Sequence record: OZ335961.1
DNA length: 64,000 bases
From: a phage
Reading direction: 5' to 3' (one strand)
Position 1 is the first letter of the stretch, and the number at the start of each line of letters is the position of its first letter. The notes under the pieces were generated by a model, which was not told where the DNA came from, ran no database searches, and saw only the letters and a program-made list of their open reading frames with translations. Positions 1 through 64,000 of this stretch are shown piece after piece. Position numbers and translations under genes: made by a program.

Positions 1-562
1 GATAACCTTGATTAATTAAATTGAGAAATGCATACATATCTTCGCATAAATCAATTTTTCCATACCCAATTTGTTCTGTTGTAAGTTTCCCAAGGTCATA
101 CCATGTATTCGTGAATCCATATGAATTTTCACGATAATTACCCCAAGATGAAGTAATTTTAAAAATAGGTAAACGAGCATGACCGTGATAATACCCACAA
201 TCCATGGCATCTTCAACGTATTGAATCAATTCATAGAACTGTTCACGAGTTAATTGATTAATTTTATCTACGCAGCGACGATCATCTTTCTTTCGCATTG
301 AACTCATACGAATAGTAGTATCATCATCAATCATCCAAATTCGTTGACCTGCATACATATCAGTAATTGCTTTACGAGTACCAGCAATTCCGTTAACATC
401 ATCAGGAATAGTTATAATTTTAGCTCTAGACCCGTAAGCGTCATAATAAGCTTTTTCTTCGTGTTCACGTACTACAATATGAGGTTCATAATCAGTCGGA
501 AACATGTCAAGGGCAGAAACTGCCCCTACGCGTTGATAGCTTGGAATTACGAATTGAATCAT
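1..562 (-). CDS. Glycosyltransferase (GT-A-like, DxD-type motif IWMIDDD), N-terminal part; gene runs past window start; occupies the beta-gt locus
   Basis: ATG at 562-560 overlaps gene 42 stop (ATGA); frame open to position 1; N-term MIQFVIPSYQRVGAVSALDMF does not match T4 beta-gt (MKIAIINMG...) as recalled. Confidence 0.6.
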   Translation of the reverse strand, partial: MIQFVIPSYQRVGAVSALDMFPTDYEPHIVVREHEEKAYYDAYGSRAKIITIPDDVNGIAGTRKAITDMYAGQRIWMIDDDTTIRMSSMRKKDDRRCVDKINQLTREQFYELIQYVEDAMDCGYYHGHARLPIFKITSSWGNYRENSYGFTNTWYDLGKLTTEQIGYGKIDLCEDMYAFLNLINQGY

Positions 563-1299
563 TTCCATTCACCGTTATAATCTTTTTTCGCAATATGAGT
601 TTCGCCAGTTTTCCACCAATGGTCAACCAAATAAAAATGACGGGAATACACATGAAGGCTCCCGACATTCCATATAATGGAACCTGCTTTATACTGACGA
701 GTTGAATCACCTGCATTCAAATCAGATACTAATTTATCTAGTACGTATTTTTGCCATGCATAATCATTACGGAATCCGAAGACTACGTCATTTGAACGCA
801 TGCTTACTACTGCATTGACTTTCTTATCACGAATCAGGTACTGTACTGTATTCGTACACATGAAATCTGACATACCATCTTTATTGTAGTCAAACTGCAT
901 GGATGGACGAGTATAAATCATGATACCACGCCGAGAATCAGGGTTTTGACCAAGTTCAGCTAAACACATATCATACTGGGCATAGTTATCTTCTGACCAG
1001 ATAGCCCAACCATAATTCGAGTTAATTTCGCCTTTAGAAGATGCTACCTGTTGCCAAATCTTCGGTGTTTCACCCGGAATATCTTTAACAAACAGACTTT
1101 GAGACTTATACCATTCAAGTTCACGTTGAATGTATTCATCATTAAGAGCGCCAAAAATAAAAGGTTCATCTGCTACAAATGATGCACCAATAATTTCAAT
1201 AGTTTTAACACCAGTTTTATCAATTACGAAATCTTTTTCCTTTAATGCAAGACCCAAATCAAGACGGATTTCTTCAACTGTCATATAATCGTTAATCAT
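559..1299 (-). CDS. 42: dCMP hydroxymethylase gp42
   Basis: 246 aa, thymidylate-synthase-like fold, matches T4 gp42 length and gene order. Confidence 0.93.
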   Translation of the reverse strand: MINDYMTVEEIRLDLGLALKEKDFVIDKTGVKTIEIIGASFVADEPFIFGALNDEYIQRELEWYKSQSLFVKDIPGETPKIWQQVASSKGEINSNYGWAIWSEDNYAQYDMCLAELGQNPDSRRGIMIYTRPSMQFDYNKDGMSDFMCTNTVQYLIRDKKVNAVVSMRSNDVVFGFRNDYAWQKYVLDKLVSDLNAGDSTRQYKAGSIIWNVGSLHVYSRHFYLVDHWWKTGETHIAKKDYNGEWK

Positions 1300-1452
1300 T
1301 TAAACCTCAATTGATGCATTCATATTTAACTTGTAACAGTAATAAACCCCAACCTATAATAAGTGTCGGAATCATACAAGGAACCGTTACGCTATAGTAT
1401 ATACTTATTATAATCATCAAAATTAAAAGCAATACTGCTAAAATTTTGCTTT

Positions 1453-1704
1453 TCATTCCTTCTCTCTGATGATAATTACTTGGTTTTGCTGTGCAGATTT
1501 TTTAGTTTCACCCGCAATTGACCAAATAAATGTAATAAACCAACCAATAATTGACCAATTAAACAGTAAAGATGTGAAAAAGATTCCTACTGTCGATTTT
1601 GACCCACGCATCAAGGCGATGAACCACGGAAGCATGTATATAATAATAGCCAACACGCCTGAAACTAAAACCATAAAAATTGAACCTGCTACTAAAGTTT
1701 CCAT
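1453..1704 (-). CDS. imm: Imm superinfection immunity membrane protein
   Basis: 83 aa, two hydrophobic segments, located between 42 and 43 as in T4. Confidence 0.8.
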   Translation of the reverse strand: METLVAGSIFMVLVSGVLAIIIYMLPWFIALMRGSKSTVGIFFTSLLFNWSIIGWFITFIWSIAGETKKSAQQNQVIIIREKE

Positions 1705-1711
1705 GTTTTCC

Positions 1712-2092
1712 TCACTTAGTCAAATTTTTTACACATGAATTATAAGAATTCACTACATACTCCATTGGAGCATTTTTACCAGTACGCCATTGGTAATTAT
1801 TAGCCCAATTAGCCCAAAGTTCGGCGCAGTAGTTTTCAATTTTTTCTTCGCGTGTAATTACATCTGAATTACGATATGCTTGAGCAGATTCATCTGGACG
1901 AATAGCTTCGTCAAAATTCGCCTGCATTTGTTCTACTGTCTGCTTTGGAGCTTCTTTATAACATTTAACATTAGGATTATAAAATTTACTTGAACAGTTT
2001 ACAATTTTTCCTACATCAGACTGATTTACTACCGGTCCTTGAGCTACACAGCCAGTAAGACCCAATGTAATAACCAAAATAGCAATTTTCAT
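1712..2092 (-). CDS. Predicted lipoprotein, unknown function
   Basis: 126 aa; signal peptide with lipobox LTGC (MKIAILVITLGLTGC). Confidence 0.55.
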   Translation of the reverse strand: MKIAILVITLGLTGCVAQGPVVNQSDVGKIVNCSSKFYNPNVKCYKEAPKQTVEQMQANFDEAIRPDESAQAYRNSDVITREEKIENYCAELWANWANNYQWRTGKNAPMEYVVNSYNSCVKNLTK

Positions 2093-2102
2093 AATAATTT
2101 CC

Positions 2103-2360
2103 TCAAATACAAGTAGTAATTACTCCAGTAGTGCTTACACAGGTATTACCTAATTGAACACCAAGCGTTCCATTAGTATTCATATGAAGATTATCATCAA
2201 TTTTTGTTGATACTTTACCATTCATGTGAATAACAGTATTAGATTCAATCACATTCTGAGTGTCATTTTCAATATCAATAAATGGAACAGCTGCTAATGC
2301 AACTAGAACAACTGCTAATGCAACTAAACACGCTGCTAAACAACCATAAACAGTTTTCAT
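2103..2360 (-). CDS. Small secreted/membrane protein, unknown function
   Basis: ATG at 2360 preceded by GGAGA SD; N-terminal hydrophobic Ala/Val/Leu-rich segment; early promoter copy immediately upstream. Confidence 0.5.
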   Translation of the reverse strand: MKTVYGCLAACLVALAVVLVALAAVPFIDIENDTQNVIESNTVIHMNGKVSTKIDDNLHMNTNGTLGVQLGNTCVSTTGVITTCI

Positions 2361-2384
2361 TTTATTCTCCAAATCCGTATCAGT

Positions 2385-2430
2385 TGATAGTTGTATAGTA
2401 CCATGGAAGAACAGAGATGTAAACCGTTTT
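2385..2430 (-). promoter_or_regulatory. T4-type early promoter (-35 GTTTACA, -10 TACTAT preceded by TGG)
   Basis: Member of a dispersed conserved element with sigma70-like boxes on the minus strand. Confidence 0.55.
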
Positions 2431-2541
2431 GTGAAAAAATTTTTAATGAATTTACAGGACCTAGAATCATCTATTTTTCCTAAGTATAGATTTATATTAC
2501 TTGTATGAAAAAGGGACCCGGAGGTCCCTAGATTTATTCTA

Positions 2542-5238
2542 TCAGCCAAACAGGAAGTCTAACGAAGCTTTTTCCTCATAGTCCATACCTGCCGATTCAC
2601 ACATGCCCGCAAGTGGTTTAACAAACGATTTTTGGAACAAAGTTGAGTAGTCAATCCAAGACAGTACGTCAGAACGAATTTCTTTTGGAAGTTCTGTGCC
2701 TGATGGCCAAGCAATGCACTTGTCACCAAATGGATTTCCCTCACGTAACGGAAGAACCATTACCTTATTTCCATCCAAAATTGGAGCTACACCTAAACCG
2801 CTAACAGCTCGACGATAAGTTAGCACACCACGAATATGGAACGGACATTTAAATCCTGGCCAACCTTTATCATCATATTTCGCTATATCGTTCGCAGTTT
2901 TTACTTCAGCAATAACTTTATAGTCAAGTTGACGATATTCTTTCTCAAAGTTCTTGTAGTATTCTTGGACAGACTCTTCACCTTCCTGAAGAATACGACG
3001 AATACTTTCTTCGAGAGCTTCTTGTACTGCTTTTGGTGTTGAACTCTGTTGAGTTTCCATACCCATAATTTTTAGATGCGGTTCGGCAAATCGCTTATCT
3101 TCCATATCATAAACGTTCAGAGCATAACGTTTTTTCGCTTTCCAAAATCCACCGACACCCTTTGAACCAAGCGGAGGGCAAGAAATAGCTTCACGGTCCA
3201 TATGCATCAGATGCTCGCGGTTATTCATATAATCACATAACTCACGATATGCAACATCAATCATAGGTTCCATCTTTTTCTTACCAAACTGATTCATGAA
3301 TTCAACTAAATCATTTTGTTCTTTAAAGCGATCAAGACCTACTTTTTCAATAACTTTATCTACACAAACATATACAGAATCAGTATCACCTGCTGCGATG
3401 AAATCTTCACCATTAGTTCCACATACTTTATTCAGATATTCATTAATTTTGCGAGCAATCCACTGAATACCGACTTGACCGAAAATTGTGATAGCAGTAG
3501 CATTTCGCAAATCATAGTAACGGAAATGAATATTACCAAGAGCACCATAAAGACTGTTAATAAGAATTTTACGGTTCAGCTGATTTGTGTTAGCAAGTGT
3601 AGCTGCTTTTTCACATTCTTCGATCAGACTATTAAGAACAGATTCGGTGTAATTCGATAATTCGTTTAAGAAATCATCATTGAACTTAACATATCGTTCA
3701 ACTTCTGGTTTAGTTGAGCAAGACCCTGCACCTTTCATAATAATCTTTTTAATAGCTTCGGCATTCATTTCTTCAGCGAACATTTTCTTTTTCCAATCTT
3801 TACGCTGGAAAAATACTTTAGCGATTTCCTTTGGAATGATACCTTCTTGGTGCTTATCATACATCCATCCATTCGGAGAACAAGAATATTCATCACTTGG
3901 CTTAGGAGCTGTTCCTGCGATATATTCATGAATTGGATGAACTTTAAACTGCCCACGAATAGTCTCAGGACTAATGTTAACCTGACGAATAATGCTAGGA
4001 TACAGAGACGTCAAGTCAAAACTCATAATGTATCGACGAGCAATCGGTTTAGGTTCAAACACAAATGCACCTGGAAAACTCTGTTTAACGTGCGAACCTT
4101 GTTGAGGAATAACCTTATGTTCACCTTTCAGTGAGTTAAAAATAATAGCATCCCAAGTTTTAATAGGACTCATTACACCAGAAAAAGGCATTTTAGCGTA
4201 ATAAGACATACTTAAAACTAGATCGATAAACCCACGAATTTTATCAATTGCTTGAACTGATTCTACGTCAATGATGTTATAACTAATGTATCGTTGATGA
4301 TTAGTCTCACGAAGTTTATTAATAGGACCATCATACGGCAATTTACCTTTTTTGGTTTCATGTTGAGCAACTGATTCCAAAGAGAACGATGGCAAATTAG
4401 TAAATGCGAATTTCTTGTACAAATCTAAATAATCAAGAATAGATACGCCATCAATAGAATAAATTTCTTTGCTACCGTACATATTTTGAATTAGTTTAGA
4501 TTTTACTCGACCGATTGGAGAGAAGCGTTTCATACTACGTTCACCGAGAACCATTTTAACGCGATTCATGATATACGGAACGTCAAATCCCTCAATATTC
4601 CAACCGGTAAAAATAGCAGGTCGTTTCTGTTCCCAGAGATTAATATATTCCATGAGCATATCACGCTCATTATCAAATGGCATATAAATTACTCGGTCAA
4701 GAATTTCTTGAGGAACTTCATCACCACCTTCACAGTCAAGCTTAGCAGCTAACTTTGCATCCCATTTTGATACTGAACCGTACATTGAATTCAACAAATC
4801 AAAGACGTAAAAACGGTCGTCAATTGAATCATAATGAGTGATAGCATCAATTTCATATTCTGCTTTCATTGGGTCAGGAAATTTATCACCAGTAACCTCA
4901 ATGTCACAGTTAGCTACACGAACAAATTTTCGGTCATAAACAATTTCTGAACCATATGTATCACTGATATAAGCGAGTTTAAAATCGTTCATACCGAGAG
5001 CTTCGAGACCGATGTCTTCCATTCGCTTCATCCAGTCTCGCGCATCTTTCATTGATGGAAATTTTTGAGGAGCGCAATTTTTACCATAAATGTCTTTGTA
5101 TTTTGACTCTTCCTTACAATGCCTAAACATAGTCGGAAGATATTCTACTTCACGAGTACGTTCCTTTCCGTTTTCATCAATATAACGTTCAACAATATTA
5201 TTTCCGACTGTTTCGATAGAGATATAAAATTCTTTCAT
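2542..5238 (-). CDS. 43: DNA polymerase gp43 (family B, with 3'-5' exonuclease)
   Basis: 898 aa, near-identical to T4 gp43 as recalled (MKEFYISIETVGNNIVERYID...; DTDS motif). Confidence 0.98.
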   Translation of the reverse strand: MKEFYISIETVGNNIVERYIDENGKERTREVEYLPTMFRHCKEESKYKDIYGKNCAPQKFPSMKDARDWMKRMEDIGLEALGMNDFKLAYISDTYGSEIVYDRKFVRVANCDIEVTGDKFPDPMKAEYEIDAITHYDSIDDRFYVFDLLNSMYGSVSKWDAKLAAKLDCEGGDEVPQEILDRVIYMPFDNERDMLMEYINLWEQKRPAIFTGWNIEGFDVPYIMNRVKMVLGERSMKRFSPIGRVKSKLIQNMYGSKEIYSIDGVSILDYLDLYKKFAFTNLPSFSLESVAQHETKKGKLPYDGPINKLRETNHQRYISYNIIDVESVQAIDKIRGFIDLVLSMSYYAKMPFSGVMSPIKTWDAIIFNSLKGEHKVIPQQGSHVKQSFPGAFVFEPKPIARRYIMSFDLTSLYPSIIRQVNISPETIRGQFKVHPIHEYIAGTAPKPSDEYSCSPNGWMYDKHQEGIIPKEIAKVFFQRKDWKKKMFAEEMNAEAIKKIIMKGAGSCSTKPEVERYVKFNDDFLNELSNYTESVLNSLIEECEKAATLANTNQLNRKILINSLYGALGNIHFRYYDLRNATAITIFGQVGIQWIARKINEYLNKVCGTNGEDFIAAGDTDSVYVCVDKVIEKVGLDRFKEQNDLVEFMNQFGKKKMEPMIDVAYRELCDYMNNREHLMHMDREAISCPPLGSKGVGGFWKAKKRYALNVYDMEDKRFAEPHLKIMGMETQQSSTPKAVQEALEESIRRILQEGEESVQEYYKNFEKEYRQLDYKVIAEVKTANDIAKYDDKGWPGFKCPFHIRGVLTYRRAVSGLGVAPILDGNKVMVLPLREGNPFGDKCIAWPSGTELPKEIRSDVLSWIDYSTLFQKSFVKPLAGMCESAGMDYEEKASLDFLFG

Positions 5239-5239
5239 A

Positions 5240-5316
5240 GATATTCCTTAGTTTATAGCCCGAGTTATTAGGCTCTTGATATATTATACTCCAAATAAGG
5301 GGCCGAAGCCCCTTGC
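5240..5316 (-). promoter_or_regulatory. Gene 43 leader: translational operator region plus C(UUCG)G hairpin (mRNA sense GGGGCUUCGGCCCC)
   Basis: Intercistronic regA-43 region with stable tetraloop hairpin and SD AAGGAA upstream of gene 43 ATG; gp43 autoregulation is established for T4. Confidence 0.5.
5297..5315 (-). other. C(UUCG)G tetraloop hairpin
   Basis: AAGGGGCCGAAGCCCCTT on plus strand; UUCG loop in mRNA sense. Confidence 0.6.
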
Positions 5317-5685
5317 TTAATTACCAATCGTATATTTAGGAACGAGTTTCCATTCATGTTTTTGTTTAAAAGAAATAACTCGGAAGTTATTAGTTAAATC
5401 TTTCATAAAAGTTCTTTGACCAGGAACGATTTCAATCAGTCCCCAATCTTCTAACAGCCACGCAATCGAATCACGGCGAACTTCATCTTCTTCTGTCATT
5501 TCAACCTGACGGCCATCCATACGAAGCATTTCTTTAAAATGAACGATATAGTATAGTCCTTTTTTCTGAAGAATGTGGCAGGACTGATACAGAACTTTAT
5601 CTTTATTATTAGCAATTCCCATACGAGTCAAAGTTTCTTTTACTTTCAGAAAATCTTCAGGTTTTTTAAGAGTAATTTCAATCAT
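5317..5685 (-). CDS. regA: RegA translational repressor
   Basis: 122 aa, matches T4 RegA (MIEITLKKPEDFLK...). Confidence 0.95.
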   Translation of the reverse strand: MIEITLKKPEDFLKVKETLTRMGIANNKDKVLYQSCHILQKKGLYYIVHFKEMLRMDGRQVEMTEEDEVRRDSIAWLLEDWGLIEIVPGQRTFMKDLTNNFRVISFKQKHEWKLVPKYTIGN

Positions 5686-5686
5686 T

Positions 5687-6250
5687 TTACCATTCCAATG
5701 CTAGTTTTTTGAGTTGTTTCTGTTCTTTTACGTTCTTAGTCACTTCTTTCAAAAAATCATCCGTGACTAAACCTTTTAGTTCTTTTAATACTAAAGGAAG
5801 TTTTCCATTTTTAGTAAGAATTGATTTATAGTTAATTGCATCATTTGTATTAACTTGATACCGCTTAGCAAGTAACTTAATAATCAATACTTCGGTAGAA
5901 TCTTCGACCAGTTTTGCCCATTTACCATATCTTTTACCCCGAGGAACAGCAGCCATCAGATAATTAAAATGGGCTTCATCGCTTAAACCTGATCCAATTA
6001 AATTCATAGCATATACAGCTGGCATGCATTCAGGAAATTGTGATAATGCATTCTCAACCATGTATTTTGAATAATCTTTTTGAGCAATAGAGCATTTAGT
6101 TTTATTATTAATAGCTCCAATTATTTCAAAAAATTCATTTTCAGCTTTTTCCTTAAAAGAATCAGCAGCAGATTGGACAGCTGTCCAATCTTTTGAATAC
6201 CAAGCAACTTGATGCTCGTTTAATTGAATATCATCTTCAAATAAGCTCAT
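5687..6250 (-). CDS. 62: Clamp loader subunit gp62
   Basis: 187 aa, matches T4 gp62. Confidence 0.93.
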
Positions 6251-6251
6251 A

Positions 6252-7211
6252 TCACTTCCACTGCATTTCGCATGCCAATTGAATGAAAAGATATGCTAAA
6301 TGTAATTCCGTATTAGCCGCAATTCCATGATACTGGTTATTTTCACCAACAATTTCATACATACGAATAATACTTTGCGGAGTTACGCGTGTATAGATTT
6401 CTTCGGCAAGTTTACCTACGAACCACGAATAATCAGCTGCATATTTTGGCGCTAAAGCTCTGAGCTGTTTAACATCTTTATTTTTGAGAGATTCAAGAAC
6501 ATCATCAATAGCACCACGATCGTTAGTAACCAGTGATAAAATACCAGCATCCAAAACACCTTTAGATGAATAACTATCGAGCTCGCCAATAGTTTTACGA
6601 AAATCAGGAAAATTCTTTTTAACCAAAGCTGCTACAACTTTCATATCAGCTATAGCAATTCCTTCATGCTTACAGATTTCAGTCAATCGACGAATCATCT
6701 GCTTCATCATTTCAATTTTATCTTCATCGGTTGGTTGACCGAATGTAATAACTCGACAGCGTGATTGAAGTGGTTTAATAATACCATCAATATTGTTAGC
6801 AGTAATAATAATACTACAGTTTGAACTATAAGCTTCCATAAATGAACGAAGATGTCGCTGAGACTCTGCTAACCCTGAACGGTCAAATTCATCAATAACG
6901 ATTACTTTTTGACGACCATCAAATGAAGCTGCGCTAGCAAAATTAGTCAAAGGACCACGAACGAAATCAATTTTACAATCTGACCCATTTACAAACATCA
7001 TATCAGCATTTACATCATGACACAATGCTTTTGCTACAGTTGTTTTACCTGTTCCTGGAGAAGGAGAATGAAGAATAATATGTGGAATCTTACCTTTACT
7101 TGTAATAGATTTAAAGGTTTCTTTATCAAAGGCGGGAAGAATACATTCATCGATAGTAGATGGACGATATTTCTGTTCAAGAATGTGTTCTTTTTCATTT
7201 ACAGTAATCAT
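6252..7211 (-). CDS. 44: Clamp loader ATPase gp44
   Basis: Walker A GTGKT; ATG at 7211 (MITVNEKEH) with GAGGA SD; ORF-track start at 7226 is TTG. Confidence 0.95.
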
Positions 7212-7243
7212 AATTTCCTCATTCAAGTTTTAGTGTAAATTAT

Positions 7244-7262
7244 AAAGGGCCGAAGCCCTTTA
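7244..7262 (-). other. C(UUCG)G tetraloop hairpin between 45 and 44
   Basis: AAAGGGCCGAAGCCCTTT. Confidence 0.6.
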
Positions 7263-7949
7263 TTAAAAATCGTGGGTAGAATCAGCTTCAAGAGCTACTA
7301 CATAATTCGCATGTTCACCTTCAAATTTAGCAGCGCCTTGTTTACCTTTTGCCCAGAGCAGAAGTTTATAATTTCCTGGTTGCATTTTCATATTTGCCAT
7401 ATTGATAATGAAATTAAATGTATTTTCACCATCATAATCACCAAGAGTCAAAGAATATTTAACACGGGTCAAAGCAGAATCTTCTACTTTGTTAAAACCG
7501 TTAATTACGATTTTACCTTCTTTTACTGTGATAGCAATTGTATCAATCTGCAGACCGCGAGATACACGCAACAGCTGTTGAAGGTCTTCAGCTTTAATTT
7601 CGGTAACAACAGATGCTACCGGGAATGGAATTGGTTTATTAGGAGCAACTACTGTACTTGGATCGGCTGCTGGCCAAAAAATTGTTGAACGAGCATCAGC
7701 AATTTTAATATTTCCATCTTCTGACTGGGAAATTTCTGCATCGTCATTAACTAGGGACAGAATACCGAGAAAACCGTTCAAATCGTAAATTGCTACATCA
7801 AAATCAATGGTGTCAGAAATATTTGCTTCCGCATAAGTTGTACCATTAACTGCGCGAGTCATAATAAATTGACCGGATTTAAGCATAATACCAGAGTTAA
7901 TAGTAGCGAAATTTTTAAGCAGAGCAGTAGTATCTTTAGACAGTTTCAT
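7263..7949 (-). CDS. 45: Sliding clamp gp45
   Basis: 228 aa, matches T4 gp45. Confidence 0.95.
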   Translation of the reverse strand: MKLSKDTTALLKNFATINSGIMLKSGQFIMTRAVNGTTYAEANISDTIDFDVAIYDLNGFLGILSLVNDDAEISQSEDGNIKIADARSTIFWPAADPSTVVAPNKPIPFPVASVVTEIKAEDLQQLLRVSRGLQIDTIAITVKEGKIVINGFNKVEDSALTRVKYSLTLGDYDGENTFNFIINMANMKMQPGNYKLLLWAKGKQGAAKFEGEHANYVVALEADSTHDF

Positions 7950-8004
7950 GTAATTTCCTTCAATTCAAATGAGATTTAATTTTATAACTAATTTAATAAA
8001 GCAA

Positions 8005-8394
8005 TTAACGATTAAAATCGGCAGCAATTGTTTCCGCAACAAGTTGAGCAGCAACAATTAGACGTTCATCTGCATTACCGCAATAATCATCTTCAAGGCG
8101 TTCACCACATGAAGTCATAATAAATTTAGCACCAGCATTTAAAGATTCTGTCGTATGTTTGCGCATTAGTTCAATCCATTTATTGCTTACTTCACGATCG
8201 ATAGCTTCATAATACGCATGACGAGCAGGTGCAGATTTAATTTTATTCTGAATAACTTCCATCGCGTTATCAGAAAGAGACAAAACCCATGCTCGACGAA
8301 TTTTATTTTGATTTTGTGGATTTGATTCAGAACGCACGTGTTTTGGCTGAATATCTTTTACATCAACAGTATAATTCACAGTAATTTTAGTCAT
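8005..8394 (-). CDS. rpbA: RNA polymerase binding protein RpbA
   Basis: 129 aa, position between 45 and 46. Confidence 0.75.
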
Positions 8395-8403
8395 AATACA
8401 CCT

Positions 8404-8592
8404 TTAGTCATAATAATCAGTAACAGTCCAAGCTTCATTTCTGTTGGACATTATTTTCGTATATTCTGCTTTAAATGCATTCTTAAGCATAGATTCAGTA
8501 ACTATATGCTCTTCATTAGAAAAATTATTTCTCAGAATATATCGTTTTATTTCAGGAATAGTTAATAGATGCTGTCCAGTTGAATATTCCAT
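8404..8592 (-). CDS. Hypothetical protein (T4 45.2 position)
   Basis: 62 aa ORF tiled between rpbA and 46. Confidence 0.55.
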   Translation of the reverse strand: MEYSTGQHLLTIPEIKRYILRNNFSNEEHIVTESMLKNAFKAEYTKIMSNRNEAWTVTDYYD

Positions 8593-8647
8593 GTTTTTCC
8601 TCCATAGAGATTATACTCTAATAAATTAAAGCATAATCTCTTATAAA

Positions 8648-10330
8648 TTAAACCATTACAGTAAATCGACCAACTTTCTTCATTTGAAGATGTTGACCGT
8701 ATGCTTGCGGGTCATGGTCTCTATGTGAAATAACAAAAACATTAGTATTTTTTAAACTATCTAAAATAGTTGAAATAGCTTTTACGCCTTCAACATCGGT
8801 TGCTGAATCAAAAACTTCATCAAGAATTAATGTGTTTATTTTAACACCTGAAACTTTTTCGGCAATATCACGCCAAGTAAATAAAAGAGCAATATCAATT
8901 CGTGCTTTTTCGCCTTGACTGAATGAAGCATAACTAAAATCTTCGCGACCACGGGATTTAATTGTCTCATTAAATTCTTCATCTAATGTAAACACATAAT
9001 CCGCTTCCATTATTTTAAGATAATGGTTAATCTGCTTATTAAATAATGGAATGTACTTTTTAATAATAGCACCTTTAATACCAGAATCTTTGAGCATATC
9101 AGTCAAAATTCCTCTGTGGTATTTTTCCATTACTAAATTAGTTTTTGTCTTAACAATTTTATCAAGTTCTTCTTGAAGCAGTGCTATTTCATCAGCATGG
9201 TCAATAAACTCGGATGATGCTTTTTCTATAGCCGCTTTAACTTTTTTAGCTTTATCTACCGTCGTGATTAGAGATTGCTTTTTATTGCGAATATCATTCG
9301 CCAACGTCTGTTGGGTTTTAATATTATCTCGGTATTCATCAACAAGAACTTTTAAATTATCACGATGTGTTGAAAGCTGTTCAAACGAATGCGTGCATTC
9401 AGAAACTTTATCTTTAATTTTAGAAACAACTTTATCACCGGAACTTAATTGTGACAAACAGGTTGGACATAATCCACCTTCGTGATACATATTAATGACT
9501 TTATTATACGAGTCAATTTTTGATTTAATTAAAAATGCTTCTTGACCGATTTTATTAAATGCATCAGTTGGATCTTCATCCAAAACAATATTAACTAATC
9601 TTTCATTAGCTTCTTCTATTTCCGATTTTAACGTTCTAGCTTCTTTTGCCAAATCATCATACATATTCTGCAGACGAGTAAGGTTATCACCAGTTAATTT
9701 TTTCTGGCGTTCAACGTTATCATTATATATTTTAATTTGTTGGATAATACTATCTTTTTTAACATCAAGCACTTGGTTTTGTGAATTTAATTCACGTATT
9801 AGTGCTTTATTAAGCTTATCCATTTCAGCTAATGTTCCTACCTCGAGCAGGTCTTCGACAAGCTTTCTTCTTGCAGGAGTGGATAGGCCCATAAAAGGGG
9901 TATATCCAGCCGTGCCGAGTACGACGATCTGTTTGAAACTGGCATATGACATTCCGATAAGCTGTTCAAATTCTGCTTGGAAATCTTTACTGCTGGCAGA
10001 TTCATTAAGACGTGTACCGTTAACGGTGATTTCGAAAACATTCGGTTTTTGTCCTCTTTTGATATAGTACTTTTTCTCATCATATTCCATCCACAGTTCA
10101 ACTAAAAGTTCTTTCTTATTTGTGCTGTTTATTAATTGACCTTTCTTTACATCGCGGAATGGCTTGCCAAAAAGCCCAAATGTGATGGCTTCTAACATAG
10201 TAGACTTACCACCACCATTTCGCCCAGTAATAAGAGTTTTTTGAACCTTATCTAGTTGAATATCAATAGGATTTCCACCTACTGACATTATATTTTGATA
10301 CCTAACTCGGTTTAGTTTAAAATTCTTCAC
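8648..10330 (-). CDS. 46: Recombination endonuclease subunit gp46 (Rad50/SbcC-like ATPase)
   Basis: 560 aa; Walker A GRNGGGKST, Zn hook CPTC, signature FSQGE, Walker B ILDEVFD. Confidence 0.95.
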   Translation of the reverse strand: MKNFKLNRVRYQNIMSVGGNPIDIQLDKVQKTLITGRNGGGKSTMLEAITFGLFGKPFRDVKKGQLINSTNKKELLVELWMEYDEKKYYIKRGQKPNVFEITVNGTRLNESASSKDFQAEFEQLIGMSYASFKQIVVLGTAGYTPFMGLSTPARRKLVEDLLEVGTLAEMDKLNKALIRELNSQNQVLDVKKDSIIQQIKIYNDNVERQKKLTGDNLTRLQNMYDDLAKEARTLKSEIEEANERLVNIVLDEDPTDAFNKIGQEAFLIKSKIDSYNKVINMYHEGGLCPTCLSQLSSGDKVVSKIKDKVSECTHSFEQLSTHRDNLKVLVDEYRDNIKTQQTLANDIRNKKQSLITTVDKAKKVKAAIEKASSEFIDHADEIALLQEELDKIVKTKTNLVMEKYHRGILTDMLKDSGIKGAIIKKYIPLFNKQINHYLKIMEADYVFTLDEEFNETIKSRGREDFSYASFSQGEKARIDIALLFTWRDIAEKVSGVKINTLILDEVFDSATDVEGVKAISTILDSLKNTNVFVISHRDHDPQAYGQHLQMKKVGRFTVMV

Positions 10331-10590
10331 AAAAGATTCCTTTTAATGTATCTTTTAGACCATTCTATCATATCATCATAATCTAAAAAGTATTCATCAA
10401 ATTCAGCCATGCAAACAACACCTTGCGCTGCTTTTGATGTGATATAAATTATTCCAACATATCTAGAATCTTCTTCGGTGTAATCAATATTTGCTATGAA
10501 TTCATCGTTAATGTCAAATGTCGAAAACTTCACAATATGCATCCTTAATACAAGATACAGCCATATCTTGTAATGATTTAGGTGTGTCAT
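10327..10590 (-). CDS. Hypothetical protein (46.1 position); true start probably internal
   Basis: ORF overlapping stop of upstream ORF; acidic protein. Confidence 0.45.
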   Translation of the reverse strand: MTHLNHYKIWLYLVLRMHIVKFSTFDINDEFIANIDYTEEDSRYVGIIYITSKAAQGVVCMAEFDEYFLDYDDMIEWSKRYIKRNLL

Positions 10591-10777
10591 TATCTAAAAT
10601 GTTGAAGTTAAAAGATACAGCCCAATCAGTGCAGACCGTAACCTTTTTAATACAATTATCTTCAACCTCTAGCGGTTCAAACCAATATTCAATAATTTCT
10701 TTATGCCCAATATCATCTTTTACTTCGCATTCAAAATGCTGACTCATCATAACATTTTTAAATTCATCAAAAGTCAT
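10514..10777 (-). CDS. Hypothetical protein (46.2 position)
   Basis: 87 aa ORF, stop/start coupled to gene 47. Confidence 0.5.
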   Translation of the reverse strand: MTFDEFKNVMMSQHFECEVKDDIGHKEIIEYWFEPLEVEDNCIKKVTVCTDWAVSFNFNILDNDTPKSLQDMAVSCIKDAYCEVFDI

Positions 10778-11793
10778 TGTGTTGCCTCTACATATAACTG
10801 ATTTGCATATTGAATAAGTGCTTCGCGGTCAGAATCAGTGATGTCTGGAATTGCATTAATGTATTCTTCCATCAACATCTGAAGAGATTGAACTTCAACT
10901 TCTTCACTATCATCTGACTCGACAGAGTTATCAATCTTTGACACAACTCGTAATGAATGCACAACTTTTTCTAGTTCAGATTCGAACTTCGTTAGATTTT
11001 TGTCTACTTCAGTTACTATAACACGCACTGATAGATTTGTAAAATCTTTATAGTCAATTTTTCCCTTAAATGGATACTGAATTCGACGATGCCAGGTGGT
11101 GTTGTTTGGAATAAATTCCATTCGTTCTGTTTCTGTATCAAACATCCAGAACCCGCGAGGGTCATTCTCGTCACCTGCAGTTAGTGTCCATGGTGTCCCA
11201 ATATATCTGACGTTAGCAGCCTCAGAGATAGTATGGAAGTGACCAGACCACACTTCCTTATAAGTCTTAAGGAAATCAGGTTCAAGACCGTGAGATTTCA
11301 TTCCTTTATAAAAATAAAATCCATTCAGTTCCCAGTGACCAACACAAAAAGAAGCAGATGAAGTTTTGATGTGTTCAAGAATTTCACCAGTATTTTCTTC
11401 GCACATCCAAGGAATTAAATCAATCAAACATCCGTCAAAATCTACTGTAGTAGGCTTATCATATACTTTAACATTAGGATATTTAGCCAAAAGCTCAGTA
11501 GAAGCATTTGGAGTTAAAGTATTTTTAAAGTGCATATCATGGTTTCCTACAACAGTATGTAGGGTAATACCAGCATCATCAAGCATTTGAACTATTTCAC
11601 GGGCGAATTCCATAGTTTTATGCGTGATTGCTTTTCGCACATCAAAAATATCGCCGTATTGAATCCATGCAGTAATTCCATTTTTCTTAGAATATTCTAT
11701 TGCTTGTTTAATTCCATCCAACTGAATGGATTGAACCCACTCATCATCGGCTTTAACACCTAAATGCCAATCACCTAAATTTAAAATTTTCAT
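10774..11793 (-). CDS. 47: Recombination endonuclease subunit gp47 (Mre11/SbcD-like phosphoesterase)
   Basis: 339 aa; metallophosphoesterase motifs (GDWHLG, GNHD, GHFH). Confidence 0.95.
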   Translation of the reverse strand: MKILNLGDWHLGVKADDEWVQSIQLDGIKQAIEYSKKNGITAWIQYGDIFDVRKAITHKTMEFAREIVQMLDDAGITLHTVVGNHDMHFKNTLTPNASTELLAKYPNVKVYDKPTTVDFDGCLIDLIPWMCEENTGEILEHIKTSSASFCVGHWELNGFYFYKGMKSHGLEPDFLKTYKEVWSGHFHTISEAANVRYIGTPWTLTAGDENDPRGFWMFDTETERMEFIPNNTTWHRRIQYPFKGKIDYKDFTNLSVRVIVTEVDKNLTKFESELEKVVHSLRVVSKIDNSVESDDSEEVEVQSLQMLMEEYINAIPDITDSDREALIQYANQLYVEATQ

Positions 11794-11930
11794 ATATCAA
11801 GAACCGTCATTGAAATGCAAAATAAAATTATTGAAATAAATCCATCTGGAGTGCTAAAGAACCCAATCCAACACGCTCTAGTGAATAGATAAAATGCGAG
11901 AAAAAGTATCACATATCCAAGAAATATCAT
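11790..11930 (-). CDS. Small hydrophobic protein (46 aa), not in ORF track
   Basis: ATG 11930 with GGAG SD; stop TGA overlaps gene 47 ATG (ATGA); sequence MIFLGYVILFLAFYLF... Confidence 0.45.
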   Translation of the reverse strand: MIFLGYVILFLAFYLFTRACWIGFFSTPDGFISIILFCISMTVLDI

Positions 11931-11953
11931 TATATCAAACTCCGTATAAAGCT

Positions 11954-11971
11954 AAAGGGCCGAAGCCCTTT
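11954..11971 (-). other. C(UUCG)G tetraloop hairpin between a-gt and 47
   Basis: AAAGGGCCGAAGCCCTTT. Confidence 0.6.
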
Positions 11972-13172
11972 ATTTTGTAATAATGTCAAACTGTTCTTTA
12001 AAACAGAAGCTTGAATCTTGATGCTGATACAAAAATTCATAAGCTTTTTCACGTTCACGGTCATAAAGATTTCGGTCAGATGACAGTTCTTTAATACGCT
12101 CAAATGTTGATTCCATGTCATTTTCATCAAACCAAACGATACCGCTATCATGAGAAATTAACGGAGTATTATCAACACGGAATTTTAAATTTTCGCCAGT
12201 AGATTTCCAAAATACCGGAATTGTTCCACACGCACCAAGCTCGAGATGAGTATATTCTAAAGAACGTTGTAGATATTTTTTATCTAATTTACTCAGCTGA
12301 TAACCAAATCCGGATTTACTCATGCGTTCAAGCATTTCGCTATTTACATAACGGTCAAGAATTTGCGTTGGCAAATTAGGAGCAATTTTAATTTGGTCTA
12401 CTTGATGAAGACGATAATACTCGTATGGAATTCCTTTTTCTTTAATAGGAATGAACGCTGGAGAACGTTCCAGACCTTCCATAATAGTACTTAGTCCTGC
12501 AGGTTTAAGATGTTTTTCGTGAAAATCAAACATCTGATAAAAGCCTTTCCATGTAGTCGTACGACCAATCCAACGGTTGACATTCATGTTAATTTCAGAA
12601 ACATCTTTCCAGTAGGTTGATCGAACCTTCACAATATCCATAGGAGGCTGAAAGTTGTATACAGTCGGTGCTTCTTCAATATCATCAAACAGTGAAACAG
12701 TTTCTGGATACCATTCTTTCATCAAAACTTTATTAAAATCGCCATTATCAGAATGACTAAAAATAACATCAGCTCGACGAACAGTTTCTTCTAATCCCAA
12801 ATTTCGGCGCAAAGAAAGAGAAGAATGGTCATGTTGATAAACTACAACACGAACCGAAGGTTTAATGTTATCAATAATTTTTTTATAGTTATTAATAGTG
12901 TCTTCTTCGACTGAAGTAGCAGGAACTGAATTGATAATTAGAATATCACAATCATTTACCAGCTTAAGTGTTTTATCGTATTCTTTTGCCAATAAAACCG
13001 GAATTGAAAATGATTTATAATCATGCGCGCAATTACGGGTAAATGATTTATCTTTAGCATAAACCAAAGTTACTTCATGACCATTTTTAATAAACCAATC
13101 ACGTTGCTCAAGAGAAAATTTAGTTACGCCACAACCTTCAAGACCTCGAGCCATAAAAATGCATACTTTCAT
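11970..13172 (-). CDS. a-gt: DNA alpha-glucosyltransferase
   Basis: 400 aa, high identity to T4 a-gt as recalled (CIFMARGLEGCGVTKFSLEQRDWF...). Confidence 0.93.
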   Translation of the reverse strand: MKVCIFMARGLEGCGVTKFSLEQRDWFIKNGHEVTLVYAKDKSFTRNCAHDYKSFSIPVLLAKEYDKTLKLVNDCDILIINSVPATSVEEDTINNYKKIIDNIKPSVRVVVYQHDHSSLSLRRNLGLEETVRRADVIFSHSDNGDFNKVLMKEWYPETVSLFDDIEEAPTVYNFQPPMDIVKVRSTYWKDVSEINMNVNRWIGRTTTWKGFYQMFDFHEKHLKPAGLSTIMEGLERSPAFIPIKEKGIPYEYYRLHQVDQIKIAPNLPTQILDRYVNSEMLERMSKSGFGYQLSKLDKKYLQRSLEYTHLELGACGTIPVFWKSTGENLKFRVDNTPLISHDSGIVWFDENDMESTFERIKELSSDRNLYDREREKAYEFLYQHQDSSFCFKEQFDIITK

Positions 13173-13196
13173 TTAATATCCTCATTGTTTTGGTTT

Positions 13197-13221
13197 ATTT
13201 TACCAAAAATTTATAAAGCAA
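13197..13221 (-). promoter_or_regulatory. Candidate MotA-dependent middle promoter for a-gt (MotA box TTGCTTTA, -10 TAAAAT)
   Basis: mRNA-sense TTGCTTTATAAATTTTTGGTAAAAT about 25-50 nt upstream of a-gt ATG. Confidence 0.45.
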
Positions 13222-13222
13222 T

Positions 13223-13242
13223 ATAGGAGCCGAAGCTCCTAT
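13223..13242 (-). other. UUCG tetraloop hairpin upstream of a-gt
   Basis: ATAGGAGCCGAAGCTCCTAT. Confidence 0.55.
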
Positions 13243-13415
13243 CCGCATAATACACCATACAGAGGCTCATTAGAGCTTCTAAATTTTATACGTTTATGTG
13301 TTATAGTTCCTTTTGCTTTAGCTTTATCATGAGACTCTTTAAAGCGTCTCATCATTTCTACTTTAAAGGAACGAATTTTATTATAATCTATTTCAGAAGT
13401 CTGGGCGTTCATCTT

Positions 13416-13622
13416 TCACAGTTGCCACCATTTTTTGACTTGATAAGAATCAACCCACACTTTCATATTAGGGTCTGCTCTTACAATAGGAGGATTAACT
13501 TCTTTAATTGAACTATCATGGTATTCCTTTTCAGAAATTTTCACGCAAAGATGACCATTCAAAGATTCAGTAAATCCTGCATTAATTTTAAGACGCTTGA
13601 ATTTTACGTGTGTAAGCATCAA
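13416..13622 (-). CDS. Hypothetical protein
   Basis: 68 aa ORF tiled downstream of next gene. Confidence 0.4.
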   Translation of the reverse strand: MMLTHVKFKRLKINAGFTESLNGHLCVKISEKEYHDSSIKEVNPPIVRADPNMKVWVDSYQVKKWWQL

Positions 13623-13905
13623 TCATATCCTCAATCTGCGATCTAGTAGTCTTCCAAAGAATACTAATGAGTTCATCGTTATATGGCTGTTTTAGAATAT
13701 CCCGACTTTTCTTGATAGCATATTCGTATTGAGCAAAATTATTGTTTTCAGCTGCAATCTGAGCGTGCTTATAAAGACGGTTCAGTTCGCGTTTGTTTTT
13801 AGACAATAACTTATTTGCTTTTCTTTCTGCTTCAAGACGGTTCTTTTCTTCAATAGAAGAAATAAGCTTTTCCACTTCATCATTAATTTCGGGTTTATCA
13901 GTCAT
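13588..13905 (-). CDS. Hypothetical coiled-coil protein
   Basis: 105 aa, charged/helical. Confidence 0.5.
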   Translation of the reverse strand: MTDKPEINDEVEKLISSIEEKNRLEAERKANKLLSKNKRELNRLYKHAQIAAENNNFAQYEYAIKKSRDILKQPYNDELISILWKTTRSQIEDMIDAYTRKIQAS

Positions 13906-13906
13906 A

Positions 13907-14125
13907 TTATTTCTCTAATATAAAATAAAAATCATCATCTGTTAAATGATACCGATAGTTTAATTCTACACCATTAGATTTAAAAGCGGTATCATACGGA
14001 TTTTCTGGATCAATATCAATGTCAAGAGCTAAAACTTCCCTGAGATACATTTTAAGTAAATAGGGAATAGCTTCAACTTCAGGTATTTCTTCCAAGAATC
14101 CGGAGAGGTTAATCGTTAGCCTCAT
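13907..14125 (-). CDS. Hypothetical protein
   Basis: 72 aa, start adjacent to gene 55 stop. Confidence 0.5.
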
Positions 14126-14666
14126 ATAAAAAATCCAAACTAGGAGAATCGTCTACAACACTTTTCTTTTCAGCCCCCGGTGTTCTATAGGTTGATTCTT
14201 CGTAATGCGTCATTTTATCGTAGATGTCTTGAATAAAAGTTTCATCTACTAACGCAACCATATCGTCGTCACGACTGTCATAGACATTGTGAACGAAGTA
14301 ACTGTATTTCTTTGCAACTTCCTTACGTTCTTTTTTAATACGTTGGACGAATGCATTAAAACAAGCTTGAGTTATATATGCATGTGGGTTTTTATATTTC
14401 GTTTCATCAAAATTATGAAGTCCCTTAATAGAAGCTTCTATACCATCTGCAATCATTTCTTGTTTCCAGGATTGGGTGTATCCTGAAAAGTTGAAACGTT
14501 TAGATAAGCCTTCTGCGATAAGCATAATGGCTAATCCGATAGTATCATTCTGACGAACTACTTTATTTGGGTCTTTATTATTTGCTAATTCTGTTTTCCA
14601 ATCAATAATAGCTTGTAAAAGCTCTTTATTGTTTACGTAATTATATTTAGGCTTAGTTTCTGACAT
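14109..14666 (-). CDS. 55: Late sigma factor gp55
   Basis: Matches T4 gp55 from ATG at 14666 ([17 protein letters not shown]...); ORF-track start 14672 is GTG; SD GAGGTG. Confidence 0.93.
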
Positions 14667-14744
14667 TTTCACCTCTTAGCTCAATTCATAGATCTATTAT
14701 ATCATAATATTTGAAGATCTATCTTAAAGCATAGAGGGTATCAG

Positions 14745-15014
14745 TTATCTAAGTAAGCAGTATGCTTGGAATACTTTCTCCATCATCTTTTTAAATTCAT
14801 GAATATCTATATAATGACTAGTTAAATCAGCATGATATAAAAAGTCTAAAAACTTTTCATGTGTGCTAACATATTCACTTTCATTTAATTCAGAAACATG
14901 GCTTTCCCAATATCCAACACCAGTCTTATTTGGGAAAAATGAAATTTTCATGTATTGGTCAACATAGAAAATGCCATAATTTTCAATAGTAATAGAAATA
15001 TTAATAAATTTCAT
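14745..15014 (-). CDS. Hypothetical protein
   Basis: 89 aa tiled ORF. Confidence 0.5.
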   Translation of the reverse strand: MKFINISITIENYGIFYVDQYMKISFFPNKTGVGYWESHVSELNESEYVSTHEKFLDFLYHADLTSHYIDIHEFKKMMEKVFQAYCLLR

Positions 15015-15232
15015 GCATTCATCAACTTAGCCGCTTCAAGAGCTGCATCTAGTGAATCAAACTGGTCAACGTATTCAATCAATTCGCCATAATTAGCGTA
15101 TAACCACCATTGGCTAAATTCATACTCAAGGATGAATCCATTTCCTTCAATTTGAGTTAAACCAATGCCATTTGTATTTACTTCATATCCGGCAAGACGT
15201 AAATCGTTAATAAGAGCTTCGTTCATATTCAT
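15011..15232 (-). CDS. Hypothetical protein
   Basis: 73 aa, stop/start overlap with neighbours. Confidence 0.5.
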   Translation of the reverse strand: MNMNEALINDLRLAGYEVNTNGIGLTQIEGNGFILEYEFSQWWLYANYGELIEYVDQFDSLDAALEAAKLMNA

Positions 15233-15555
15233 ACCTTAGCAATTTTCAGGTCAGCAAATTTTTTCTTGCGTTGATTTTTCATACGACGAATAGTTTTATC
15301 AGAAATTTCATGCTTTTGATAAGCTTTAGATTCTACGCCAAAAGCTTTAACATCAAATTCTGACAAGATATATTGAACCAACAATTCGCGGACAGTATTG
15401 CGTCCAATCTTCTGATCGTTCTGTTTCATCGTCTGATGAAGCTCTTTTTCCCATTTATCCAAAATTTGAGGAGTTACAATATCGCCTTTTTCTAGCAAAG
15501 AAACTACTTTATCATATGCATAAGAATTGATGGCGTTTTTAATTTGAATAGTCAT
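15229..15555 (-). CDS. Hypothetical protein
   Basis: 108 aa, basic C-terminus. Confidence 0.5.
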   Translation of the reverse strand: MTIQIKNAINSYAYDKVVSLLEKGDIVTPQILDKWEKELHQTMKQNDQKIGRNTVRELLVQYILSEFDVKAFGVESKAYQKHEISDKTIRRMKNQRKKKFADLKIAKV

Positions 15556-15592
15556 ACATTATCCTCAATTACATTAAAATTTTATTATCCAA

Positions 15593-15609
15593 AAAGGGCC
15601 GAAGCCCTT
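15593..15609 (-). other. C(UUCG)G tetraloop hairpin
   Basis: AAAGGGCCGAAGCCCTT. Confidence 0.6.
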
Positions 15610-15808
15610 AGCTAAACTGTTTGGCACCCTTCCAGCCTTCGTACATCATTGCAGCTGATATTAATATTGCTCCTGCGCATTTTGAATATTTGTGATTCCA
15701 AAACCAATTTAGAAAAACTTCGTCATCAATACCTTGGGCTATCATATTTTCAAAGAACTGGCGACGAGCTTCAGCAATTCGTTGCGATAATTTAGATTCA
15801 GGATTCAT
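15608..15808 (-). CDS. Hypothetical protein
   Basis: 66 aa tiled ORF. Confidence 0.45.
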   Translation of the reverse strand: MNPESKLSQRIAEARRQFFENMIAQGIDDEVFLNWFWNHKYSKCAGAILISAAMMYEGWKGAKQFS

Positions 15809-15946
15809 TTAAATTTTCCAGTTACCATTTTCATCAATAAATTTAATCCAGTCATTTACTGACCACTTGGTCGTATCGCCTTTGGAGCAACATTTAAAGT
15901 GTATAATCCTTGTTTAAAAAGCATGCGTTTGATATTCATATTTTCC

Positions 15947-16240
15947 TCAGCTGTAACGATAGCACTCGTTTGATTTACGCTTAGCAACTCGTTGAGAAGT
16001 ATTATAATCAAAATCATCATCAATGTAAACTGATTTTTTCAACTTTCTTACTTCACCACGTAATTGACGATTTAGCTCATCTTTAACTTCTGAATCAATG
16101 CCTTTCATTCTACGCCATTTATCTGAGCGAAAAATGTTTTCAACCATATCTTTATAACTTACACCATCAGGAGCTTTACGCTTTCCGAAATAGTCATAAT
16201 CACGAACTTTCAAGTCTTTACGACGATACGTTTTACCCAT
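15947..16240 (-). CDS. Highly basic small protein, probable nucleic-acid binding
   Basis: ATG at 16240 (MGKTYRRKDLKVRDY...), SD AAGGAA; Lys/Arg-rich. Confidence 0.5.
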   Translation of the reverse strand: MGKTYRRKDLKVRDYDYFGKRKAPDGVSYKDMVENIFRSDKWRRMKGIDSEVKDELNRQLRGEVRKLKKSVYIDDDFDYNTSQRVAKRKSNECYRYS

Positions 16241-16409
16241 GGAGTTTAATTTCCTTAGCAACTGAACTAAATACAGCACGATCACAAATCAAGTGTTTAT
16301 TCCATTTAAGTAAAATATAGTGAACCTCAAAATCATCTACTGCTGTAACAATAACAATATGTCCGTTAACACGATAATACTGATCTCTTTTAATCTCTTT
16401 ATCAACCAT
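16233..16409 (-). CDS. Small protein (58 aa), not in ORF track
   Basis: ATG 16409 with GAGGA SD; stop overlaps next gene start; early promoter copy upstream. Confidence 0.45.
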   Translation of the reverse strand: MVDKEIKRDQYYRVNGHIVIVTAVDDFEVHYILLKWNKHLICDRAVFSSVAKEIKLHG

Positions 16410-16437
16410 ATCAAATCCTCAAAGGCAATTCATATGT

Positions 16438-16470
16438 TAATAATACCACAGTTTGAACTTCCTGTAAACA
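16438..16470 (-). promoter_or_regulatory. T4-type early promoter
   Basis: mRNA-sense GTTTACA then 17 nt then TGTGGTATTAT. Confidence 0.5.
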
Positions 16471-16567
16471 ACTTTGTGAAAATTATTTTAGGGAACGATA
16501 AGAAGGGAACGATAGCTTAGAATGGTAATATACAGAATGTGAGAAAGAAAGGCCCAGAGGGCCCGTC

Positions 16568-16876
16568 TTAATCTTCTATGATATCTCTATCATATCCAAG
16601 TGAAATGAGAGTTTCTTTGAAGTGTTTAATGTTCTTTTGTCTAGAATCATTGATGAAAATGACTGGATAACGAATGTTAAGAGATGTGAATCCAGCGCGT
16701 TTAGCAAGAGATACAATCAGTGGACGATCATACTCAATCTTACCATTATTTGTAAGAACTTTATAGAAAGTAAAAGGAGCATTGAGCTCCTTTAGAAGTT
16801 TTGTAACTGATTGACATCCAGGACAACGACCTACTTCATCTGGAATTCCATAGACTTCAATCTTGTTTTGTTTCAC
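16568..16876 (-). CDS. nrdH: NrdH-like glutaredoxin
   Basis: 102 aa, CPGC redox motif, adjacent to nrdG/nrdD. Confidence 0.8.
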   Translation of the reverse strand: MKQNKIEVYGIPDEVGRCPGCQSVTKLLKELNAPFTFYKVLTNNGKIEYDRPLIVSLAKRAGFTSLNIRYPVIFINDSRQKNIKHFKETLISLGYDRDIIED

Positions 16877-16878
16877 AA

Positions 16879-17091
16879 CTATTCCTTACTAAGAACAGCA
16901 TTCAGTTTGTTAGTAATTTTATCCAGACGCTCATTGAACTCGCTAGAAGACAGTCCTTTTTCTGGAGAAATCAAACTAATCACGAAAAATATAGCAATAA
17001 AAGGAATAAGAAAAATAGCTCCAACTGCCATAAACAAAAAGAATGTTACTGTTGTAAGAAAATCAGCTAAACCTTTACGAAATTTATACAT
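16879..17091 (-). CDS. Small membrane protein
   Basis: 70 aa, two hydrophobic helices. Confidence 0.5.
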   Translation of the reverse strand: MYKFRKGLADFLTTVTFFLFMAVGAIFLIPFIAIFFVISLISPEKGLSSSEFNERLDKITNKLNAVLSKE

Positions 17092-17206
17092 ATTTTACCC
17101 TTAATTGATTAACCAAGCATTGATAAGCACTAAACTATATTGTGAATAAAATTCTGGACCAAAATGAAAAATCATATCATTTATAGTGTCCATAATATAA
17201 TTCAAT

Positions 17207-17677
17207 TTAATCATGTTTCCACACCCCATCGGTATTTGACCAAAGTCGCTGATTATCTGATCCTCGCCACAGCTTTTTGGTCGGAAGATTTTTCTCATAC
17301 TTCCCATCAATAATAACATCAACATATTTAAGCATTTCTAGTTGTTTAATATCTTCAAACTTATATCCTGTCCACAACCAAATGCTTTTATTGGGATAAA
17401 GATTTTTTACTGTTTGAACAATGCAATGAACAACATCTCGGTTATCAGGATAGAGGGGGTCTCCTCCAGTTATAGTTAATCCTTCTATATAATCATTATT
17501 CAAACATTCAATTAATTGCTCTAGTGTTTCACCAGTGAATGGAATACCATTTCTAGCATTCCATGTTGATTTATTATAACACCCCTCGCATTTATGCAAA
17601 CAACCTGTAACGAAAAGAACGACCCTGCATCCAGGGCCATTCACAAAATCGCAAGGATAAAATCTATCATAATTCAT
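17207..17677 (-). CDS. nrdG: Anaerobic ribonucleotide reductase activase NrdG (radical SAM)
   Basis: 156 aa, Cys cluster CLHKCEGC, coupled to nrdD. Confidence 0.92.
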   Translation of the reverse strand: MNYDRFYPCDFVNGPGCRVVLFVTGCLHKCEGCYNKSTWNARNGIPFTGETLEQLIECLNNDYIEGLTITGGDPLYPDNRDVVHCIVQTVKNLYPNKSIWLWTGYKFEDIKQLEMLKYVDVIIDGKYEKNLPTKKLWRGSDNQRLWSNTDGVWKHD

Positions 17678-19491
17678 TGGTGTTTAACCCTATGCATGAT
17701 TTCTTTATTTTTGCCGAGATTAAATCCGCGTTCGTTCGGATTTCCCAAATAACCACAAGTTCTTCTTATTGTGTTCATCTTTTTAGGATCAGTTTCTCCA
17801 CAAATAGAACAAACAAATCCGTTTTCAGTAGGAGTCATTTCATGTGTACTTCCGCATGTAAAACATTTATCTACTGGCATATTAACACCAAAATAATCTA
17901 AATGTTGTGCAGCATAATCCCATACAGCCTCAAGACCTTTTAAGTTATTTTTCATATCAGGAAGTTCAACATAAGAAATGTGACCACCTGTCGCAATGAA
18001 ATGATATGGTGCTTCTCGAGAAATCTTTTCAAACGGAGTAATATTTTCTTCTACTGAAACGTGGAAACTGTTAGTGTACCAGCCTTTATCAGTAACATCC
18101 TTTACACTTCCATATTTTTCAGTATCAAGTTTACAGAAGCGATAGCACAGGTTTTCAGCAGGTGTAGAATACAAACTAAAAGCAAAACCGGTTCTTTCAG
18201 TCCACTGTTTAAGACGAGCATTCATTTTAGTCAAAATTTCCTGTCCAATATCACGACCGACAAGAATATTCAATTCGTGAATACCAATGTATCCTAGGGA
18301 CACTGAACTTCTACCGTTTTTAAATAACTCAATTATGTCGTCATCAGGTTTAAGACGAACCCCGAATGCACCTTCTTGGTAAAGAATAGGAGCAACAGTC
18401 GCTTTAACTCCTTTTAAGGAACTAATTCTACACATCAAAGCTTCAAAACACAAATCCATTCGTTCATTGAACAATTCGGCAAATTTCTGTTCATTGAATT
18501 GTGTTCCAATATAAGAATCTAACGCAATGCGAGGAAGATTTAGTGTTACAACGCCAAGATTATTACGTCCATCAAGAATTTCATTACCAGTCGAATCTTT
18601 CCATACACTTAAGAAACTACGGCAACCCATTGGAGAAACAGGAATAGATGAACCGGTGATAGCTTTATTGTTCTTAGCTGAAATAATATCAGGATACATT
18701 CTTTTGCTTGCACACTCTAGAGCAAGCTGCTTAATATCATAGTTCGGATCGTCTTTATAAAGATTGACACCCTCTTCAACGAACATAACAAGTTTAGGGA
18801 AAATAGGAGTTATCCCATCACGACCAAGGCCTTTAATACGATTTTTCAGAATTGCTTTCTGAATCATTCGTTCGGTCCAGTCAGTTCCCGTACCAAACGT
18901 AATTGTTACAAAAGGCGTTTGTCCGTTTGAACTAAAGAGAGTATTTACTTCGTATTCATAAGCTTGGAATGCATCGTATACGTCTTTTTCTGTTTTAGAT
19001 TGGGCGTAATTCAACGCATCAGCGATTTGCCATTTTTCTGCATCCTCAATATGTTTTGCATAGGTGCGTTTAACATAAGGAGAAAGTACTTTATCTACAT
19101 TCGCAAAAGTCGTTCCGCCATATTGATGAGAAGCAACCTGTGCAGTAATTTGTGCCATAATTGCAGTAGCAACGCCGATTGATTTAGGAGTTTCAATCTG
19201 TGCATTACCGAGCTTAAATCCGTTTTCAAGCATTCCTTTTAAATCTACTAAACAGCAATTAGTAAATGGAAGAGCAGGGGAATAATCAATATCATGGAAA
19301 TGGATAATTCCGCTTTCATGCGCTTTCATAATAAAAGACGGGACCATATTTTTGGCAATGTGTTTAGACACAATACCAGCCATAAGGTCCCGTTGAGTTG
19401 GAAAAACACGAGAATCTTTATTAGCATTCTCGTTCAAAAGGTCTTTATTAGTTTTATGAATCAATCCTTCAATTTCTTTTTCAATTGTCAT
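17674..19491 (-). CDS. nrdD: Anaerobic ribonucleotide reductase NrdD (glycyl radical enzyme), uninterrupted
   Basis: 605 aa continuous ORF; C-terminal glycyl radical motif RTCGYLG; no intron detected. Confidence 0.95.
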   Translation of the reverse strand: MTIEKEIEGLIHKTNKDLLNENANKDSRVFPTQRDLMAGIVSKHIAKNMVPSFIMKAHESGIIHFHDIDYSPALPFTNCCLVDLKGMLENGFKLGNAQIETPKSIGVATAIMAQITAQVASHQYGGTTFANVDKVLSPYVKRTYAKHIEDAEKWQIADALNYAQSKTEKDVYDAFQAYEYEVNTLFSSNGQTPFVTITFGTGTDWTERMIQKAILKNRIKGLGRDGITPIFPKLVMFVEEGVNLYKDDPNYDIKQLALECASKRMYPDIISAKNNKAITGSSIPVSPMGCRSFLSVWKDSTGNEILDGRNNLGVVTLNLPRIALDSYIGTQFNEQKFAELFNERMDLCFEALMCRISSLKGVKATVAPILYQEGAFGVRLKPDDDIIELFKNGRSSVSLGYIGIHELNILVGRDIGQEILTKMNARLKQWTERTGFAFSLYSTPAENLCYRFCKLDTEKYGSVKDVTDKGWYTNSFHVSVEENITPFEKISREAPYHFIATGGHISYVELPDMKNNLKGLEAVWDYAAQHLDYFGVNMPVDKCFTCGSTHEMTPTENGFVCSICGETDPKKMNTIRRTCGYLGNPNERGFNLGKNKEIMHRVKHQ

Positions 19492-19961
19492 TTTAAACTC
19501 TTTCTAAGCTGCTTCTTAAATGAAGCTATTAATTGTGTTTTAGTGTCAGATTCATTATATTCAAATCCTCTTTGAAGCATCTCAGCCATCATTTCCTCTT
19601 TTCCTAAACGAGAAAATTCCTTTGATTTATCTCCAACGAAGTTAGGGTGAATATTATTTTGGGTGTAATCGGATTTTAAATAAGTAAGTAAATTTTCTAA
19701 CCATTCAAGATAATCAACACCTTGTCCCTTTAAGCCAGAACGATTGAATTTATGCTTCATTTGACCTTCTGCAGCATTACAGAGATTACAGAGCAATCCA
19801 CGTACCTTTCCTGCTTTTGGTCCATTTAATTCATGGTCATGGTCAAGGTGATTAGCTTGAACATCAGGATTTAGTTCTCGTTGGCAAATTAAGCATTTAC
19901 CGTTTTGTGCATCATAAAATTTCTGTTTTTCTTCTTTGTATAATTTGCCAGTCAATAACAT
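19488..19961 (-). CDS. 49: Endonuclease VII (Holliday junction resolvase) gp49
   Basis: 157 aa, matches T4 gp49 (MLLTGKLYKEEKQKFYDAQNGKCLICQREL...). Confidence 0.93.
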   Translation of the reverse strand: MLLTGKLYKEEKQKFYDAQNGKCLICQRELNPDVQANHLDHDHELNGPKAGKVRGLLCNLCNAAEGQMKHKFNRSGLKGQGVDYLEWLENLLTYLKSDYTQNNIHPNFVGDKSKEFSRLGKEEMMAEMLQRGFEYNESDTKTQLIASFKKQLRKSLK

Positions 19962-20003
19962 AATAAAACCCTTACCTTGAATAGATAAGGGTATTTATTA
20001 TTT

Positions 20004-20180
20004 TCAAGTATTGTAAAACATTCGATGCAATCGCTTATATTGTCGAATCATCTTTTTAGTAGGACGAGAATAAGTTCCTATACAAGTGGTCATATTAGGG
20101 TCAGTAGGACTTCCTTTAATAAAAAGTTTCCAAACCTTACCACCATTTAACTTTTCAGTATAAATTAATTCGGTTTTCAT
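20004..20180 (-). CDS. Small basic protein (58 aa), not in ORF track
   Basis: ATG 20180 overlaps upstream stop (TAATG); sequence MKTELIYTEKLNGGKVWKLF... Confidence 0.45.
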   Translation of the reverse strand: MKTELIYTEKLNGGKVWKLFIKGSPTDPNMTTCIGTYSRPTKKMIRQYKRLHRMFYNT

Positions 20181-20644
20181 TAAAACGCTCGGTCAGAAAA
20201 AGAAATTTGAGTTTCAAGCCATTCAATATATTCTGCCGCAGCTTGCATCAAATTTCCTTCATAACCATCGTTATTTTCTTGTGCAGCTAATTTAGCTAAT
20301 GCATATGAAATACGTTCACCTTGAAAAGCGGCTTTAGGTTTATGAATAGCTTGATCAATTCGTTCTACAACTTCTTCAATTTCGCCATTTTCTGCGGATT
20401 CAGTATTCCACAAGCACCAATACGTAATTGGCTTATCATAGATGTTAACAATCTTTCCATCAGAAAGTTCAATTTCAATAATTCCAGTATCAGGTTCTAT
20501 ATCATCTTCGCATTCTTTTGCAAGTTCACGAACTTTAAAGACAGTACCTGCACTAAGTTCCGGCCAGTAATTACACAGCCCTTTATCAGCACGATTAATT
20601 CTAAACCACTTATCTACTGCAATCATATCCCATCTCCATATCAA
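20180..20644 (-). CDS. Hypothetical protein
   Basis: 154 aa ORF in the 49-nrdC interval. Confidence 0.5.
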   Translation of the reverse strand: MIWRWDMIAVDKWFRINRADKGLCNYWPELSAGTVFKVRELAKECEDDIEPDTGIIEIELSDGKIVNIYDKPITYWCLWNTESAENGEIEEVVERIDQAIHKPKAAFQGERISYALAKLAAQENNDGYEGNLMQAAAEYIEWLETQISFSDRAF

Positions 20645-20749
20645 TTAAGTCATTTATCGTTGGTTCATTATATACTGTTTCTTCATCAGTGTAAACCGGT
20701 TCTTCCGGCTCTGGCTCTACTGTTTCCCATCTAGCCGCCCACCAAGGTT

Positions 20750-21070
20750 TTATAGCGTAATCCATTCTCGTATTGTCTGAGTTACTACACGTTCACGGGG
20801 CTCAACTAGTTCAACAGTCGGAACTGCATAATACCAGTCAGAATGGTAAGAACCTGAGCGAGATTCATTTACAGACACATGAACGTTATGTTTTGGACTA
20901 AAATAAACGCACTGCCGATATTGGCATTTGCCATCTTGTACCCAATCTTCTATTTCGATAGGTTTAAGATAATCCGAAAAATCGAAATCATAATTTTCTG
21001 AAAATGCATCATGGTCTTCGATGATTTCACTCAGAACTGCATCAACATCTAATTTATTTTCAATAGTCAT
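20750..21070 (-). CDS. Hypothetical protein
   Basis: 106 aa tiled ORF. Confidence 0.5.
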   Translation of the reverse strand: MTIENKLDVDAVLSEIIEDHDAFSENYDFDFSDYLKPIEIEDWVQDGKCQYRQCVYFSPKHNVHVSVNESRSGSYHSDWYYAVPTVELVEPRERVVTQTIREWITL

Positions 21071-21375
21071 TTGTCACACCACCAATTCGATACTTCAAAA
21101 TCAGGTTCACCGTTTTCCCAATACCAAGGACCTACCGGATGCCAATCACCATGCTCATCTTCTTCAAATTCTTCAGATTCAAGCCCAACATATTGCCATT
21201 GGACTTCATAAGCGGTATCACCGATTACAACCGTGTTCTCACCATACGGATTAGCCACAACAAAGTCAATACCTTCTGCTTTAGCCAACCAAACCATGTA
21301 TTCATAGAGTTTATATTCTAGGTCGTCTTCGGTGCCATCACCTAGAAAAATGGTTTGTTCGTTTAACCCAATCAT
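21067..21375 (-). CDS. Hypothetical acidic protein
   Basis: 102 aa, Asp/Glu/Trp-rich. Confidence 0.5.
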   Translation of the reverse strand: MIGLNEQTIFLGDGTEDDLEYKLYEYMVWLAKAEGIDFVVANPYGENTVVIGDTAYEVQWQYVGLESEEFEEDEHGDWHPVGPWYWENGEPDFEVSNWWCDK

Positions 21376-21560
21376 AATTCCACCATAAATTCAAATAACT
21401 GGTCGCGTACACAAGTATCAGTCCAACCCCATTCGTTGGCTTCTTCTTTTAACCAATCCGGGAGATTTGCTAATACGGTTTCTTTACTAGGGGCAGGAGT
21501 ATCAAACTCTCTCGCCAACTCTCTTGCGCAGGTTTTATAGGCCATATCAAATTCAGTCAT
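21372..21560 (-). CDS. Hypothetical protein
   Basis: 62 aa, stop/start coupled. Confidence 0.45.
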   Translation of the reverse strand: MTEFDMAYKTCARELAREFDTPAPSKETVLANLPDWLKEEANEWGWTDTCVRDQLFEFMVEL

Positions 21561-21820
21561 TTGAAATATGCTCGCAGTTCGTCAAAGCCGCCAATAGAAG
21601 TTCCATCAGGAGCAAATACCTGAGGCATGGTCAAACCAATTTGAGTATCACGACCTAGTTTCGTCAGAAGCTCAGCGATTTTCTCATCATCAAAAACACC
21701 TTTTTCCGGCATAATGTTGATAAATTCAAACGGCTGTTTCTTCACAGTCAAAAGACGTTTTGCATTATCGCAATATACACATTTATGGATGTTGCTATCA
21801 TAACCATATACTTTAAACAT
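21557..21820 (-). CDS. nrdC: NrdC thioredoxin/glutaredoxin
   Basis: 87 aa, CVYC active site, near-identical to T4 NrdC as recalled. Confidence 0.9.
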   Translation of the reverse strand: MFKVYGYDSNIHKCVYCDNAKRLLTVKKQPFEFINIMPEKGVFDDEKIAELLTKLGRDTQIGLTMPQVFAPDGTSIGGFDELRAYFK

Positions 21821-21821
21821 A

Positions 21822-22079
21822 TTATTCCTTAATTCCTAGTACTTGTTTAAAAGTCTCGTCGTAATCAAGACTTTGGCCCGTTTGTTCTTTATGTTTGTAT
21901 ATAATATCACTTACTTCTGATAGCATATTTTTATATGAACGAGTTAAAGCAGATTTAAGCACGCTGTATCTATCAGGAAATTTACCATGTTCATTATAAT
22001 ACGCTATTGCTAATTCACGGACTGCCTTTTCAGCAATCTCCATATATTCTTTACGCTTGGTCATTTTCTTCTCGGTCAA
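21822..22079 (-). CDS. Hypothetical protein
   Basis: 85 aa tiled ORF. Confidence 0.5.
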
Positions 22080-22368
22080 ATCGGTGTTTGCAATGACGAC
22101 ATTTATAACGAAGATTACTAGTCTGCCAATGGACTAATTGAACCTGTTCAGTACCGCATTCAGGACAATTAGGAACGTTTTTAGAAGCCCTTTCGCGACG
22201 TTCAACCATAGCCATAATGGCATCCCAAGCTGGAGGTTTAAAGTCTAAATCATCACAATCATGAATCTTTCCACGCATTTCCAGATCGTCTTCTTCACCA
22301 TCCATAATAATTTTAATTAGACTGGAATTACTTGAAGCTGCGATATCTTCTAATAGACGCTTTTTCAT
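22051..22368 (-). CDS. Zinc-ribbon protein
   Basis: 105 aa; two CxxC pairs (CPECG ... CRHCKH). Confidence 0.5.
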
Positions 22369-23294
22369 TTTAATACCTCAATAGCATTACGTAAACCATT
22401 TGCTTTTGCATTAAGAGCTTTTAACAATTTGGTGTGTTCGTCAATCTGGGCTTCAACTTCAATTAAGCGAGCATTGAGATATTCACGTTCTTCGCTCAAG
22501 TTATCAATCTTTTCTACTTTAGGCTCTTTTACAACTGTCTTATATGTATTAGGGTTCTTCAGTTTAATTAGAATGCGTGAACTGTATAACATTGAACCAT
22601 TATCTTCGGTTTCGTCATACATTTCTACTACGTCCATGATTTTTAACATCATGCGGAGTTTATAAGACAACGAACGAATAGTTTTGTTGTGCTTATTAAT
22701 TTCTCTAGAGTTCATGGTGCCGAGATTACGTGAGTAATAATAAGGAACCTGGATATTAATTAACACTGATGAACCACCTGGCTTATGTGTTACTTCATCA
22801 GCAATAACCCAGTCCTTAACATGAACTGTATTTGTACGGTCATCACCAGCGGTAAATAGTTTGCGAGCATGCTTAAAAAGCATATTCACTTGGGTATTGA
22901 ATTGACAAGCAAATTTATCAGCAAATTTAGTTTCAGGAATGGTAGATAACCAATCAGCCAAATGGGTCTTTTTAACATCGTTAACAATAGTAAATTCAAC
23001 CAAATCGGTTATAGATGTCGTAGATTTAATGAAGCTCGGCTTCATAAAGTTTTTAATGTTATCGCGAGCTACAGTAGAAGATAACATACGAGAACGTTTA
23101 AACCATTCAAGCAAATTGCCTAACGAATGAGAATAAGCGTTTTGAGTATCTTTACAGATATGATTTTCCTGACCAACATATTGAAGGAAATCACGAAGAA
23201 TATTATTGATTACTGCTCTGTGTCCGATCTGATAATTACGGTGTTTAGTAATAAGACTATCAAAATAATCAATATAATGTTTACGAGTTTTCAT
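22365..23294 (-). CDS. Paralogous family member A with C-terminal coiled coil
   Basis: 309 aa; shared motif with neighbours (QVNMLFKHARKLF); heptad-rich C-terminus. Confidence 0.6.
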   Translation of the reverse strand: MKTRKHYIDYFDSLITKHRNYQIGHRAVINNILRDFLQYVGQENHICKDTQNAYSHSLGNLLEWFKRSRMLSSTVARDNIKNFMKPSFIKSTTSITDLVEFTIVNDVKKTHLADWLSTIPETKFADKFACQFNTQVNMLFKHARKLFTAGDDRTNTVHVKDWVIADEVTHKPGGSSVLINIQVPYYYSRNLGTMNSREINKHNKTIRSLSYKLRMMLKIMDVVEMYDETEDNGSMLYSSRILIKLKNPNTYKTVVKEPKVEKIDNLSEEREYLNARLIEVEAQIDEHTKLLKALNAKANGLRNAIEVLK

Positions 23295-23346
23295 GTTCTT
23301 CTCACTTGGTTAATGATTTATACTCCGAGCCATCCTTGGCTTTAAA

Positions 23347-24348
23347 TTACTTAATTAACTGTAAAGCTTGTTCCAAACGGTCAAGACGATTAACAGATTC
23401 TTCCCAAATCCTTTTAGCCTGCTCATAATCTTTCTGCGCTTTATTAGAAATTTCTAGAGCTTCTTTATAAGCTTTTTCTAATGCAATAACTTCTGGACGA
23501 ATTTCTACCGGTTCAGGTGAATCATCAAGACATTCCATTAGTTCCTCAAGGGTAGTTTCTTCTTTAGGAGTATTCACAATTTCATCACATTTTTGTTGGT
23601 AAATTTCTTTATCAGTCGGTGAGTACGCACACTTTACTTCACGGAGACTAACTACAATTTTATATCCTTCCCAACCGCATATATTCTTAAAAGGATAAGT
23701 ATAAATATTTTCTACTGTTTCCATACAAAGTAATGCGGTCTCTAACTGACGAGTTATATCGCTAGCAATTGAGAAAAATTTATTAATGTTCTTTTGATTA
23801 GCTTCTGGTGTAAAAAATTCATAATTCACAAAAATAGCTGCTTTATTTTTATCAAGCTCATATTCTTTTATGATAATCATATCAGAAGCCCAAGGATGAA
23901 TTTGACGATAATCACCATAGCATAATTTAGAAGCTGATTTTAGAAGTTGCTTCTTGAAAAGTCTGAAATTACTAATCCAACGACGAGTAAAAATATTCTC
24001 AGGGTCTTCTTTATTATTAAGATGATAAGAATTAACATCACCGAACCAATTATATCCTACTACATCTTTAGTTCGTTTAATTTCTTTCCCAAATTTACTA
24101 AGAATATCTCTGTTGACTAAGTATGAAAGAAGACGAGAACCTTTAAAGGTTTCCTTAATATCATCTTTATATTCGCAACTAGAAATTTTATGAACTTCAT
24201 GAATAAATTTGCCGGAAGAAACAATACTTGCATCAGTATTGTTGAGCCACTGATTGATAATAGAAAGAACACTATTCTGACTAGACATAGATTTAACTTT
24301 ATCATCAATAACGCTATTGAATGATTTGATATATTCGTTACGAGTCAT
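23347..24348 (-). CDS. Paralogous family member B with C-terminal coiled coil
   Basis: ATG 24348 with GAGGAG SD (ORF-track start 24378 less likely); motif RRWISNFRLFKKQLLKSASKL. Confidence 0.6.
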   Translation of the reverse strand: MTRNEYIKSFNSVIDDKVKSMSSQNSVLSIINQWLNNTDASIVSSGKFIHEVHKISSCEYKDDIKETFKGSRLLSYLVNRDILSKFGKEIKRTKDVVGYNWFGDVNSYHLNNKEDPENIFTRRWISNFRLFKKQLLKSASKLCYGDYRQIHPWASDMIIIKEYELDKNKAAIFVNYEFFTPEANQKNINKFFSIASDITRQLETALLCMETVENIYTYPFKNICGWEGYKIVVSLREVKCAYSPTDKEIYQQKCDEIVNTPKEETTLEELMECLDDSPEPVEIRPEVIALEKAYKEALEISNKAQKDYEQAKRIWEESVNRLDRLEQALQLIK

Positions 24349-24405
24349 ATTAATCTCCTCAGTAGAAAGTAAGAACATTATACCACATCCTTGTGGCGAA
24401 GTAAA

Positions 24406-25434
24406 CTAGTTTAGTGCATTTAGTGCATTGCTCAGTTTAGAACGTTGCTTCGTAAGATTTTTGACTTTTTCTTGAGCTTTTTCTAGCATCTTTTCAGCTT
24501 CTAACACTTCATTAGTTGCTTTAACGAGTTCATCATCTACTGCCTTGATAGACTTCTCAATCGCATCCGCGTGCCATTTTTCAACAGGTTTAAGACTCGG
24601 ATTTTCAACAGGAAGAAAATTCACTTTATTGAATTTCCATGCATCCTCATTACCTGAGCTATACATCCAAAATTTAGGATCGTTTGATGAGCAATTGGAT
24701 AAATTTAAGTTATAGTTATCTTGTACTTCCTGTTTTTTCTCTTGCGGGATTTCGTCCTTTCTCAAAAAATCATATTTAAATGAAACGATCATATCAAGTT
24801 CATATGTTGTTGTGTCTAATTTAAATCGCTCAAAACGGGGTAAAATCTTAGACTGAACAGCGGCAACAACATCCATATACTTAAATGCTTCTGTCAACTG
24901 CGATTTAAGGCATTCGCAAATTGAAAGAGAATTTTTTGTATTAGGTTTAAAGCTAATTCGTGCAGTTCTGTTATTTTCTTTTAATGGTCTTACTTCCATC
25001 TGAAGAGTATAACCATCAAATTTCAGGTTCTTTAAATTAATGTCAGAACCTTTTAATCGACTAGCCGTCGACAAAATTTGCTTTAATTGTTTACGGAATA
25101 GAGCAATAAATCTCCATTCAATACGATAATGATTTGGATTGAAAAATCCAGATGATAAATCGACCTTACTTTGACCAACGCCTTGAACAAATAGAGGATT
25201 TTTATAATCAATAGTTTTACAGAAATCGGTGAGCTGCTCACGAGCCGTCATTTGTGTAATATACCCCGCTTTACTAAAATTACTCACCCATTCACTGCTA
25301 TTTAGATATTTAAAGTGATGAATAGCACGATTAACTTTATCAGGGTCTAAATTATTTTCACACAAAAATGTCATAACATTACGAGTATCGCTGGCAATAC
25401 GAACCATATCTTCAATTTGAGAACGAGTTTTCAT
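24406..25434 (-). CDS. Paralogous family member C with C-terminal coiled coil
   Basis: 342 aa; motif RIEWRFIALFRKQLKQILSTASRL; SD AAGGAA. Confidence 0.6.
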   Translation of the reverse strand: MKTRSQIEDMVRIASDTRNVMTFLCENNLDPDKVNRAIHHFKYLNSSEWVSNFSKAGYITQMTAREQLTDFCKTIDYKNPLFVQGVGQSKVDLSSGFFNPNHYRIEWRFIALFRKQLKQILSTASRLKGSDINLKNLKFDGYTLQMEVRPLKENNRTARISFKPNTKNSLSICECLKSQLTEAFKYMDVVAAVQSKILPRFERFKLDTTTYELDMIVSFKYDFLRKDEIPQEKKQEVQDNYNLNLSNCSSNDPKFWMYSSGNEDAWKFNKVNFLPVENPSLKPVEKWHADAIEKSIKAVDDELVKATNEVLEAEKMLEKAQEKVKNLTKQRSKLSNALNALN

Positions 25435-25442
25435 GGTGTTCC

Positions 25443-26333
25443 TTAAGATTTAAGTAAATCAACAATTTTAATTAACTTTTCACGCTCGGATTTAGCTTTA
25501 CTACTCAATCCAGATAGTCTGAAAATTTCATCATCATATTGTTGAATAGAAATATTCAGCTCTTCAATCTGTTTATTAAAATAATCAATTTGTTCAGAAT
25601 GTTTTTCGTTACTACGAACTGGTACAGGTTTCGTAGGCAATGTAGTTGAACTGGATTCATCCGGGCGGTAAATTAAAATACAACTTGAACCAATAGGGCA
25701 TTTTGCACCAGATGAATATTCTAATGTTCCAGATTCTTTTAAAACTTCAAAAGCTAAACAGAGATGATGCCCCATATTAATATAATCTGTAGAGCGAGCT
25801 CTGATGTAATAATCATCGCCACGAATACTAAATTTAAAGCATTTAAGGTCTTCTGTATTATTGGTCTTAAAAATCATTTGTTTATCTAGACCTTTAGCTA
25901 ATCGAGCGCCCAATGCTAATAATCGTCGTTGATTTTCCCACAAATCCGCAATCATTTGATCGAATGATAATTTCGGCATTAGTCGACCGTAAAGGTCATA
26001 TCCTTTATTATAATTACGAAGGATTTCACTCGCGTTAATACGAGACAATGCTCCAATTTTATTAAGGGCTTTCATAATGCGATTAGATAAACTCATTCCA
26101 GACCCGTTTGTTCGCTGCAAATGTTTTTCTAATCCAAATCCAATATCAACTTTAAACTTATCTAAAATTTCTGCATGAACATCTCTGTCAATAACATTCA
26201 AATCCAAAGTTGGGTTAAATCTATGAAAAAATTTATCTGGCTCTCCACGGCGAAATACAGTCCATTCATTCATCATTTTTTTATTAACTAAAGATTTAAT
26301 TACTGCATTGACATTATTAATTACTACTGACAT
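25443..26333 (-). CDS. Paralogous family member D with C-terminal coiled coil
   Basis: ATG 26333 with GAGGAA SD; motif LWENQRRLLALGARL. Confidence 0.6.
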   Translation of the reverse strand: MSVVINNVNAVIKSLVNKKMMNEWTVFRRGEPDKFFHRFNPTLDLNVIDRDVHAEILDKFKVDIGFGLEKHLQRTNGSGMSLSNRIMKALNKIGALSRINASEILRNYNKGYDLYGRLMPKLSFDQMIADLWENQRRLLALGARLAKGLDKQMIFKTNNTEDLKCFKFSIRGDDYYIRARSTDYINMGHHLCLAFEVLKESGTLEYSSGAKCPIGSSCILIYRPDESSSTTLPTKPVPVRSNEKHSEQIDYFNKQIEELNISIQQYDDEIFRLSGLSSKAKSEREKLIKIVDLLKS

Positions 26334-26340
26334 ATTTTCC

Positions 26341-26748
26341 TCACTCAATTTCAATTTTACTAAATATACAGAATAAGATGGAACAGACTATATAAGCACC
26401 ACACACAGATTGAACTAATACCATTCCAAAGAACCAAACAATATTATCAAACAATGTCTGTTTTACGTCGAAAGGACGTAAACTTACAGTAATATTATCA
26501 CCTTTTTCTATTGAAGAATACATCTCTGGGGAAATATATTCACTAAATCTATAACCGTCTTTGAGTTCATATACGGCAATAAACGATAAACTAGACCCTT
26601 TTCCTTGCGTTCCTGTAATGGTATTAACTACAGTAACATCATAATCTTTATAATGCATATAATCATTAATTGCGTAATAACCATATGCAACTACTACACA
26701 TAAACAACATATCAATAAATTCAATCTTCTAATTATCAACCGTTTCAT
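26341..26748 (-). CDS. Membrane protein
   Basis: 135 aa, N- and C-terminal hydrophobic helices. Confidence 0.5.
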   Translation of the reverse strand: MKRLIIRRLNLLICCLCVVVAYGYYAINDYMHYKDYDVTVVNTITGTQGKGSSLSFIAVYELKDGYRFSEYISPEMYSSIEKGDNITVSLRPFDVKQTLFDNIVWFFGMVLVQSVCGAYIVCSILFCIFSKIEIE

Positions 26749-26803
26749 AATAATCTCAATTAAAAGGGCTTAGAACCATTATACCATCCTTGGTATAAAG
26801 CGG

Positions 26804-27331
26804 TTATGCGAGTACCGTCTTTAACCGTTCTTCAAACTTCCGAAGAGTATTTTGGCGTTCAGCTCTTTGCTTTTTGTAAGTTTCAATACGCTCTGAAATG
26901 AGAGTGTATCGTTCATTTACTGATTCTTTCATAAAATCAGGAATTTCACGAGAAGCTTTAATCTCGTCAAATTTATCAATAACAGCTTGCTCTTCAGCAA
27001 TTAAGTTATCATACATTAAAATATCTTTCTTGATGAACTCAATATCTTCTTGAGTTACACGAGATAATTTAGATGCTTTATCCTTTTTGTACTGTTCATT
27101 AGTATCACGAGACCAGTGTAATGTACGATTTTTATTCGTATTTTTGTAAATTTCTACAATACCAATCTCATCAATAATAACGATCCAATTCCAACGGGAT
27201 TTGTAAATTTGTCCTCCATCAACAGTGATTTCACCTCCGATTGAGATGTCGTTAAAGAACTTGCTTTGTGCTTCAGATTTAAATTTACCATCGTTGTAAT
27301 TTACCAAGTTGAAAATATCTTTAGCGTTCAT
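26804..27331 (-). CDS. Hypothetical protein with C-terminal coiled coil
   Basis: 175 aa; early promoter copy upstream. Confidence 0.55.
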   Translation of the reverse strand: MNAKDIFNLVNYNDGKFKSEAQSKFFNDISIGGEITVDGGQIYKSRWNWIVIIDEIGIVEIYKNTNKNRTLHWSRDTNEQYKKDKASKLSRVTQEDIEFIKKDILMYDNLIAEEQAVIDKFDEIKASREIPDFMKESVNERYTLISERIETYKKQRAERQNTLRKFEERLKTVLA

Positions 27332-27356
27332 TTTGTGTTCCTCCGTAGTTGATAGT

Positions 27357-27390
27357 TGTATAGTACCACAGAGGAACAGTCTTGTAAACC
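27357..27390 (-). promoter_or_regulatory. T4-type early promoter
   Basis: Conserved element: GTTTACA then 17 nt then TGGTACTAT then ACAACTATCAACT. Confidence 0.55.
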
Positions 27391-27391
27391 A

Positions 27392-27706
27392 CTAAAAGAA
27401 ACTTCTTTCACAATTTTTTCCACTGAACCAAGCGCTCACTGCTTTCTTAGTCTCAGGAGCAGTGTTATCCATAAACCATTCAAAGGCAGCCTTTTTGTGA
27501 TTCTGGAGGGCTTCTCGGGCTTTAATCTGCTCACGGTCTATTAACACTAACATATGAGCCTTTCTTGTCACCATGGGCTTCTTATGATTTTTTGAATACT
27601 CCCAGTCATTTGTCCATCGCATTGTCGTTGCGAACTGAAATACAGCTTCTTTAATCTTAGTTTCGTAAATTTCACGAGCCTTTGAGTATAACATCACTAC
27701 CTCCAT
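27392..27706 (-). CDS. Hypothetical protein
   Basis: 104 aa tiled ORF. Confidence 0.5.
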   Translation of the reverse strand: MEVVMLYSKAREIYETKIKEAVFQFATTMRWTNDWEYSKNHKKPMVTRKAHMLVLIDREQIKAREALQNHKKAAFEWFMDNTAPETKKAVSAWFSGKNCERSFF

Positions 27707-27794
27707 TCACCAGTTTAATTCTAGTCATCTTTTTAACGGCAGTCCATATAATCTATTTCTGAACTGCCTTTTGTCATAGAAGTCCTCTTATGAA

Positions 27795-28781
27795 TTATTT
27801 CAGAAGAGTAACCTCAGCGATTTCTTCCCAACCGTTTTTGTCGGTCATAATAAAGTCAGCAAGATAAAGAGCAGTACGCAGTGAAACATTGCGTAAACGA
27901 TTAACATTAACTTTCATCCATGATAATGCTTTATAAGTTTCTTCATCAGAAAGACCGCGCTTTTGCATCATGTCAGTTGAAAGAATAACATCTTCAACCC
28001 TGACCATAATTTCTTCATTAGTGTGAACACCCAAATCCAAATAAACCGAGCGGGACACTAATGCTTGTAAATGTGGAGCAAGTTTAGTACCACGGTCTAA
28101 TTCGCGGTCAATGTCAACGTTTGTGATAAAAACAATCGTTCCTTTAAATTCAAACTCACGCTCAATGCCTTTTTCTTCTAAGTAAGAAGACGCAGTACTC
28201 CAGCAGACTTTACGGGTCTCTCCAGTGTCCAGAGCGGCTTTTAGAAGATTAAGAATATCCATATCAGAGAAAACATCCACATCATCAATCAAAAGGACAG
28301 AATTCTCTTCACGATTATTCCAAAGCTGCTCATAAAGACCAATACCAGAGATTTTACCATTAATGCTTTTATATTCAATGTATCCAATATCATTTGCTTT
28401 ATTCAAAGCTTTATCTAAAGAATACGTTTTACCAATACCTGCAGCGCCAGAGATAATCAATGAACGAATATTTCCATTAATAATACCATTCGTCATCATT
28501 CCCATAACATTAAATCTTTTATTAATGCGGGTTTTCATATCTTCATACGATTCTTTAACTTCTTCAACTTTTACACCATCATATGAAATATCTGATTTGT
28601 AAACCCAAACACCGCGACGTTTACCGTCAATTTCAACAAAAACTTTACCATCTCCTTGTGCATCTACCGGAGCATTATCTGGGAACCATTCGCCTAAGAG
28701 CTCAAAAGTTCCAGAGATTTCTTTACCGAAGTAGATACCCTTATTGATAGTTACAGTTTTCATTTTATTCTCCAATTTCAC
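27795..28781 (-). CDS. AAA+/P-loop ATPase
   Basis: Walker A GAAGIGKT, Walker B LLIDDVD; GTG start in ORF track, ATG alternative at 28763. Confidence 0.7.
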   Translation of the reverse strand: MKLENKMKTVTINKGIYFGKEISGTFELLGEWFPDNAPVDAQGDGKVFVEIDGKRRGVWVYKSDISYDGVKVEEVKESYEDMKTRINKRFNVMGMMTNGIINGNIRSLIISGAAGIGKTYSLDKALNKANDIGYIEYKSINGKISGIGLYEQLWNNREENSVLLIDDVDVFSDMDILNLLKAALDTGETRKVCWSTASSYLEEKGIEREFEFKGTIVFITNVDIDRELDRGTKLAPHLQALVSRSVYLDLGVHTNEEIMVRVEDVILSTDMMQKRGLSDEETYKALSWMKVNVNRLRNVSLRTALYLADFIMTDKNGWEEIAEVTLLK

Positions 28782-28832
28782 ATTTGTTTTGATAGGGTAA
28801 TAATATCACACTACTACCCTACTGTAAACAAT

Positions 28833-29096
28833 TTATTTTAATGTTTGCCAAATTTTTACTGCTTCGCGACGAGATACTTCTACAGCTCCAAGTTCTACGG
28901 CTTTTTGGCGTCGGCGAGCATGTAAGTCATAATGTTTAATGCGTTTATCTTGAAACCAAGAACGTTTCATTCCTATTGCTTCTGCCATTTTATGAAGCTC
29001 TTCAATATCTCCATCAGTGAACATATGACAATTTTTAGTTGGATGACCGCGAAGTTTCCATCCATGATTCATTAAAACATCTACGTAAACTGTCAT
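28833..29096 (-). CDS. Small conserved protein (DUF-like)
   Basis: 87 aa; stop/start coupled with upstream small ORF. Confidence 0.5.
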   Translation of the reverse strand: MTVYVDVLMNHGWKLRGHPTKNCHMFTDGDIEELHKMAEAIGMKRSWFQDKRIKHYDLHARRRQKAVELGAVEVSRREAVKIWQTLK

Positions 29097-29242
29097 TGAT
29101 TCTGCTCCAAATATGTTTCTATAATTTTCTGAGCGAGATAAACTGCGTTATCTTCAGTTGCATCTTCTAAGAAATTTTCAAAATAAGCTGAAATTTCTTC
29201 TGTGTCAATCAACTTTTTTACTTCAATTAACGTAGTTTTCAT
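29093..29242 (-). CDS. Small acidic protein (49 aa), not in ORF track
   Basis: ATG 29242 with SD; stop TGA overlaps next ATG; early promoter upstream. Confidence 0.4.
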   Translation of the reverse strand: MKTTLIEVKKLIDTEEISAYFENFLEDATEDNAVYLAQKIIETYLEQNQ

Positions 29243-29271
29243 TTTATTCCCCAAATCCGTATCAGTTGATA

Positions 29272-29307
29272 GTTGTATAGTACCATAAAGCTTTATGCTT
29301 GTAAACC
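29272..29307 (-). promoter_or_regulatory. T4-type early promoter
   Basis: Conserved GTTTACA / TGGTACTAT element. Confidence 0.55.
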
Positions 29308-29336
29308 GTTTTGTGAAAAAATTTTGAAATAAAAAA

Positions 29337-29354
29337 GGGAGCCCGAAGGCTCCC
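29337..29354 (-). other. UUCG tetraloop hairpin
   Basis: GGGAGCCCGAAGGCTCCC. Confidence 0.6.
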
Positions 29355-29356
29355 TA

Positions 29357-30370
29357 TCATTTATAATAACTTCGATGGTTTTCAAGATAAATCCTCTCAA
29401 GGAAGTCATCCCAGAAACCCATGTCTACTTTTTGCTGCATACCGTTCTTAGAAGCTTCAATGGATGCTGCTTCTACTTGATCGACCACATCTTCCAAAAA
29501 CTCTTGAACAGTTTTAAATGGATGTTTACCCAACTTCACGTCGAGAATAAATGGAGCGTCTTGAAGTGGATAGACTAAGTCACCAGTTTTGTAAATTTCC
29601 AATAGTTGGAGTCCACCACGGCAAGCATGACTCAGAGCTTTCCAGTCAATGCCCTCATTCGCTTCAGCCTTACGAGCACGTTCGCCGTATTCAGCATCAA
29701 GTTTATTCAAAGATTGCTTAAGCTCGATAAGAGAAAGCGTTGTTTGATATTTACGACCCAACACAGTGTAGAACGTTTGTGGGCCTGTTTTCTCATGATT
29801 ATGGAATACCCATTCACAGAATTCGTTCTCTGGAAGACGATGCTTAATATCTTCTACCTTAGTTCGACGTTGCTTAATGGAACCGTCTTCTTGATAATCA
29901 ACCCATTGGTCAGGGATTTGACTAACTACTTTCAATACATCACGTAATGCGGCCAAACGAGAACCCTTGACGCCGTATTTAGAAGCTTGCTTGCGAACAT
30001 ATCCTAAATAGGATTTCATGTTAGTCGTATAAAAACGAGAACGATTGTCTTGAATAAACTTCCATACATCAGGCAAATCAGATTTAACCACTAACTCAGG
30101 TGGAGTGTGGAGCATATCCAATGCTACAGTTTCACCATCTGCTGCTAATTTAAAGAAATATTTAAGACTGTATAGTTCATGGTCAATATCATCTTTAGTG
30201 TTTTTAGATGATGTGTTGTTAGTGTTTTTACTCATATGCTCTTTAACATTTCCGATAAGAATATCGCGAGCACGAGGAACAAAAATTTCTTTAAAATCTA
30301 CATCAGATTCTGGAGTAGAAGTTCCATAAAGATGACTACCAAAATAGCTTTTCATTACTGTTTTCATCAT
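29357..30370 (-). CDS. Nucleotidyltransferase-fold protein (pol-beta superfamily)
   Basis: 337 aa; N-terminal motif YFGSHLYGTSTPESDVDF (GS ... DxD). Confidence 0.6.
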   Translation of the reverse strand: MMKTVMKSYFGSHLYGTSTPESDVDFKEIFVPRARDILIGNVKEHMSKNTNNTSSKNTKDDIDHELYSLKYFFKLAADGETVALDMLHTPPELVVKSDLPDVWKFIQDNRSRFYTTNMKSYLGYVRKQASKYGVKGSRLAALRDVLKVVSQIPDQWVDYQEDGSIKQRRTKVEDIKHRLPENEFCEWVFHNHEKTGPQTFYTVLGRKYQTTLSLIELKQSLNKLDAEYGERARKAEANEGIDWKALSHACRGGLQLLEIYKTGDLVYPLQDAPFILDVKLGKHPFKTVQEFLEDVVDQVEAASIEASKNGMQQKVDMGFWDDFLERIYLENHRSYYK

Positions 30371-30828
30371 TCAGCCTTATATTCAATAACAGGACATACT
30401 TTAGCTTTACGTGCTTTTAAAAATTCGACGATAATAGATTTCTTGGGTTGAATAGGAGGTAAACCTTTATACGCCCTATCAATATTTTCTACATGTAAAG
30501 CATAATCCTTTTTCCATTTATAATCTTTATATTTTTCATGCAGTTGTGCAGGAATAACAAATGAACCAATAATAAGTAAAACAAGCAAAATGGCAAGTGT
30601 AAATGCTGATGGAATAAGAGTCCATAAACTACCAAAAATAAGCCATTTCTGTATGATTTCTGCGCAGATAATAGTTAGACCTGTGAGTACAGTACATCCG
30701 AAAAAAGAAACGAAAAATGTAGGGATAACAATAGACCAAAAGTATGCACATAATGTCTTAGGTCGTTTCCATTCGTCGTTAAACATTTTGAATAATTTAT
30801 AATGCCAAGAGTTTTCATTAATAATCAT
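30367..30828 (-). CDS. Multi-pass membrane protein
   Basis: 153 aa, 3-4 predicted TM helices, start overlaps upstream stop. Confidence 0.55.
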   Translation of the reverse strand: MIINENSWHYKLFKMFNDEWKRPKTLCAYFWSIVIPTFFVSFFGCTVLTGLTIICAEIIQKWLIFGSLWTLIPSAFTLAILLVLLIIGSFVIPAQLHEKYKDYKWKKDYALHVENIDRAYKGLPPIQPKKSIIVEFLKARKAKVCPVIEYKAE

Positions 30829-30830
30829 AA

Positions 30831-31352
30831 TTATCCTTTCATTGAAGGTGTAACAGTTGTTAAATACTTAATCATAGCTTCAGCTTCTGATTTTGATAAT
30901 GAAATTTCTCCATTGTTTTGACGAATAGAAATAAAATCCGGATGATGGTCACCACCAGCTTTTAAAATACACATATAAGTATCAGTTTCATCTTCAATAT
31001 CTGAAATGATTGAAGCAGTTCCACATGAATGTGGTTTTTGATAAATCAATACAGCTTTTCTTCCACCGTTTGACTGTTCATAAACTTTTAACACATCAAA
31101 CAAATCACTTCTTTTATCAATAGCTAAGATGTTGTTTTCATCTTCAATGTTAAATCCTTCGGATACTTCATAAAGTGTCACCCATAAATCGCCAATATCA
31201 ATAACAGCGTTCACTTTTCCATGACTTTCAAGAGCATTACAAATTTTCTTGATTTCATCATAACTCATTTTAATAATATCATCTCCTTGAATAAGAAAGA
31301 TGTCATTTTTAAATTCAACACGAATTAAACCGCTTTCACTTGAAATAAACAT
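30831..31352 (-). CDS. Hypothetical protein, paralog of the next gene
   Basis: 173 aa; shared GFNIE motif and similar C-terminus with 31359-31913. Confidence 0.55.
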   Translation of the reverse strand: MFISSESGLIRVEFKNDIFLIQGDDIIKMSYDEIKKICNALESHGKVNAVIDIGDLWVTLYEVSEGFNIEDENNILAIDKRSDLFDVLKVYEQSNGGRKAVLIYQKPHSCGTASIISDIEDETDTYMCILKAGGDHHPDFISIRQNNGEISLSKSEAEAMIKYLTTVTPSMKG

Positions 31353-31358
31353 ATTTCC

Positions 31359-31913
31359 TCACTTTGAAATCATAGTTGGAATGACAGAATCAAGATAAGT
31401 CTTTAGTAAAACAGCTTCTTCTTTGTTTAATACAACAACATTAACATCATTTACCGATTGACGAATAGTTAAGACATCTCCTTCTTCGTAACACTTTGAT
31501 ACATTTAAAACAGTTTCATAATTTTGATTACAAGCGTTAGTAATAATAGCATTGCAATTTTTAAACCATTTTAAACTATGTTTTCTTTCATTAGAATAAT
31601 AAAAATATTTAATCTTAGCTATAAAATTATCCCAATTATTAATTGATAAGCATATTGACTCGCTTTCAATATTAAATCCTGGGCATAAAGAATAAAAATG
31701 AATTTTATGCTCATCATTGATGCTTACAATTTTATCAGTATAAGGTTTTTCAATTTGGGTTAAATGAATGATTTCGCTAGGAGTAAAATATAGCATATCG
31801 TCTTCTTGTGTGAAACGATACATATTATTTACTTTTTCTATAGCCAATTCACCAAAAAGTGAACTAACTTCTAATACTAATCGTTTCATATTGATTCTCT
31901 TCGACTCACTCAC
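31359..31913 (-). CDS. Hypothetical protein, paralog of the previous gene
   Basis: 184 aa; GTG start with AAGGAG SD (ATG alternative at 31889). Confidence 0.5.
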   Translation of the reverse strand: MSESKRINMKRLVLEVSSLFGELAIEKVNNMYRFTQEDDMLYFTPSEIIHLTQIEKPYTDKIVSINDEHKIHFYSLCPGFNIESESICLSINNWDNFIAKIKYFYYSNERKHSLKWFKNCNAIITNACNQNYETVLNVSKCYEEGDVLTIRQSVNDVNVVVLNKEEAVLLKTYLDSVIPTMISK

Positions 31914-32046
31914 AATTACATACTCCTTTGAATAATATCAATAATGTTGTTCACCAGATTATAAGTAAACATTGGGTAATTATATTGAATCATCACATAC
32001 ACAACAAACAAAACTTTCATTCTCTTCTCCTTGGCAGTTGACAAGA

Positions 32047-32079
32047 TTACTATACCATAACCTTGCCAACTTGTAAACC
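32047..32079 (-). promoter_or_regulatory. T4-type early promoter
   Basis: GTTTACA then 17 nt then TGGTATAGT. Confidence 0.45.
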
Positions 32080-32080
32080 G

Positions 32081-32254
32081 TTAAATGACGTTTTCAATAA
32101 AATTCTGAAGCTTTGTGTGAGCATCAACCATGATTTTCATTTCTTCCTTTGCGAAAGCTGTACCTCTTTCTCGAGCAGAATACTCATAGTCAGAAACTGC
32201 ATTAGCATATTCTTCAATTAGCTTCATTAAAAACATCTGCTTTTCAGTTTTCAT
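32081..32254 (-). CDS. Small protein (57 aa), not in ORF track
   Basis: ATG 32254 with SD AGGTGG; overlaps the 3' end of the upstream ORF. Confidence 0.4.
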   Translation of the reverse strand: MKTEKQMFLMKLIEEYANAVSDYEYSARERGTAFAKEEMKIMVDAHTKLQNFIENVI

Positions 32255-32438
32255 TATTCCACCTAATCATTTCAAGATATTGAACTAACTTAGCTTTGGA
32301 TTTATCCAAATCTCTTTTAGCTGCTTCTATACCGTCGTATGAATATCCTTCACAATGCTCAACTGCCAATTGGTATGAATCTATTTCAATATCACGTGCT
32401 AATTTGATGATTTTTTCAAACTGTTCGCGTGTTAGCAT
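32244..32438 (-). CDS. Hypothetical protein
   Basis: 64 aa tiled ORF. Confidence 0.5.
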   Translation of the reverse strand: MLTREQFEKIIKLARDIEIDSYQLAVEHCEGYSYDGIEAAKRDLDKSKAKLVQYLEMIRWNNEN

Positions 32439-32440
32439 AC

Positions 32441-32659
32441 TTAAACTCTCGTATTATGATTGATAATTTCATCAAGAAACATGTCTAAAGCTTCTACAGC
32501 ATTATCAACTTTAGCTTCAAGTTCTTCAATACCTGACGAAGCAAAGTTAATGCGTTCCTCATCTGCTTTGCGAATTAAAGCTACCAATTCTTTAAATTTA
32601 TCTGCTTGTTCAATGCTAATCATTATTCCACCACGTATGAAAGAGAGAATATTGCACAC
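32441..32659 (-). CDS. Hypothetical protein
   Basis: 72 aa, GTG start. Confidence 0.45.
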
Positions 32660-32811
32660 GCCATATGAGTTGCAGCTTCATCACACATATCATAACGTTT
32701 CTTAAGAAGTTCTACAAGTTCTTCACTAGTAACTTCATCCATGTCGACGAAAAAATCACCATTAATGATGACGTAGATATTTCCTTCTTGATTGAGTGCT
32801 TCAATTTTCAT
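32623..32811 (-). CDS. Hypothetical protein
   Basis: ATG 32811 with AAGAGGAG SD; ORF-track start 32856 lies inside the promoter element. Confidence 0.5.
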
Positions 32812-32835
32812 GATGTTCTCCTCTTTATCCGATAG

Positions 32836-32871
32836 TTGTATAGTATCACAGCTCAAATGGAAAGTAAACCG
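32836..32871 (-). promoter_or_regulatory. T4-type early promoter
   Basis: GTTTACT / TGTGATACTAT element. Confidence 0.5.
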
Positions 32872-32885
32872 GTAAAATGAAAAAA

Positions 32886-32901
32886 GTCTCCCGAAGGAGA
32901 C
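32886..32901 (-). other. UUCG tetraloop hairpin
   Basis: GTCTCCCGAAGGAGAC. Confidence 0.55.
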
Positions 32902-32906
32902 TAATG

Positions 32907-33293
32907 TTATTCGAGGGAAAGAAGATATTTGCTCTGGTAAAACATCCCAGTAATATCATCTATCGTGCTTTGAATGGCTGGAGGCATTTCTTTATAAATG
33001 CTGTTAGATTGGTCTAGTATGTGATCAATCATTTTAATTGTGTCGGTAGGAAGTTTACTAGCATCTGGAATTGAAGGTGTGTATTTTCTACCAGAATACC
33101 CCAAATATTGCTCACCAAATTTATCAATCAAATCTGGCAACTCAGAGAAAATAAAATCGTATGCTTTGTGTCTAGCATAACTTTTAGTTTCAAAATGAGC
33201 AGAATGAAAATAAGCTTGTGCAGCCATTAATAAACCTAAGTATTCATCTGCCTTTGAAGGTTTTCCACTCTGTGAAAAGTCGCTGAATTTCAT
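32907..33293 (-). CDS. Hypothetical protein (rI.-1 position)
   Basis: 128 aa directly upstream of rI. Confidence 0.55.
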
Positions 33294-33583
33294 TCAGTCT
33301 CCAATTTAATGTTCATAATTCTAGCGTATGATTGTGCCATCTCCGCGCCTCGCTCTATACATTCAAAATCGGAAGAGCACGGGTCATTTTTATAAGTCGT
33401 TCGCATAAAACTATAGAACTGTTCAGATGATTCTACGCTTTTATTTTCAAAAAGCATATAAACGTGTCTAATACCAGATTCCATAAATTTATCAAAATGA
33501 GGATCGACATTCGCTTCAATCGGTGGAGATAAAGCAAACGCTAATCCTAGCATGGCAAATAGTGCCGTTGCTTTTAAGGCCAT
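33290..33583 (-). CDS. rI: rI lysis inhibition regulator (signal-anchor protein)
   Basis: 97 aa, near-identical to T4 rI as recalled (MALKATALFAMLGL...). Confidence 0.9.
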   Translation of the reverse strand: MALKATALFAMLGLAFALSPPIEANVDPHFDKFMESGIRHVYMLFENKSVESSEQFYSFMRTTYKNDPCSSDFECIERGAEMAQSYARIMNIKLETE

Positions 33584-33595
33584 AAAGGCCTCCTA

Positions 33596-33808
33596 TCATT
33601 TTTGTCCTGTATTTACTTTATGCCGGTGCACGGCCTTAACTTTATCAAGGTATTTTTCAAAATTTCGCAATCTAGTATAGTCTGCTGGAGATTGGTTGAG
33701 TGATACTTCTCGACGCAAAGCTGAAATGATATTTCCAACTTCCCTACGAATTTCATCTAATTGAAGAACAGTAAGATTGCGAAGTTGCTTTTCAGTTAAT
33801 TGTAGCAT
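33596..33808 (-). CDS. Hypothetical protein
   Basis: 70 aa tiled ORF. Confidence 0.5.
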
Positions 33809-33850
33809 ATATACCCCTTTAGTTAGATAAACCTATTTATAACTTTTGCA

Positions 33851-34432
33851 CTAACCGAGCTTTTTAGTTAATTCATTCCAATGTTTTCTGCACAAAGAAA
33901 CATAAATTTCATCACCAATACAGATTTGATTACCTTCTTTAACTGGTGTTCCATCTTCCATTAATCGAGCTGTCATAATAGCTTTTTTACCACAATGACA
34001 AACTGCTTTTAGTTCAATAAGTTTATCTGCAATCGCCAAAAGTTCTTTAGAACCTTCAAATAATTTTCCAGCGAAATCAGTCCTTAGACCATAAGCCATA
34101 ACAGGAACATTATATGTATCAACAATTCTGCTTAATTGATGTACCTGTTCAGTTTTTAAAAACTGGGCTTCATCTACAAATACACAATGAATATCTTTTT
34201 GTGCTTCAGCCCATTTATAGAACTCAAAAATATCCATATCATCCGTAATAATATTCGCTTCCTGTTTAATTCCAATGCGAGAAACGACTTCACAGACAGA
34301 ATCGCGAGTATCAATAGCAGGCTTAAGAACTAATACACCCATTCCACGTTCTTTATAATTATGCGCAGCAGTCAAAAGAGAAGCAGATTTTCCAGCATTC
34401 ATTGCTGCATAAGTAAAAATTAAACTCGCCAT
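33851..34432 (-). CDS. tk: Thymidine kinase
   Basis: 193 aa, Walker A AAMNAGKS, near-identical to T4 Tk as recalled. Confidence 0.95.
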   Translation of the reverse strand: MASLIFTYAAMNAGKSASLLTAAHNYKERGMGVLVLKPAIDTRDSVCEVVSRIGIKQEANIITDDMDIFEFYKWAEAQKDIHCVFVDEAQFLKTEQVHQLSRIVDTYNVPVMAYGLRTDFAGKLFEGSKELLAIADKLIELKAVCHCGKKAIMTARLMEDGTPVKEGNQICIGDEIYVSLCRKHWNELTKKLG

Positions 34433-34441
34433 ATCACCTTC

Positions 34442-34627
34442 TTAAAGCGTATTCACATAAGCTATTAATTCGTTTTCTTTCTTATCAAACCGATCAGCAA
34501 ATTCTTCTTGCTGTTCGGGAGATAGCGGGCCATATTCATCATAAAAGGTGTTTGCTTCTGTATGCTCATCTAGAAGTTCATGGATAAGCTCAAACAATTT
34601 ATCTTTTTGTTCTTTACTCAGACTCAT
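34442..34627 (-). CDS. Hypothetical acidic protein
   Basis: 61 aa tiled ORF. Confidence 0.5.
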   Translation of the reverse strand: MSLSKEQKDKLFELIHELLDEHTEANTFYDEYGPLSPEQQEEFADRFDKKENELIAYVNTL

Positions 34628-34797
34628 ATATTAATTTCCAGGAGTTTTAAAATAATTCGCTTTTGCTTAAATATTTCCACAGTTAAATGATCAGTATCTT
34701 TTTGGTCAATTCCAGTTGCAAAACCTTTATTAACAGCGAGTTCAATTAAATTATCAAGTTCACGTAACACTTCATATTGTAGCTCAGAACTATTCAT
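34624..34797 (-). CDS. Small protein (57 aa), not in ORF track
   Basis: ATG 34797 overlaps upstream stop (ATGA); its stop overlaps next ATG (ATGA). Confidence 0.45.
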   Translation of the reverse strand: MNSSELQYEVLRELDNLIELAVNKGFATGIDQKDTDHLTVEIFKQKRIILKLLEINI

Positions 34798-35021
34798 TTC
34801 GGTTTACCTTCTTTAACGAAATCAGGATAAGGATAAAATCCTGAATAAAATCCTTCACCTTTATGATTGATGCATCCTTTATTAGAACAATAGCACCAAT
34901 AATCGAAATCACAAGTCATTTCATCATTACATAAAGCAAAAACAACTGGCCATTTACACTTTTCGCAGTGGGCATTTTTAAGAATACTAGTTTGGCTCAT
35001 AACCATGTAACCTTTAAGCAA
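34794..35021 (-). CDS. Cys-rich small protein (possible Zn-binding)
   Basis: 75 aa with 9 Cys (CEKCKW, CNDEMTC, CYCSNKGC). Confidence 0.5.
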   Translation of the reverse strand: MLKGYMVMSQTSILKNAHCEKCKWPVVFALCNDEMTCDFDYWCYCSNKGCINHKGEGFYSGFYPYPDFVKEGKPK

Positions 35022-35209
35022 TATTCTTCTACATGTTGTTTACGACCTTTCTTATCAATAAAGGTATATTCAACGAATGTTCCAATATAGTCTTTATCTA
35101 CATTATGTGGACTATTAATTGGGCATTTAGTACGGCAAATGCGTTCCCATTGACGAATAACTTCTGCTTTGTTTTTAGGATCAAACGGATGCGGGTAATG
35201 TACTTTCAT
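34997..35209 (-). CDS. Hypothetical protein
   Basis: 70 aa tiled ORF. Confidence 0.45.
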   Translation of the reverse strand: MKVHYPHPFDPKNKAEVIRQWERICRTKCPINSPHNVDKDYIGTFVEYTFIDKKGRKQHVEEYCLKVTWL

Positions 35210-35660
35210 AATCCACCACTATTAAATCAATATCAGGAGTAAACATGTCGATTAATTTAGAAACCTTATCCCAATCACCGCCAGCAATACCACAACCTAT
35301 GCGTGGAATATAAATTACTGGTTTAAACAAAAGGGTTTCTGCCTGTTGATTTAATTCTATCATACAGTTTACTAAAGCACCATAATCAAGATTAGGACCC
35401 GGTTCGTATTGCGTATACAGGTTATAGCATATACCAAATCCCGTAGGATTATGTTTAAAAACAATAGACATATCGCCTAATTTATCACGAGAACCGTACT
35501 CGGTAGTGGTTTTATCTATTTCTAAAATTTTGGGATAGGCTCTTGCTAATTGACCTGCTACACCAGAGCCCATTGTGTGGAAGCAATTGCACCCGTGCGC
35601 AATAATATTACCTTGAAGAAATAGGGCGACAATATCGCCCTTGATATATTTTACAATCAT
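35181..35660 (-). CDS. Macro-domain-like protein (putative ADP-ribose binding/processing)
   Basis: 159 aa; motifs KGDIVA, HGCNCF..GSGVAGQLA, IGCGIAGG resemble macro domain signatures. Confidence 0.5.
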   Translation of the reverse strand: MIVKYIKGDIVALFLQGNIIAHGCNCFHTMGSGVAGQLARAYPKILEIDKTTTEYGSRDKLGDMSIVFKHNPTGFGICYNLYTQYEPGPNLDYGALVNCMIELNQQAETLLFKPVIYIPRIGCGIAGGDWDKVSKLIDMFTPDIDLIVVDYESTLPASV

Positions 35661-36004
35661 CTAGTACTCAATCCTCGATTATAAGAATCTACTAAACGGT
35701 CAACCATTGAATGACAAGCGGCTTTATCTTTCTCCTCCGCAACTGAACATTCTAAAGTATTCCACTTTTTAGCATATCGTTTTAACAATGTATCATTTTT
35801 ATATCTGCTTGATTTATCTCTTTCTCCATCTTTATATGCATATATTAATTTCTGCGCAAATTCAGCTTGGCATGCTTTATTTTTTCCGCAATAATCCGCG
35901 GCAGTACGGTTTACATACTCTCTAATTTCAGTATATGATGTATCTGCTGATGCAGAAGCAGAAAATGAAATTAATCCTATACATAAAACCAAAATTTTAG
36001 TCAT
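35657..36004 (-). CDS. Secreted/periplasmic small protein
   Basis: 115 aa, N-terminal signal peptide (MTKILVLCIGLISFSASASA). Confidence 0.55.
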   Translation of the reverse strand: MTKILVLCIGLISFSASASADTSYTEIREYVNRTAADYCGKNKACQAEFAQKLIYAYKDGERDKSSRYKNDTLLKRYAKKWNTLECSVAEEKDKAACHSMVDRLVDSYNRGLSTR

Positions 36005-36542
36005 TTACTATTTCCAAAAGTTTATTATTTTTAAGGTAGTTAGCCTTTTCTAGGACTTCAGAAGCATATTTAGAACCTGCTTTAACATTCCATCCCGAAT
36101 TATAAGAGGATATTGCTTTTCTTATATCGCCCTTATGTATATTTAACCAATAAGAAAGTTCAATGTACGCCCAGGAAGCTGAATTGGACCGTTTATTCAA
36201 CATTCTTTTTATTTCAGCATCGGTCATATTATAACCAAGTTCCTTAACTCTTGCTCGCATGGTTGGCAAATAATTTTGGAACATTCCGTAGGCATGATGC
36301 TTTGGTTTAGATTTTAAATTAACTCCGGCAGAGCTTTCTTGCCATAAAATAGCAGCCATTATATGACCTAATCCGCTTTTGTGGATATTTTTGTGTGTTT
36401 TATATTTTCCATCCTTAGAAAATTGTTCCCCGAATTGATATGCGTAACGCATGTTATCGAGTTGGACATTACTGAAAGTATGCTCGGAGCTATGCGCCAT
36501 CATTGAAATGGCCAATAGACCAGCGAGTAGTGCTTTTCTCAT
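35997..36542 (-). CDS. Secreted lytic transglycosylase-like protein
   Basis: 181 aa; signal peptide; motifs WQESS and GMFQ typical of lysozyme-like Slt domains. Confidence 0.55.
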   Translation of the reverse strand: MRKALLAGLLAISMMAHSSEHTFSNVQLDNMRYAYQFGEQFSKDGKYKTHKNIHKSGLGHIMAAILWQESSAGVNLKSKPKHHAYGMFQNYLPTMRARVKELGYNMTDAEIKRMLNKRSNSASWAYIELSYWLNIHKGDIRKAISSYNSGWNVKAGSKYASEVLEKANYLKNNKLLEIVND

Positions 36543-36549
36543 GCTTACC

Positions 36550-37011
36550 TCATTGAGTTTTAATTACTGCTTTAGAAGCCTTTCCTGGTAAACGACGACT
36601 GTTGATAATTGCCATCCTGCACTGAAGTGACGGGTCTTTGAACTTCGCATTAGGTTTACAAACTGTAAATCCAAGCCAAAGATTTCCATCTGTGATTTCT
36701 AAACGTCCAGGACGATATTCGACCCCATCAATAAAATCCTCGTCAATGTCAGGACGCGGAGGCATACTCAAGAATTCATTAACTTCTAAAACATGGTCTT
36801 TTATTTTGTGGAATAATTCAAAAACATATGTCTCATCAATCTCCCGCTGAATTGCACGATCAAGAAGATGCTGAGAATATTTTAGATGAAACGATGAGAC
36901 TCCTGCTGCTTTTGATGCCTCACGAATCTCATTGTTAATTTGACGAAACTCCGACTCAAAGTGACGACGGAGCTTATTTCGACGGATAAAAACTTCTGTG
37001 TTGATAGTCAT
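36550..37011 (-). CDS. regB: RegB endoribonuclease
   Basis: 153 aa, near-identical to T4 RegB as recalled. Confidence 0.93.
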   Translation of the reverse strand: MTINTEVFIRRNKLRRHFESEFRQINNEIREASKAAGVSSFHLKYSQHLLDRAIQREIDETYVFELFHKIKDHVLEVNEFLSMPPRPDIDEDFIDGVEYRPGRLEITDGNLWLGFTVCKPNAKFKDPSLQCRMAIINSRRLPGKASKAVIKTQ

Positions 37012-37037
37012 GTTATTCTCCTCTTAACTGATAGAAA

Positions 37038-37069
37038 AATTATACCACAGTCAAGAGGAAAAGTAAACA
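37038..37069 (-). promoter_or_regulatory. T4-type early promoter for regB
   Basis: GTTTACT then 17 nt then TGTGGTATAAT. Confidence 0.55.
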
Positions 37070-37070
37070 G

Positions 37071-37349
37071 TTATTCTTTAAATCTAATCAATTTATTCAT
37101 AGACTTTGAAACTTCTGCACGGACCTCATGTAGGTTTTTAAGCTGTTCAAGACGTTGCTCATAGTAAGCAATTTCATCTTCTTCAAGACAGTCCTGTGAA
37201 TCTTCTTTAAGATAACGTGCATAGTCCTGGAAAGCTTTACGGACTACTTCTTGGAAGTCATCAAGACTTTGAATTTTCTTAGGAGCAACAGATACACGAC
37301 GAGGGGCAGTATAATACTCATAACCAAACCCTGCGCTTAATTGAGCCAT
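37071..37349 (-). CDS. Hypothetical protein
   Basis: ATG 37349 ([13 protein letters not shown]...) coupled to upstream stop; ORF-track start 37391 overlaps the upstream gene. Confidence 0.5.
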
Positions 37350-37615
37350 TAGTATTTTTCCTCTGGTTGGAACACAGCACGACAAGCCCACATACTGGCT
37401 TCTTTGAGTTTCGTTTTAGCAATAGTTAACTGATCGAGGCTTTCAGCATAATTCTTCGTGAATTCACAGTCTTCACAATTATCTAGTGCTTCCCAGAATT
37501 CATCATATAAAGCATCAAAGATAAGTCCTAAACGAACTTCAGCATCTTTGATAGCATTCACTTTACTGATTTTATCGTCAGTATGTGGCTTATAACCTTT
37601 AATATCTTCAATCAT
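37349..37615 (-). CDS. Small acidic protein at the T4 vs.4 position (possible Acb2-like sponge)
   Basis: 88 aa; position in the regB-ipII gene block; identification from gene order only, not sequence-verified. Confidence 0.4.
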
Positions 37616-37829
37616 ATTCTACTTCCTCACCAGTGCCCAAATCATATTCAACTAAACGAATAGGTTCATGAATGCCATATCCTTGAACAGAAATTTCTGT
37701 TGTAGGATAAATTCCATTAATATCACCCATGTTCCATGCTTCATTAAATTGCTGTTCGCCTGAATTACTAAACCATTCGGCGAAAGCATTTAACACATCT
37801 TCAGAACCTTCAATAATTATCTTTGCCAT
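37608..37829 (-). CDS. Hypothetical acidic protein
   Basis: 73 aa tiled ORF. Confidence 0.5.
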   Translation of the reverse strand: MAKIIIEGSEDVLNAFAEWFSNSGEQQFNEAWNMGDINGIYPTTEISVQGYGIHEPIRLVEYDLGTGEEVEYD

Positions 37830-38191
37830 TACAAGCTCTCAGTAAAGGTACGAGCAATAACGTCGCGTTGCTGTTCCGGAGTCAGAGAGTTAAAGCGAAC
37901 TGCATATCCGGATACACGGATGGTCAGCTGCGGATATTTTTCCGGATGCTTAACTGCATCTTCCAGAGTTTCACGACGCAGAACGTTAACGTTCAGGTGT
38001 TGACCACCTTCAATTTTAACTGTAGGTTGTGTTTCAATTTCAATTTCACGGGTGTGCAAACCGTAGAAAATTTCTGGGTCTACAAAAGAGTCCTCTTTAA
38101 AGGTTTTAGAAACAATAATTCGTGCTTGAATACCATCTTCAAAATAAATAGTACCTTTATGTGTGCCTTCAAGAATTTGATATGCTTTCAT
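37829..38191 (-). CDS. Autonomous glycyl radical cofactor (GrcA/YfiD-like)
   Basis: 120 aa; C-terminus [29 protein letters not shown] matches E. coli GrcA glycyl radical region. Confidence 0.85.
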
Positions 38192-38198
38192 ATAAACC

Positions 38199-38528
38199 TC
38201 AATTAGAAAATAAATTTATCCAAGATTGCTCTTTAATTAAAAATGGCTCAGAATCATATGCCATTAAACTTTGGGTGATTAGTCCTTTAAAAGGTCCATC
38301 AATAAATTCCATGGTAAAATACGGAATTTTATTCATTAATCTTGCATTAGGAGCAGTACACAAAACTCTGCATCCTTTGAATACGCCTTTTTGTAATTTG
38401 TACTGCTTAGGATAAAATTCGCTCAAGACGTTATTATTTGCTAAAATTTCAAAATGATTCACCAATTTATTTTTAATAGTTTTTGGCGAAAAATAAAGAT
38501 ATTCGAAAAGTTGCGTATCTGTCATCAT
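38199..38528 (-). CDS. Hypothetical protein
   Basis: Likely start [12 protein letters not shown] near 38528. Confidence 0.45.
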
Positions 38529-39112
38529 TGCATTCCAATTACGAAAAACTGCGGACGAGTAATACCACCAATGCAGCATTTACTATTGCAGCAGTGTTGC
38601 ACAGTTTCAATATGAATATCATAAATTTTATCCATATCAGGAGATTTAACAGGCTCATCGATTATATACAAAATTCGAGAAAGCGATAAACCTCTGAACT
38701 TGCTACCTCTATTACCAACAAAACTACGGACAGAATCGGTAAATAAGCGGAATCGAATATCATCGCTAGAATAACGAGAAAATTCTTTTTTAATGTGGCC
38801 CGCAGAAATTTTAGCGTAAGCTGAAGTATTAGAAAGAACAATAACTGTTCCACCATCATATAACCAATTAGCGGCAAAATTAGTTACTGCAGTTGATTTA
38901 CCAGATTGACGTCCACCATCTAGTCGAAGTGTGCAATACTGTTTGAGTAAGTCTTCAAATGGTGGGATATAATCGTTTTTACAAATTTCTTCTACTCTAG
39001 CATCAGAATGGTGTGTAAAAGCATTCATCAGGGATAGATAAGGACCAGTTAAAAATGTTCTCATTTTATTCTCTCTAAATTTGGGCCATTCCATGGCGCA
39101 TGAATTATCCAT
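38525..39112 (-). CDS. P-loop NTPase of unknown function at the position where T4 has denV
   Basis: Walker A GGRQSGKST, Walker B-like ILYIIDE; likely start MRTFLTG at about 39064. Confidence 0.55.
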   Translation of the reverse strand: MDNSCAMEWPKFRENKMRTFLTGPYLSLMNAFTHHSDARVEEICKNDYIPPFEDLLKQYCTLRLDGGRQSGKSTAVTNFAANWLYDGGTVIVLSNTSAYAKISAGHIKKEFSRYSSDDIRFRLFTDSVRSFVGNRGSKFRGLSLSRILYIIDEPVKSPDMDKIYDIHIETVQHCCNSKCCIGGITRPQFFVIGMQ

Positions 39113-39205
39113 TTCTGTATTTACCCATTACCGCACTTGGGCTCGACCTTATTACAGGTTGGCGGGAATCCCTCATAGAATCATGAGGTCCAGCTTGTTC
39201 CCATG

Positions 39206-39508
39206 TTATTTGCCTTTAATTACTTTAGCTGCTTCGATAGCCGCTTGCTGAAGGTCATCCATAGACATACCGAATTTAGAAGCAAAGTTATCAATTTTCT
39301 TTTCGACGGCATTCAAAGGCTTGGCCTGTTTACCTTCATTAGCGCCAGGAAGAGCGAGAATACGCTCTTTGTCAATATAAAGGCTTACAAGTTTCTTACG
39401 GTCTTTATCGGACAAATCATGAAATGAATGGGCCTTTTTATTTATAGCGGCTTCTAATTTACCTGCACTCACTCGCGCTTCAGTAATAAATTCTTGATAT
39501 GTTTTCAT
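39206..39508 (-). CDS. ipII: Internal protein II
   Basis: 100 aa; N-terminal capsid-targeting sequence MKTYQEFITEA; adjacent to ipIII and e as in T4. Confidence 0.75.
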   Translation of the reverse strand: MKTYQEFITEARVSAGKLEAAINKKAHSFHDLSDKDRKKLVSLYIDKERILALPGANEGKQAKPLNAVEKKIDNFASKFGMSMDDLQQAAIEAAKVIKGK

Positions 39509-39549
39509 ATGTTTCCTTTAAATGTAAATAGGCCTAAGTATCGGCCTTA

Positions 39550-40125
39550 TTAATTACCACGGGCTGCATTAGCAACGGCGTAAGCGTACTGAACATTAGC
39601 GTCTTTAAACGTACCTTTAGAGGTATCTAGTTCTGCCTTAAAGCCGCCTTTAGTCATAACCTCAGCGAATTCTTTACGGAAAGCCATTGCATCAAGACCT
39701 TTCCATGTCGATTTGTGCTTGGCGAATTCAAGACCAGCGTAGTTGACAGCCTTAGCCAATTTATTGTCAATAACCCATTTACCTGCTTTAGGCACAAACA
39801 CCGGGCCTTTCTGTTTAGAGAACAGTTTTAAATTCCAGCGACGAAGATCACCGTCAGCTTTAACAAAAGCTGCGTCCAAGTTACTAGCAACAACATCTTG
39901 AATATGGCCAAATTTAAGCCCATCAACTTCAATATTTAGATCGGTACGCCAGCGAAGTCCTTCCCAAGCGAAAGCTTTAAAGTCGGAAGCTTTTGTAGCT
40001 AAGTATCGTTCAATAGGGGCTGTTTTAGGGTCAAAACCGTTTCCTCGGTAAGTCCACTCATCTTTATTAATGCCTTTGGCCTTTTCCACAGAAGCTTCAG
40101 CGATAAATTCTTTATACGTTTTCAT
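39550..40125 (-). CDS. ipIII: Internal protein III
   Basis: 191 aa; capsid-targeting sequence MKTYKEFIAEA; basic protein. Confidence 0.75.
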   Translation of the reverse strand: MKTYKEFIAEASVEKAKGINKDEWTYRGNGFDPKTAPIERYLATKASDFKAFAWEGLRWRTDLNIEVDGLKFGHIQDVVASNLDAAFVKADGDLRRWNLKLFSKQKGPVFVPKAGKWVIDNKLAKAVNYAGLEFAKHKSTWKGLDAMAFRKEFAEVMTKGGFKAELDTSKGTFKDANVQYAYAVANAARGN

Positions 40126-40158
40126 GTGTTTCCTTTAAATATTTTAATTAGTAACTGT

Positions 40159-40193
40159 GAATATACTATCACAGTTCTAGAAGAAAGTAAACA
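40159..40193 (-). promoter_or_regulatory. T4-type early promoter upstream of ipIII
   Basis: GTTTACT then 17 nt then TGTGATAGTAT. Confidence 0.5.
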
Positions 40194-40196
40194 ACT

Positions 40197-40727
<531 letters not shown>

Positions 40728-41183
40728 TTAAAAGAGGCTGTTCATTATTCGGTAAAGTGAAGGACCCATCACATATTGCCACTGAGTACGAGGAATAAGA
40801 GCAAAAGCATCCATCTCTGGAATCATAACACCATCTTTATTTTCAAAATAAGATTCGCAATGGCAATTTCTAAACATCTCATGCTCTACTGGAATCGTAT
40901 AATAAAATAACTGCAAGTCTTTATTACTAGAATATTTAAATACACCTAGGTCTTCTAGAAGGTCTGGATTATAATCGATAAAACCAGTCTCTTCTGAGCA
41001 TTCTCTTTTTGCAGCTTCCAGTGCATTCAAATCAGAACTTTCTACACGCCCCTTTGGAATATCCCAGCGATGTGCCATCATTCCAGACTTACGAGAACCA
41101 GTAACTCGTCCCATAAATAAATCTTTATCTTCTGTCATAAAGATAATACCAGCTGATAATGTTTTCATTTTAATTTCCTGCAT
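40728..41183 (-). CDS. nudE: Nudix hydrolase NudE
   Basis: Nudix box GRVESSDLNALEAAKRECSEETG; position next to e. Confidence 0.85.
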   Translation of the reverse strand: MQEIKMKTLSAGIIFMTEDKDLFMGRVTGSRKSGMMAHRWDIPKGRVESSDLNALEAAKRECSEETGFIDYNPDLLEDLGVFKYSSNKDLQLFYYTIPVEHEMFRNCHCESYFENKDGVMIPEMDAFALIPRTQWQYVMGPSLYRIMNSLF

Positions 41184-41653
41184 TCAGTGATAAAGTTATT
41201 TAAATTTTGAGTATATTTCTTTTCATCAAAAATCTTTTGTTGTCTGCGTAGCCGCCATGGCATTTCAATGAACGTGTACCATATCCCAGATAATATTGCT
41301 GCTGTCAAAATATTAACAAGTATGGTTAAAAGAATCCAATCTTCTATTCTGTCCATTGGATTTTTTATGAAAAAGTAAAATACGAATGATGTCACAGGAA
41401 GACTAATAATATACCACAGAATCATAATTTTATCTGTGAACCAATCAGCGTTCGTTAACTTAGCGCGACCATTATGAATACACACGAATTTATCGTCTGT
41501 TATAGTAGATGGCTTAACTGGTTGATATCCCATTCTAAACTCCCTAATCAACAAATTTTTCATATCTTCGGAACAGCCATTCCAATCAACTCTATCAACT
41601 GGAATGCCATCATCCCCATCATCTAAATCATACCAGCGAGTTTTTAAAATCAT
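41165..41653 (-). CDS. Membrane protein
   Basis: 162 aa, two TM helices. Confidence 0.55.
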   Translation of the reverse strand: MILKTRWYDLDDGDDGIPVDRVDWNGCSEDMKNLLIREFRMGYQPVKPSTITDDKFVCIHNGRAKLTNADWFTDKIMILWYIISLPVTSFVFYFFIKNPMDRIEDWILLTILVNILTAAILSGIWYTFIEMPWRLRRQQKIFDEKKYTQNLNNFITECRKLK

Positions 41654-42012
41654 TTAATTTTCCTGCAATCGCTCACGAACTCTTCCATTGATTCTTTTTC
41701 AATATAAGACATGTAGTTGTTATATTCTTTTAATTGTATTTTGTAATCCTTTTTTCTTTGCCAATTTATTTTAAAATTATCATAATGAAAATATAGTATA
41801 GTACCAAAGAATGAAAATAATGAAATCGCTATAGTATAACGAAGTTCGCTCCAAACCTCTGTTATAATTGCTGAACTATCGATGTTTAAAATAATACAGT
41901 CAATCATTAATCCAATAAGACTACCAGCAAGAGCTACAGCCAACGCCACAGCAAAAATTAAAAATGACTCAGAAAAAGAATATTTGACTTTATTTAGTTT
42001 TGGCTTTTGCAT
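41650..42012 (-). CDS. Membrane protein
   Basis: 120 aa, two TM helices; C-terminal CRKIK motif created by embedded SD+ATG of the next gene. Confidence 0.55.
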   Translation of the reverse strand: MQKPKLNKVKYSFSESFLIFAVALAVALAGSLIGLMIDCIILNIDSSAIITEVWSELRYTIAISLFSFFGTILYFHYDNFKINWQRKKDYKIQLKEYNNYMSYIEKESMEEFVSDCRKIK

Positions 42013-42407
42013 CGTGATTCCTTAACAAATTTCATAATTTCATTAAATTCATACATATTTAGTTTAAGCTGGTGTTCCTTTTTAATCTTTTTACACTGAG
42101 CTTTCCATTCACGTACACGTTTACGATAATGCCTTCCTTGATACCAATATCCTACCCAATTTACAGGTACCAATAAAAATGGAACTACTAATGGAAGAAT
42201 TAATACTAACAAAAATATTACGCCAGATTCAATATCAGTCATAACGTCTATAACCATTCCAGCAATCAGCAGAATCACAAATGATACAGCTGTCACAGGA
42301 CCTATTAATACATCAGTAGAAATTAGCTGACGCTTTGGTTCATACTTCACAGGTTTACTTGGAAGGTATAGTGATGGCTTTGACATATTCTCTACATTCC
42401 TTAACAA
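41994..42407 (-). CDS. Membrane protein
   Basis: 137 aa, two TM helices. Confidence 0.55.
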   Translation of the reverse strand: MLRNVENMSKPSLYLPSKPVKYEPKRQLISTDVLIGPVTAVSFVILLIAGMVIDVMTDIESGVIFLLVLILPLVVPFLLVPVNWVGYWYQGRHYRKRVREWKAQCKKIKKEHQLKLNMYEFNEIMKFVKESRCKSQN

Positions 42408-42963
42408 ATTTTTCTAATAATAAATCGCTTTCAAAATTGGGATTTTCTACGAATTTATCAAAAAGATCATCAACAATAGTCAAGATATTCTTTTTGCTAA
42501 GAATACGTTTATTTTCATGCTTTGTTTCAGAATCAACTATAAGAGTAAAGAAATATTTCTTTCCCTGAAATTTTACCGTAGTATCAATATAAAATAAATT
42601 TGACTTTTGTAAATTACGTTTAAACCATGCGTCACTTAAACTATAAACGCCAAGATAATCATAATCGTCATTTAAATAACAAACTGTCCATTCAGGAGAA
42701 ATGAAATCAGTAAATTCAACATCAAAATCACATGTCAATGAATGAATTGATTCAATACTTTTAATGAGTATTCCAGGACGTATTAAAGACTTTTTACCTC
42801 TATAAAATCTTCCAGAAAGACTTTCATCAGTTTCATATGAAGACCCCCAATAGTAATTACGTCCTTCTGCCATGCGTTTAAGAGCATTTAGTAATTGGTC
42901 TGGAACATCAACCTGTCTTTGGAACTCTTCAAACATTGAATTGAAATCACTTTGCATTTTCAT
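42355..42963 (-). CDS. Hypothetical protein
   Basis: 202 aa tiled ORF. Confidence 0.55.
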   Translation of the reverse strand: MKMQSDFNSMFEEFQRQVDVPDQLLNALKRMAEGRNYYWGSSYETDESLSGRFYRGKKSLIRPGILIKSIESIHSLTCDFDVEFTDFISPEWTVCYLNDDYDYLGVYSLSDAWFKRNLQKSNLFYIDTTVKFQGKKYFFTLIVDSETKHENKRILSKKNILTIVDDLFDKFVENPNFESDLLLEKFVKECREYVKAITIPSK

Positions 42964-42983
42964 TCCTATTTACTCCAAGTAAT

Positions 42984-43000
42984 AGGGGCCGAAGCCCCTT
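42984..43000 (-). other. C(UUCG)G tetraloop hairpin (mRNA-sense AGGGGCUUCGGCCCCU)
   Basis: Inverted repeat with UUCG loop in an intercistronic region. Confidence 0.6.
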
Positions 43001-43004
43001 ATCA

Positions 43005-43598
43005 TTATTTCAGAGAATTAATGTATTCCTGAACATCGGCAGAGGTAGTTTCAACCCCAGAAATATTACCGTTAAAGGTTTCAACCCGAGCAAGGGTATC
43101 TTCAATATCAACCTTAGTCAGTGCTGCAATTTCAACTACATCATCGGCAGTACTAATTCCAAGGGCATTTGCTGCACGAGTTTCACGGATATATTCCAAT
43201 TTAACCGCAAGTTCTTGACGAGCATCATCTAACTCAACTACTTTCTTGGCGATTTCAATTCGCATTTCAGCATAACCGTCAGCCTTAGTAGTCAACTGCT
43301 CAGCTGTTCGACGATATAGTAAACCGAGTTTAGCATGCATTGTTACATCTTGACCTTCGGAAAGAAGTTTACGAATTTCACGCTCTTTTGATTCAGCCTG
43401 TCGATTCTTTTCGATAACAAGTTCACGAATACGTTTTTCTTCGTTAATAGATTTAACAGAAGCAGTTTTTAGATCTTTAATTTTATCAAGTAGTTTTGCT
43501 GCTGCAGCAGTATACTGTTCTTCGACAGATAGATTTTTAGCCATAGCAGAACCAAGTTTAGTGCGAATAAACTCAACAATTTTCTTCAGTGTGTTCAT
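43005..43598 (-). CDS. Coiled-coil protein
   Basis: 197 aa, long helical heptad-rich sequence. Confidence 0.55.
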
Positions 43599-43702
43599 AG
43601 TATTTCCTTAGGTTGATTAAGATTTAAAATCCGTAAAAGTAGTATTATACTCTATCATCAAGTTACAGGCTCATAATATCTCAATCATGAGCCTATGTAA
43701 AC

Positions 43703-44020
43703 TTATTTCATATTATTGAAATATTCTTCTGCGATTTCGTCGTTATCGTGGTAAACTTTAGAAGACAGTTTAACATAACCTTCAGCAGTGAACATATTAA
43801 TCACAACCTTTACAGTATACCACTGTCCGTCTTCATTACCCATTACTGCGTAAGTTTCAAACATCGGATGGTCAGGACCGATAACTTTAATATCATTCAC
43901 TGTACGACCAAAATCTTCTGAAACGCATTTCATAAAGAAGTTGAACAGTTCGCCGTAATTATCCATTTCATTCTCCAAGTTGTTTTTCTGTATCAGTAGT
44001 TGATAGTTGTATAGTACCAT
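43703..44020 (-). CDS. Hypothetical protein
   Basis: 105 aa; early promoter copy upstream. Confidence 0.5.
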   Translation of the reverse strand: MVLYNYQLLIQKNNLENEMDNYGELFNFFMKCVSEDFGRTVNDIKVIGPDHPMFETYAVMGNEDGQWYTVKVVINMFTAEGYVKLSSKVYHDNDEIAEEYFNNMK

Positions 44021-44041
44021 GGAAGAACAGGGATGTAAACA
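44008..44041 (-). promoter_or_regulatory. T4-type early promoter
   Basis: Conserved GTTTACA / TGGTACTAT / ACAACTATCAACT element. Confidence 0.55.
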
Positions 44042-44172
44042 GTTTTGTGAAAAAATTTTTAAAAAGTTTTAGGGAATTCTAGGGCAGGGAGGGGTAATTA
44101 AAGGATAGGATAATATATTATAAAGGGTAGAAACTAAATGATGCCTAGAGAGGTCCAGAAAGGTCTAGATAC

Positions 44173-44199
44173 CAAAAAGCCCTATCATTTAGATAGGGA
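44173..44199 (-). terminator. Intrinsic terminator
   Basis: Hairpin CCCTATC..GATAGGG followed by U-run in mRNA sense. Confidence 0.55.
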
Positions 44200-44206
44200 T
44201 TTAAAA

Positions 44207-44770
44207 TTATTTACCTAGTTTAGTTATTATAGCTTCGGCAGCAGCTTTTAGCTTAGATGCGGTGTTAATACGATTTTTAATTTCAGTATACGCATCGCCA
44301 AGAACATCAAGGCTATCAGAATAAACACTTACACTATTGCGTTCGCTATTTGAAATAGAACCTTTAGTTTTACGATCAAAATCGGTGTACACGTCTTGAA
44401 GATCACGGGCTGCCTTCTTTGCATCATCCAATGCGTCAAGAGCTTTATTTAAAGCATTAACATATTTTTTAGTGTCAAACATATTCTTAGAAATTTTAAC
44501 AGGTGCACGTTCAGGAGTAGCTAATGCAGATTTAGGAACCTGAGCGCCAGATGCCAGTTTCTTAGAAATTTTGAAAAATGCTTTATTGAATTTATTTTCT
44601 TGACTCATCGTAAAAGAACTATTATCGATGTTGTACATTTCAATAGCTTTAGCTTTCCACTTAAGAAAATCGCCGCGGTCTTTTGGGTCTAATTGGAAGA
44701 ATACTTTAGTAAGATCTGCTTCAGATGGTAATTTTGCTGCTTCGGTTAAAAATTCGGCATAGGTTTTCAT
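44207..44770 (-). CDS. Internal-protein-like protein with capsid-targeting sequence
   Basis: 187 aa; N-term MKTYAEFLTEA matches the IP capsid-targeting consensus. Confidence 0.6.
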   Translation of the reverse strand: MKTYAEFLTEAAKLPSEADLTKVFFQLDPKDRGDFLKWKAKAIEMYNIDNSSFTMSQENKFNKAFFKISKKLASGAQVPKSALATPERAPVKISKNMFDTKKYVNALNKALDALDDAKKAARDLQDVYTDFDRKTKGSISNSERNSVSVYSDSLDVLGDAYTEIKNRINTASKLKAAAEAIITKLGK

Positions 44771-44860
44771 TTAAAATCCTTGAAATAATTTATCGGTTGG
44801 TTATTAATTATTTATTACTTTGTTATTATCCGTAACAGCATTCTATATGTGATTCAAACT

Positions 44861-44889
44861 AAAAAGCCCCAACCTTTTGGTCGGGGCTA
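44861..44889 (-). terminator. Intrinsic terminator
   Basis: Hairpin GCCCCGACC..GGTTGGGGC plus U-run (mRNA sense). Confidence 0.6.
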
Positions 44890-44895
44890 AGAATG

Positions 44896-45369
44896 TTATT
44901 TGATTTGTTTAGCAGACCAAATGCGGTCTTTAATAATTTTTTGGATGTCTTCAACATACTCAAGAGAGTGAACATGTGGATTATCTTTGAAACTATAAGC
45001 ACGGGCTAACTTTTGGCCTTCGGTTTTGATTACTAAAAGCTCTTTAAGGATAGCTTCATATTTAGCGATAATTCCTTTAACGATATTTTTTTCTTGTGCA
45101 GCTTTAGGATCTGCTTTAGGAGCAGGTTTACCCGAAGCCTTTGCAAAAGCAGCGCCAGTAGCAACTAGACTTTTCCAGGCCATACTAACTGCATTTCCCG
45201 TAAATCCTTCTGCTTTCATGTCGCGAGCAAATTGGAATCGTGATTCGTCAGAAGCATCTTTATAGGAATATTTACCCGCTGCAATGGCTGCTTTTGCGAC
45301 AGCTTGAATTTCGGTGCTAGATGCTTCATTTAACACCGCTTCATTTAAAAATTGAGCATATGATTTCAT
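44896..45369 (-). CDS. Internal-protein-like protein with capsid-targeting sequence
   Basis: 157 aa; N-term MKSYAQFLNEA; TATAAATA late promoter upstream. Confidence 0.6.
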   Translation of the reverse strand: MKSYAQFLNEAVLNEASSTEIQAVAKAAIAAGKYSYKDASDESRFQFARDMKAEGFTGNAVSMAWKSLVATGAAFAKASGKPAPKADPKAAQEKNIVKGIIAKYEAILKELLVIKTEGQKLARAYSFKDNPHVHSLEYVEDIQKIIKDRIWSAKQIK

Positions 45370-45409
45370 CTTATTTCCTGTTTTAATTCGTGGATTTAAT
45401 ATACTACTG

Positions 45410-45417
45410 TATTTATA
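45410..45417 (-). promoter_or_regulatory. Late promoter TATAAATA
   Basis: Minus-strand TATAAATA about 40 nt upstream of the 45369 ATG. Confidence 0.5.
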
Positions 45418-45420
45418 CTA

Positions 45421-45447
45421 AAAAGCCCCAACCTTTCGGCTGGGGCT
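45421..45447 (-). terminator. Intrinsic terminator at the end of the tRNA/stable RNA transcription unit
   Basis: Hairpin AGCCCCAGCC-GAAA-GGTTGGGGCT plus U-run (mRNA sense). Confidence 0.6.
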
Positions 45448-45763
45448 AAGCCTTGCGGCAACCTTGTCGGGGTTCCACCTGCTAAGGCAAGTGTTTGTAC
45501 GAAACGCCGGGATTCGAACCCGGTTATTAAGCAGTTGACGCTACTCAATATTTTTAAAAGGCCATATCTCGACCATATCCGAACGTTCCGTCAAAAACGC
45601 TACTCGGCTTACGGCAAAGATATTTCCTCGAATCGATAATTCTGTGCGCCGTTTCAGCTGTGATGTAAGGGGGCATTAACAGATCGTAAAGATTTGTTAA
45701 TGCCAGTCCTTACCCAGGGAACATCAGTCCGACGACTTACCGGTAGCGACCCGGTTTCTTGTT
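45448..45763 (-). ncRNA. Structured small stable RNA region downstream of tRNA-Arg (analogous to T4 species 1/2 RNAs)
   Basis: No ORF; T-arm-like CCGGGUUCGAAUCCCGG at about 45507-45523; nested 9-bp stem GGCATTAAC..GTTAATGCC. Confidence 0.35.
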
Positions 45764-45839
45764 TGGTCGAGGCAGTAGGGATCGAACCTACGACCTAGGA
45801 CTTAGAAGGTCCTTGCTCTTCCTTCTGAGCTATGCCTCG
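45764..45839 (-). tRNA. tRNA-Arg (anticodon UCU)
   Basis: Manual cloverleaf: 7-bp acceptor CGAGGCA/TGCCTCG, T-loop TTCGATC, anticodon loop CUUCUAA, CCA encoded. Confidence 0.8.
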
Positions 45840-45843
45840 TATT

Positions 45844-45918
45844 TGGCGGACATGCATGGATTCGAACCATGGACCAATTGATTAACAGTCAACTGCTCTA
45901 CCACTGAGCTACACATCC
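45844..45918 (-). tRNA. tRNA-Asn (anticodon GUU)
   Basis: Manual cloverleaf: D-arm GCTCAGTGGTAGAGC, anticodon loop CUGUUAA, T-loop TTCGAAT, CCA encoded. Confidence 0.75.
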
Positions 45919-45922
45919 AAAT

Positions 45923-46009
45923 TGGTGGGGAGTGGTGGAGTCGAACCACCCGAGTCGCAATGACAATGGATTTACAGTCCACACCGCTACCTCTACGGGA
46001 TAACTCCCC
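45923..46009 (-). tRNA. tRNA-Tyr (anticodon GUA), long variable arm
   Basis: Manual cloverleaf: acceptor GGGGAGT/ACTCCCC, anticodon loop CUGUAAA, 15-nt extra arm, CCA encoded. Confidence 0.7.
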
Positions 46010-46018
46010 AAATTAATT

Positions 46019-46093
46019 TGGTGGCCCTGGGTGGAATTGAACCACCGTCTGGCGATTATGAGTCGCTTGCTTGAACCTTCCAGCTACAGGGCC
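46019..46093 (-). tRNA. tRNA with anticodon CAU (Ile or Met)
   Basis: Manual cloverleaf: acceptor GGCCCTG/CAGGGCC, anticodon loop CUCAUAA, CCA encoded. Confidence 0.7.
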
Positions 46094-46094
46094 T

Positions 46095-46170
46095 TGGTGC
46101 TGATTGACGGAATCGAACCGCCGACCTTCTCATTACAAGTGAGTTGCTCTACCTACTGAGCTAAATCAGC
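46095..46170 (-). tRNA. tRNA-Thr (anticodon UGU)
   Basis: Manual cloverleaf: D-arm GCTCAGTAGGTAGAGC, anticodon loop CUUGUAA, CCA encoded. Confidence 0.8.
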
Positions 46171-46175
46171 AAAAC

Positions 46176-46265
46176 TGGCGGAGGCGATAGGATTTGAACC
46201 TATGAGTCGCCGGAGCGACTGCCGGTTTTCAAGACCGGTGCATTAAACCACTCTGCCACGCCTCC
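46176..46265 (-). tRNA. tRNA-Ser (anticodon UGA), long variable arm
   Basis: Manual cloverleaf: acceptor GGAGGCG, anticodon loop CUUGAAA, T-loop TTCAAAT, CCA encoded. Confidence 0.8.
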
Positions 46266-46271
46266 AAATAT

Positions 46272-46880
46272 TTATATATTGTTAATTTGATTTAGAATTC
46301 TTTTTGCTTGAGTATGACTTACGCCAATATGCTTAGCATATTTAGATAATTCACCGCGCTTAGAAAAATCATATAATTTAGAAATTTCTATTCTTCTTTT
46401 TCTTTCATCCGCAGAAACTTTTGCTTCGTTCGCTTTTGCTATTTTACGTTTAGCTTCTTGAGAATGAGTTTTACCAGCAAAGCCATTCTTCATTAATCCA
46501 TTTGAAGACCATCCTTTTAATTTTCCGTTAGAATGTGCCTTTTTAACACCCAATGAAATTAATTCGCGTTGCTGATCTGTCATAGGATAATTATTTATAT
46601 GATCCCATCCACCTTCACCGCCAAGTTTTAAATTATACACATCTGGTCTATTTAAAAACTCTTCTGTAACAATATTTTTCTCGGCTTCAAGCATAGATTC
46701 TTTATCATCAAAATACTCTAATATTTCTTTAGAGAAATTTTCTATACCATACTTATCTTGGGCTCGTTTTAATAATTTACCAGAACCCATATATCCATCA
46801 TCTAAATTTTCGGTAGAATGCACACCAATATAAATTTTATTATTAATTTTATTTGTTATTTTATAAAGATAAAAATGCAT
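46272..46880 (-). CDS. GIY-YIG homing endonuclease (Seg-like) inside the tRNA cluster
   Basis: Motifs FYLYKITN..KIYIGV; ATG 46880 with SD AGGGA; ORF-track start 46922 would abut tRNA-Gly. Confidence 0.8.
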   Translation of the reverse strand: MHFYLYKITNKINNKIYIGVHSTENLDDGYMGSGKLLKRAQDKYGIENFSKEILEYFDDKESMLEAEKNIVTEEFLNRPDVYNLKLGGEGGWDHINNYPMTDQQRELISLGVKKAHSNGKLKGWSSNGLMKNGFAGKTHSQEAKRKIAKANEAKVSADERKRRIEISKLYDFSKRGELSKYAKHIGVSHTQAKRILNQINNI

Positions 46881-46926
46881 ATCAGTCCCTAATAAAGAAC
46901 TGAGCGTCTCACGACGAGTCATAAAT

Positions 46927-47000
<74 letters not shown>

Positions 47001-47005
47001 AAATT

Positions 47006-47092
47006 TGGTGCGAGAAGTGGGACTCGAACCCACAAGGAAATCATTCCGCAGCATTTTAAGTGCTGTGCCTTTACCAATTTGACCATTCTCGC
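47006..47092 (-). tRNA. tRNA-Leu (anticodon UAA), long variable arm
   Basis: Manual cloverleaf: acceptor GCGAGAA/TTCTCGC, anticodon loop CUUAAAA, CCA encoded. Confidence 0.8.
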
Positions 47093-47093
47093 G

Positions 47094-47166
47094 CTGGGAA
47101 TAAAGGACTCGAACCTTTGCATCCTGGAATCAAAATCCAGTGCCTTACCAACTTGGCTAATTCCCA
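47094..47166 (-). tRNA. tRNA-Gln (anticodon UUG), CCA not encoded
   Basis: Manual cloverleaf: acceptor TGGGAAT/ATTCCCA, D-arm GCCAAGTTGGTAAGGC, anticodon loop UUUUGAU. Confidence 0.75.
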
Positions 47167-47252
47167 ATTATTAACAAAGGCTCTCAAACAAGAACCCTTG
47201 ATGATAGAGGGTATTAATCAGTGCGATATAAGTTAATAATAACAAATATTTC

Positions 47253-47768
47253 TTAAAGCAAATTAAACATTTTAACGGTCGGTAAAACAATTTCTTCTTC
47301 GATATAAGCAAATTCTACATGTTCAACTACACGCAAGAAATCATATTCATAATATTCAGAAGCATGACCAAGAATATCAATGAGGCCTTCAGATATCTTA
47401 TTACCATTCACAAAGAATAAGTCAAATACGCGTTCTTCATCTTCTTCGGATTTATTACCAAGTTCAACTTCTATATCAAAGACCTTTTTAATGAATTCTG
47501 GATAAAGTTGGTCTGAGAACAGTCCTTCAACCAAATATTCATATATAAAAAGCTCTTGCTCGCTGAATAAACCATTACCACAATAACGGTCAGCTTTGGT
47601 GCTAGAATGACGGCTCTTAAACTTCTTCAAAAGATATTTAAATTGTTGGAGCTCATGCTCTTCTACGCCAAACAGTGTTTTAGTTTTATAGTTGTCACCA
47701 TCATTTTCATAGGTAGTGACATCAATTACGTAACCCTTAGGAATTGTGCTGCCTAAACGAATATACAT
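47253..47768 (-). CDS. Hypothetical acidic protein
   Basis: 171 aa tiled ORF upstream of the tRNA cluster. Confidence 0.55.
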   Translation of the reverse strand: MYIRLGSTIPKGYVIDVTTYENDGDNYKTKTLFGVEEHELQQFKYLLKKFKSRHSSTKADRYCGNGLFSEQELFIYEYLVEGLFSDQLYPEFIKKVFDIEVELGNKSEEDEERVFDLFFVNGNKISEGLIDILGHASEYYEYDFLRVVEHVEFAYIEEEIVLPTVKMFNLL

Positions 47769-48064
47769 TTGCTCACCATATTAATGTAAGTATATTTAAT
47801 ACATTCAAGACCCAAAGGATTCTTGAAAATATCATATTCAAGAGGACCTTTTTCTGTTTCAATAAAGAAATCAAAATTTACTGTATTAAATTTACGGTCT
47901 TCCTTTACTAATTTAACCTGTGAAGACGAACGGTCAATGTAAACCTTTTCAACTTCAAAACACGTTAAAATGCCATAATCATCAATCAAGGCTTTAGCTG
48001 CTTCTTGATCATATTTATATCCATTTTCAATGGATGATACTTTAGCATAAAGAATCATTATCAA
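47753..48064 (-). CDS. Hypothetical protein
   Basis: 103 aa tiled ORF. Confidence 0.5.
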   Translation of the reverse strand: MIMILYAKVSSIENGYKYDQEAAKALIDDYGILTCFEVEKVYIDRSSSQVKLVKEDRKFNTVNFDFFIETEKGPLEYDIFKNPLGLECIKYTYINMVSKCIFV

Positions 48065-48480
48065 CCTTCATCAACAATAGTATGCGTATTGGCATTAACT
48101 ATTTGCCACCAATCAAAGCGATTAGAACCATACATCGGTTTGTTTTCATTTTCTTTGATAATATCACGGAGTTCATCTTCGGTGGCGGCTTTCGCGATTA
48201 AATCAGCATATCCACCGCGAGGATAATAATTATCACCTGCAAAAAGTAAAAAGTTTGGTTTAATGTTATTGAACTCTTCAAGAGTAATAACTTTTCCTGA
48301 CGGTTGAACAATCTCTACATATTTATATCCCAATTTTTGAGCCGCATCTACTGCTTCAAGCAAAGTATCATGAGCCCATCCAATTTGACAACCTGGCTTT
48401 TCAGATGGATTAGCCTGATAATCCGCATACACTTTATACATTCTATTCACCTTTAGAAATTTTATCCATAACAATAGCAA
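48061..48480 (-). CDS. Hypothetical protein
   Basis: 139 aa; likely start MYKVYADYQ. Confidence 0.5.
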   Translation of the reverse strand: MLLLWIKFLKVNRMYKVYADYQANPSEKPGCQIGWAHDTLLEAVDAAQKLGYKYVEIVQPSGKVITLEEFNNIKPNFLLFAGDNYYPRGGYADLIAKAATEDELRDIIKENENKPMYGSNRFDWWQIVNANTHTIVDEG

Positions 48481-48628
48481 TTAAACCAATTAAAAATGCT
48501 ACTACAAGTGAAAACACATTTTCTGCTGTAGTCAATAATCCGCATATAAATCCAACAAACATTGAAAAACTAAAAGCGGAAGCAGAAATTGCAATAGCAA
48601 CATTTCGAATTAATTCACAACGTTTCAT
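48443..48628 (-). CDS. Small membrane protein
   Basis: 61 aa, two hydrophobic helices, SD GAGGAG. Confidence 0.5.
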   Translation of the reverse strand: MKRCELIRNVAIAISASAFSFSMFVGFICGLLTTAENVFSLVVAFLIGLIAIVMDKISKGE

Positions 48629-48654
48629 TTTATTCTCCTCGGTAGTTGATAGGG

Positions 48655-48687
48655 TAATAGTATCACAACTAAAACCCTATGTAAACA
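48655..48687 (-). promoter_or_regulatory. T4-type early promoter
   Basis: GTTTACA then 17 nt then TGTGATACTAT. Confidence 0.55.
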
Positions 48688-48704
48688 ACTTTGTGAAATA
48701 TTTA

Positions 48705-48992
48705 TTACAAAAGATTTTTAGCAATAATCTTGAGATGTGCCGCAGAAATGTGTTTAGCTTTAAACAACGCAGTTTCTTCAGCAGGAGAGATAATGATTGT
48801 AGCACCATCCTTTTTAGCAGACCACCCATCACCTAGATAAACAGTACCTTTGATTTCTTCGCCATCAACCAGACTAATCATTGGTTTACCTTCTCGTCCT
48901 TTATTTGCTTTAATAACTTCAGAAGTAAGAGTAGCTTCGGTAATAGTAGAAACTGGGGTAATTGTAGAAGTAAATTCTTTAAATGTTTTCAT
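48705..48992 (-). CDS. Internal protein (ipI-locus member)
   Basis: 95 aa; capsid-targeting sequence MKTFKEFTS; own early promoter. Confidence 0.7.
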   Translation of the reverse strand: MKTFKEFTSTITPVSTITEATLTSEVIKANKGREGKPMISLVDGEEIKGTVYLGDGWSAKKDGATIIISPAEETALFKAKHISAAHLKIIAKNLL

Positions 48993-49018
48993 TTTATTTT
49001 CCTAATTAATTTTGATGA

Positions 49019-49053
49019 GATAATGGTATCACAACTAAAACCCTATGTAAACA
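49019..49053 (-). promoter_or_regulatory. T4-type early promoter upstream of the 48705-48992 internal protein gene
   Basis: GTTTACA then 17 nt then TGTGATACCAT; near-duplicate of the 49349-49383 element. Confidence 0.55.
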
Positions 49054-49064
49054 ACTTTGTGAAA

Positions 49065-49322
49065 TTATTTTAAATCTTCTAATCGTTTCTTCATCTTAGA
49101 ACCGTTCTTAGCGATTTCGCCTGCATCAGAGCATAATGCTAAAAGAGCTTTAACTTTAGTTTGGTCTCCTTTAAAAGATGAAGGATCGACTGCAGCAGCA
49201 AGTTCTTTAATACGAGAGAAAAGACGCTCAGCTTCAGCTAAAGCCATTCCAAGCTTTACTTCCATACCGTGGGAAGATTCAGTAATAGTAGTTTTTGTAG
49301 CAAACTCTTTGAAAGTTTTCAT
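49065..49322 (-). CDS. Internal-protein-like protein (second ipI-locus member)
   Basis: 85 aa; capsid-targeting sequence MKTFKEFATK; near-identical upstream leader to the neighbouring IP gene. Confidence 0.65.
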   Translation of the reverse strand: MKTFKEFATKTTITESSHGMEVKLGMALAEAERLFSRIKELAAAVDPSSFKGDQTKVKALLALCSDAGEIAKNGSKMKKRLEDLK

Positions 49323-49348
49323 TTTATTTTCCTAATTAATTTTGATGA

Positions 49349-49383
49349 GATAATAGTATCACTACCTCATCAGCATGTAAACA
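49349..49383 (-). promoter_or_regulatory. T4-type early promoter
   Basis: GTTTACA then 17 nt then TGATACTAT. Confidence 0.55.
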
Positions 49384-49394
49384 ACTTTGTGAAA

Positions 49395-50091
<697 letters not shown>

Positions 50092-50092
<1 letters not shown>

Positions 50093-50817
50093 TATAGTAC
50101 CTTTAGTGTATTTTTAATTTTAGAAAAAAGTTCTTCAAGAGAACCGTCGTTTGTAATTACTAAATCGCCATCATGAATTGGCAATCCAGCTTCTGTAATA
50201 TGAGTATCATTGGATTTTTGACCAGGACGAACTACATGAATTACTGTAGCACCCATCGCCCTAGCCGCATCCATTTCATGATCTTGACGAGTATCAGGAA
50301 CGATATAATAATCATAGCCTGAGTTAAATTTATCAAGATAATCTAAAGCAAATAATTTTACCCAATACATGCGGTCGAAGTTATTAACAATCAAATCCGT
50401 ACCTAGGGCTTGCATCAGACGACGGACTGACCATTGATCTTCAATATTATTTATAACATCAGCAATCTTGTTAAATGCTACGAAAGTAACTGATTCTTTT
50501 CCTTCGTCATCAAAAACAAACACGCCTTTAATTGGGCTTTTACTATTAAGATAGCAAAATGCTTGTTCCATAATCGTAATTACTTCTAATTTAGTCAAAT
50601 TTAAATTAGTCTCACGATCATAGTCAATTCCTTCAAACTCTTTACGAGTTAAGCAAGGATAGTCAGTGTTTGCTGCAAACACGCCCCATGCATAAGCCAA
50701 TGCATCTTTAATAGGACCGGCAAGTTGATATTTAGCTGCAGAATAATTATTCATGATAAAATCTGCAGTAGTATCTTTTCCACTACGCTTTACACCACTT
50801 AAAAAGATTAGTTTCAT
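50092..50817 (-). CDS. 1: Deoxynucleoside monophosphate kinase gp1
   Basis: 241 aa, P-loop GVKRSGKDT. Confidence 0.93.
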
Positions 50818-50866
50818 ATGTTTCTCCTCAAATTTAGTTAAGATTATAACACATGAAACTGAAGCA

Positions 50867-51397
50867 TTAAACTTCTGCTATAATTTTGCCATCTTTTTCT
50901 ACTTGAAAATACGTATAAGGAATCGTTGCTGTGCATACTAAAGCTGGGTCTGAATCTTCCGTGTAGCTAAATTCTACTTCAGACAGGTCTGAAACCCAAG
51001 GCTTATAAAAATTTATTGACATCACAATTTCAGTTTTACTATTATCTAAAATGTAAAGCGTAATGTATTCAGGACCTGTTTTTTGGGCAGTATTTTCACC
51101 TGTAAGATAGTTACTAGTTCCTAGCATCCATTCATACATTCCTATCCACGACTTAAGCTCTTCATCAACTATAAATCTCACGATGAGTGGATCGTACTCA
51201 AATGTAACTCCTGGACGTTGTGCTCGGCCTAGTCCAAACGGCCCAGTCACGGTATCAGTAACAGGTATTCTAATTCCCGGAATAGGAACTGACTGAGCAT
51301 TTAAAGTAAAAGCAGATGTAGTATTACTATGCGGTATTGATACTACAAAGTTAGTTGTATTTGCTTGGTTAAAAATTTGTTGCAGAGCTTGTGACAT
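50867..51397 (-). CDS. 3: Tail sheath stabilizer/tail completion gp3
   Basis: ATG 51397 (MSQALQQIF...) with GAGGAA SD gives 176 aa; ORF-track start 51478 is upstream. Confidence 0.88.
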   Translation of the reverse strand: MSQALQQIFNQANTTNFVVSIPHSNTTSAFTLNAQSVPIPGIRIPVTDTVTGPFGLGRAQRPGVTFEYDPLIVRFIVDEELKSWIGMYEWMLGTSNYLTGENTAQKTGPEYITLYILDNSKTEIVMSINFYKPWVSDLSEVEFSYTEDSDPALVCTATIPYTYFQVEKDGKIIAEV

Positions 51398-51503
51398 ATA
51401 TTCCTCATAATGCTTTATAAATGTTGGTGGTATAATGGGTCTAAGTCCCTTCCATTCAATTCCAATTAGAACAAACAATAGAAAAGAATGGAAGATAATA
51501 GAA

Positions 51504-52328
51504 TTAGATATTTGACCAGACTTTGTTTGCAGAGAAACGTTTTCCTTTTGAAACGAACTGCTGAAGTGGCATTAACACAACGTTCGCCCAGTCTTTCGGG
51601 GCGATTTCAACAAGGCTACCCATAATATTACCAGGTATATATGCCTTAATCATTTGGTCTGCACCCCTAAATCCTTTCACTTGACTCCAATCAATTTTTA
51701 ATTTCGTTTTATTAGTAATAGTAGGTGTATTTGAATATTGCTTTAAAAGCTCTTCTAGAAATTGCTGACGAGCTTTAGGCGGAATATAGTGCAAGTTCAA
51801 TCCGTACATTAAATTGTGTTTACCTAAACCAAGGTAAATTATCAAAGGAAATTTATCCCAGTAAGGAAGAGTTTCCTTGTGTTTAGCATCATAAGCAAAA
51901 GCATATATTCGTCCCGGCTGCGGGCGAACAACTTTATGTCCTTTTACTTGCTTAATAGTTTCAGCAAACCACTTTCTGGTTTTATTATTAATTGCTGCGC
52001 CTTCATTACGAATTTTATCACGCAATGTTTGCCTGAATGAATTTATCATAAGCAGTTGTCTTTCTTGCTTATTGAGTTTATTCATTGGTTTTGATTCAAG
52101 CTTTTGAATCTTTTCAGCTGTTTTAATTCCTGAAGCATATTTTGACATTGCTGAAGTAAACGTAGAGTATTTGATTCCTCTTTCTTCGGCAAATTGCTTT
52201 CCTGTCATTCCTTTTGCTTTGGCCTTTTTGTATTCAAGACCTATCTGAATCCATTTCTTTTCGTTTAATGATTGCTTAACCTTTGGAACTTGGGGAGTGC
52301 TTTCATTAATTATTTGAAAAATAGCCAT
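51504..52328 (-). CDS. 2: DNA end protector gp2
   Basis: 274 aa, basic, gene order 3-2-4. Confidence 0.9.
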
Positions 52329-52780
52329 TATGCCCCCTTAAAGCCAAGAGCTCGTAATCCATCTTCTGTTAAAATTCTAAATTTTATTCCACGCTTTTCA
52401 GCTAAAGATTGCGCTGCTTTCCATTTGTCAGTATTAACGGAATATGTATAAATTTCATTCATAAATCTTTTCTTCGCTGCAGTTGTTAGATGTGCCGGTT
52501 TAACTGGTGGTTGTGTTTCTTTTTTAGGTTTTATTTCAATAAAAAATTCTTGTCCAGAAGAATCTTTCATCCAAATATCCATGAAGTATCTACGTTTTTT
52601 CCCTTCTGCATTACAAAAATAAGGAATTACTGCTGTTTCACTACCCCATGCAATAATTTCTGGATTTTTATCTAACCATTCAAAAAAGAATTTTTCCCAA
52701 TTTGATCTATACGTAATTTTTTTAGGGTCACCTCTATATTTTGATATATTTTTAGGAACCCATTTTCCAGAATATGCCAT
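52328..52780 (-). CDS. 4: Head completion protein gp4
   Basis: 150 aa, gene order. Confidence 0.9.
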
Positions 52781-52791
52781 TGGATTCTCCT

Positions 52792-52799
52792 TATAAATA
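52792..52799 (+). promoter_or_regulatory. Late promoter TATAAATA for gene 53
   Basis: TATAAATA about 28 nt upstream of the gene 53 ATG; SD AGGAGG. Confidence 0.6.
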
Positions 52800-52806
52800 G
52801 ATAATA

Positions 52807-52814
52807 TATTTATA
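52807..52814 (-). promoter_or_regulatory. Late promoter TATAAATA (minus strand) for gene 4, divergent from the gene 53 promoter
   Basis: Plus-strand TATTTATA is the reverse complement of TATAAATA, upstream of the gene 4 start. Confidence 0.5.
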
Positions 52815-52827
52815 AACAGGAGGGCCC

Positions 52828-53418
52828 ATGCTCTTTACATTTTTTGATCCGATTGAATATGCGGCCAAAACGGTGAATAAAAACGCGCCGACTATTCCTA
52901 TGACAGATATTTTTAGAAACTATAAAGACTATTTCAAACGTGCTCTTGCAGGATACCGCTTACGCACTTATTATATTAAAGGTTCACCACGTCCGGAAGA
53001 ATTAGCAAATGCTATATATGGAAATCCGCAGTTGTATTGGGTTTTATTGATGTGTAATGATAATTATGATCCGTATTATGGATGGATTACTTCGCAAGAA
53101 GCTGCTTATCAAGCATCTATACAAAAATACAAAAACGTAGGTGGAGACCAAATAGTATATCATGTGAACGAGAACGGTGAAAAATTTTATAATTTAATAT
53201 CATACGATGATAATCCATATGTTTGGTATGACAAAGGCGATAAAGCTAGAAAATATCCTCAATATGAAGGAGCACTTGCTGCGGTCGATACGTATGAAGC
53301 TGCTGTTCTTGAAAATGAAAAACTTCGTCAAATAAAAATAATAGCAAAATCAGACATCAATTCATTTATGAACGACCTTATACGTATAATGGAGAAATCT
53401 TATGGAAATGATAAGTAA
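52828..53418 (+). CDS. 53: Baseplate wedge protein gp53
   Basis: 196 aa, gene order before 5. Confidence 0.92.
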   Translation: MLFTFFDPIEYAAKTVNKNAPTIPMTDIFRNYKDYFKRALAGYRLRTYYIKGSPRPEELANAIYGNPQLYWVLLMCNDNYDPYYGWITSQEAAYQASIQKYKNVGGDQIVYHVNENGEKFYNLISYDDNPYVWYDKGDKARKYPQYEGALAAVDTYEAAVLENEKLRQIKIIAKSDINSFMNDLIRIMEKSYGNDK

Positions 53419-55129
53419 TAACCTTAATTGGTTTGTTGGTGTTGTTGAAGATAGAATGGACCCATTAAAATTAGGTCGTGTTCGTGTTCGTGTAGTTGGT
53501 CTGCATCCACCTCAAAGAGCGCAAGGCGACGTAATGGGTATTCCAACTGATAAATTACCATGGATGTCAGTTATTCAACCTATAACTTCTGCAGCAATGT
53601 CTGGAATTGGAGGCTCCGTTACTGGTCCAGTAGAAGGAACTAGAGTTTATGGTCATTTTTTAGACAAATGGAAAACTAACGGAATTGTTCTTGGCACATA
53701 TGGCGGAATAGTTCGCGAAAAACCTAATAGACTTGAAGGATTTTCTGACCCAACTGGACAGTATCCTAGACGTCTAGGAAATGATACTAACGTATTAAAC
53801 CAAGGCGGAGAAGTAGGATATGATTCGTCTTCTAACATTATCCAAGATAGCAATTTAGACACTGCGATAAATCCTGATGATAGACCACTATCAGAAATTC
53901 CAACTGATGATAATCCAAATATGTCAATGGCTGAAATGCTTCGCCGTGATGAAGGATTAAGACTAAAAGTTTATTGGGATACTGAAGGATATCCGACAAT
54001 TGGCATTGGTCATCTTATCATGAAGCAGCCAGTTCGTGATATGACTCAAATTAATAAAGTTTTATCAAAACAAGTTGGTCGTGAAATTACCGGAAATCCA
54101 GGTTCTATTACAATGGAAGAAGCGGTAACTTTATTTGAACGTGATTTAGCTGATATGCAACGTGACATTAAATCACATTCTAAAGTTGGCCCAGTTTGGC
54201 AAGCAGTTAATCGTTCTCGTCAAATGGCATTAGAAAATATGGCATTTCAGATGGGCGTTGGCGGTGTAGCTAAATTTAACACAATGTTAACAGCTATGTT
54301 AGCCGGAGATTGGGAAAAAGCATATAAAGCTGGTCGTGATTCATTGTGGTATCAACAAACAAAAGGCCGTGCATCTCGTGTTACCATGATTATTCTTACA
54401 GGGAATTTGGAATCATACGGTATTGAAGTGAAAACACCGGCTAGGTCTTTGTCTGCAATGGCTGCTGCTGTAGCAAAGTCTTCTGATCCAGCTGACCCTC
54501 CTATTCCGAATGATTCGAGAATTTTATTTAAAGAACCTGTTTCTTCATATAAAGGTGAATATCCGTATGTTCATACAATGGAAACTGAAAGCGGTCATAT
54601 TCAGGAATTTGATGATACCCCCGGGCAAGAACGATACAGATTAGTTCATCCGACTGGAACATATGAGGAAGTATCACCTTCAGGAAGAAGAACAAGAAAA
54701 ACTGTTGATAATTTGTATGATATAACAAATGCTGATGGTAATTTTTTGGTAGCTGGCGATAAAAAGACTAACGTCGGTGGGTCAGAAATTTATTACAACA
54801 TGGATAATCGTCTCCACCAAATAGATGGAAGCAATACAATATTTGTGCGTGGCGATGAAACCAAGACAGTTGAAGGTAATGGAACTATCCTAGTCAAAGG
54901 TAATGTTACTATTGTAGTTGAAGGTAATGCTGACATTACAGTTAAAGGAGATGCTACCACTTTAGTTGAAGGAAATCAGACTAATACAGTAAATGGAAAT
55001 CTTTCTTGGAAAGTTGCTGGGACAGTTGATTGGGACGTTGGTGGCGATTGGACAGAAAAAATGGCATCTATGAGTTCTATTTCATCTGGTCAATACACAA
55101 TTGATGGATCGAGGATTGACATTGGCTAA
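53402..55129 (+). CDS. 5: Baseplate hub / cell-puncturing protein gp5 with lysozyme domain
   Basis: 575 aa; OB-fold N-term, T4-lysozyme-like middle domain, beta-helix VxGxxxxx repeats. Confidence 0.97.
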   Translation: MEMISNNLNWFVGVVEDRMDPLKLGRVRVRVVGLHPPQRAQGDVMGIPTDKLPWMSVIQPITSAAMSGIGGSVTGPVEGTRVYGHFLDKWKTNGIVLGTYGGIVREKPNRLEGFSDPTGQYPRRLGNDTNVLNQGGEVGYDSSSNIIQDSNLDTAINPDDRPLSEIPTDDNPNMSMAEMLRRDEGLRLKVYWDTEGYPTIGIGHLIMKQPVRDMTQINKVLSKQVGREITGNPGSITMEEAVTLFERDLADMQRDIKSHSKVGPVWQAVNRSRQMALENMAFQMGVGGVAKFNTMLTAMLAGDWEKAYKAGRDSLWYQQTKGRASRVTMIILTGNLESYGIEVKTPARSLSAMAAAVAKSSDPADPPIPNDSRILFKEPVSSYKGEYPYVHTMETESGHIQEFDDTPGQERYRLVHPTGTYEEVSPSGRRTRKTVDNLYDITNADGNFLVAGDKKTNVGGSEIYYNMDNRLHQIDGSNTIFVRGDETKTVEGNGTILVKGNVTIVVEGNADITVKGDATTLVEGNQTNTVNGNLSWKVAGTVDWDVGGDWTEKMASMSSISSGQYTIDGSRIDIG

Positions 55130-55658
55130 TATACTTCCAATGAGCGCTGATTTAGGAGAATCCATGGAAGGTTCTTCTATCGACGTCACCTTTACCGCTC
55201 AATTAGAAACAGGTGAAACGTTAGTATCTATAAATATAACTAGTTACGAAGAAACTCCTGGGGTTTTAGTAGAAGAAAATCGTTTATATGGAACGTATGA
55301 ATCTGTGTTTGGATTTGGAAATGACGCACTAAAATATCGTTTAGATAATGAATTTAAAACTGCTGCTTCATGGGAAGACCTTCCAACTGATTCTAATACT
55401 CAGTTATATCTATGGAAAGCTCCTCAAAACCTCCAGAAGACATTCACTTACGAAGTAACATTAATATATGACTATCAAGAACAAAGTGAATCTGGAGGTT
55501 CTGGTAGTAATTCTAGGTCATCTTCTGATACTACTGAGCCAACGGATCCTCCTGCTCCAATAAGAAAAACTCTTGTTAAAAATTACACAAAAACTATAGT
55601 TGGAAATTGGAGTCGTTGGGCTAATAAATTAAGAAGCTACGTATATGAGAGGCAATAA
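55101..55658 (+). CDS. 5.1: gp5.1
   Basis: 185 aa ORF between 5 and 5.4. Confidence 0.7.
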
Positions 55659-55951
55659 TGTCAGGATTAAGTTATGATAAGTGTGTTACTGCTGGTCATG
55701 AAGCGTGGCCTCCAACAGTTGTGAATGCTACACAAAGTAAAGTATTCACTGGAGGAATTGCTGTTCTCGTGGCAGGTGATCCAATTACAGAACATACAGA
55801 AATTAAAAAGCCATATGAAACACATGGCGGAGTGGCACAACCTAGAACTTCTAAGGTATATGTCACTGGAAAGAAAGCTGTTCAAATGGCTGATCCAATA
55901 TCATGCGGTGATACTGTGGCTCAGGCATCATCTAAAGTATTCATTAAATAG
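55658..55951 (+). CDS. 5.4: gp5.4 PAAR-repeat spike tip protein
   Basis: 97 aa, matches T4 gp5.4. Confidence 0.9.
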
Positions 55952-55959
55952 GATTTAAA

Positions 55960-57942
55960 ATGGCAAATACCCCTGTAAATTATCAATTAACAAGAACAGC
56001 AAATGCTATTCCCGAGATATTCGTCGGGGGTACATTTGCTGAAATAAAACAAAACCTCATTGAATGGCTTAATGGCCAAAATGAATTTTTGGATTATGAT
56101 TTTGAAGGCTCAAGATTAAACGTTCTGTGTGACCTTTTGGCTTATAATACATTGTACATTCAGCAGTTTGGTAATGCTGCCTTGTATGAAAGCTTTATGC
56201 GTACTGCTAATTTGCGTAGTTCAGTAGTTCAAGCTGCACAAGATAATGGATATTTACCTACTTCAAAATCAGCTGCTCAAACTGAAATTATGCTAACTTG
56301 CACAGACGCATTGAATAGAAATTACATTACTATTCCTCGCGGTACTCGCTTTTTAGCATATGCAAAAGATACTTCCGTTAATCCTTATAACTTTGTATCT
56401 ACCGAAGATGTTATTGCTATTCGCGATAAAAATAACCAATATTTTCCGCGTTTAAAATTAGCCCAAGGGCGTATAGTAAGAACTGAAATCATTTATGATA
56501 AATTAACACCTATTATCATTTATGACAAAAATATAGATAGAAACCAAGTTAAGCTGTATGTTGATGGAGCAGAATGGATTAACTGGACAAGAAAGTCAAT
56601 GGTTCATGCTGGTTCTACATCAACAATTTACTACATGCGTGAAACTATTGATGGAAATACTGAATTTTATTTTGGTGAAGGTGAGATTTCCGTTAATGCG
56701 GCAGAAGGAGCATTGACTGCTAATTATATTGGAGGTCTTAAACCTACCCAGAACTCTACGATTGTTATTGAGTACATCAGTACTAACGGTGCAGATGCGA
56801 ACGGCGCAGTCGGATTTTCATATGCAGATACATTAACAAATATAACTGTCATCAATATTAATGAAAATCCAAACGACGACCCAGATTTTGTTGGAGCAGA
56901 CGGCGGCGGTGACCCAGAAGATATTGAGCGTATTCGCGAATTGGGTACTATTAAACGCGAAACCCAACAACGCTGCGTAACTGCGACTGATTATGATACA
57001 TTCGTTTCAGAGAGATTTGGTTCTATTATTCAAGCAGTTCAAACTTTCACTGATTCTACAAAACCCGGTTATGCATTTATTGCTGCTAAACCTAAATCAG
57101 GTCTGTATTTAACTACTGTACAGCGTGAAGATATTAAAAATTATCTCAAAGACTATAATTTAGCTCCTATTACACCATCAATTATTTCTCCTAATTACCT
57201 TTTTATTAAGACTAATTTAAAAGTCACATATGCTTTAAATAAGCTGCAAGAATCTGAACAGTGGCTTGAAGGTCAAATAATTGATAAAATTGATCGTTAT
57301 TATACCGAAGACGTAGAAATTTTTAACTCATCTTTCGCTAAATCTAAGATGTTGACATATGTAGATGATGCAGATCATTCTATCATTGGCTCATCAGCGA
57401 CAATTCAAATTGTTCGTGAAGTACAAAACTTCTATAAAACGCCTGAAGCAGGTATTAAATACAATAATCAAATAAAAGATCGTTCTATGAAATCTAATAC
57501 ATTTTCATTTAATTCTGGACGAAAGGTTGTAAATCCTGATACTGGTTTAGAAGAAGATGTATTATATGACGTTCGTATAGTATCAACAGACCGAGATTCT
57601 AAAGGAATTGGTAAAGTTGTTATTGGTCCATTTGCTTCTGGCGATGTTACAGAAAATGAAAACATTCGGCCATATTCAGGCAACGATTTTAACAAATTAG
57701 CAAATTCTGATGGACGCGACAAATACTATGTTATCGGTGAAATAAATTATCCAGCTGATGTGATTTATTGGAATATCGCTAAAATTAATTTAACATCTGA
57801 AAAATTTGAAGTTCAGACTATTGAATTATATTCTGACCCAACCGATGATGTTATCTTTACTCGCGATGGTTCACTGATTGTATTTGAAAATGACTTACGT
57901 CCACAATACTTAACTATCGATTTGGAGCCTATATCACAATGA
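55960..57942 (+). CDS. 6: Baseplate wedge protein gp6
   Basis: 660 aa, gene order. Confidence 0.95.
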   Translation: MANTPVNYQLTRTANAIPEIFVGGTFAEIKQNLIEWLNGQNEFLDYDFEGSRLNVLCDLLAYNTLYIQQFGNAALYESFMRTANLRSSVVQAAQDNGYLPTSKSAAQTEIMLTCTDALNRNYITIPRGTRFLAYAKDTSVNPYNFVSTEDVIAIRDKNNQYFPRLKLAQGRIVRTEIIYDKLTPIIIYDKNIDRNQVKLYVDGAEWINWTRKSMVHAGSTSTIYYMRETIDGNTEFYFGEGEISVNAAEGALTANYIGGLKPTQNSTIVIEYISTNGADANGAVGFSYADTLTNITVININENPNDDPDFVGADGGGDPEDIERIRELGTIKRETQQRCVTATDYDTFVSERFGSIIQAVQTFTDSTKPGYAFIAAKPKSGLYLTTVQREDIKNYLKDYNLAPITPSIISPNYLFIKTNLKVTYALNKLQESEQWLEGQIIDKIDRYYTEDVEIFNSSFAKSKMLTYVDDADHSIIGSSATIQIVREVQNFYKTPEAGIKYNNQIKDRSMKSNTFSFNSGRKVVNPDTGLEEDVLYDVRIVSTDRDSKGIGKVVIGPFASGDVTENENIRPYSGNDFNKLANSDGRDKYYVIGEINYPADVIYWNIAKINLTSEKFEVQTIELYSDPTDDVIFTRDGSLIVFENDLRPQYLTIDLEPISQ

Positions 57943-60900
57943 CAGTAAAAGCACCTTCAGTCACTAGTCTCAGAATTTCCAAGTTATCCGCAAATCAGGT
58001 GCAAGTACGCTGGGATGACGTTGGTGCTAATTTCTACTATTTTGTAGAAATCGCTGAGACAAAAACAGACTCGGGGGAAAATCTCCCGAGTAATCAATAT
58101 AGATGGATTAACTTAGGATATACTGCAAATAACAGCTTCTTTTTTGACGATGCTGACCCATTGACATCATACATTATTAGAGTAGCTACAGCTGCACAAG
58201 ATTTTGAGCAGTCTGATTGGATTTATACCGAAGAGTTTGAAACTTTTGCTACAAATGCTTATACATTTCAAAACATGATTGAAATGCAATTAGCCAATAA
58301 ATTCATTCAGGAAAAATTTACTCTTAATAATTCTGACTATGTTAATTTTAATAATGACACTATAATGGCTGCATTGATGAATGAATCATTCCAATTCAGC
58401 CCATCATATGCTGATGTTTCATCAATAAGTAATTTTATTATTGGTGAAAATGAATATCATGAAATACAGGGTTCTATTCAGCAAGTATGTAAGGATATTA
58501 ACCGAGTTTATTTGATGGAATCAGAAGGGATTTTATATCTTTTTGAGCGTTATCAACCTGTAGTTAAAGTATCTAATGATAAAGGACAAACCTGGAAAGC
58601 TGTAAAGCTCTTCAATGACCGTGTAGGATATCCTTTATCTAAGACAGTATATTACCAATCTGCGAGCACAACATACGTTCTAGGATACGACAAGATTTTC
58701 TATGGCCGCAAATCTACTGATGTTAGATGGTCAGCTGATGATGTTAGATTTAGTTCACAGGATATAACATTTGCTAAACTTGGTTATCAACTTCATTTGG
58801 GATTTGATGTTGAAATCTTTGGTACTTATGCTACATTACCTGCAAACGTGTATCGTATAGCTGAAGCTATTACTTGCACCGATGATTACATTTACGTTGT
58901 CGCCAGAGACAAAGTTAGATACATAAAAACAAGCAATGCACCTATAGATTCTGACCCATTATCTCCAACATATTCGGAAAGGCTTTTTGAACCTGATACA
59001 ATGACTATAACTGGAAATCCTAAAGCAGTATGCTATAAAATGGATTCTATCGGTGATAAAGTTTTTGCTCTTATTATTGGTGAAGTTGAAACATTAAATG
59101 CTAATCCTAGAACATCAAAAATAATTGATTCTGCTGATAAAGGAATATATGTTTTAAATCATGGCACAAAAACGTGGAAAAGAGTTTTTGGCAATACTGA
59201 AGAAGAAAGAAGACGTATTCAACCCGGGTATGCGAATATGTCAACTGATGGTAAATTAGTTTCGCTATCTTCAAGTAATTTTAAATTTTTAAGTGATAAT
59301 ATTGTTAATGACCCTGAAACTGCAGCAAAATATCAGTTAATTGGTGCCGTTAAATATGAATTTCCTCGTGAATGGTTAGCTGATAAGCATTATCATATGA
59401 TGGCATTTATAGCAGATGAAAAATCTGATTGGGAAACTTTTACTCCTCAGCCAATGAAATATTATGCAGAACCATTCTTTAACTGGTCTAAAAAATCTAA
59501 CACACGGTGTTGGATAAACAACTCTGATAGAGCTGTAGTAGTTTATGCTGATTTAAAATACACTAAAGTTATTGAAAATTTTCCAGAAACATCTCCAGAC
59601 AGATTAGTTCATGAATACTGGGATGACGGTGATTGCACTATAGTAATGCCAAACGTTAAATTCACTGGATTTAAAAAATATGCGTCTGGGATGCTTTTTT
59701 ATAAATCCTCCGGTGAAATAATTTCTTATTATGATTTTAACTATCGAGTGAGAGACACGGTTGAAATAATTTGGAAGCCAACTGGAATATTTTTAAAAGC
59801 ATTTTTACAAAACCAAGAGCGTGAAACTCCTTGGTCACCAGAAGAAGAGCATGGATTAGCTGACCCTGATTTAAGACCATTAATTGGCACAATGATGCCT
59901 GATTCTTATTTACTACAAGATTCGAATTTTGAGGCATTTTGCGAAGCATATATTCAGTATCTTTCTGATGGATATGGAACTCAGTATAACAATTTACGAA
60001 ATTTAATTCGTAACAAATATCCACGAGAAGAGCATGCATGGGAATATTTGTGGTCAGAGATATATAAAAGAAACATTTATTTAAATGCTGACAAACGTGA
60101 TGCTGTTACAAGATTTTTCGAATCACGTAGCTATGATTTTTATTCTACTAAAGGAATTGAAGCATCATACAAATTTCTTTTTAAAGTTCTTTATAATGAA
60201 GAAGTTGAAATTGAAATTGAATCTGGGGCTGGTACTGAATATGATATAATCGTTCAATCTGATTCTTTGACCGAAGACTTAGTAGGACAAACGATTTATA
60301 CAGCTACAGGAAGATGTAATGTTACTTATATAGAAAGAAGCTATTCTAATGGTAAATTGCAATGGACCGTAACTATTCATAATCTTTTGGGAAGATTAAT
60401 TGCCGGTCAAGAAGTTAAAGCAGAAAGACTCCCTAGTTTCGAAGGCGAAATTATTCGCGGGGTTAAAGGAAAGGATTTGCTTCAAAATAATATAGACTAT
60501 ATTAATAGAAGTAGATCATATTATGTAATGAAAATTAAATCCAATTTACCTTCTTCCCGCTGGAAATCTGACGTTATTCGTTTTGTTCATCCAGTAGGAT
60601 TTGGATTTATAGCAATTACTCTTTTAACAATGTTTATTAATGTTGGTTTAACTCTTAAACATACAGAGACTATAATTAATAAATACAAAAACTACAAATG
60701 GGATTCTGGATTGCCTACTGAATATGCTGATAGAGTAGCTAAATTAACTCCAACTGGTGAAATTGAACATGATTCAGTAACAGGAGAAGCAATTTATGAA
60801 CCTGGCCCAATGGCTGGTGTAGAATATCCTCTTCCTGATGACTATAATGCTGAAAATAACAATTCAATATTTCAAGGTCAATTGCCGTCTGAACGACGCA

Positions 60901-61037
60901 AATTAATGAGTCCTTTATTTGATGCATCTGGAACAACATTTGCACAATTTAGAGATTTAGTTAATAAACGTCTAAAAGATAATATAGGAAATCCAAGAGA
61001 CCCTGAAAATCCAACACAGGTTAAAATAGATGAATGA
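57939..61037 (+). CDS. 7: Baseplate wedge protein gp7
   Basis: 1032 aa, gene order. Confidence 0.95.
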   Translation: MTVKAPSVTSLRISKLSANQVQVRWDDVGANFYYFVEIAETKTDSGENLPSNQYRWINLGYTANNSFFFDDADPLTSYIIRVATAAQDFEQSDWIYTEEFETFATNAYTFQNMIEMQLANKFIQEKFTLNNSDYVNFNNDTIMAALMNESFQFSPSYADVSSISNFIIGENEYHEIQGSIQQVCKDINRVYLMESEGILYLFERYQPVVKVSNDKGQTWKAVKLFNDRVGYPLSKTVYYQSASTTYVLGYDKIFYGRKSTDVRWSADDVRFSSQDITFAKLGYQLHLGFDVEIFGTYATLPANVYRIAEAITCTDDYIYVVARDKVRYIKTSNAPIDSDPLSPTYSERLFEPDTMTITGNPKAVCYKMDSIGDKVFALIIGEVETLNANPRTSKIIDSADKGIYVLNHGTKTWKRVFGNTEEERRRIQPGYANMSTDGKLVSLSSSNFKFLSDNIVNDPETAAKYQLIGAVKYEFPREWLADKHYHMMAFIADEKSDWETFTPQPMKYYAEPFFNWSKKSNTRCWINNSDRAVVVYADLKYTKVIENFPETSPDRLVHEYWDDGDCTIVMPNVKFTGFKKYASGMLFYKSSGEIISYYDFNYRVRDTVEIIWKPTGIFLKAFLQNQERETPWSPEEEHGLADPDLRPLIGTMMPDSYLLQDSNFEAFCEAYIQYLSDGYGTQYNNLRNLIRNKYPREEHAWEYLWSEIYKRNIYLNADKRDAVTRFFESRSYDFYSTKGIEASYKFLFKVLYNEEVEIEIESGAGTEYDIIVQSDSLTEDLVGQTIYTATGRCNVTYIERSYSNGKLQWTVTIHNLLGRLIAGQEVKAERLPSFEGEIIRGVKGKDLLQNNIDYINRSRSYYVMKIKSNLPSSRWKSDVIRFVHPVGFGFIAITLLTMFINVGLTLKHTETIINKYKNYKWDSGLPTEYADRVAKLTPTGEIEHDSVTGEAIYEPGPMAGVEYPLPDDYNAENNNSIFQGQLPSERRKLMSPLFDASGTTFAQFRDLVNKRLKDNIGNPRDPENPTQVKIDE

Positions 61038-62034
61038 TTCAAGTGTTATCTATCGTGCGATAGTTACTTCAAAATTTAGAACAGAAAAAATGTTGAATTT
61101 TTATAATTCAATTGGAAGTGGTCCAGATAAAAACACTATCTTTATCACATTTGGAAGATCAGAACCGTGGTCATCAAATGAAAATGAGGTGGGCTTTGCT
61201 CCACCTTATCCAACTGATTCTGTATTGGGTGTAACTGACATGTGGACTCATATGATGGGAACTGTAAAGGTTCTTCCATCTATGCTTGATGCAGTTATTC
61301 CTCGTAGAGATTGGGGAGATACTAGATATCCGGATCCATACACATTTAGAATTAACGATATTGTAGTGTGTAACTCAGCTCCTTACAATGCTACCGAATC
61401 AGGCGCAGGCTGGTTAGTATATCGTTGTTTAGATGTTCCTGATACAGGAATGTGCTCAATTGAGTCTTTAACTAATAAGGATGAATGCCTTAAGTTAGGT
61501 GGAAAATGGACTCCTTCTGTTAGGTCAATGACTCCTCCTGAAGGTCGAGGAGACGCGGAAGGAACAATCGAACCCGGAGACGGATATGTTTGGGAATATC
61601 TTTTTGAGATTCCGCCTGATGTATCTATAAATAGATGCACGAATGAGTATATCGTGGTTCCTTGGCCTGAGGAATTAAAAGAAGACCCGGCTAGATGGGG
61701 TTATGAAGATAATCTCACTTGGCAACAAGATGATTTCGGATTAATTTATCGCGTTAAGGCAAACACTATACGTTTTAAAGCATATTTAGATTCAGTTTAT
61801 TTTCCGGAAGCTGCATTGCCTGGAAATAAAGGATTTAGACAAATATCAATAATCACGAATCCTCTTGAAGCTAAAGCTAATCCAAATGACCCAAACGTTA
61901 AAGCTGAAAAGGATTATTATGATCCGGAAGATTTAATGAGGCATTCGGGCGAAATGATTTATATGGAAAATAGGCCACCTATTATCATGGCAATGGATCA
62001 AACAGAAGAAATCAATATTCTGTTTACATTTTAA
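61030..62034 (+). CDS. 8: Baseplate wedge protein gp8
   Basis: 334 aa, gene order. Confidence 0.93.
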   Translation: MNDSSVIYRAIVTSKFRTEKMLNFYNSIGSGPDKNTIFITFGRSEPWSSNENEVGFAPPYPTDSVLGVTDMWTHMMGTVKVLPSMLDAVIPRRDWGDTRYPDPYTFRINDIVVCNSAPYNATESGAGWLVYRCLDVPDTGMCSIESLTNKDECLKLGGKWTPSVRSMTPPEGRGDAEGTIEPGDGYVWEYLFEIPPDVSINRCTNEYIVVPWPEELKEDPARWGYEDNLTWQQDDFGLIYRVKANTIRFKAYLDSVYFPEAALPGNKGFRQISIITNPLEAKANPNDPNVKAEKDYYDPEDLMRHSGEMIYMENRPPIIMAMDQTEEINILFTF

Positions 62035-62039
62035 CTTAA

Positions 62040-62063
62040 GGGAGCCCATGGGCTCCCTTTTTC
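62040..62063 (+). terminator. Intrinsic terminator after gene 8
   Basis: Hairpin GGGAGCCCATGGGCTCCC followed by TTTTTC. Confidence 0.7.
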
Positions 62064-62065
62064 TT

Positions 62066-62073
62066 TATAAATA
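62066..62073 (+). promoter_or_regulatory. Late promoter TATAAATA for gene 9
   Basis: TATAAATA about 25 nt upstream of the gene 9 ATG. Confidence 0.6.
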
Positions 62074-62097
62074 CTATAAACTCATAAGGAAACCGCT

Positions 62098-62964
62098 ATG
62101 TTCATTCAAGAACCAAAGAAATTGATTGATACCGGCGAAATTGGTAACGCTTCTACTGGTGATATCTTATTCGACGGTGGTAATAAAATTAATAGTGATT
62201 TTAACGCAATTTATAATGCGTTTGGCGATCAGCGCAAAATGGCAGTAGCAAATGGCACTGGAGCAAATGGACAAATTATCCATGCTACTGGATATTATCA
62301 AAAACACTCTATTGCAGAGTACGCAACTCCAGTGAAAGTTGGCACTAGGCATGATATTGATACCTCTACTGTAGGTGTTAAAGTTATCATTGAAAGAGGC
62401 GAACTTGGCGACTGCGTTGAATTTATTAACTCAAATGGATCTATATCAGTTACTAATCCTTTAACGATTCAAGCGATTGATTCAATTAAAGGTGTTTCAG
62501 GTAATTTGGTAGTAACTAGCCCATATAGTAAAGTTACTTTACGTTGTATTTCATCTGATAATTCTACATCGGTTTGGAATTATTCTATTGAAAGCATGTT
62601 TGGACAAAAGGAATCACCAGCTGAAGGTACATGGAATATTTCTACATCCGGATCAGTTGATATTCCACTATTTCATCGTACTGAATACAATATGGCTAAA
62701 TTGCTAGTTACGTGCCAATCGGTAGATGGAAGAAAAATTAAAACAGCAGAAATAAATATTCTTGTGGATACTGTTAATTCAGAAGTCATTTCTTCTGAAT
62801 ATGCTGTCATGCGGGTCGGCAATGAAACCGAAGAAGACGAAATCGCTAATATTGCATTTAGTATTAAAGAAAATTATGTAACGGCGACTATAAGTTCTCC
62901 AACTGTCGGTATGAGAGCAGCAGTTAAAGTTATCGCTACGCAGAAAATCGGGGTGGCTCAATAA
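62098..62964 (+). CDS. 9: Baseplate protein gp9 (long tail fiber attachment)
   Basis: 288 aa, matches T4 gp9. Confidence 0.93.
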   Translation: MFIQEPKKLIDTGEIGNASTGDILFDGGNKINSDFNAIYNAFGDQRKMAVANGTGANGQIIHATGYYQKHSIAEYATPVKVGTRHDIDTSTVGVKVIIERGELGDCVEFINSNGSISVTNPLTIQAIDSIKGVSGNLVVTSPYSKVTLRCISSDNSTSVWNYSIESMFGQKESPAEGTWNISTSGSVDIPLFHRTEYNMAKLLVTCQSVDGRKIKTAEINILVDTVNSEVISSEYAVMRVGNETEEDEIANIAFSIKENYVTATISSPTVGMRAAVKVIATQKIGVAQ

Positions 62965-64000
62965 TGAAACAAAATATTAATATCGGTAATGTTGTAGATG
63001 ATGGTACCGGTGACTACCTGCGTAAAGGTGGTATAAAAATAAATGAAAACTTTGATGAACTTTATTATGAACTCGGTGATGGTGATGTTCCATATTCAGC
63101 CGGTGCCTGGAAAACTTATAATGCTTCATCTGGGCAAACACTAACGGCAGAATGGGGAAAATCATACGCTATTAATACTTCGTCTGGGAGAGTAACACTA
63201 CAACTTCCTAAAGGAACTGTTAATGATTATAATAAAGTAATTAGAGCTAGGGATGTATTCGCAACATGGAACATTAATCCAGTTACTTTAGTAGCTGCTT
63301 CTGGAGATACAATTAAAGGGTCGTCATCATCGGTTGAAATTAATATTCAATTTAGTGATTTGGAGTTAGTTTATTGTGCTCCAGGACGTTGGGAATATGT
63401 CAAAAATAAGCAAATTGACAAAATTATTAGTTCAGATATTAGTAATGTAGCTCGCAAAGAATTTTTAGTAGAAGTTCAAGGACAAACTGACTTCTTAGAT
63501 ATTTTCCGTGGAACTAGTTATAATGTTAATAACATAAGAGTAAAACATCGCGGTAACGAATTATATTACGGCGATGTATTTAGTGAAAACAGTGACTTTG
63601 GCTCTCCAGGGGAAAATGAAGGAGAATTAATTCCTCTTGATGGATTTAATATTAGGTTAAGACAGCCTTGTAATATTGGTGACACTGTTCAAATTGAAAC
63701 ATTTATGGATGGTGTATCACAATGGAGAAGTTCATATACAAGACGCCAAATAAAAGTACTAGATTCAAAACTAACATCAAAGACTTCTTTAGAAGGAAGC
63801 ATTTATGTTACTGATTTATCGGCGATGAAATCAATTCCATTTTCTGCATTTGGATTAATTCCTGGTGAACCTATTAATCCTAATTCTCTTGAGGTTCGTT
63901 TTAATGGAATTTTACAGCAGCAGGCTGGAACAGCTGGATATCCTCTGTTTTTGTGCGAAGGCGCTAATTCAGATACGCAAGAAGGATGTATATCTCTTGG
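62964..64000 (+). CDS. 10: Baseplate protein gp10 (short tail fiber attachment), 5' part only; runs past window end
   Basis: ATG overlaps gene 9 stop (TAATG); N-term MKQNINIGNVVDDGTGDYLRKGG matches T4 gp10. Confidence 0.88.
   Translation, partial: MKQNINIGNVVDDGTGDYLRKGGIKINENFDELYYELGDGDVPYSAGAWKTYNASSGQTLTAEWGKSYAINTSSGRVTLQLPKGTVNDYNKVIRARDVFATWNINPVTLVAASGDTIKGSSSSVEINIQFSDLELVYCAPGRWEYVKNKQIDKIISSDISNVARKEFLVEVQGQTDFLDIFRGTSYNVNNIRVKHRGNELYYGDVFSENSDFGSPGENEGELIPLDGFNIRLRQPCNIGDTVQIETFMDGVSQWRSSYTRRQIKVLDSKLTSKTSLEGSIYVTDLSAMKSIPFSAFGLIPGEPINPNSLEVRFNGILQQQAGTAGYPLFLCEGANSDTQEGCISL

Follow-up and report, generated by a model that had tools for sequence, protein, structure and literature searches.

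Since 2025, all three internal proteins of phage T4 have been recognized as specific inhibitors of GmrSD-type type IV restriction enzymes, with Ip1, Ip2 and Ip3 each inhibiting a different one (PMC12373910). [quoted passage not shown] As summarized in PMC9026906, suppressor mutagenesis of IPIII assigned residues 4 and 7 of this sequence to targeting and residues 8 and 10 to processing (Mullaney & Black 1996), and cleavage by gp21 follows I/L-x-E (PMC12991175). Since injected proteins act before phage gene expression, they are the first answer to nucleases attacking the incoming DNA. As Ip1, Ip2 and Ip3 are all GmrSD inhibitors, each further CTS-bearing protein becomes a candidate inhibitor and a candidate host-range determinant in therapeutic T4-like phages.

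The window analysed here, a 64 kb stretch of phage record OZ335961.1, was scanned on both strands through all ATG, GTG and TTG open reading frames (ORFs) of 30 aa or more. Exactly six of them start with MK[TS][YF]x[EQ]F, and a looser N-terminal pattern added none in the same whole-window scan. The motif is expected about 1e-3 times per few hundred ORF starts by our own rough estimate, so six occurrences are far beyond chance. All six lie on the minus strand in three loci, namely ipIII-ipII by gene e, ipI and ip5 by 57B, and a pair, referred to below as gene A and gene B, in the terminator of the tRNA/rnaC unit. The original prediction had listed six CTS-bearing ORFs in three loci, and the scan reproduced its coordinates exactly. 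The six ORFs are as follows, with arrows marking predicted gp21 cuts:

39206..39508, minus strand: ipII, 100 aa, phrog_7857 'internal virion protein' (E 4.5e-55), CTS MKTYQEFITE↓A
39550..40125, minus strand: ipIII, 191 aa, phrog_5341 (E 1.1e-116), CTS MKTYKEFIAE↓A
44207..44770, minus strand: gene B of the pair, 187 aa, putative internal protein, phrog_2280 (E 2.8e-53)
44896..45369, minus strand: gene A of the pair, 157 aa, putative internal protein, phrog_2280 'unknown function' (E 1.7e-60)
48705..48992, minus strand: ipI, 95 aa, Pfam PF11634 IPI_T4 (E 2e-53 over residues 20-95)
49065..49322, minus strand: ip5, 85 aa, phrog_3499 'internal head protein' (E 1.2e-49), N-terminus MKTFKEFATKTTITE↓SS

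By these matches, ipI, ipII, ipIII and ip5 belong to catalogued internal-protein (IP) families. The ipII product is identical to T4 IPII at 93/100 residues, that of ipIII to T4 IPIII at 91.7%, and that of ipI to T4 IPI at 93/95 (98%). The latter is a member of PF11634 (178.7 bits, gathering cut-off 25), with IPI* corresponding to its residues 20-95, after ITE19↓A, and the same profile matched neither the pair proteins nor the ip5 product. The ip5 gene, located between ipI and 57B and absent from T4, encodes a protein identical at 85/85 residues to T6 Ip5 (UniProt Q38630, Q38630_BPT6) and PST IpV, and Ip5 has been known from T6 since 1994 (Repoila et al.; UniProt Q38630). Four IP-like ORFs had been proposed in addition to ipII and ipIII, and all four do carry the motif, but the one at 48705-48992 is T4's own ipI and the one at 49065-49322 is the known Ip5. 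Therefore, the set is less expanded than had been claimed, and of the six genes the pair at 44207-45369 alone lacks an earlier annotation. On balance, the window appears to derive from a Tequatrovirus (T4-like) genome in which six capsid-targeted internal proteins are spread over three loci.

The targeting determinants, an aromatic residue at position 4 (Y/F4) and F7, are present in 6/6 ORFs, and both pair genes keep Y4, F7, L8 and E10, that is, all four positions critical in IPIII. The N-termini of the pair read MKSYAQFLNE↓AVLNE↓ASS in gene A and MKTYAEFLTE↓AAKLP in gene B, with CTS identities to IPIII of 5/10 and 7/10, respectively. When all N-termini were compared with the gp21 cleavage consensus, as the original prediction had suggested, an I/L-x-E site close to the N-terminus was found in 6/6, against a background of 8% of the other ORFs with a site of this type at residues 6-18. 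The predicted sites are ITE10↓A in ipII, IAE10↓A in ipIII, LTE10↓A in gene B, LNE10↓A and LNE15↓A in gene A, ITE19↓A in ipI and ITE15↓S in ip5. The 'EA' said to follow the motif directly is thus found in ipII, ipIII and both pair genes (E10-A11), but not in ipI and ip5, where the propeptide is longer (19 and about 15 residues, respectively) and the I-T-E site lies downstream. Internal [LI]xE sites showed no significant depletion in the mature parts (P = 0.14). The predicted mature forms of all six have 6-20 kDa, a pI of 9.0-9.7 and a net charge of +2 to +9; those of the pair are basic (pI about 9.5), with a net charge of +7 to +8 for A and +9 for B, compared to +6 for IPII and +9 for IPIII. 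Taken together, the CTS, the N-proximal [LI]xE[ASG] gp21 site and the basic mature part make it well supported that all six are internal-protein-like, and the pair probably represents new members of this known class at a third locus.

An early promoter had been predicted for each gene. With the T4-early-type pattern (TTTAC[AT], 17 nt, TG-n-TA..AT), this was verified for ipI, ip5 and ipIII, but not for ipII, gene A or gene B. The transcription signals are the following:

40163..40192, minus strand: early-type promoter of ipIII-ipII (GTTTACT, 17 nt, TGaTAGTAT)
44180..44198, minus strand: terminator after gene B, right insertion boundary; T4-like sequence resumes at GGGCTTTTTGGTATCTA
44809..44816, minus strand: near-consensus late octamer AATAAATA of gene B, one mismatch, 46 nt upstream
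44865..44888, minus strand: second copy, between A and B, of the hairpin at 45424..45447, 88% identical over 40 nt (family D3)
45410..45417, minus strand: late-promoter octamer TATAAATA of gene A, T4 late type, 48 nt upstream
45424..45447, minus strand: terminator hairpin ending the tRNA/rnaC unit, left insertion boundary relative to T4
49023..49052, minus strand: ipI early promoter, in the second copy of a 123-nt cassette
49353..49382, minus strand: ip5 early promoter, within the 123-nt promoter-RBS-CTS cassette repeated at ipI

The ipI and ip5 cassettes are 85-93% identical (repeat families D1 and D2). No promoter of its own was found for ipII, which starts 41 nt behind ipIII, and T4 carries an early-type promoter in the same layout upstream of its ipIII. 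Upstream of gene A there is no early promoter, and the terminator hairpin is followed directly by the late octamer; upstream of gene B there is likewise no early promoter and, beyond AATAAATA, a weak 9/12 sigma-70 match. Since classical IP genes have early-type promoters and the pair late ones only, its regulation differs from that of the archetypes. The same AATAAATA octamer variant stands before the gene A homolog of Mosigvirus, and a hairpin plus [T/A/C]ATAAATA precedes homologs in Jiaodavirus, Tegunavirus, Mosigvirus, Marfavirus and Winklervirus, the hairpin sequences being different. In the window, RBS, promoter and terminator are present for the pair genes, which are bounded by three related terminator hairpins, with the insertion breakpoints falling in the hairpin 3' arm. 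By this sequence layout, each pair gene forms a cassette with a late promoter and a terminator, and the insertion site is the rnaC terminator.

At the protein level, the phrog_2280 match spans residues 1-157 of gene A and 1-181 of gene B. Gene A comprises an N-domain of three helices, which a Lys/Pro/Ala linker connects to a helical hairpin, and gene B has the same domain layout (AF2 models with pLDDT of 72.5 and 61.9, respectively). The Lys/Pro/Ala-rich linkers of the pair, KPAPKADPKAAQEK and PKSALATPERAPVK, have a counterpart in AKPKAAKK of Klebsiella phage homologs. The C-terminal hairpin of gene B aligns to that of the A family (hhalign Prob 81%, E 1.3e-5), and the two genes are, with moderate confidence, a tandem pair of distant paralogs within phrog_2280. 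Foldseek returned no informative PDB match for the pair folds (best E 0.63), and the BFVD matches were to their own family only. Past the CTS, the pair has no sequence similarity to IPII or IPIII, and neither the pair nor Ip5 resembles IPI* in sequence or fold. Gene A has a dN/dS of 0.085 relative to the Mosigvirus homolog, the mark of a real gene kept by purifying selection. Its N-domain is strongly conserved across genera, with GKYSY invariant. This conservation would suit a conserved housekeeping role more than a rapid arms race with strain-specific nucleases.

Gene A was found in 512 phage records and gene B in 165, all labelled 'hypothetical', and of the related phage records matched, roughly 15-45% contain the pair. 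It is absent from T4, T2, T6 and PST, so that T2, T4 and T6 are natural nulls for it; CM8 and many other phages carry gene A only, and Phaginator, like the window, carries both; RB14, RB32 and AndreasVesalius/Bas42 are further carrier phages. The suspicion that T4 has no IP genes at this locus was confirmed, since T4 shows no CDS there, the order being e.8, rnaC, rnaD, tRNA-Arg. Presence/absence polymorphism among close relatives is displayed by both the pair and ip5. The phrog_2280 family was also found in five other genera and adjoins tRNA genes wherever the flanks were inspected. These homologs keep a CTS-like start (MKFKEFLAE, MLEYSEFLKE, MLQYNEFLKE, MITFNDILAE, MKFKEFLSE, MITFNEFLNE), with the remainder down to 25-50% identity. 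No Ip name for the pair was found in the records or UniRef entries inspected. PST 'IpIV' equals gene A in length (157 aa) but is not related to it.

The best explanation overall, favoured with some reserve, is that the pair encodes packaged, gp21-processed and injected proteins that may act against host immunity. The late (T/A)ATAAATA promoters, which are supported by the sequence, would drive the pair during prohead assembly. The decapeptide MK(T/S)YA(E/Q)FLxE would then dock both proteins into the scaffolding core formed by gp22, in the manner of the IPIII CTS with any fused protein, a step suggested by the matches at the mutationally defined CTS positions. Next, gp21 would cut after L-x-E10, and possibly also after L-N-E15 in gene A, freeing basic proteins of 16 and 20 kDa that would be kept in the head with the DNA. 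By analogy, they may enter the host together with the DNA and take effect ahead of all phage gene expression, and the likeliest role, suggested by analogy with Ip1, Ip2 and Ip3, would be that of accessory, host-range-determining antagonists of DNA-targeting immunity. An anti-defence function of Ip5 and the pair is thus plausible, and the idea stands on firmer precedent than IPI alone, since Ip1, Ip2 and Ip3 all inhibit GmrSD-type enzymes; for Ip5 and the pair themselves, neither a target nor virion proteomics nor an informative fold turned up. As these three share no sequence with one another, the dissimilarity of Ip5 and the pair neither supports nor excludes their membership among GmrSD inhibitors. 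The cassettes may move between genomes by recombination, both in the terminator hairpins that flank them and in the conserved promoter/CTS stretches, which would yield the observed configurations of no pair, A only, and A plus B. Points against the explanation as a whole are the late-only promoters of the pair, the undepleted internal [LI]xE sites, the strong conservation of the gene A N-domain and the uninformative folds.

The same proteins could be packaged and processed and still not be defence inhibitors, serving instead as DNA- or core-associated components, such as charge neutralizers for condensation or ejection, or target-independent DNA protectors. Their strongly basic nature (+7 to +9) and Lys/Pro/Ala linkers resembling DNA-binding tails point in this direction, as does solid-state NMR, in which internal-protein lysines touch DNA phosphates (PMC3012670). 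However, IPII and IPIII are equally basic and yet specific GmrSD inhibitors (PMC12373910). Late-only expression would suit pure virion cargo, and the conserved N-domain and dN/dS of 0.085 in gene A are unlike a rapidly diversifying inhibitor; on the other hand, the genes are dispensable in nature, with T2, T4, T6 and PST lacking both and many phages having A only, which is the pattern of accessory host-range genes. A DNA- or core-associated role is regarded as rather unlikely.

A lower probability still, such that it would come as a surprise, is given to the pair encoding late cytoplasmic proteins that are not packaged, their CTS-like start being a by-product of recombination with IP cassettes or of a shared translation-initiation region. 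IP genes are known to recombine in the conserved promoter/RBS/CTS segment, and the ipI and ip5 cassettes in the window are 85-93% identical, but the CTS-like start is kept in six genera whose DNA has long diverged and in which the rest has changed or been swapped, which argues for selection on the N-terminus itself. Gene A shares just 5/10 CTS residues with IPIII; nevertheless, the four functionally critical positions are all retained. Moreover, since the ten-residue CTS packages unrelated proteins (PMC9026906), a late-made protein with such an N-terminus would be hard to exclude from proheads. Proteomic support was not found in the literature examined, where no virion proteome of a pair-carrying phage was encountered: phiR1-RT lacks the pair, ValerieMcCarty03/04 probably lack it, and Sfk20, fPS-2/65/90 and F48 come without MS analysis. 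Finally, the missing annotation by itself might suggest that the motif resemblance is due to chance or that the pair ORFs are not genes. This was refuted, and its probability is negligible, given six strict motif matches where far below one is expected, strong PHROG matches, hundreds of conserved copies, the dN/dS of 0.085, and RBS, promoter and terminator in place.

Returning to packaged and injected anti-immunity proteins as the preferred explanation, a bolder extension can be offered tentatively, as possible but doubtful. In this proposal, phrog_2280 would constitute a third, unrecognized Tevenvirinae IP locus and family of late, CTS-targeted, injected two-domain proteins in at least six genera, whose conserved N-domain would be aimed at a conserved target, host or DNA, and not at strain-specific GmrSD variants. 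If so, its mode of action would differ from that of Ip1-3, and classical work would have had no view of the family, as its genes are missing from T2, T4 and T6 alike.

Among the systems already described, T4 IPII and IPIII share with the pair a ten-residue N-terminal CTS ending in [IL]-x-E↓A, as well as being small, basic, non-essential and polymorphic among T-even phages. Unlike them, the pair is located in the rnaC terminator by tRNA genes instead of the e/denV region, has late-type promoters and joins two helical domains by a Lys/Pro linker, its packaging and function being putative. T4 IPI*, which is injected with the DNA and blocks a GmrSD type IV nuclease attacking glucosyl-HMC DNA, provides the functional precedent for the class. 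Repoila and colleagues reportedly described, in 1994, IP polymorphism at two loci, one being the ipI region and the other ipII/III. The Ip4-Ip13 series (Repoila, Tetart, Bouet & Krisch 1994) embodies the same concept of unrelated small ORFs with nothing in common but a conserved leader motif, hyperplastic loci and recombination in conserved flanks; it includes Ip5 of the window, and related records carry Ip4, Ip6, Ip7, Ip8 and Ip9. In contrast to this two-locus series, the pair is found at a third locus and bears no Ip name.

Another counterpart is Gp134 of Yersinia phage phiR1-RT, a 52-aa 'hypothetical' protein starting with MKTYIEFINE that LC-MS/MS identified among the proteins of purified virions (PMC6893735 supplement). 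Like the pair, it is encoded by an unannotated small CTS-bearing ORF among Tevenvirinae tRNA genes; unlike the pair, it has only 52 aa and an unrelated sequence, in a phage that lacks the pair. Its presence in virions shows that genuine virion proteins away from the classical loci are picked up by scanning for the CTS. The mobile regulatory PeSL cassettes of T4-type phages (Arbiol et al. 2010; Comeau et al. 2014, PMC4122927) resemble the pair in that both have accessory ORFs set between conserved stem-loop/promoter motifs acting as recombination sites. PeSLs are reported to combine an early promoter and a stem-loop. The pair has instead a hairpin followed by a late promoter, the comparison being one of descriptions. 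The concept itself, diverse internal proteins sharing only the CTS and shuffled as cassettes, has been known since 1994; what is new here is the recognition of a widespread, never-annotated, tRNA-adjacent pair as putative internal proteins at a third locus, which extends this 30-year-old theme.

Screening all start codons on both strands (ORFs of at least 30 aa) for N-termini matching the capsid-targeting sequence (CTS) consensus MK[TS][YF]x[EQ]F returned exactly six ORFs, and a looser N-terminal pattern applied in the same all-start-codon, two-strand scan revealed no further one. Since the motif is expected by chance about 1e-3 times per few hundred ORF starts, according to our own rough estimate, six matches lie far above chance. 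The scan recovered the six CTS genes in three loci of the original prediction at the same coordinates, and supplied those of ipII and ipIII:

39206-39508, minus strand, ipII
39550-40125, minus strand, ipIII
44207-44770, minus strand, gene B (187 aa)
44896-45369, minus strand, gene A (157 aa)
48705-48992, minus strand, ipI
49065-49322, minus strand, ip5

The last four had been regarded as additional internal protein (IP)-like ORFs beyond ipII and ipIII. All four indeed carry a CTS, but 48705-48992 is T4's own ipI, which had gone unrecognised (Pfam IPI_T4, 2e-53, residues 20-95; 93/95 identical to T4). The product of 49065-49322, labelled Ip5 in RefSeq notes and encoded by a gene absent from T4, is 100% identical to T6 Ip5 (UniProt Q38630) and PST IpV, while ipII and ipIII share 93% and 92% identity with their T4 counterparts. 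From these identities, four of the six CTS ORFs are already catalogued internal proteins. The 'EA' supposed to follow the motif directly is found in ipII, ipIII, gene A and gene B but not in ipI and ip5, which have longer propeptides, with I-T-E at residue 19 and residue 15, respectively.

The region belongs to a mosaic Tequatrovirus (T4-like) genome, and the 5.5 kb around the CTS genes has matches in 1143 phage records, headed by Shigella phage Phaginator (93.9% identity, 96% of the query). The gene order is T4-like, running from the denV side through ipII, ipIII, e, nudE, e.2-e.8, rnaC/rnaD, the tRNA cluster, trna.2-4, ipI, 57B and 57A to gene 1, with a segB-like endonuclease inside the tRNA cluster. 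Nine tRNA genes are found at 45764-47166 (Arg, Asn, Tyr, Met, Thr, Ser, Gly, Leu, Gln), whereas T4 has eight (Arg, Ile, Thr, Ser, Pro, Gly, Leu, Gln), and the endonuclease, a 216-aa GIY-YIG (SegB-like) homing-endonuclease ORF at 46272-46922, lies between tRNA-Ser and tRNA-Gly, a site that differs from that of T4 segB. Homologs of rnaC and rnaD (T4 stable RNAs, species 1 and 2), ~90% identical to those of T4, occupy ~45498-45761 on the minus strand; no Rfam 15 family detects them, Rfam reporting tRNAs only, and a 40-nt part of rnaC is similar to the tRNA-Arg/tRNA-Asn region (repeat D4, 70%). The mechanically called ORF at 43703-44020 (105 aa) has 18 extra codons ahead of the T4 e.8 start, and its product is 86/87 identical to T4 e.8 from MDNYGELF on; the T4-like start is likely, since the early promoter at 44039-44011 is too close for the longer form.

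Genes A and B, hereafter the pair, occupy a locus at which T4, T2, T6 and PST have no CDS, just e.8, a ~285-nt spacer, rnaC, rnaD and tRNA-Arg, in line with the original view that T4 has no IP genes there. Alignment identified ~44199-45414 as an insertion, with both junctions within the 3' arm (GGGGCTTTTT) of the hairpin terminating rnaC. Each gene has its own related hairpin copy at its 3' end; Shigella phage CM8 carries gene A only, and Phaginator and the window carry A plus B. Therefore, the hairpin-arm junctions, the per-gene hairpins and these two states point to promoter-ORF-terminator cassettes gained and lost by recombination at hairpins.

Both proteins match phrog_2280 ('unknown function') over their full length (gene A, 1.7e-60; gene B, 2.8e-53), and neither has a Pfam family. 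Sub-threshold Pfam matches to cytochrome b562 (17.7 bits, cut-off 30), DUF5053 and DUF7890 were dismissed. Gene A is carried by 512 phage records and gene B by 165, and every annotation and UniRef/NCBI name inspected gives 'hypothetical' or 'uncharacterized'. The gene B family has a very small reach, with 6 matches in 1.84 billion representatives, of which one (P0072) is a repeat-protein artefact. The possibility that gene A is IpIV was also considered, PST ipIV being likewise of 157 aa, yet BLASTP showed zero similarity between them.

AlphaFold (AF2) models of moderate to low confidence (gene A, pLDDT 72.5 from a 6-sequence alignment; gene B, pLDDT 61.9 from a shallow one) present a single layout, in which a low-confidence CTS helix is followed by an N-domain, a low-confidence Lys/Pro/Ala-rich linker and a helical hairpin:

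gene A residues 18-71 and gene B residues 17-73, small three-helix N-domain
gene A residues 88-155 and gene B residues 100-186, long C-terminal helical hairpin

BLASTP of A against B aligned nothing beyond the CTS, and hhalign of the C-terminal hairpins gave Prob 81% (E 1.3e-5). Considering the common PHROG, the common architecture and this hhalign match, genes A and B are probably distant paralogs. A Foldseek search had no PDB match (best E 0.63) and in BFVD recovered own-family members only, so that the fold yields no functional inference.

All of the following homologs in other genera are annotated 'hypothetical'. Mosigvirus mogra_134, Jiaodavirus KP1_122 and Winklervirus LC53 adjoin tRNA genes, and no annotated tRNA gene was present in the flanks shown of Tegunavirus fHe-Yen9-01 gp154+gp153, a tandem of a B-like and an A-like gene, or of Marfavirus F48 gp279. 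A CTS-like N-terminus is found in all of them (MKSYAEFLTE, MKFKEFLAE, MLQYNEFLKE or MLEYSEFLKE, MITFNDILAE, MKFKEFLSE), the rest of the protein falling to 25-67% identity or having its C-terminal domain swapped. In each of these genera, the gene or gene pair is preceded by a terminator hairpin of differing sequence, with TATAAATA, AATAAATA or CATAAATA immediately after it, indicating that the hairpin-plus-late-promoter architecture is conserved independently of sequence identity.

Judged from these hallmarks and those that follow, the pair is quite likely to be packaged and processed. Suppressor mutagenesis of the IPIII CTS assigned targeting to residues 4 and 7 and processing to residues 8 and 10 (Mullaney & Black 1996, as relayed in PMC9026906), and the prohead protease gp21 cleaves after I/L-x-E (PMC12991175). 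Y4, F7, L8 and E10 are present in gene B (MKTYAEFLTE-A, hyphens here marking sites of this type) and in gene A (MKSYAQFLNE-A), which has a second LNE-A at residue 15. The alignment to the gp21 consensus proposed at the outset thus located I/L-x-E in gene A, gene B, ipI and ip5, and a metagenomic gene B relative (31% identical) starts MITFNEFLNE-SEMINE-A. A 10-residue CTS was previously shown to suffice for the packaging of GFP, nuclease, beta-galactosidase and further proteins (PMC3012670, PMC9026906). Additionally, the predicted mature proteins of the pair are basic (pI ~9.5), with net charges of +7/+8 for gene A and +9 for gene B, similar to IPII (+6) and IPIII (+9). Internal gp21 sites in the mature proteins, whose depletion would be a mark of having resided with the protease, numbered 3 against 5.8 expected in an underpowered shuffling test (P = 0.14). 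Strong purifying selection acts on gene A, whose dN/dS relative to the Mosigvirus copy is 0.085.

A precedent is provided by a 52-aa ORF (MKTYIEFINEIIVKSGDKF..., start MKTYIEFINE) of the Tegunavirus tRNA cluster, annotated 'hypothetical' in phiR1-RT (6421-6579) and fHe-Yen9-01 (1200-1358). Its phiR1-RT product, Gp134, was seen by LC-MS/MS in purified virions (PMC6893735 supplement), and is another unannotated CTS protein. Within the limits of our literature search, no virion proteome of a pair-carrying phage was found: the fPS-2/65/90 and F48 papers contain no MS, the Sfk20 paper only SDS-PAGE, and phiR1-RT was subjected to MS but lacks the pair. For the Jiaodavirus phages ValerieMcCarty03/04, for which MS was done, peptides or sequence of the homolog were absent from the supplementary parts examined, and neither phage figures in the 49 records that have the gene.

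Regarding expression, each CTS gene had been credited with its own early promoter, which holds for ipI, ip5 and ipIII but not for ipII, where no promoter of its own was seen, or for the pair; upstream of gene B lie a hairpin and a one-mismatch octamer. The elements concerned are:

40192-40163, minus strand, early-type promoter of ipIII
48958-49080 and 49288-49410, 123-nt promoter/RBS/start-codon repeat common to ip5 and ipI only
48646-48699, 49012-49065 and 49342-49395, three copies (80-93% identical) of a 54-nt early-promoter repeat
45447-45424, minus strand, terminator hairpin upstream of gene A
45417-45410, minus strand, T4 late-promoter octamer TATAAATA of gene A, directly after the hairpin
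44888-44865, minus strand, second copy of gene A's upstream hairpin, before gene B
44816-44809, minus strand, one-mismatch late octamer AATAAATA of gene B

The 123-nt repeat (85% identity) reflects near-identical early-promoter/RBS cassettes upstream of ip5 and ipI, and the 54-nt copies precede ip5, ipI and a trna.4-like ORF (48443-48628). Such promoter repeats are ready substrates for cassette recombination shuffling ip genes. In CM8 (NC_054939, 6650-8772), a tandem duplication of the ipI-ip5-57B block, with two copies of each gene plus Ip8, shows that this locus is highly plastic. The window's ipII differs by one residue (Q5K) from WKM80648.1, an 'internal virion protein' of Klebsiella oxytoca Jiaodavirus ValerieMcCarty04, for which the PMC13119998 supplement gives many peptides from purified virions; so close a match between alleles of different genera and hosts suggests that an IP cassette was recently exchanged across genera. 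The octamer TATAAATA occurs 11 times on the minus and 5 times on the plus strand of this AT-rich window, against about 8 per strand by chance on our own estimate, so it is not rare by itself, and its weight as a putative promoter of gene A lies in position and conservation, not rarity.

As for function, T4 Ip2 and Ip3 block different type IV restriction enzymes of the GmrSD family, one each, and do not cross-protect; Ip3 is required on ECOR17 (PMC12373910; Srikant et al.), a stronger precedent than IPI alone for the anti-defence role originally proposed. T-even IPs have long been reviewed as diverse defence proteins with only the CTS in common (PMC3012670), and by analogy with those of T4, Ip5 and the pair could be defence inhibitors. 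If the pair is packaged and processed, we lean towards a role in counter-defence or host range rather than in DNA or core housekeeping. The gene A N-domain is strongly conserved, which suits a conserved target or a DNA-associated role no less well than strain-specific inhibition.

The IP class, its targeting mechanism, cassette shuffling and the anti-restriction role are already known, as are four of the six genes. What is new, modest but concrete, is a family of two members, widespread and situated at a third locus, with all the sequence hallmarks of internal proteins; it has never been annotated, probably owing to its absence from T2, T4 and T6. In T4, no TATAAATA lies within 200 nt of ipI, ipII or ipIII, which have early-type promoters instead; the pair, in contrast, would be late-only in regulation according to its promoter sequences. 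Its cassette gain and loss follows the same modular-shuffling style as the hyperplastic regions of T4-type phages (PMC4122927).
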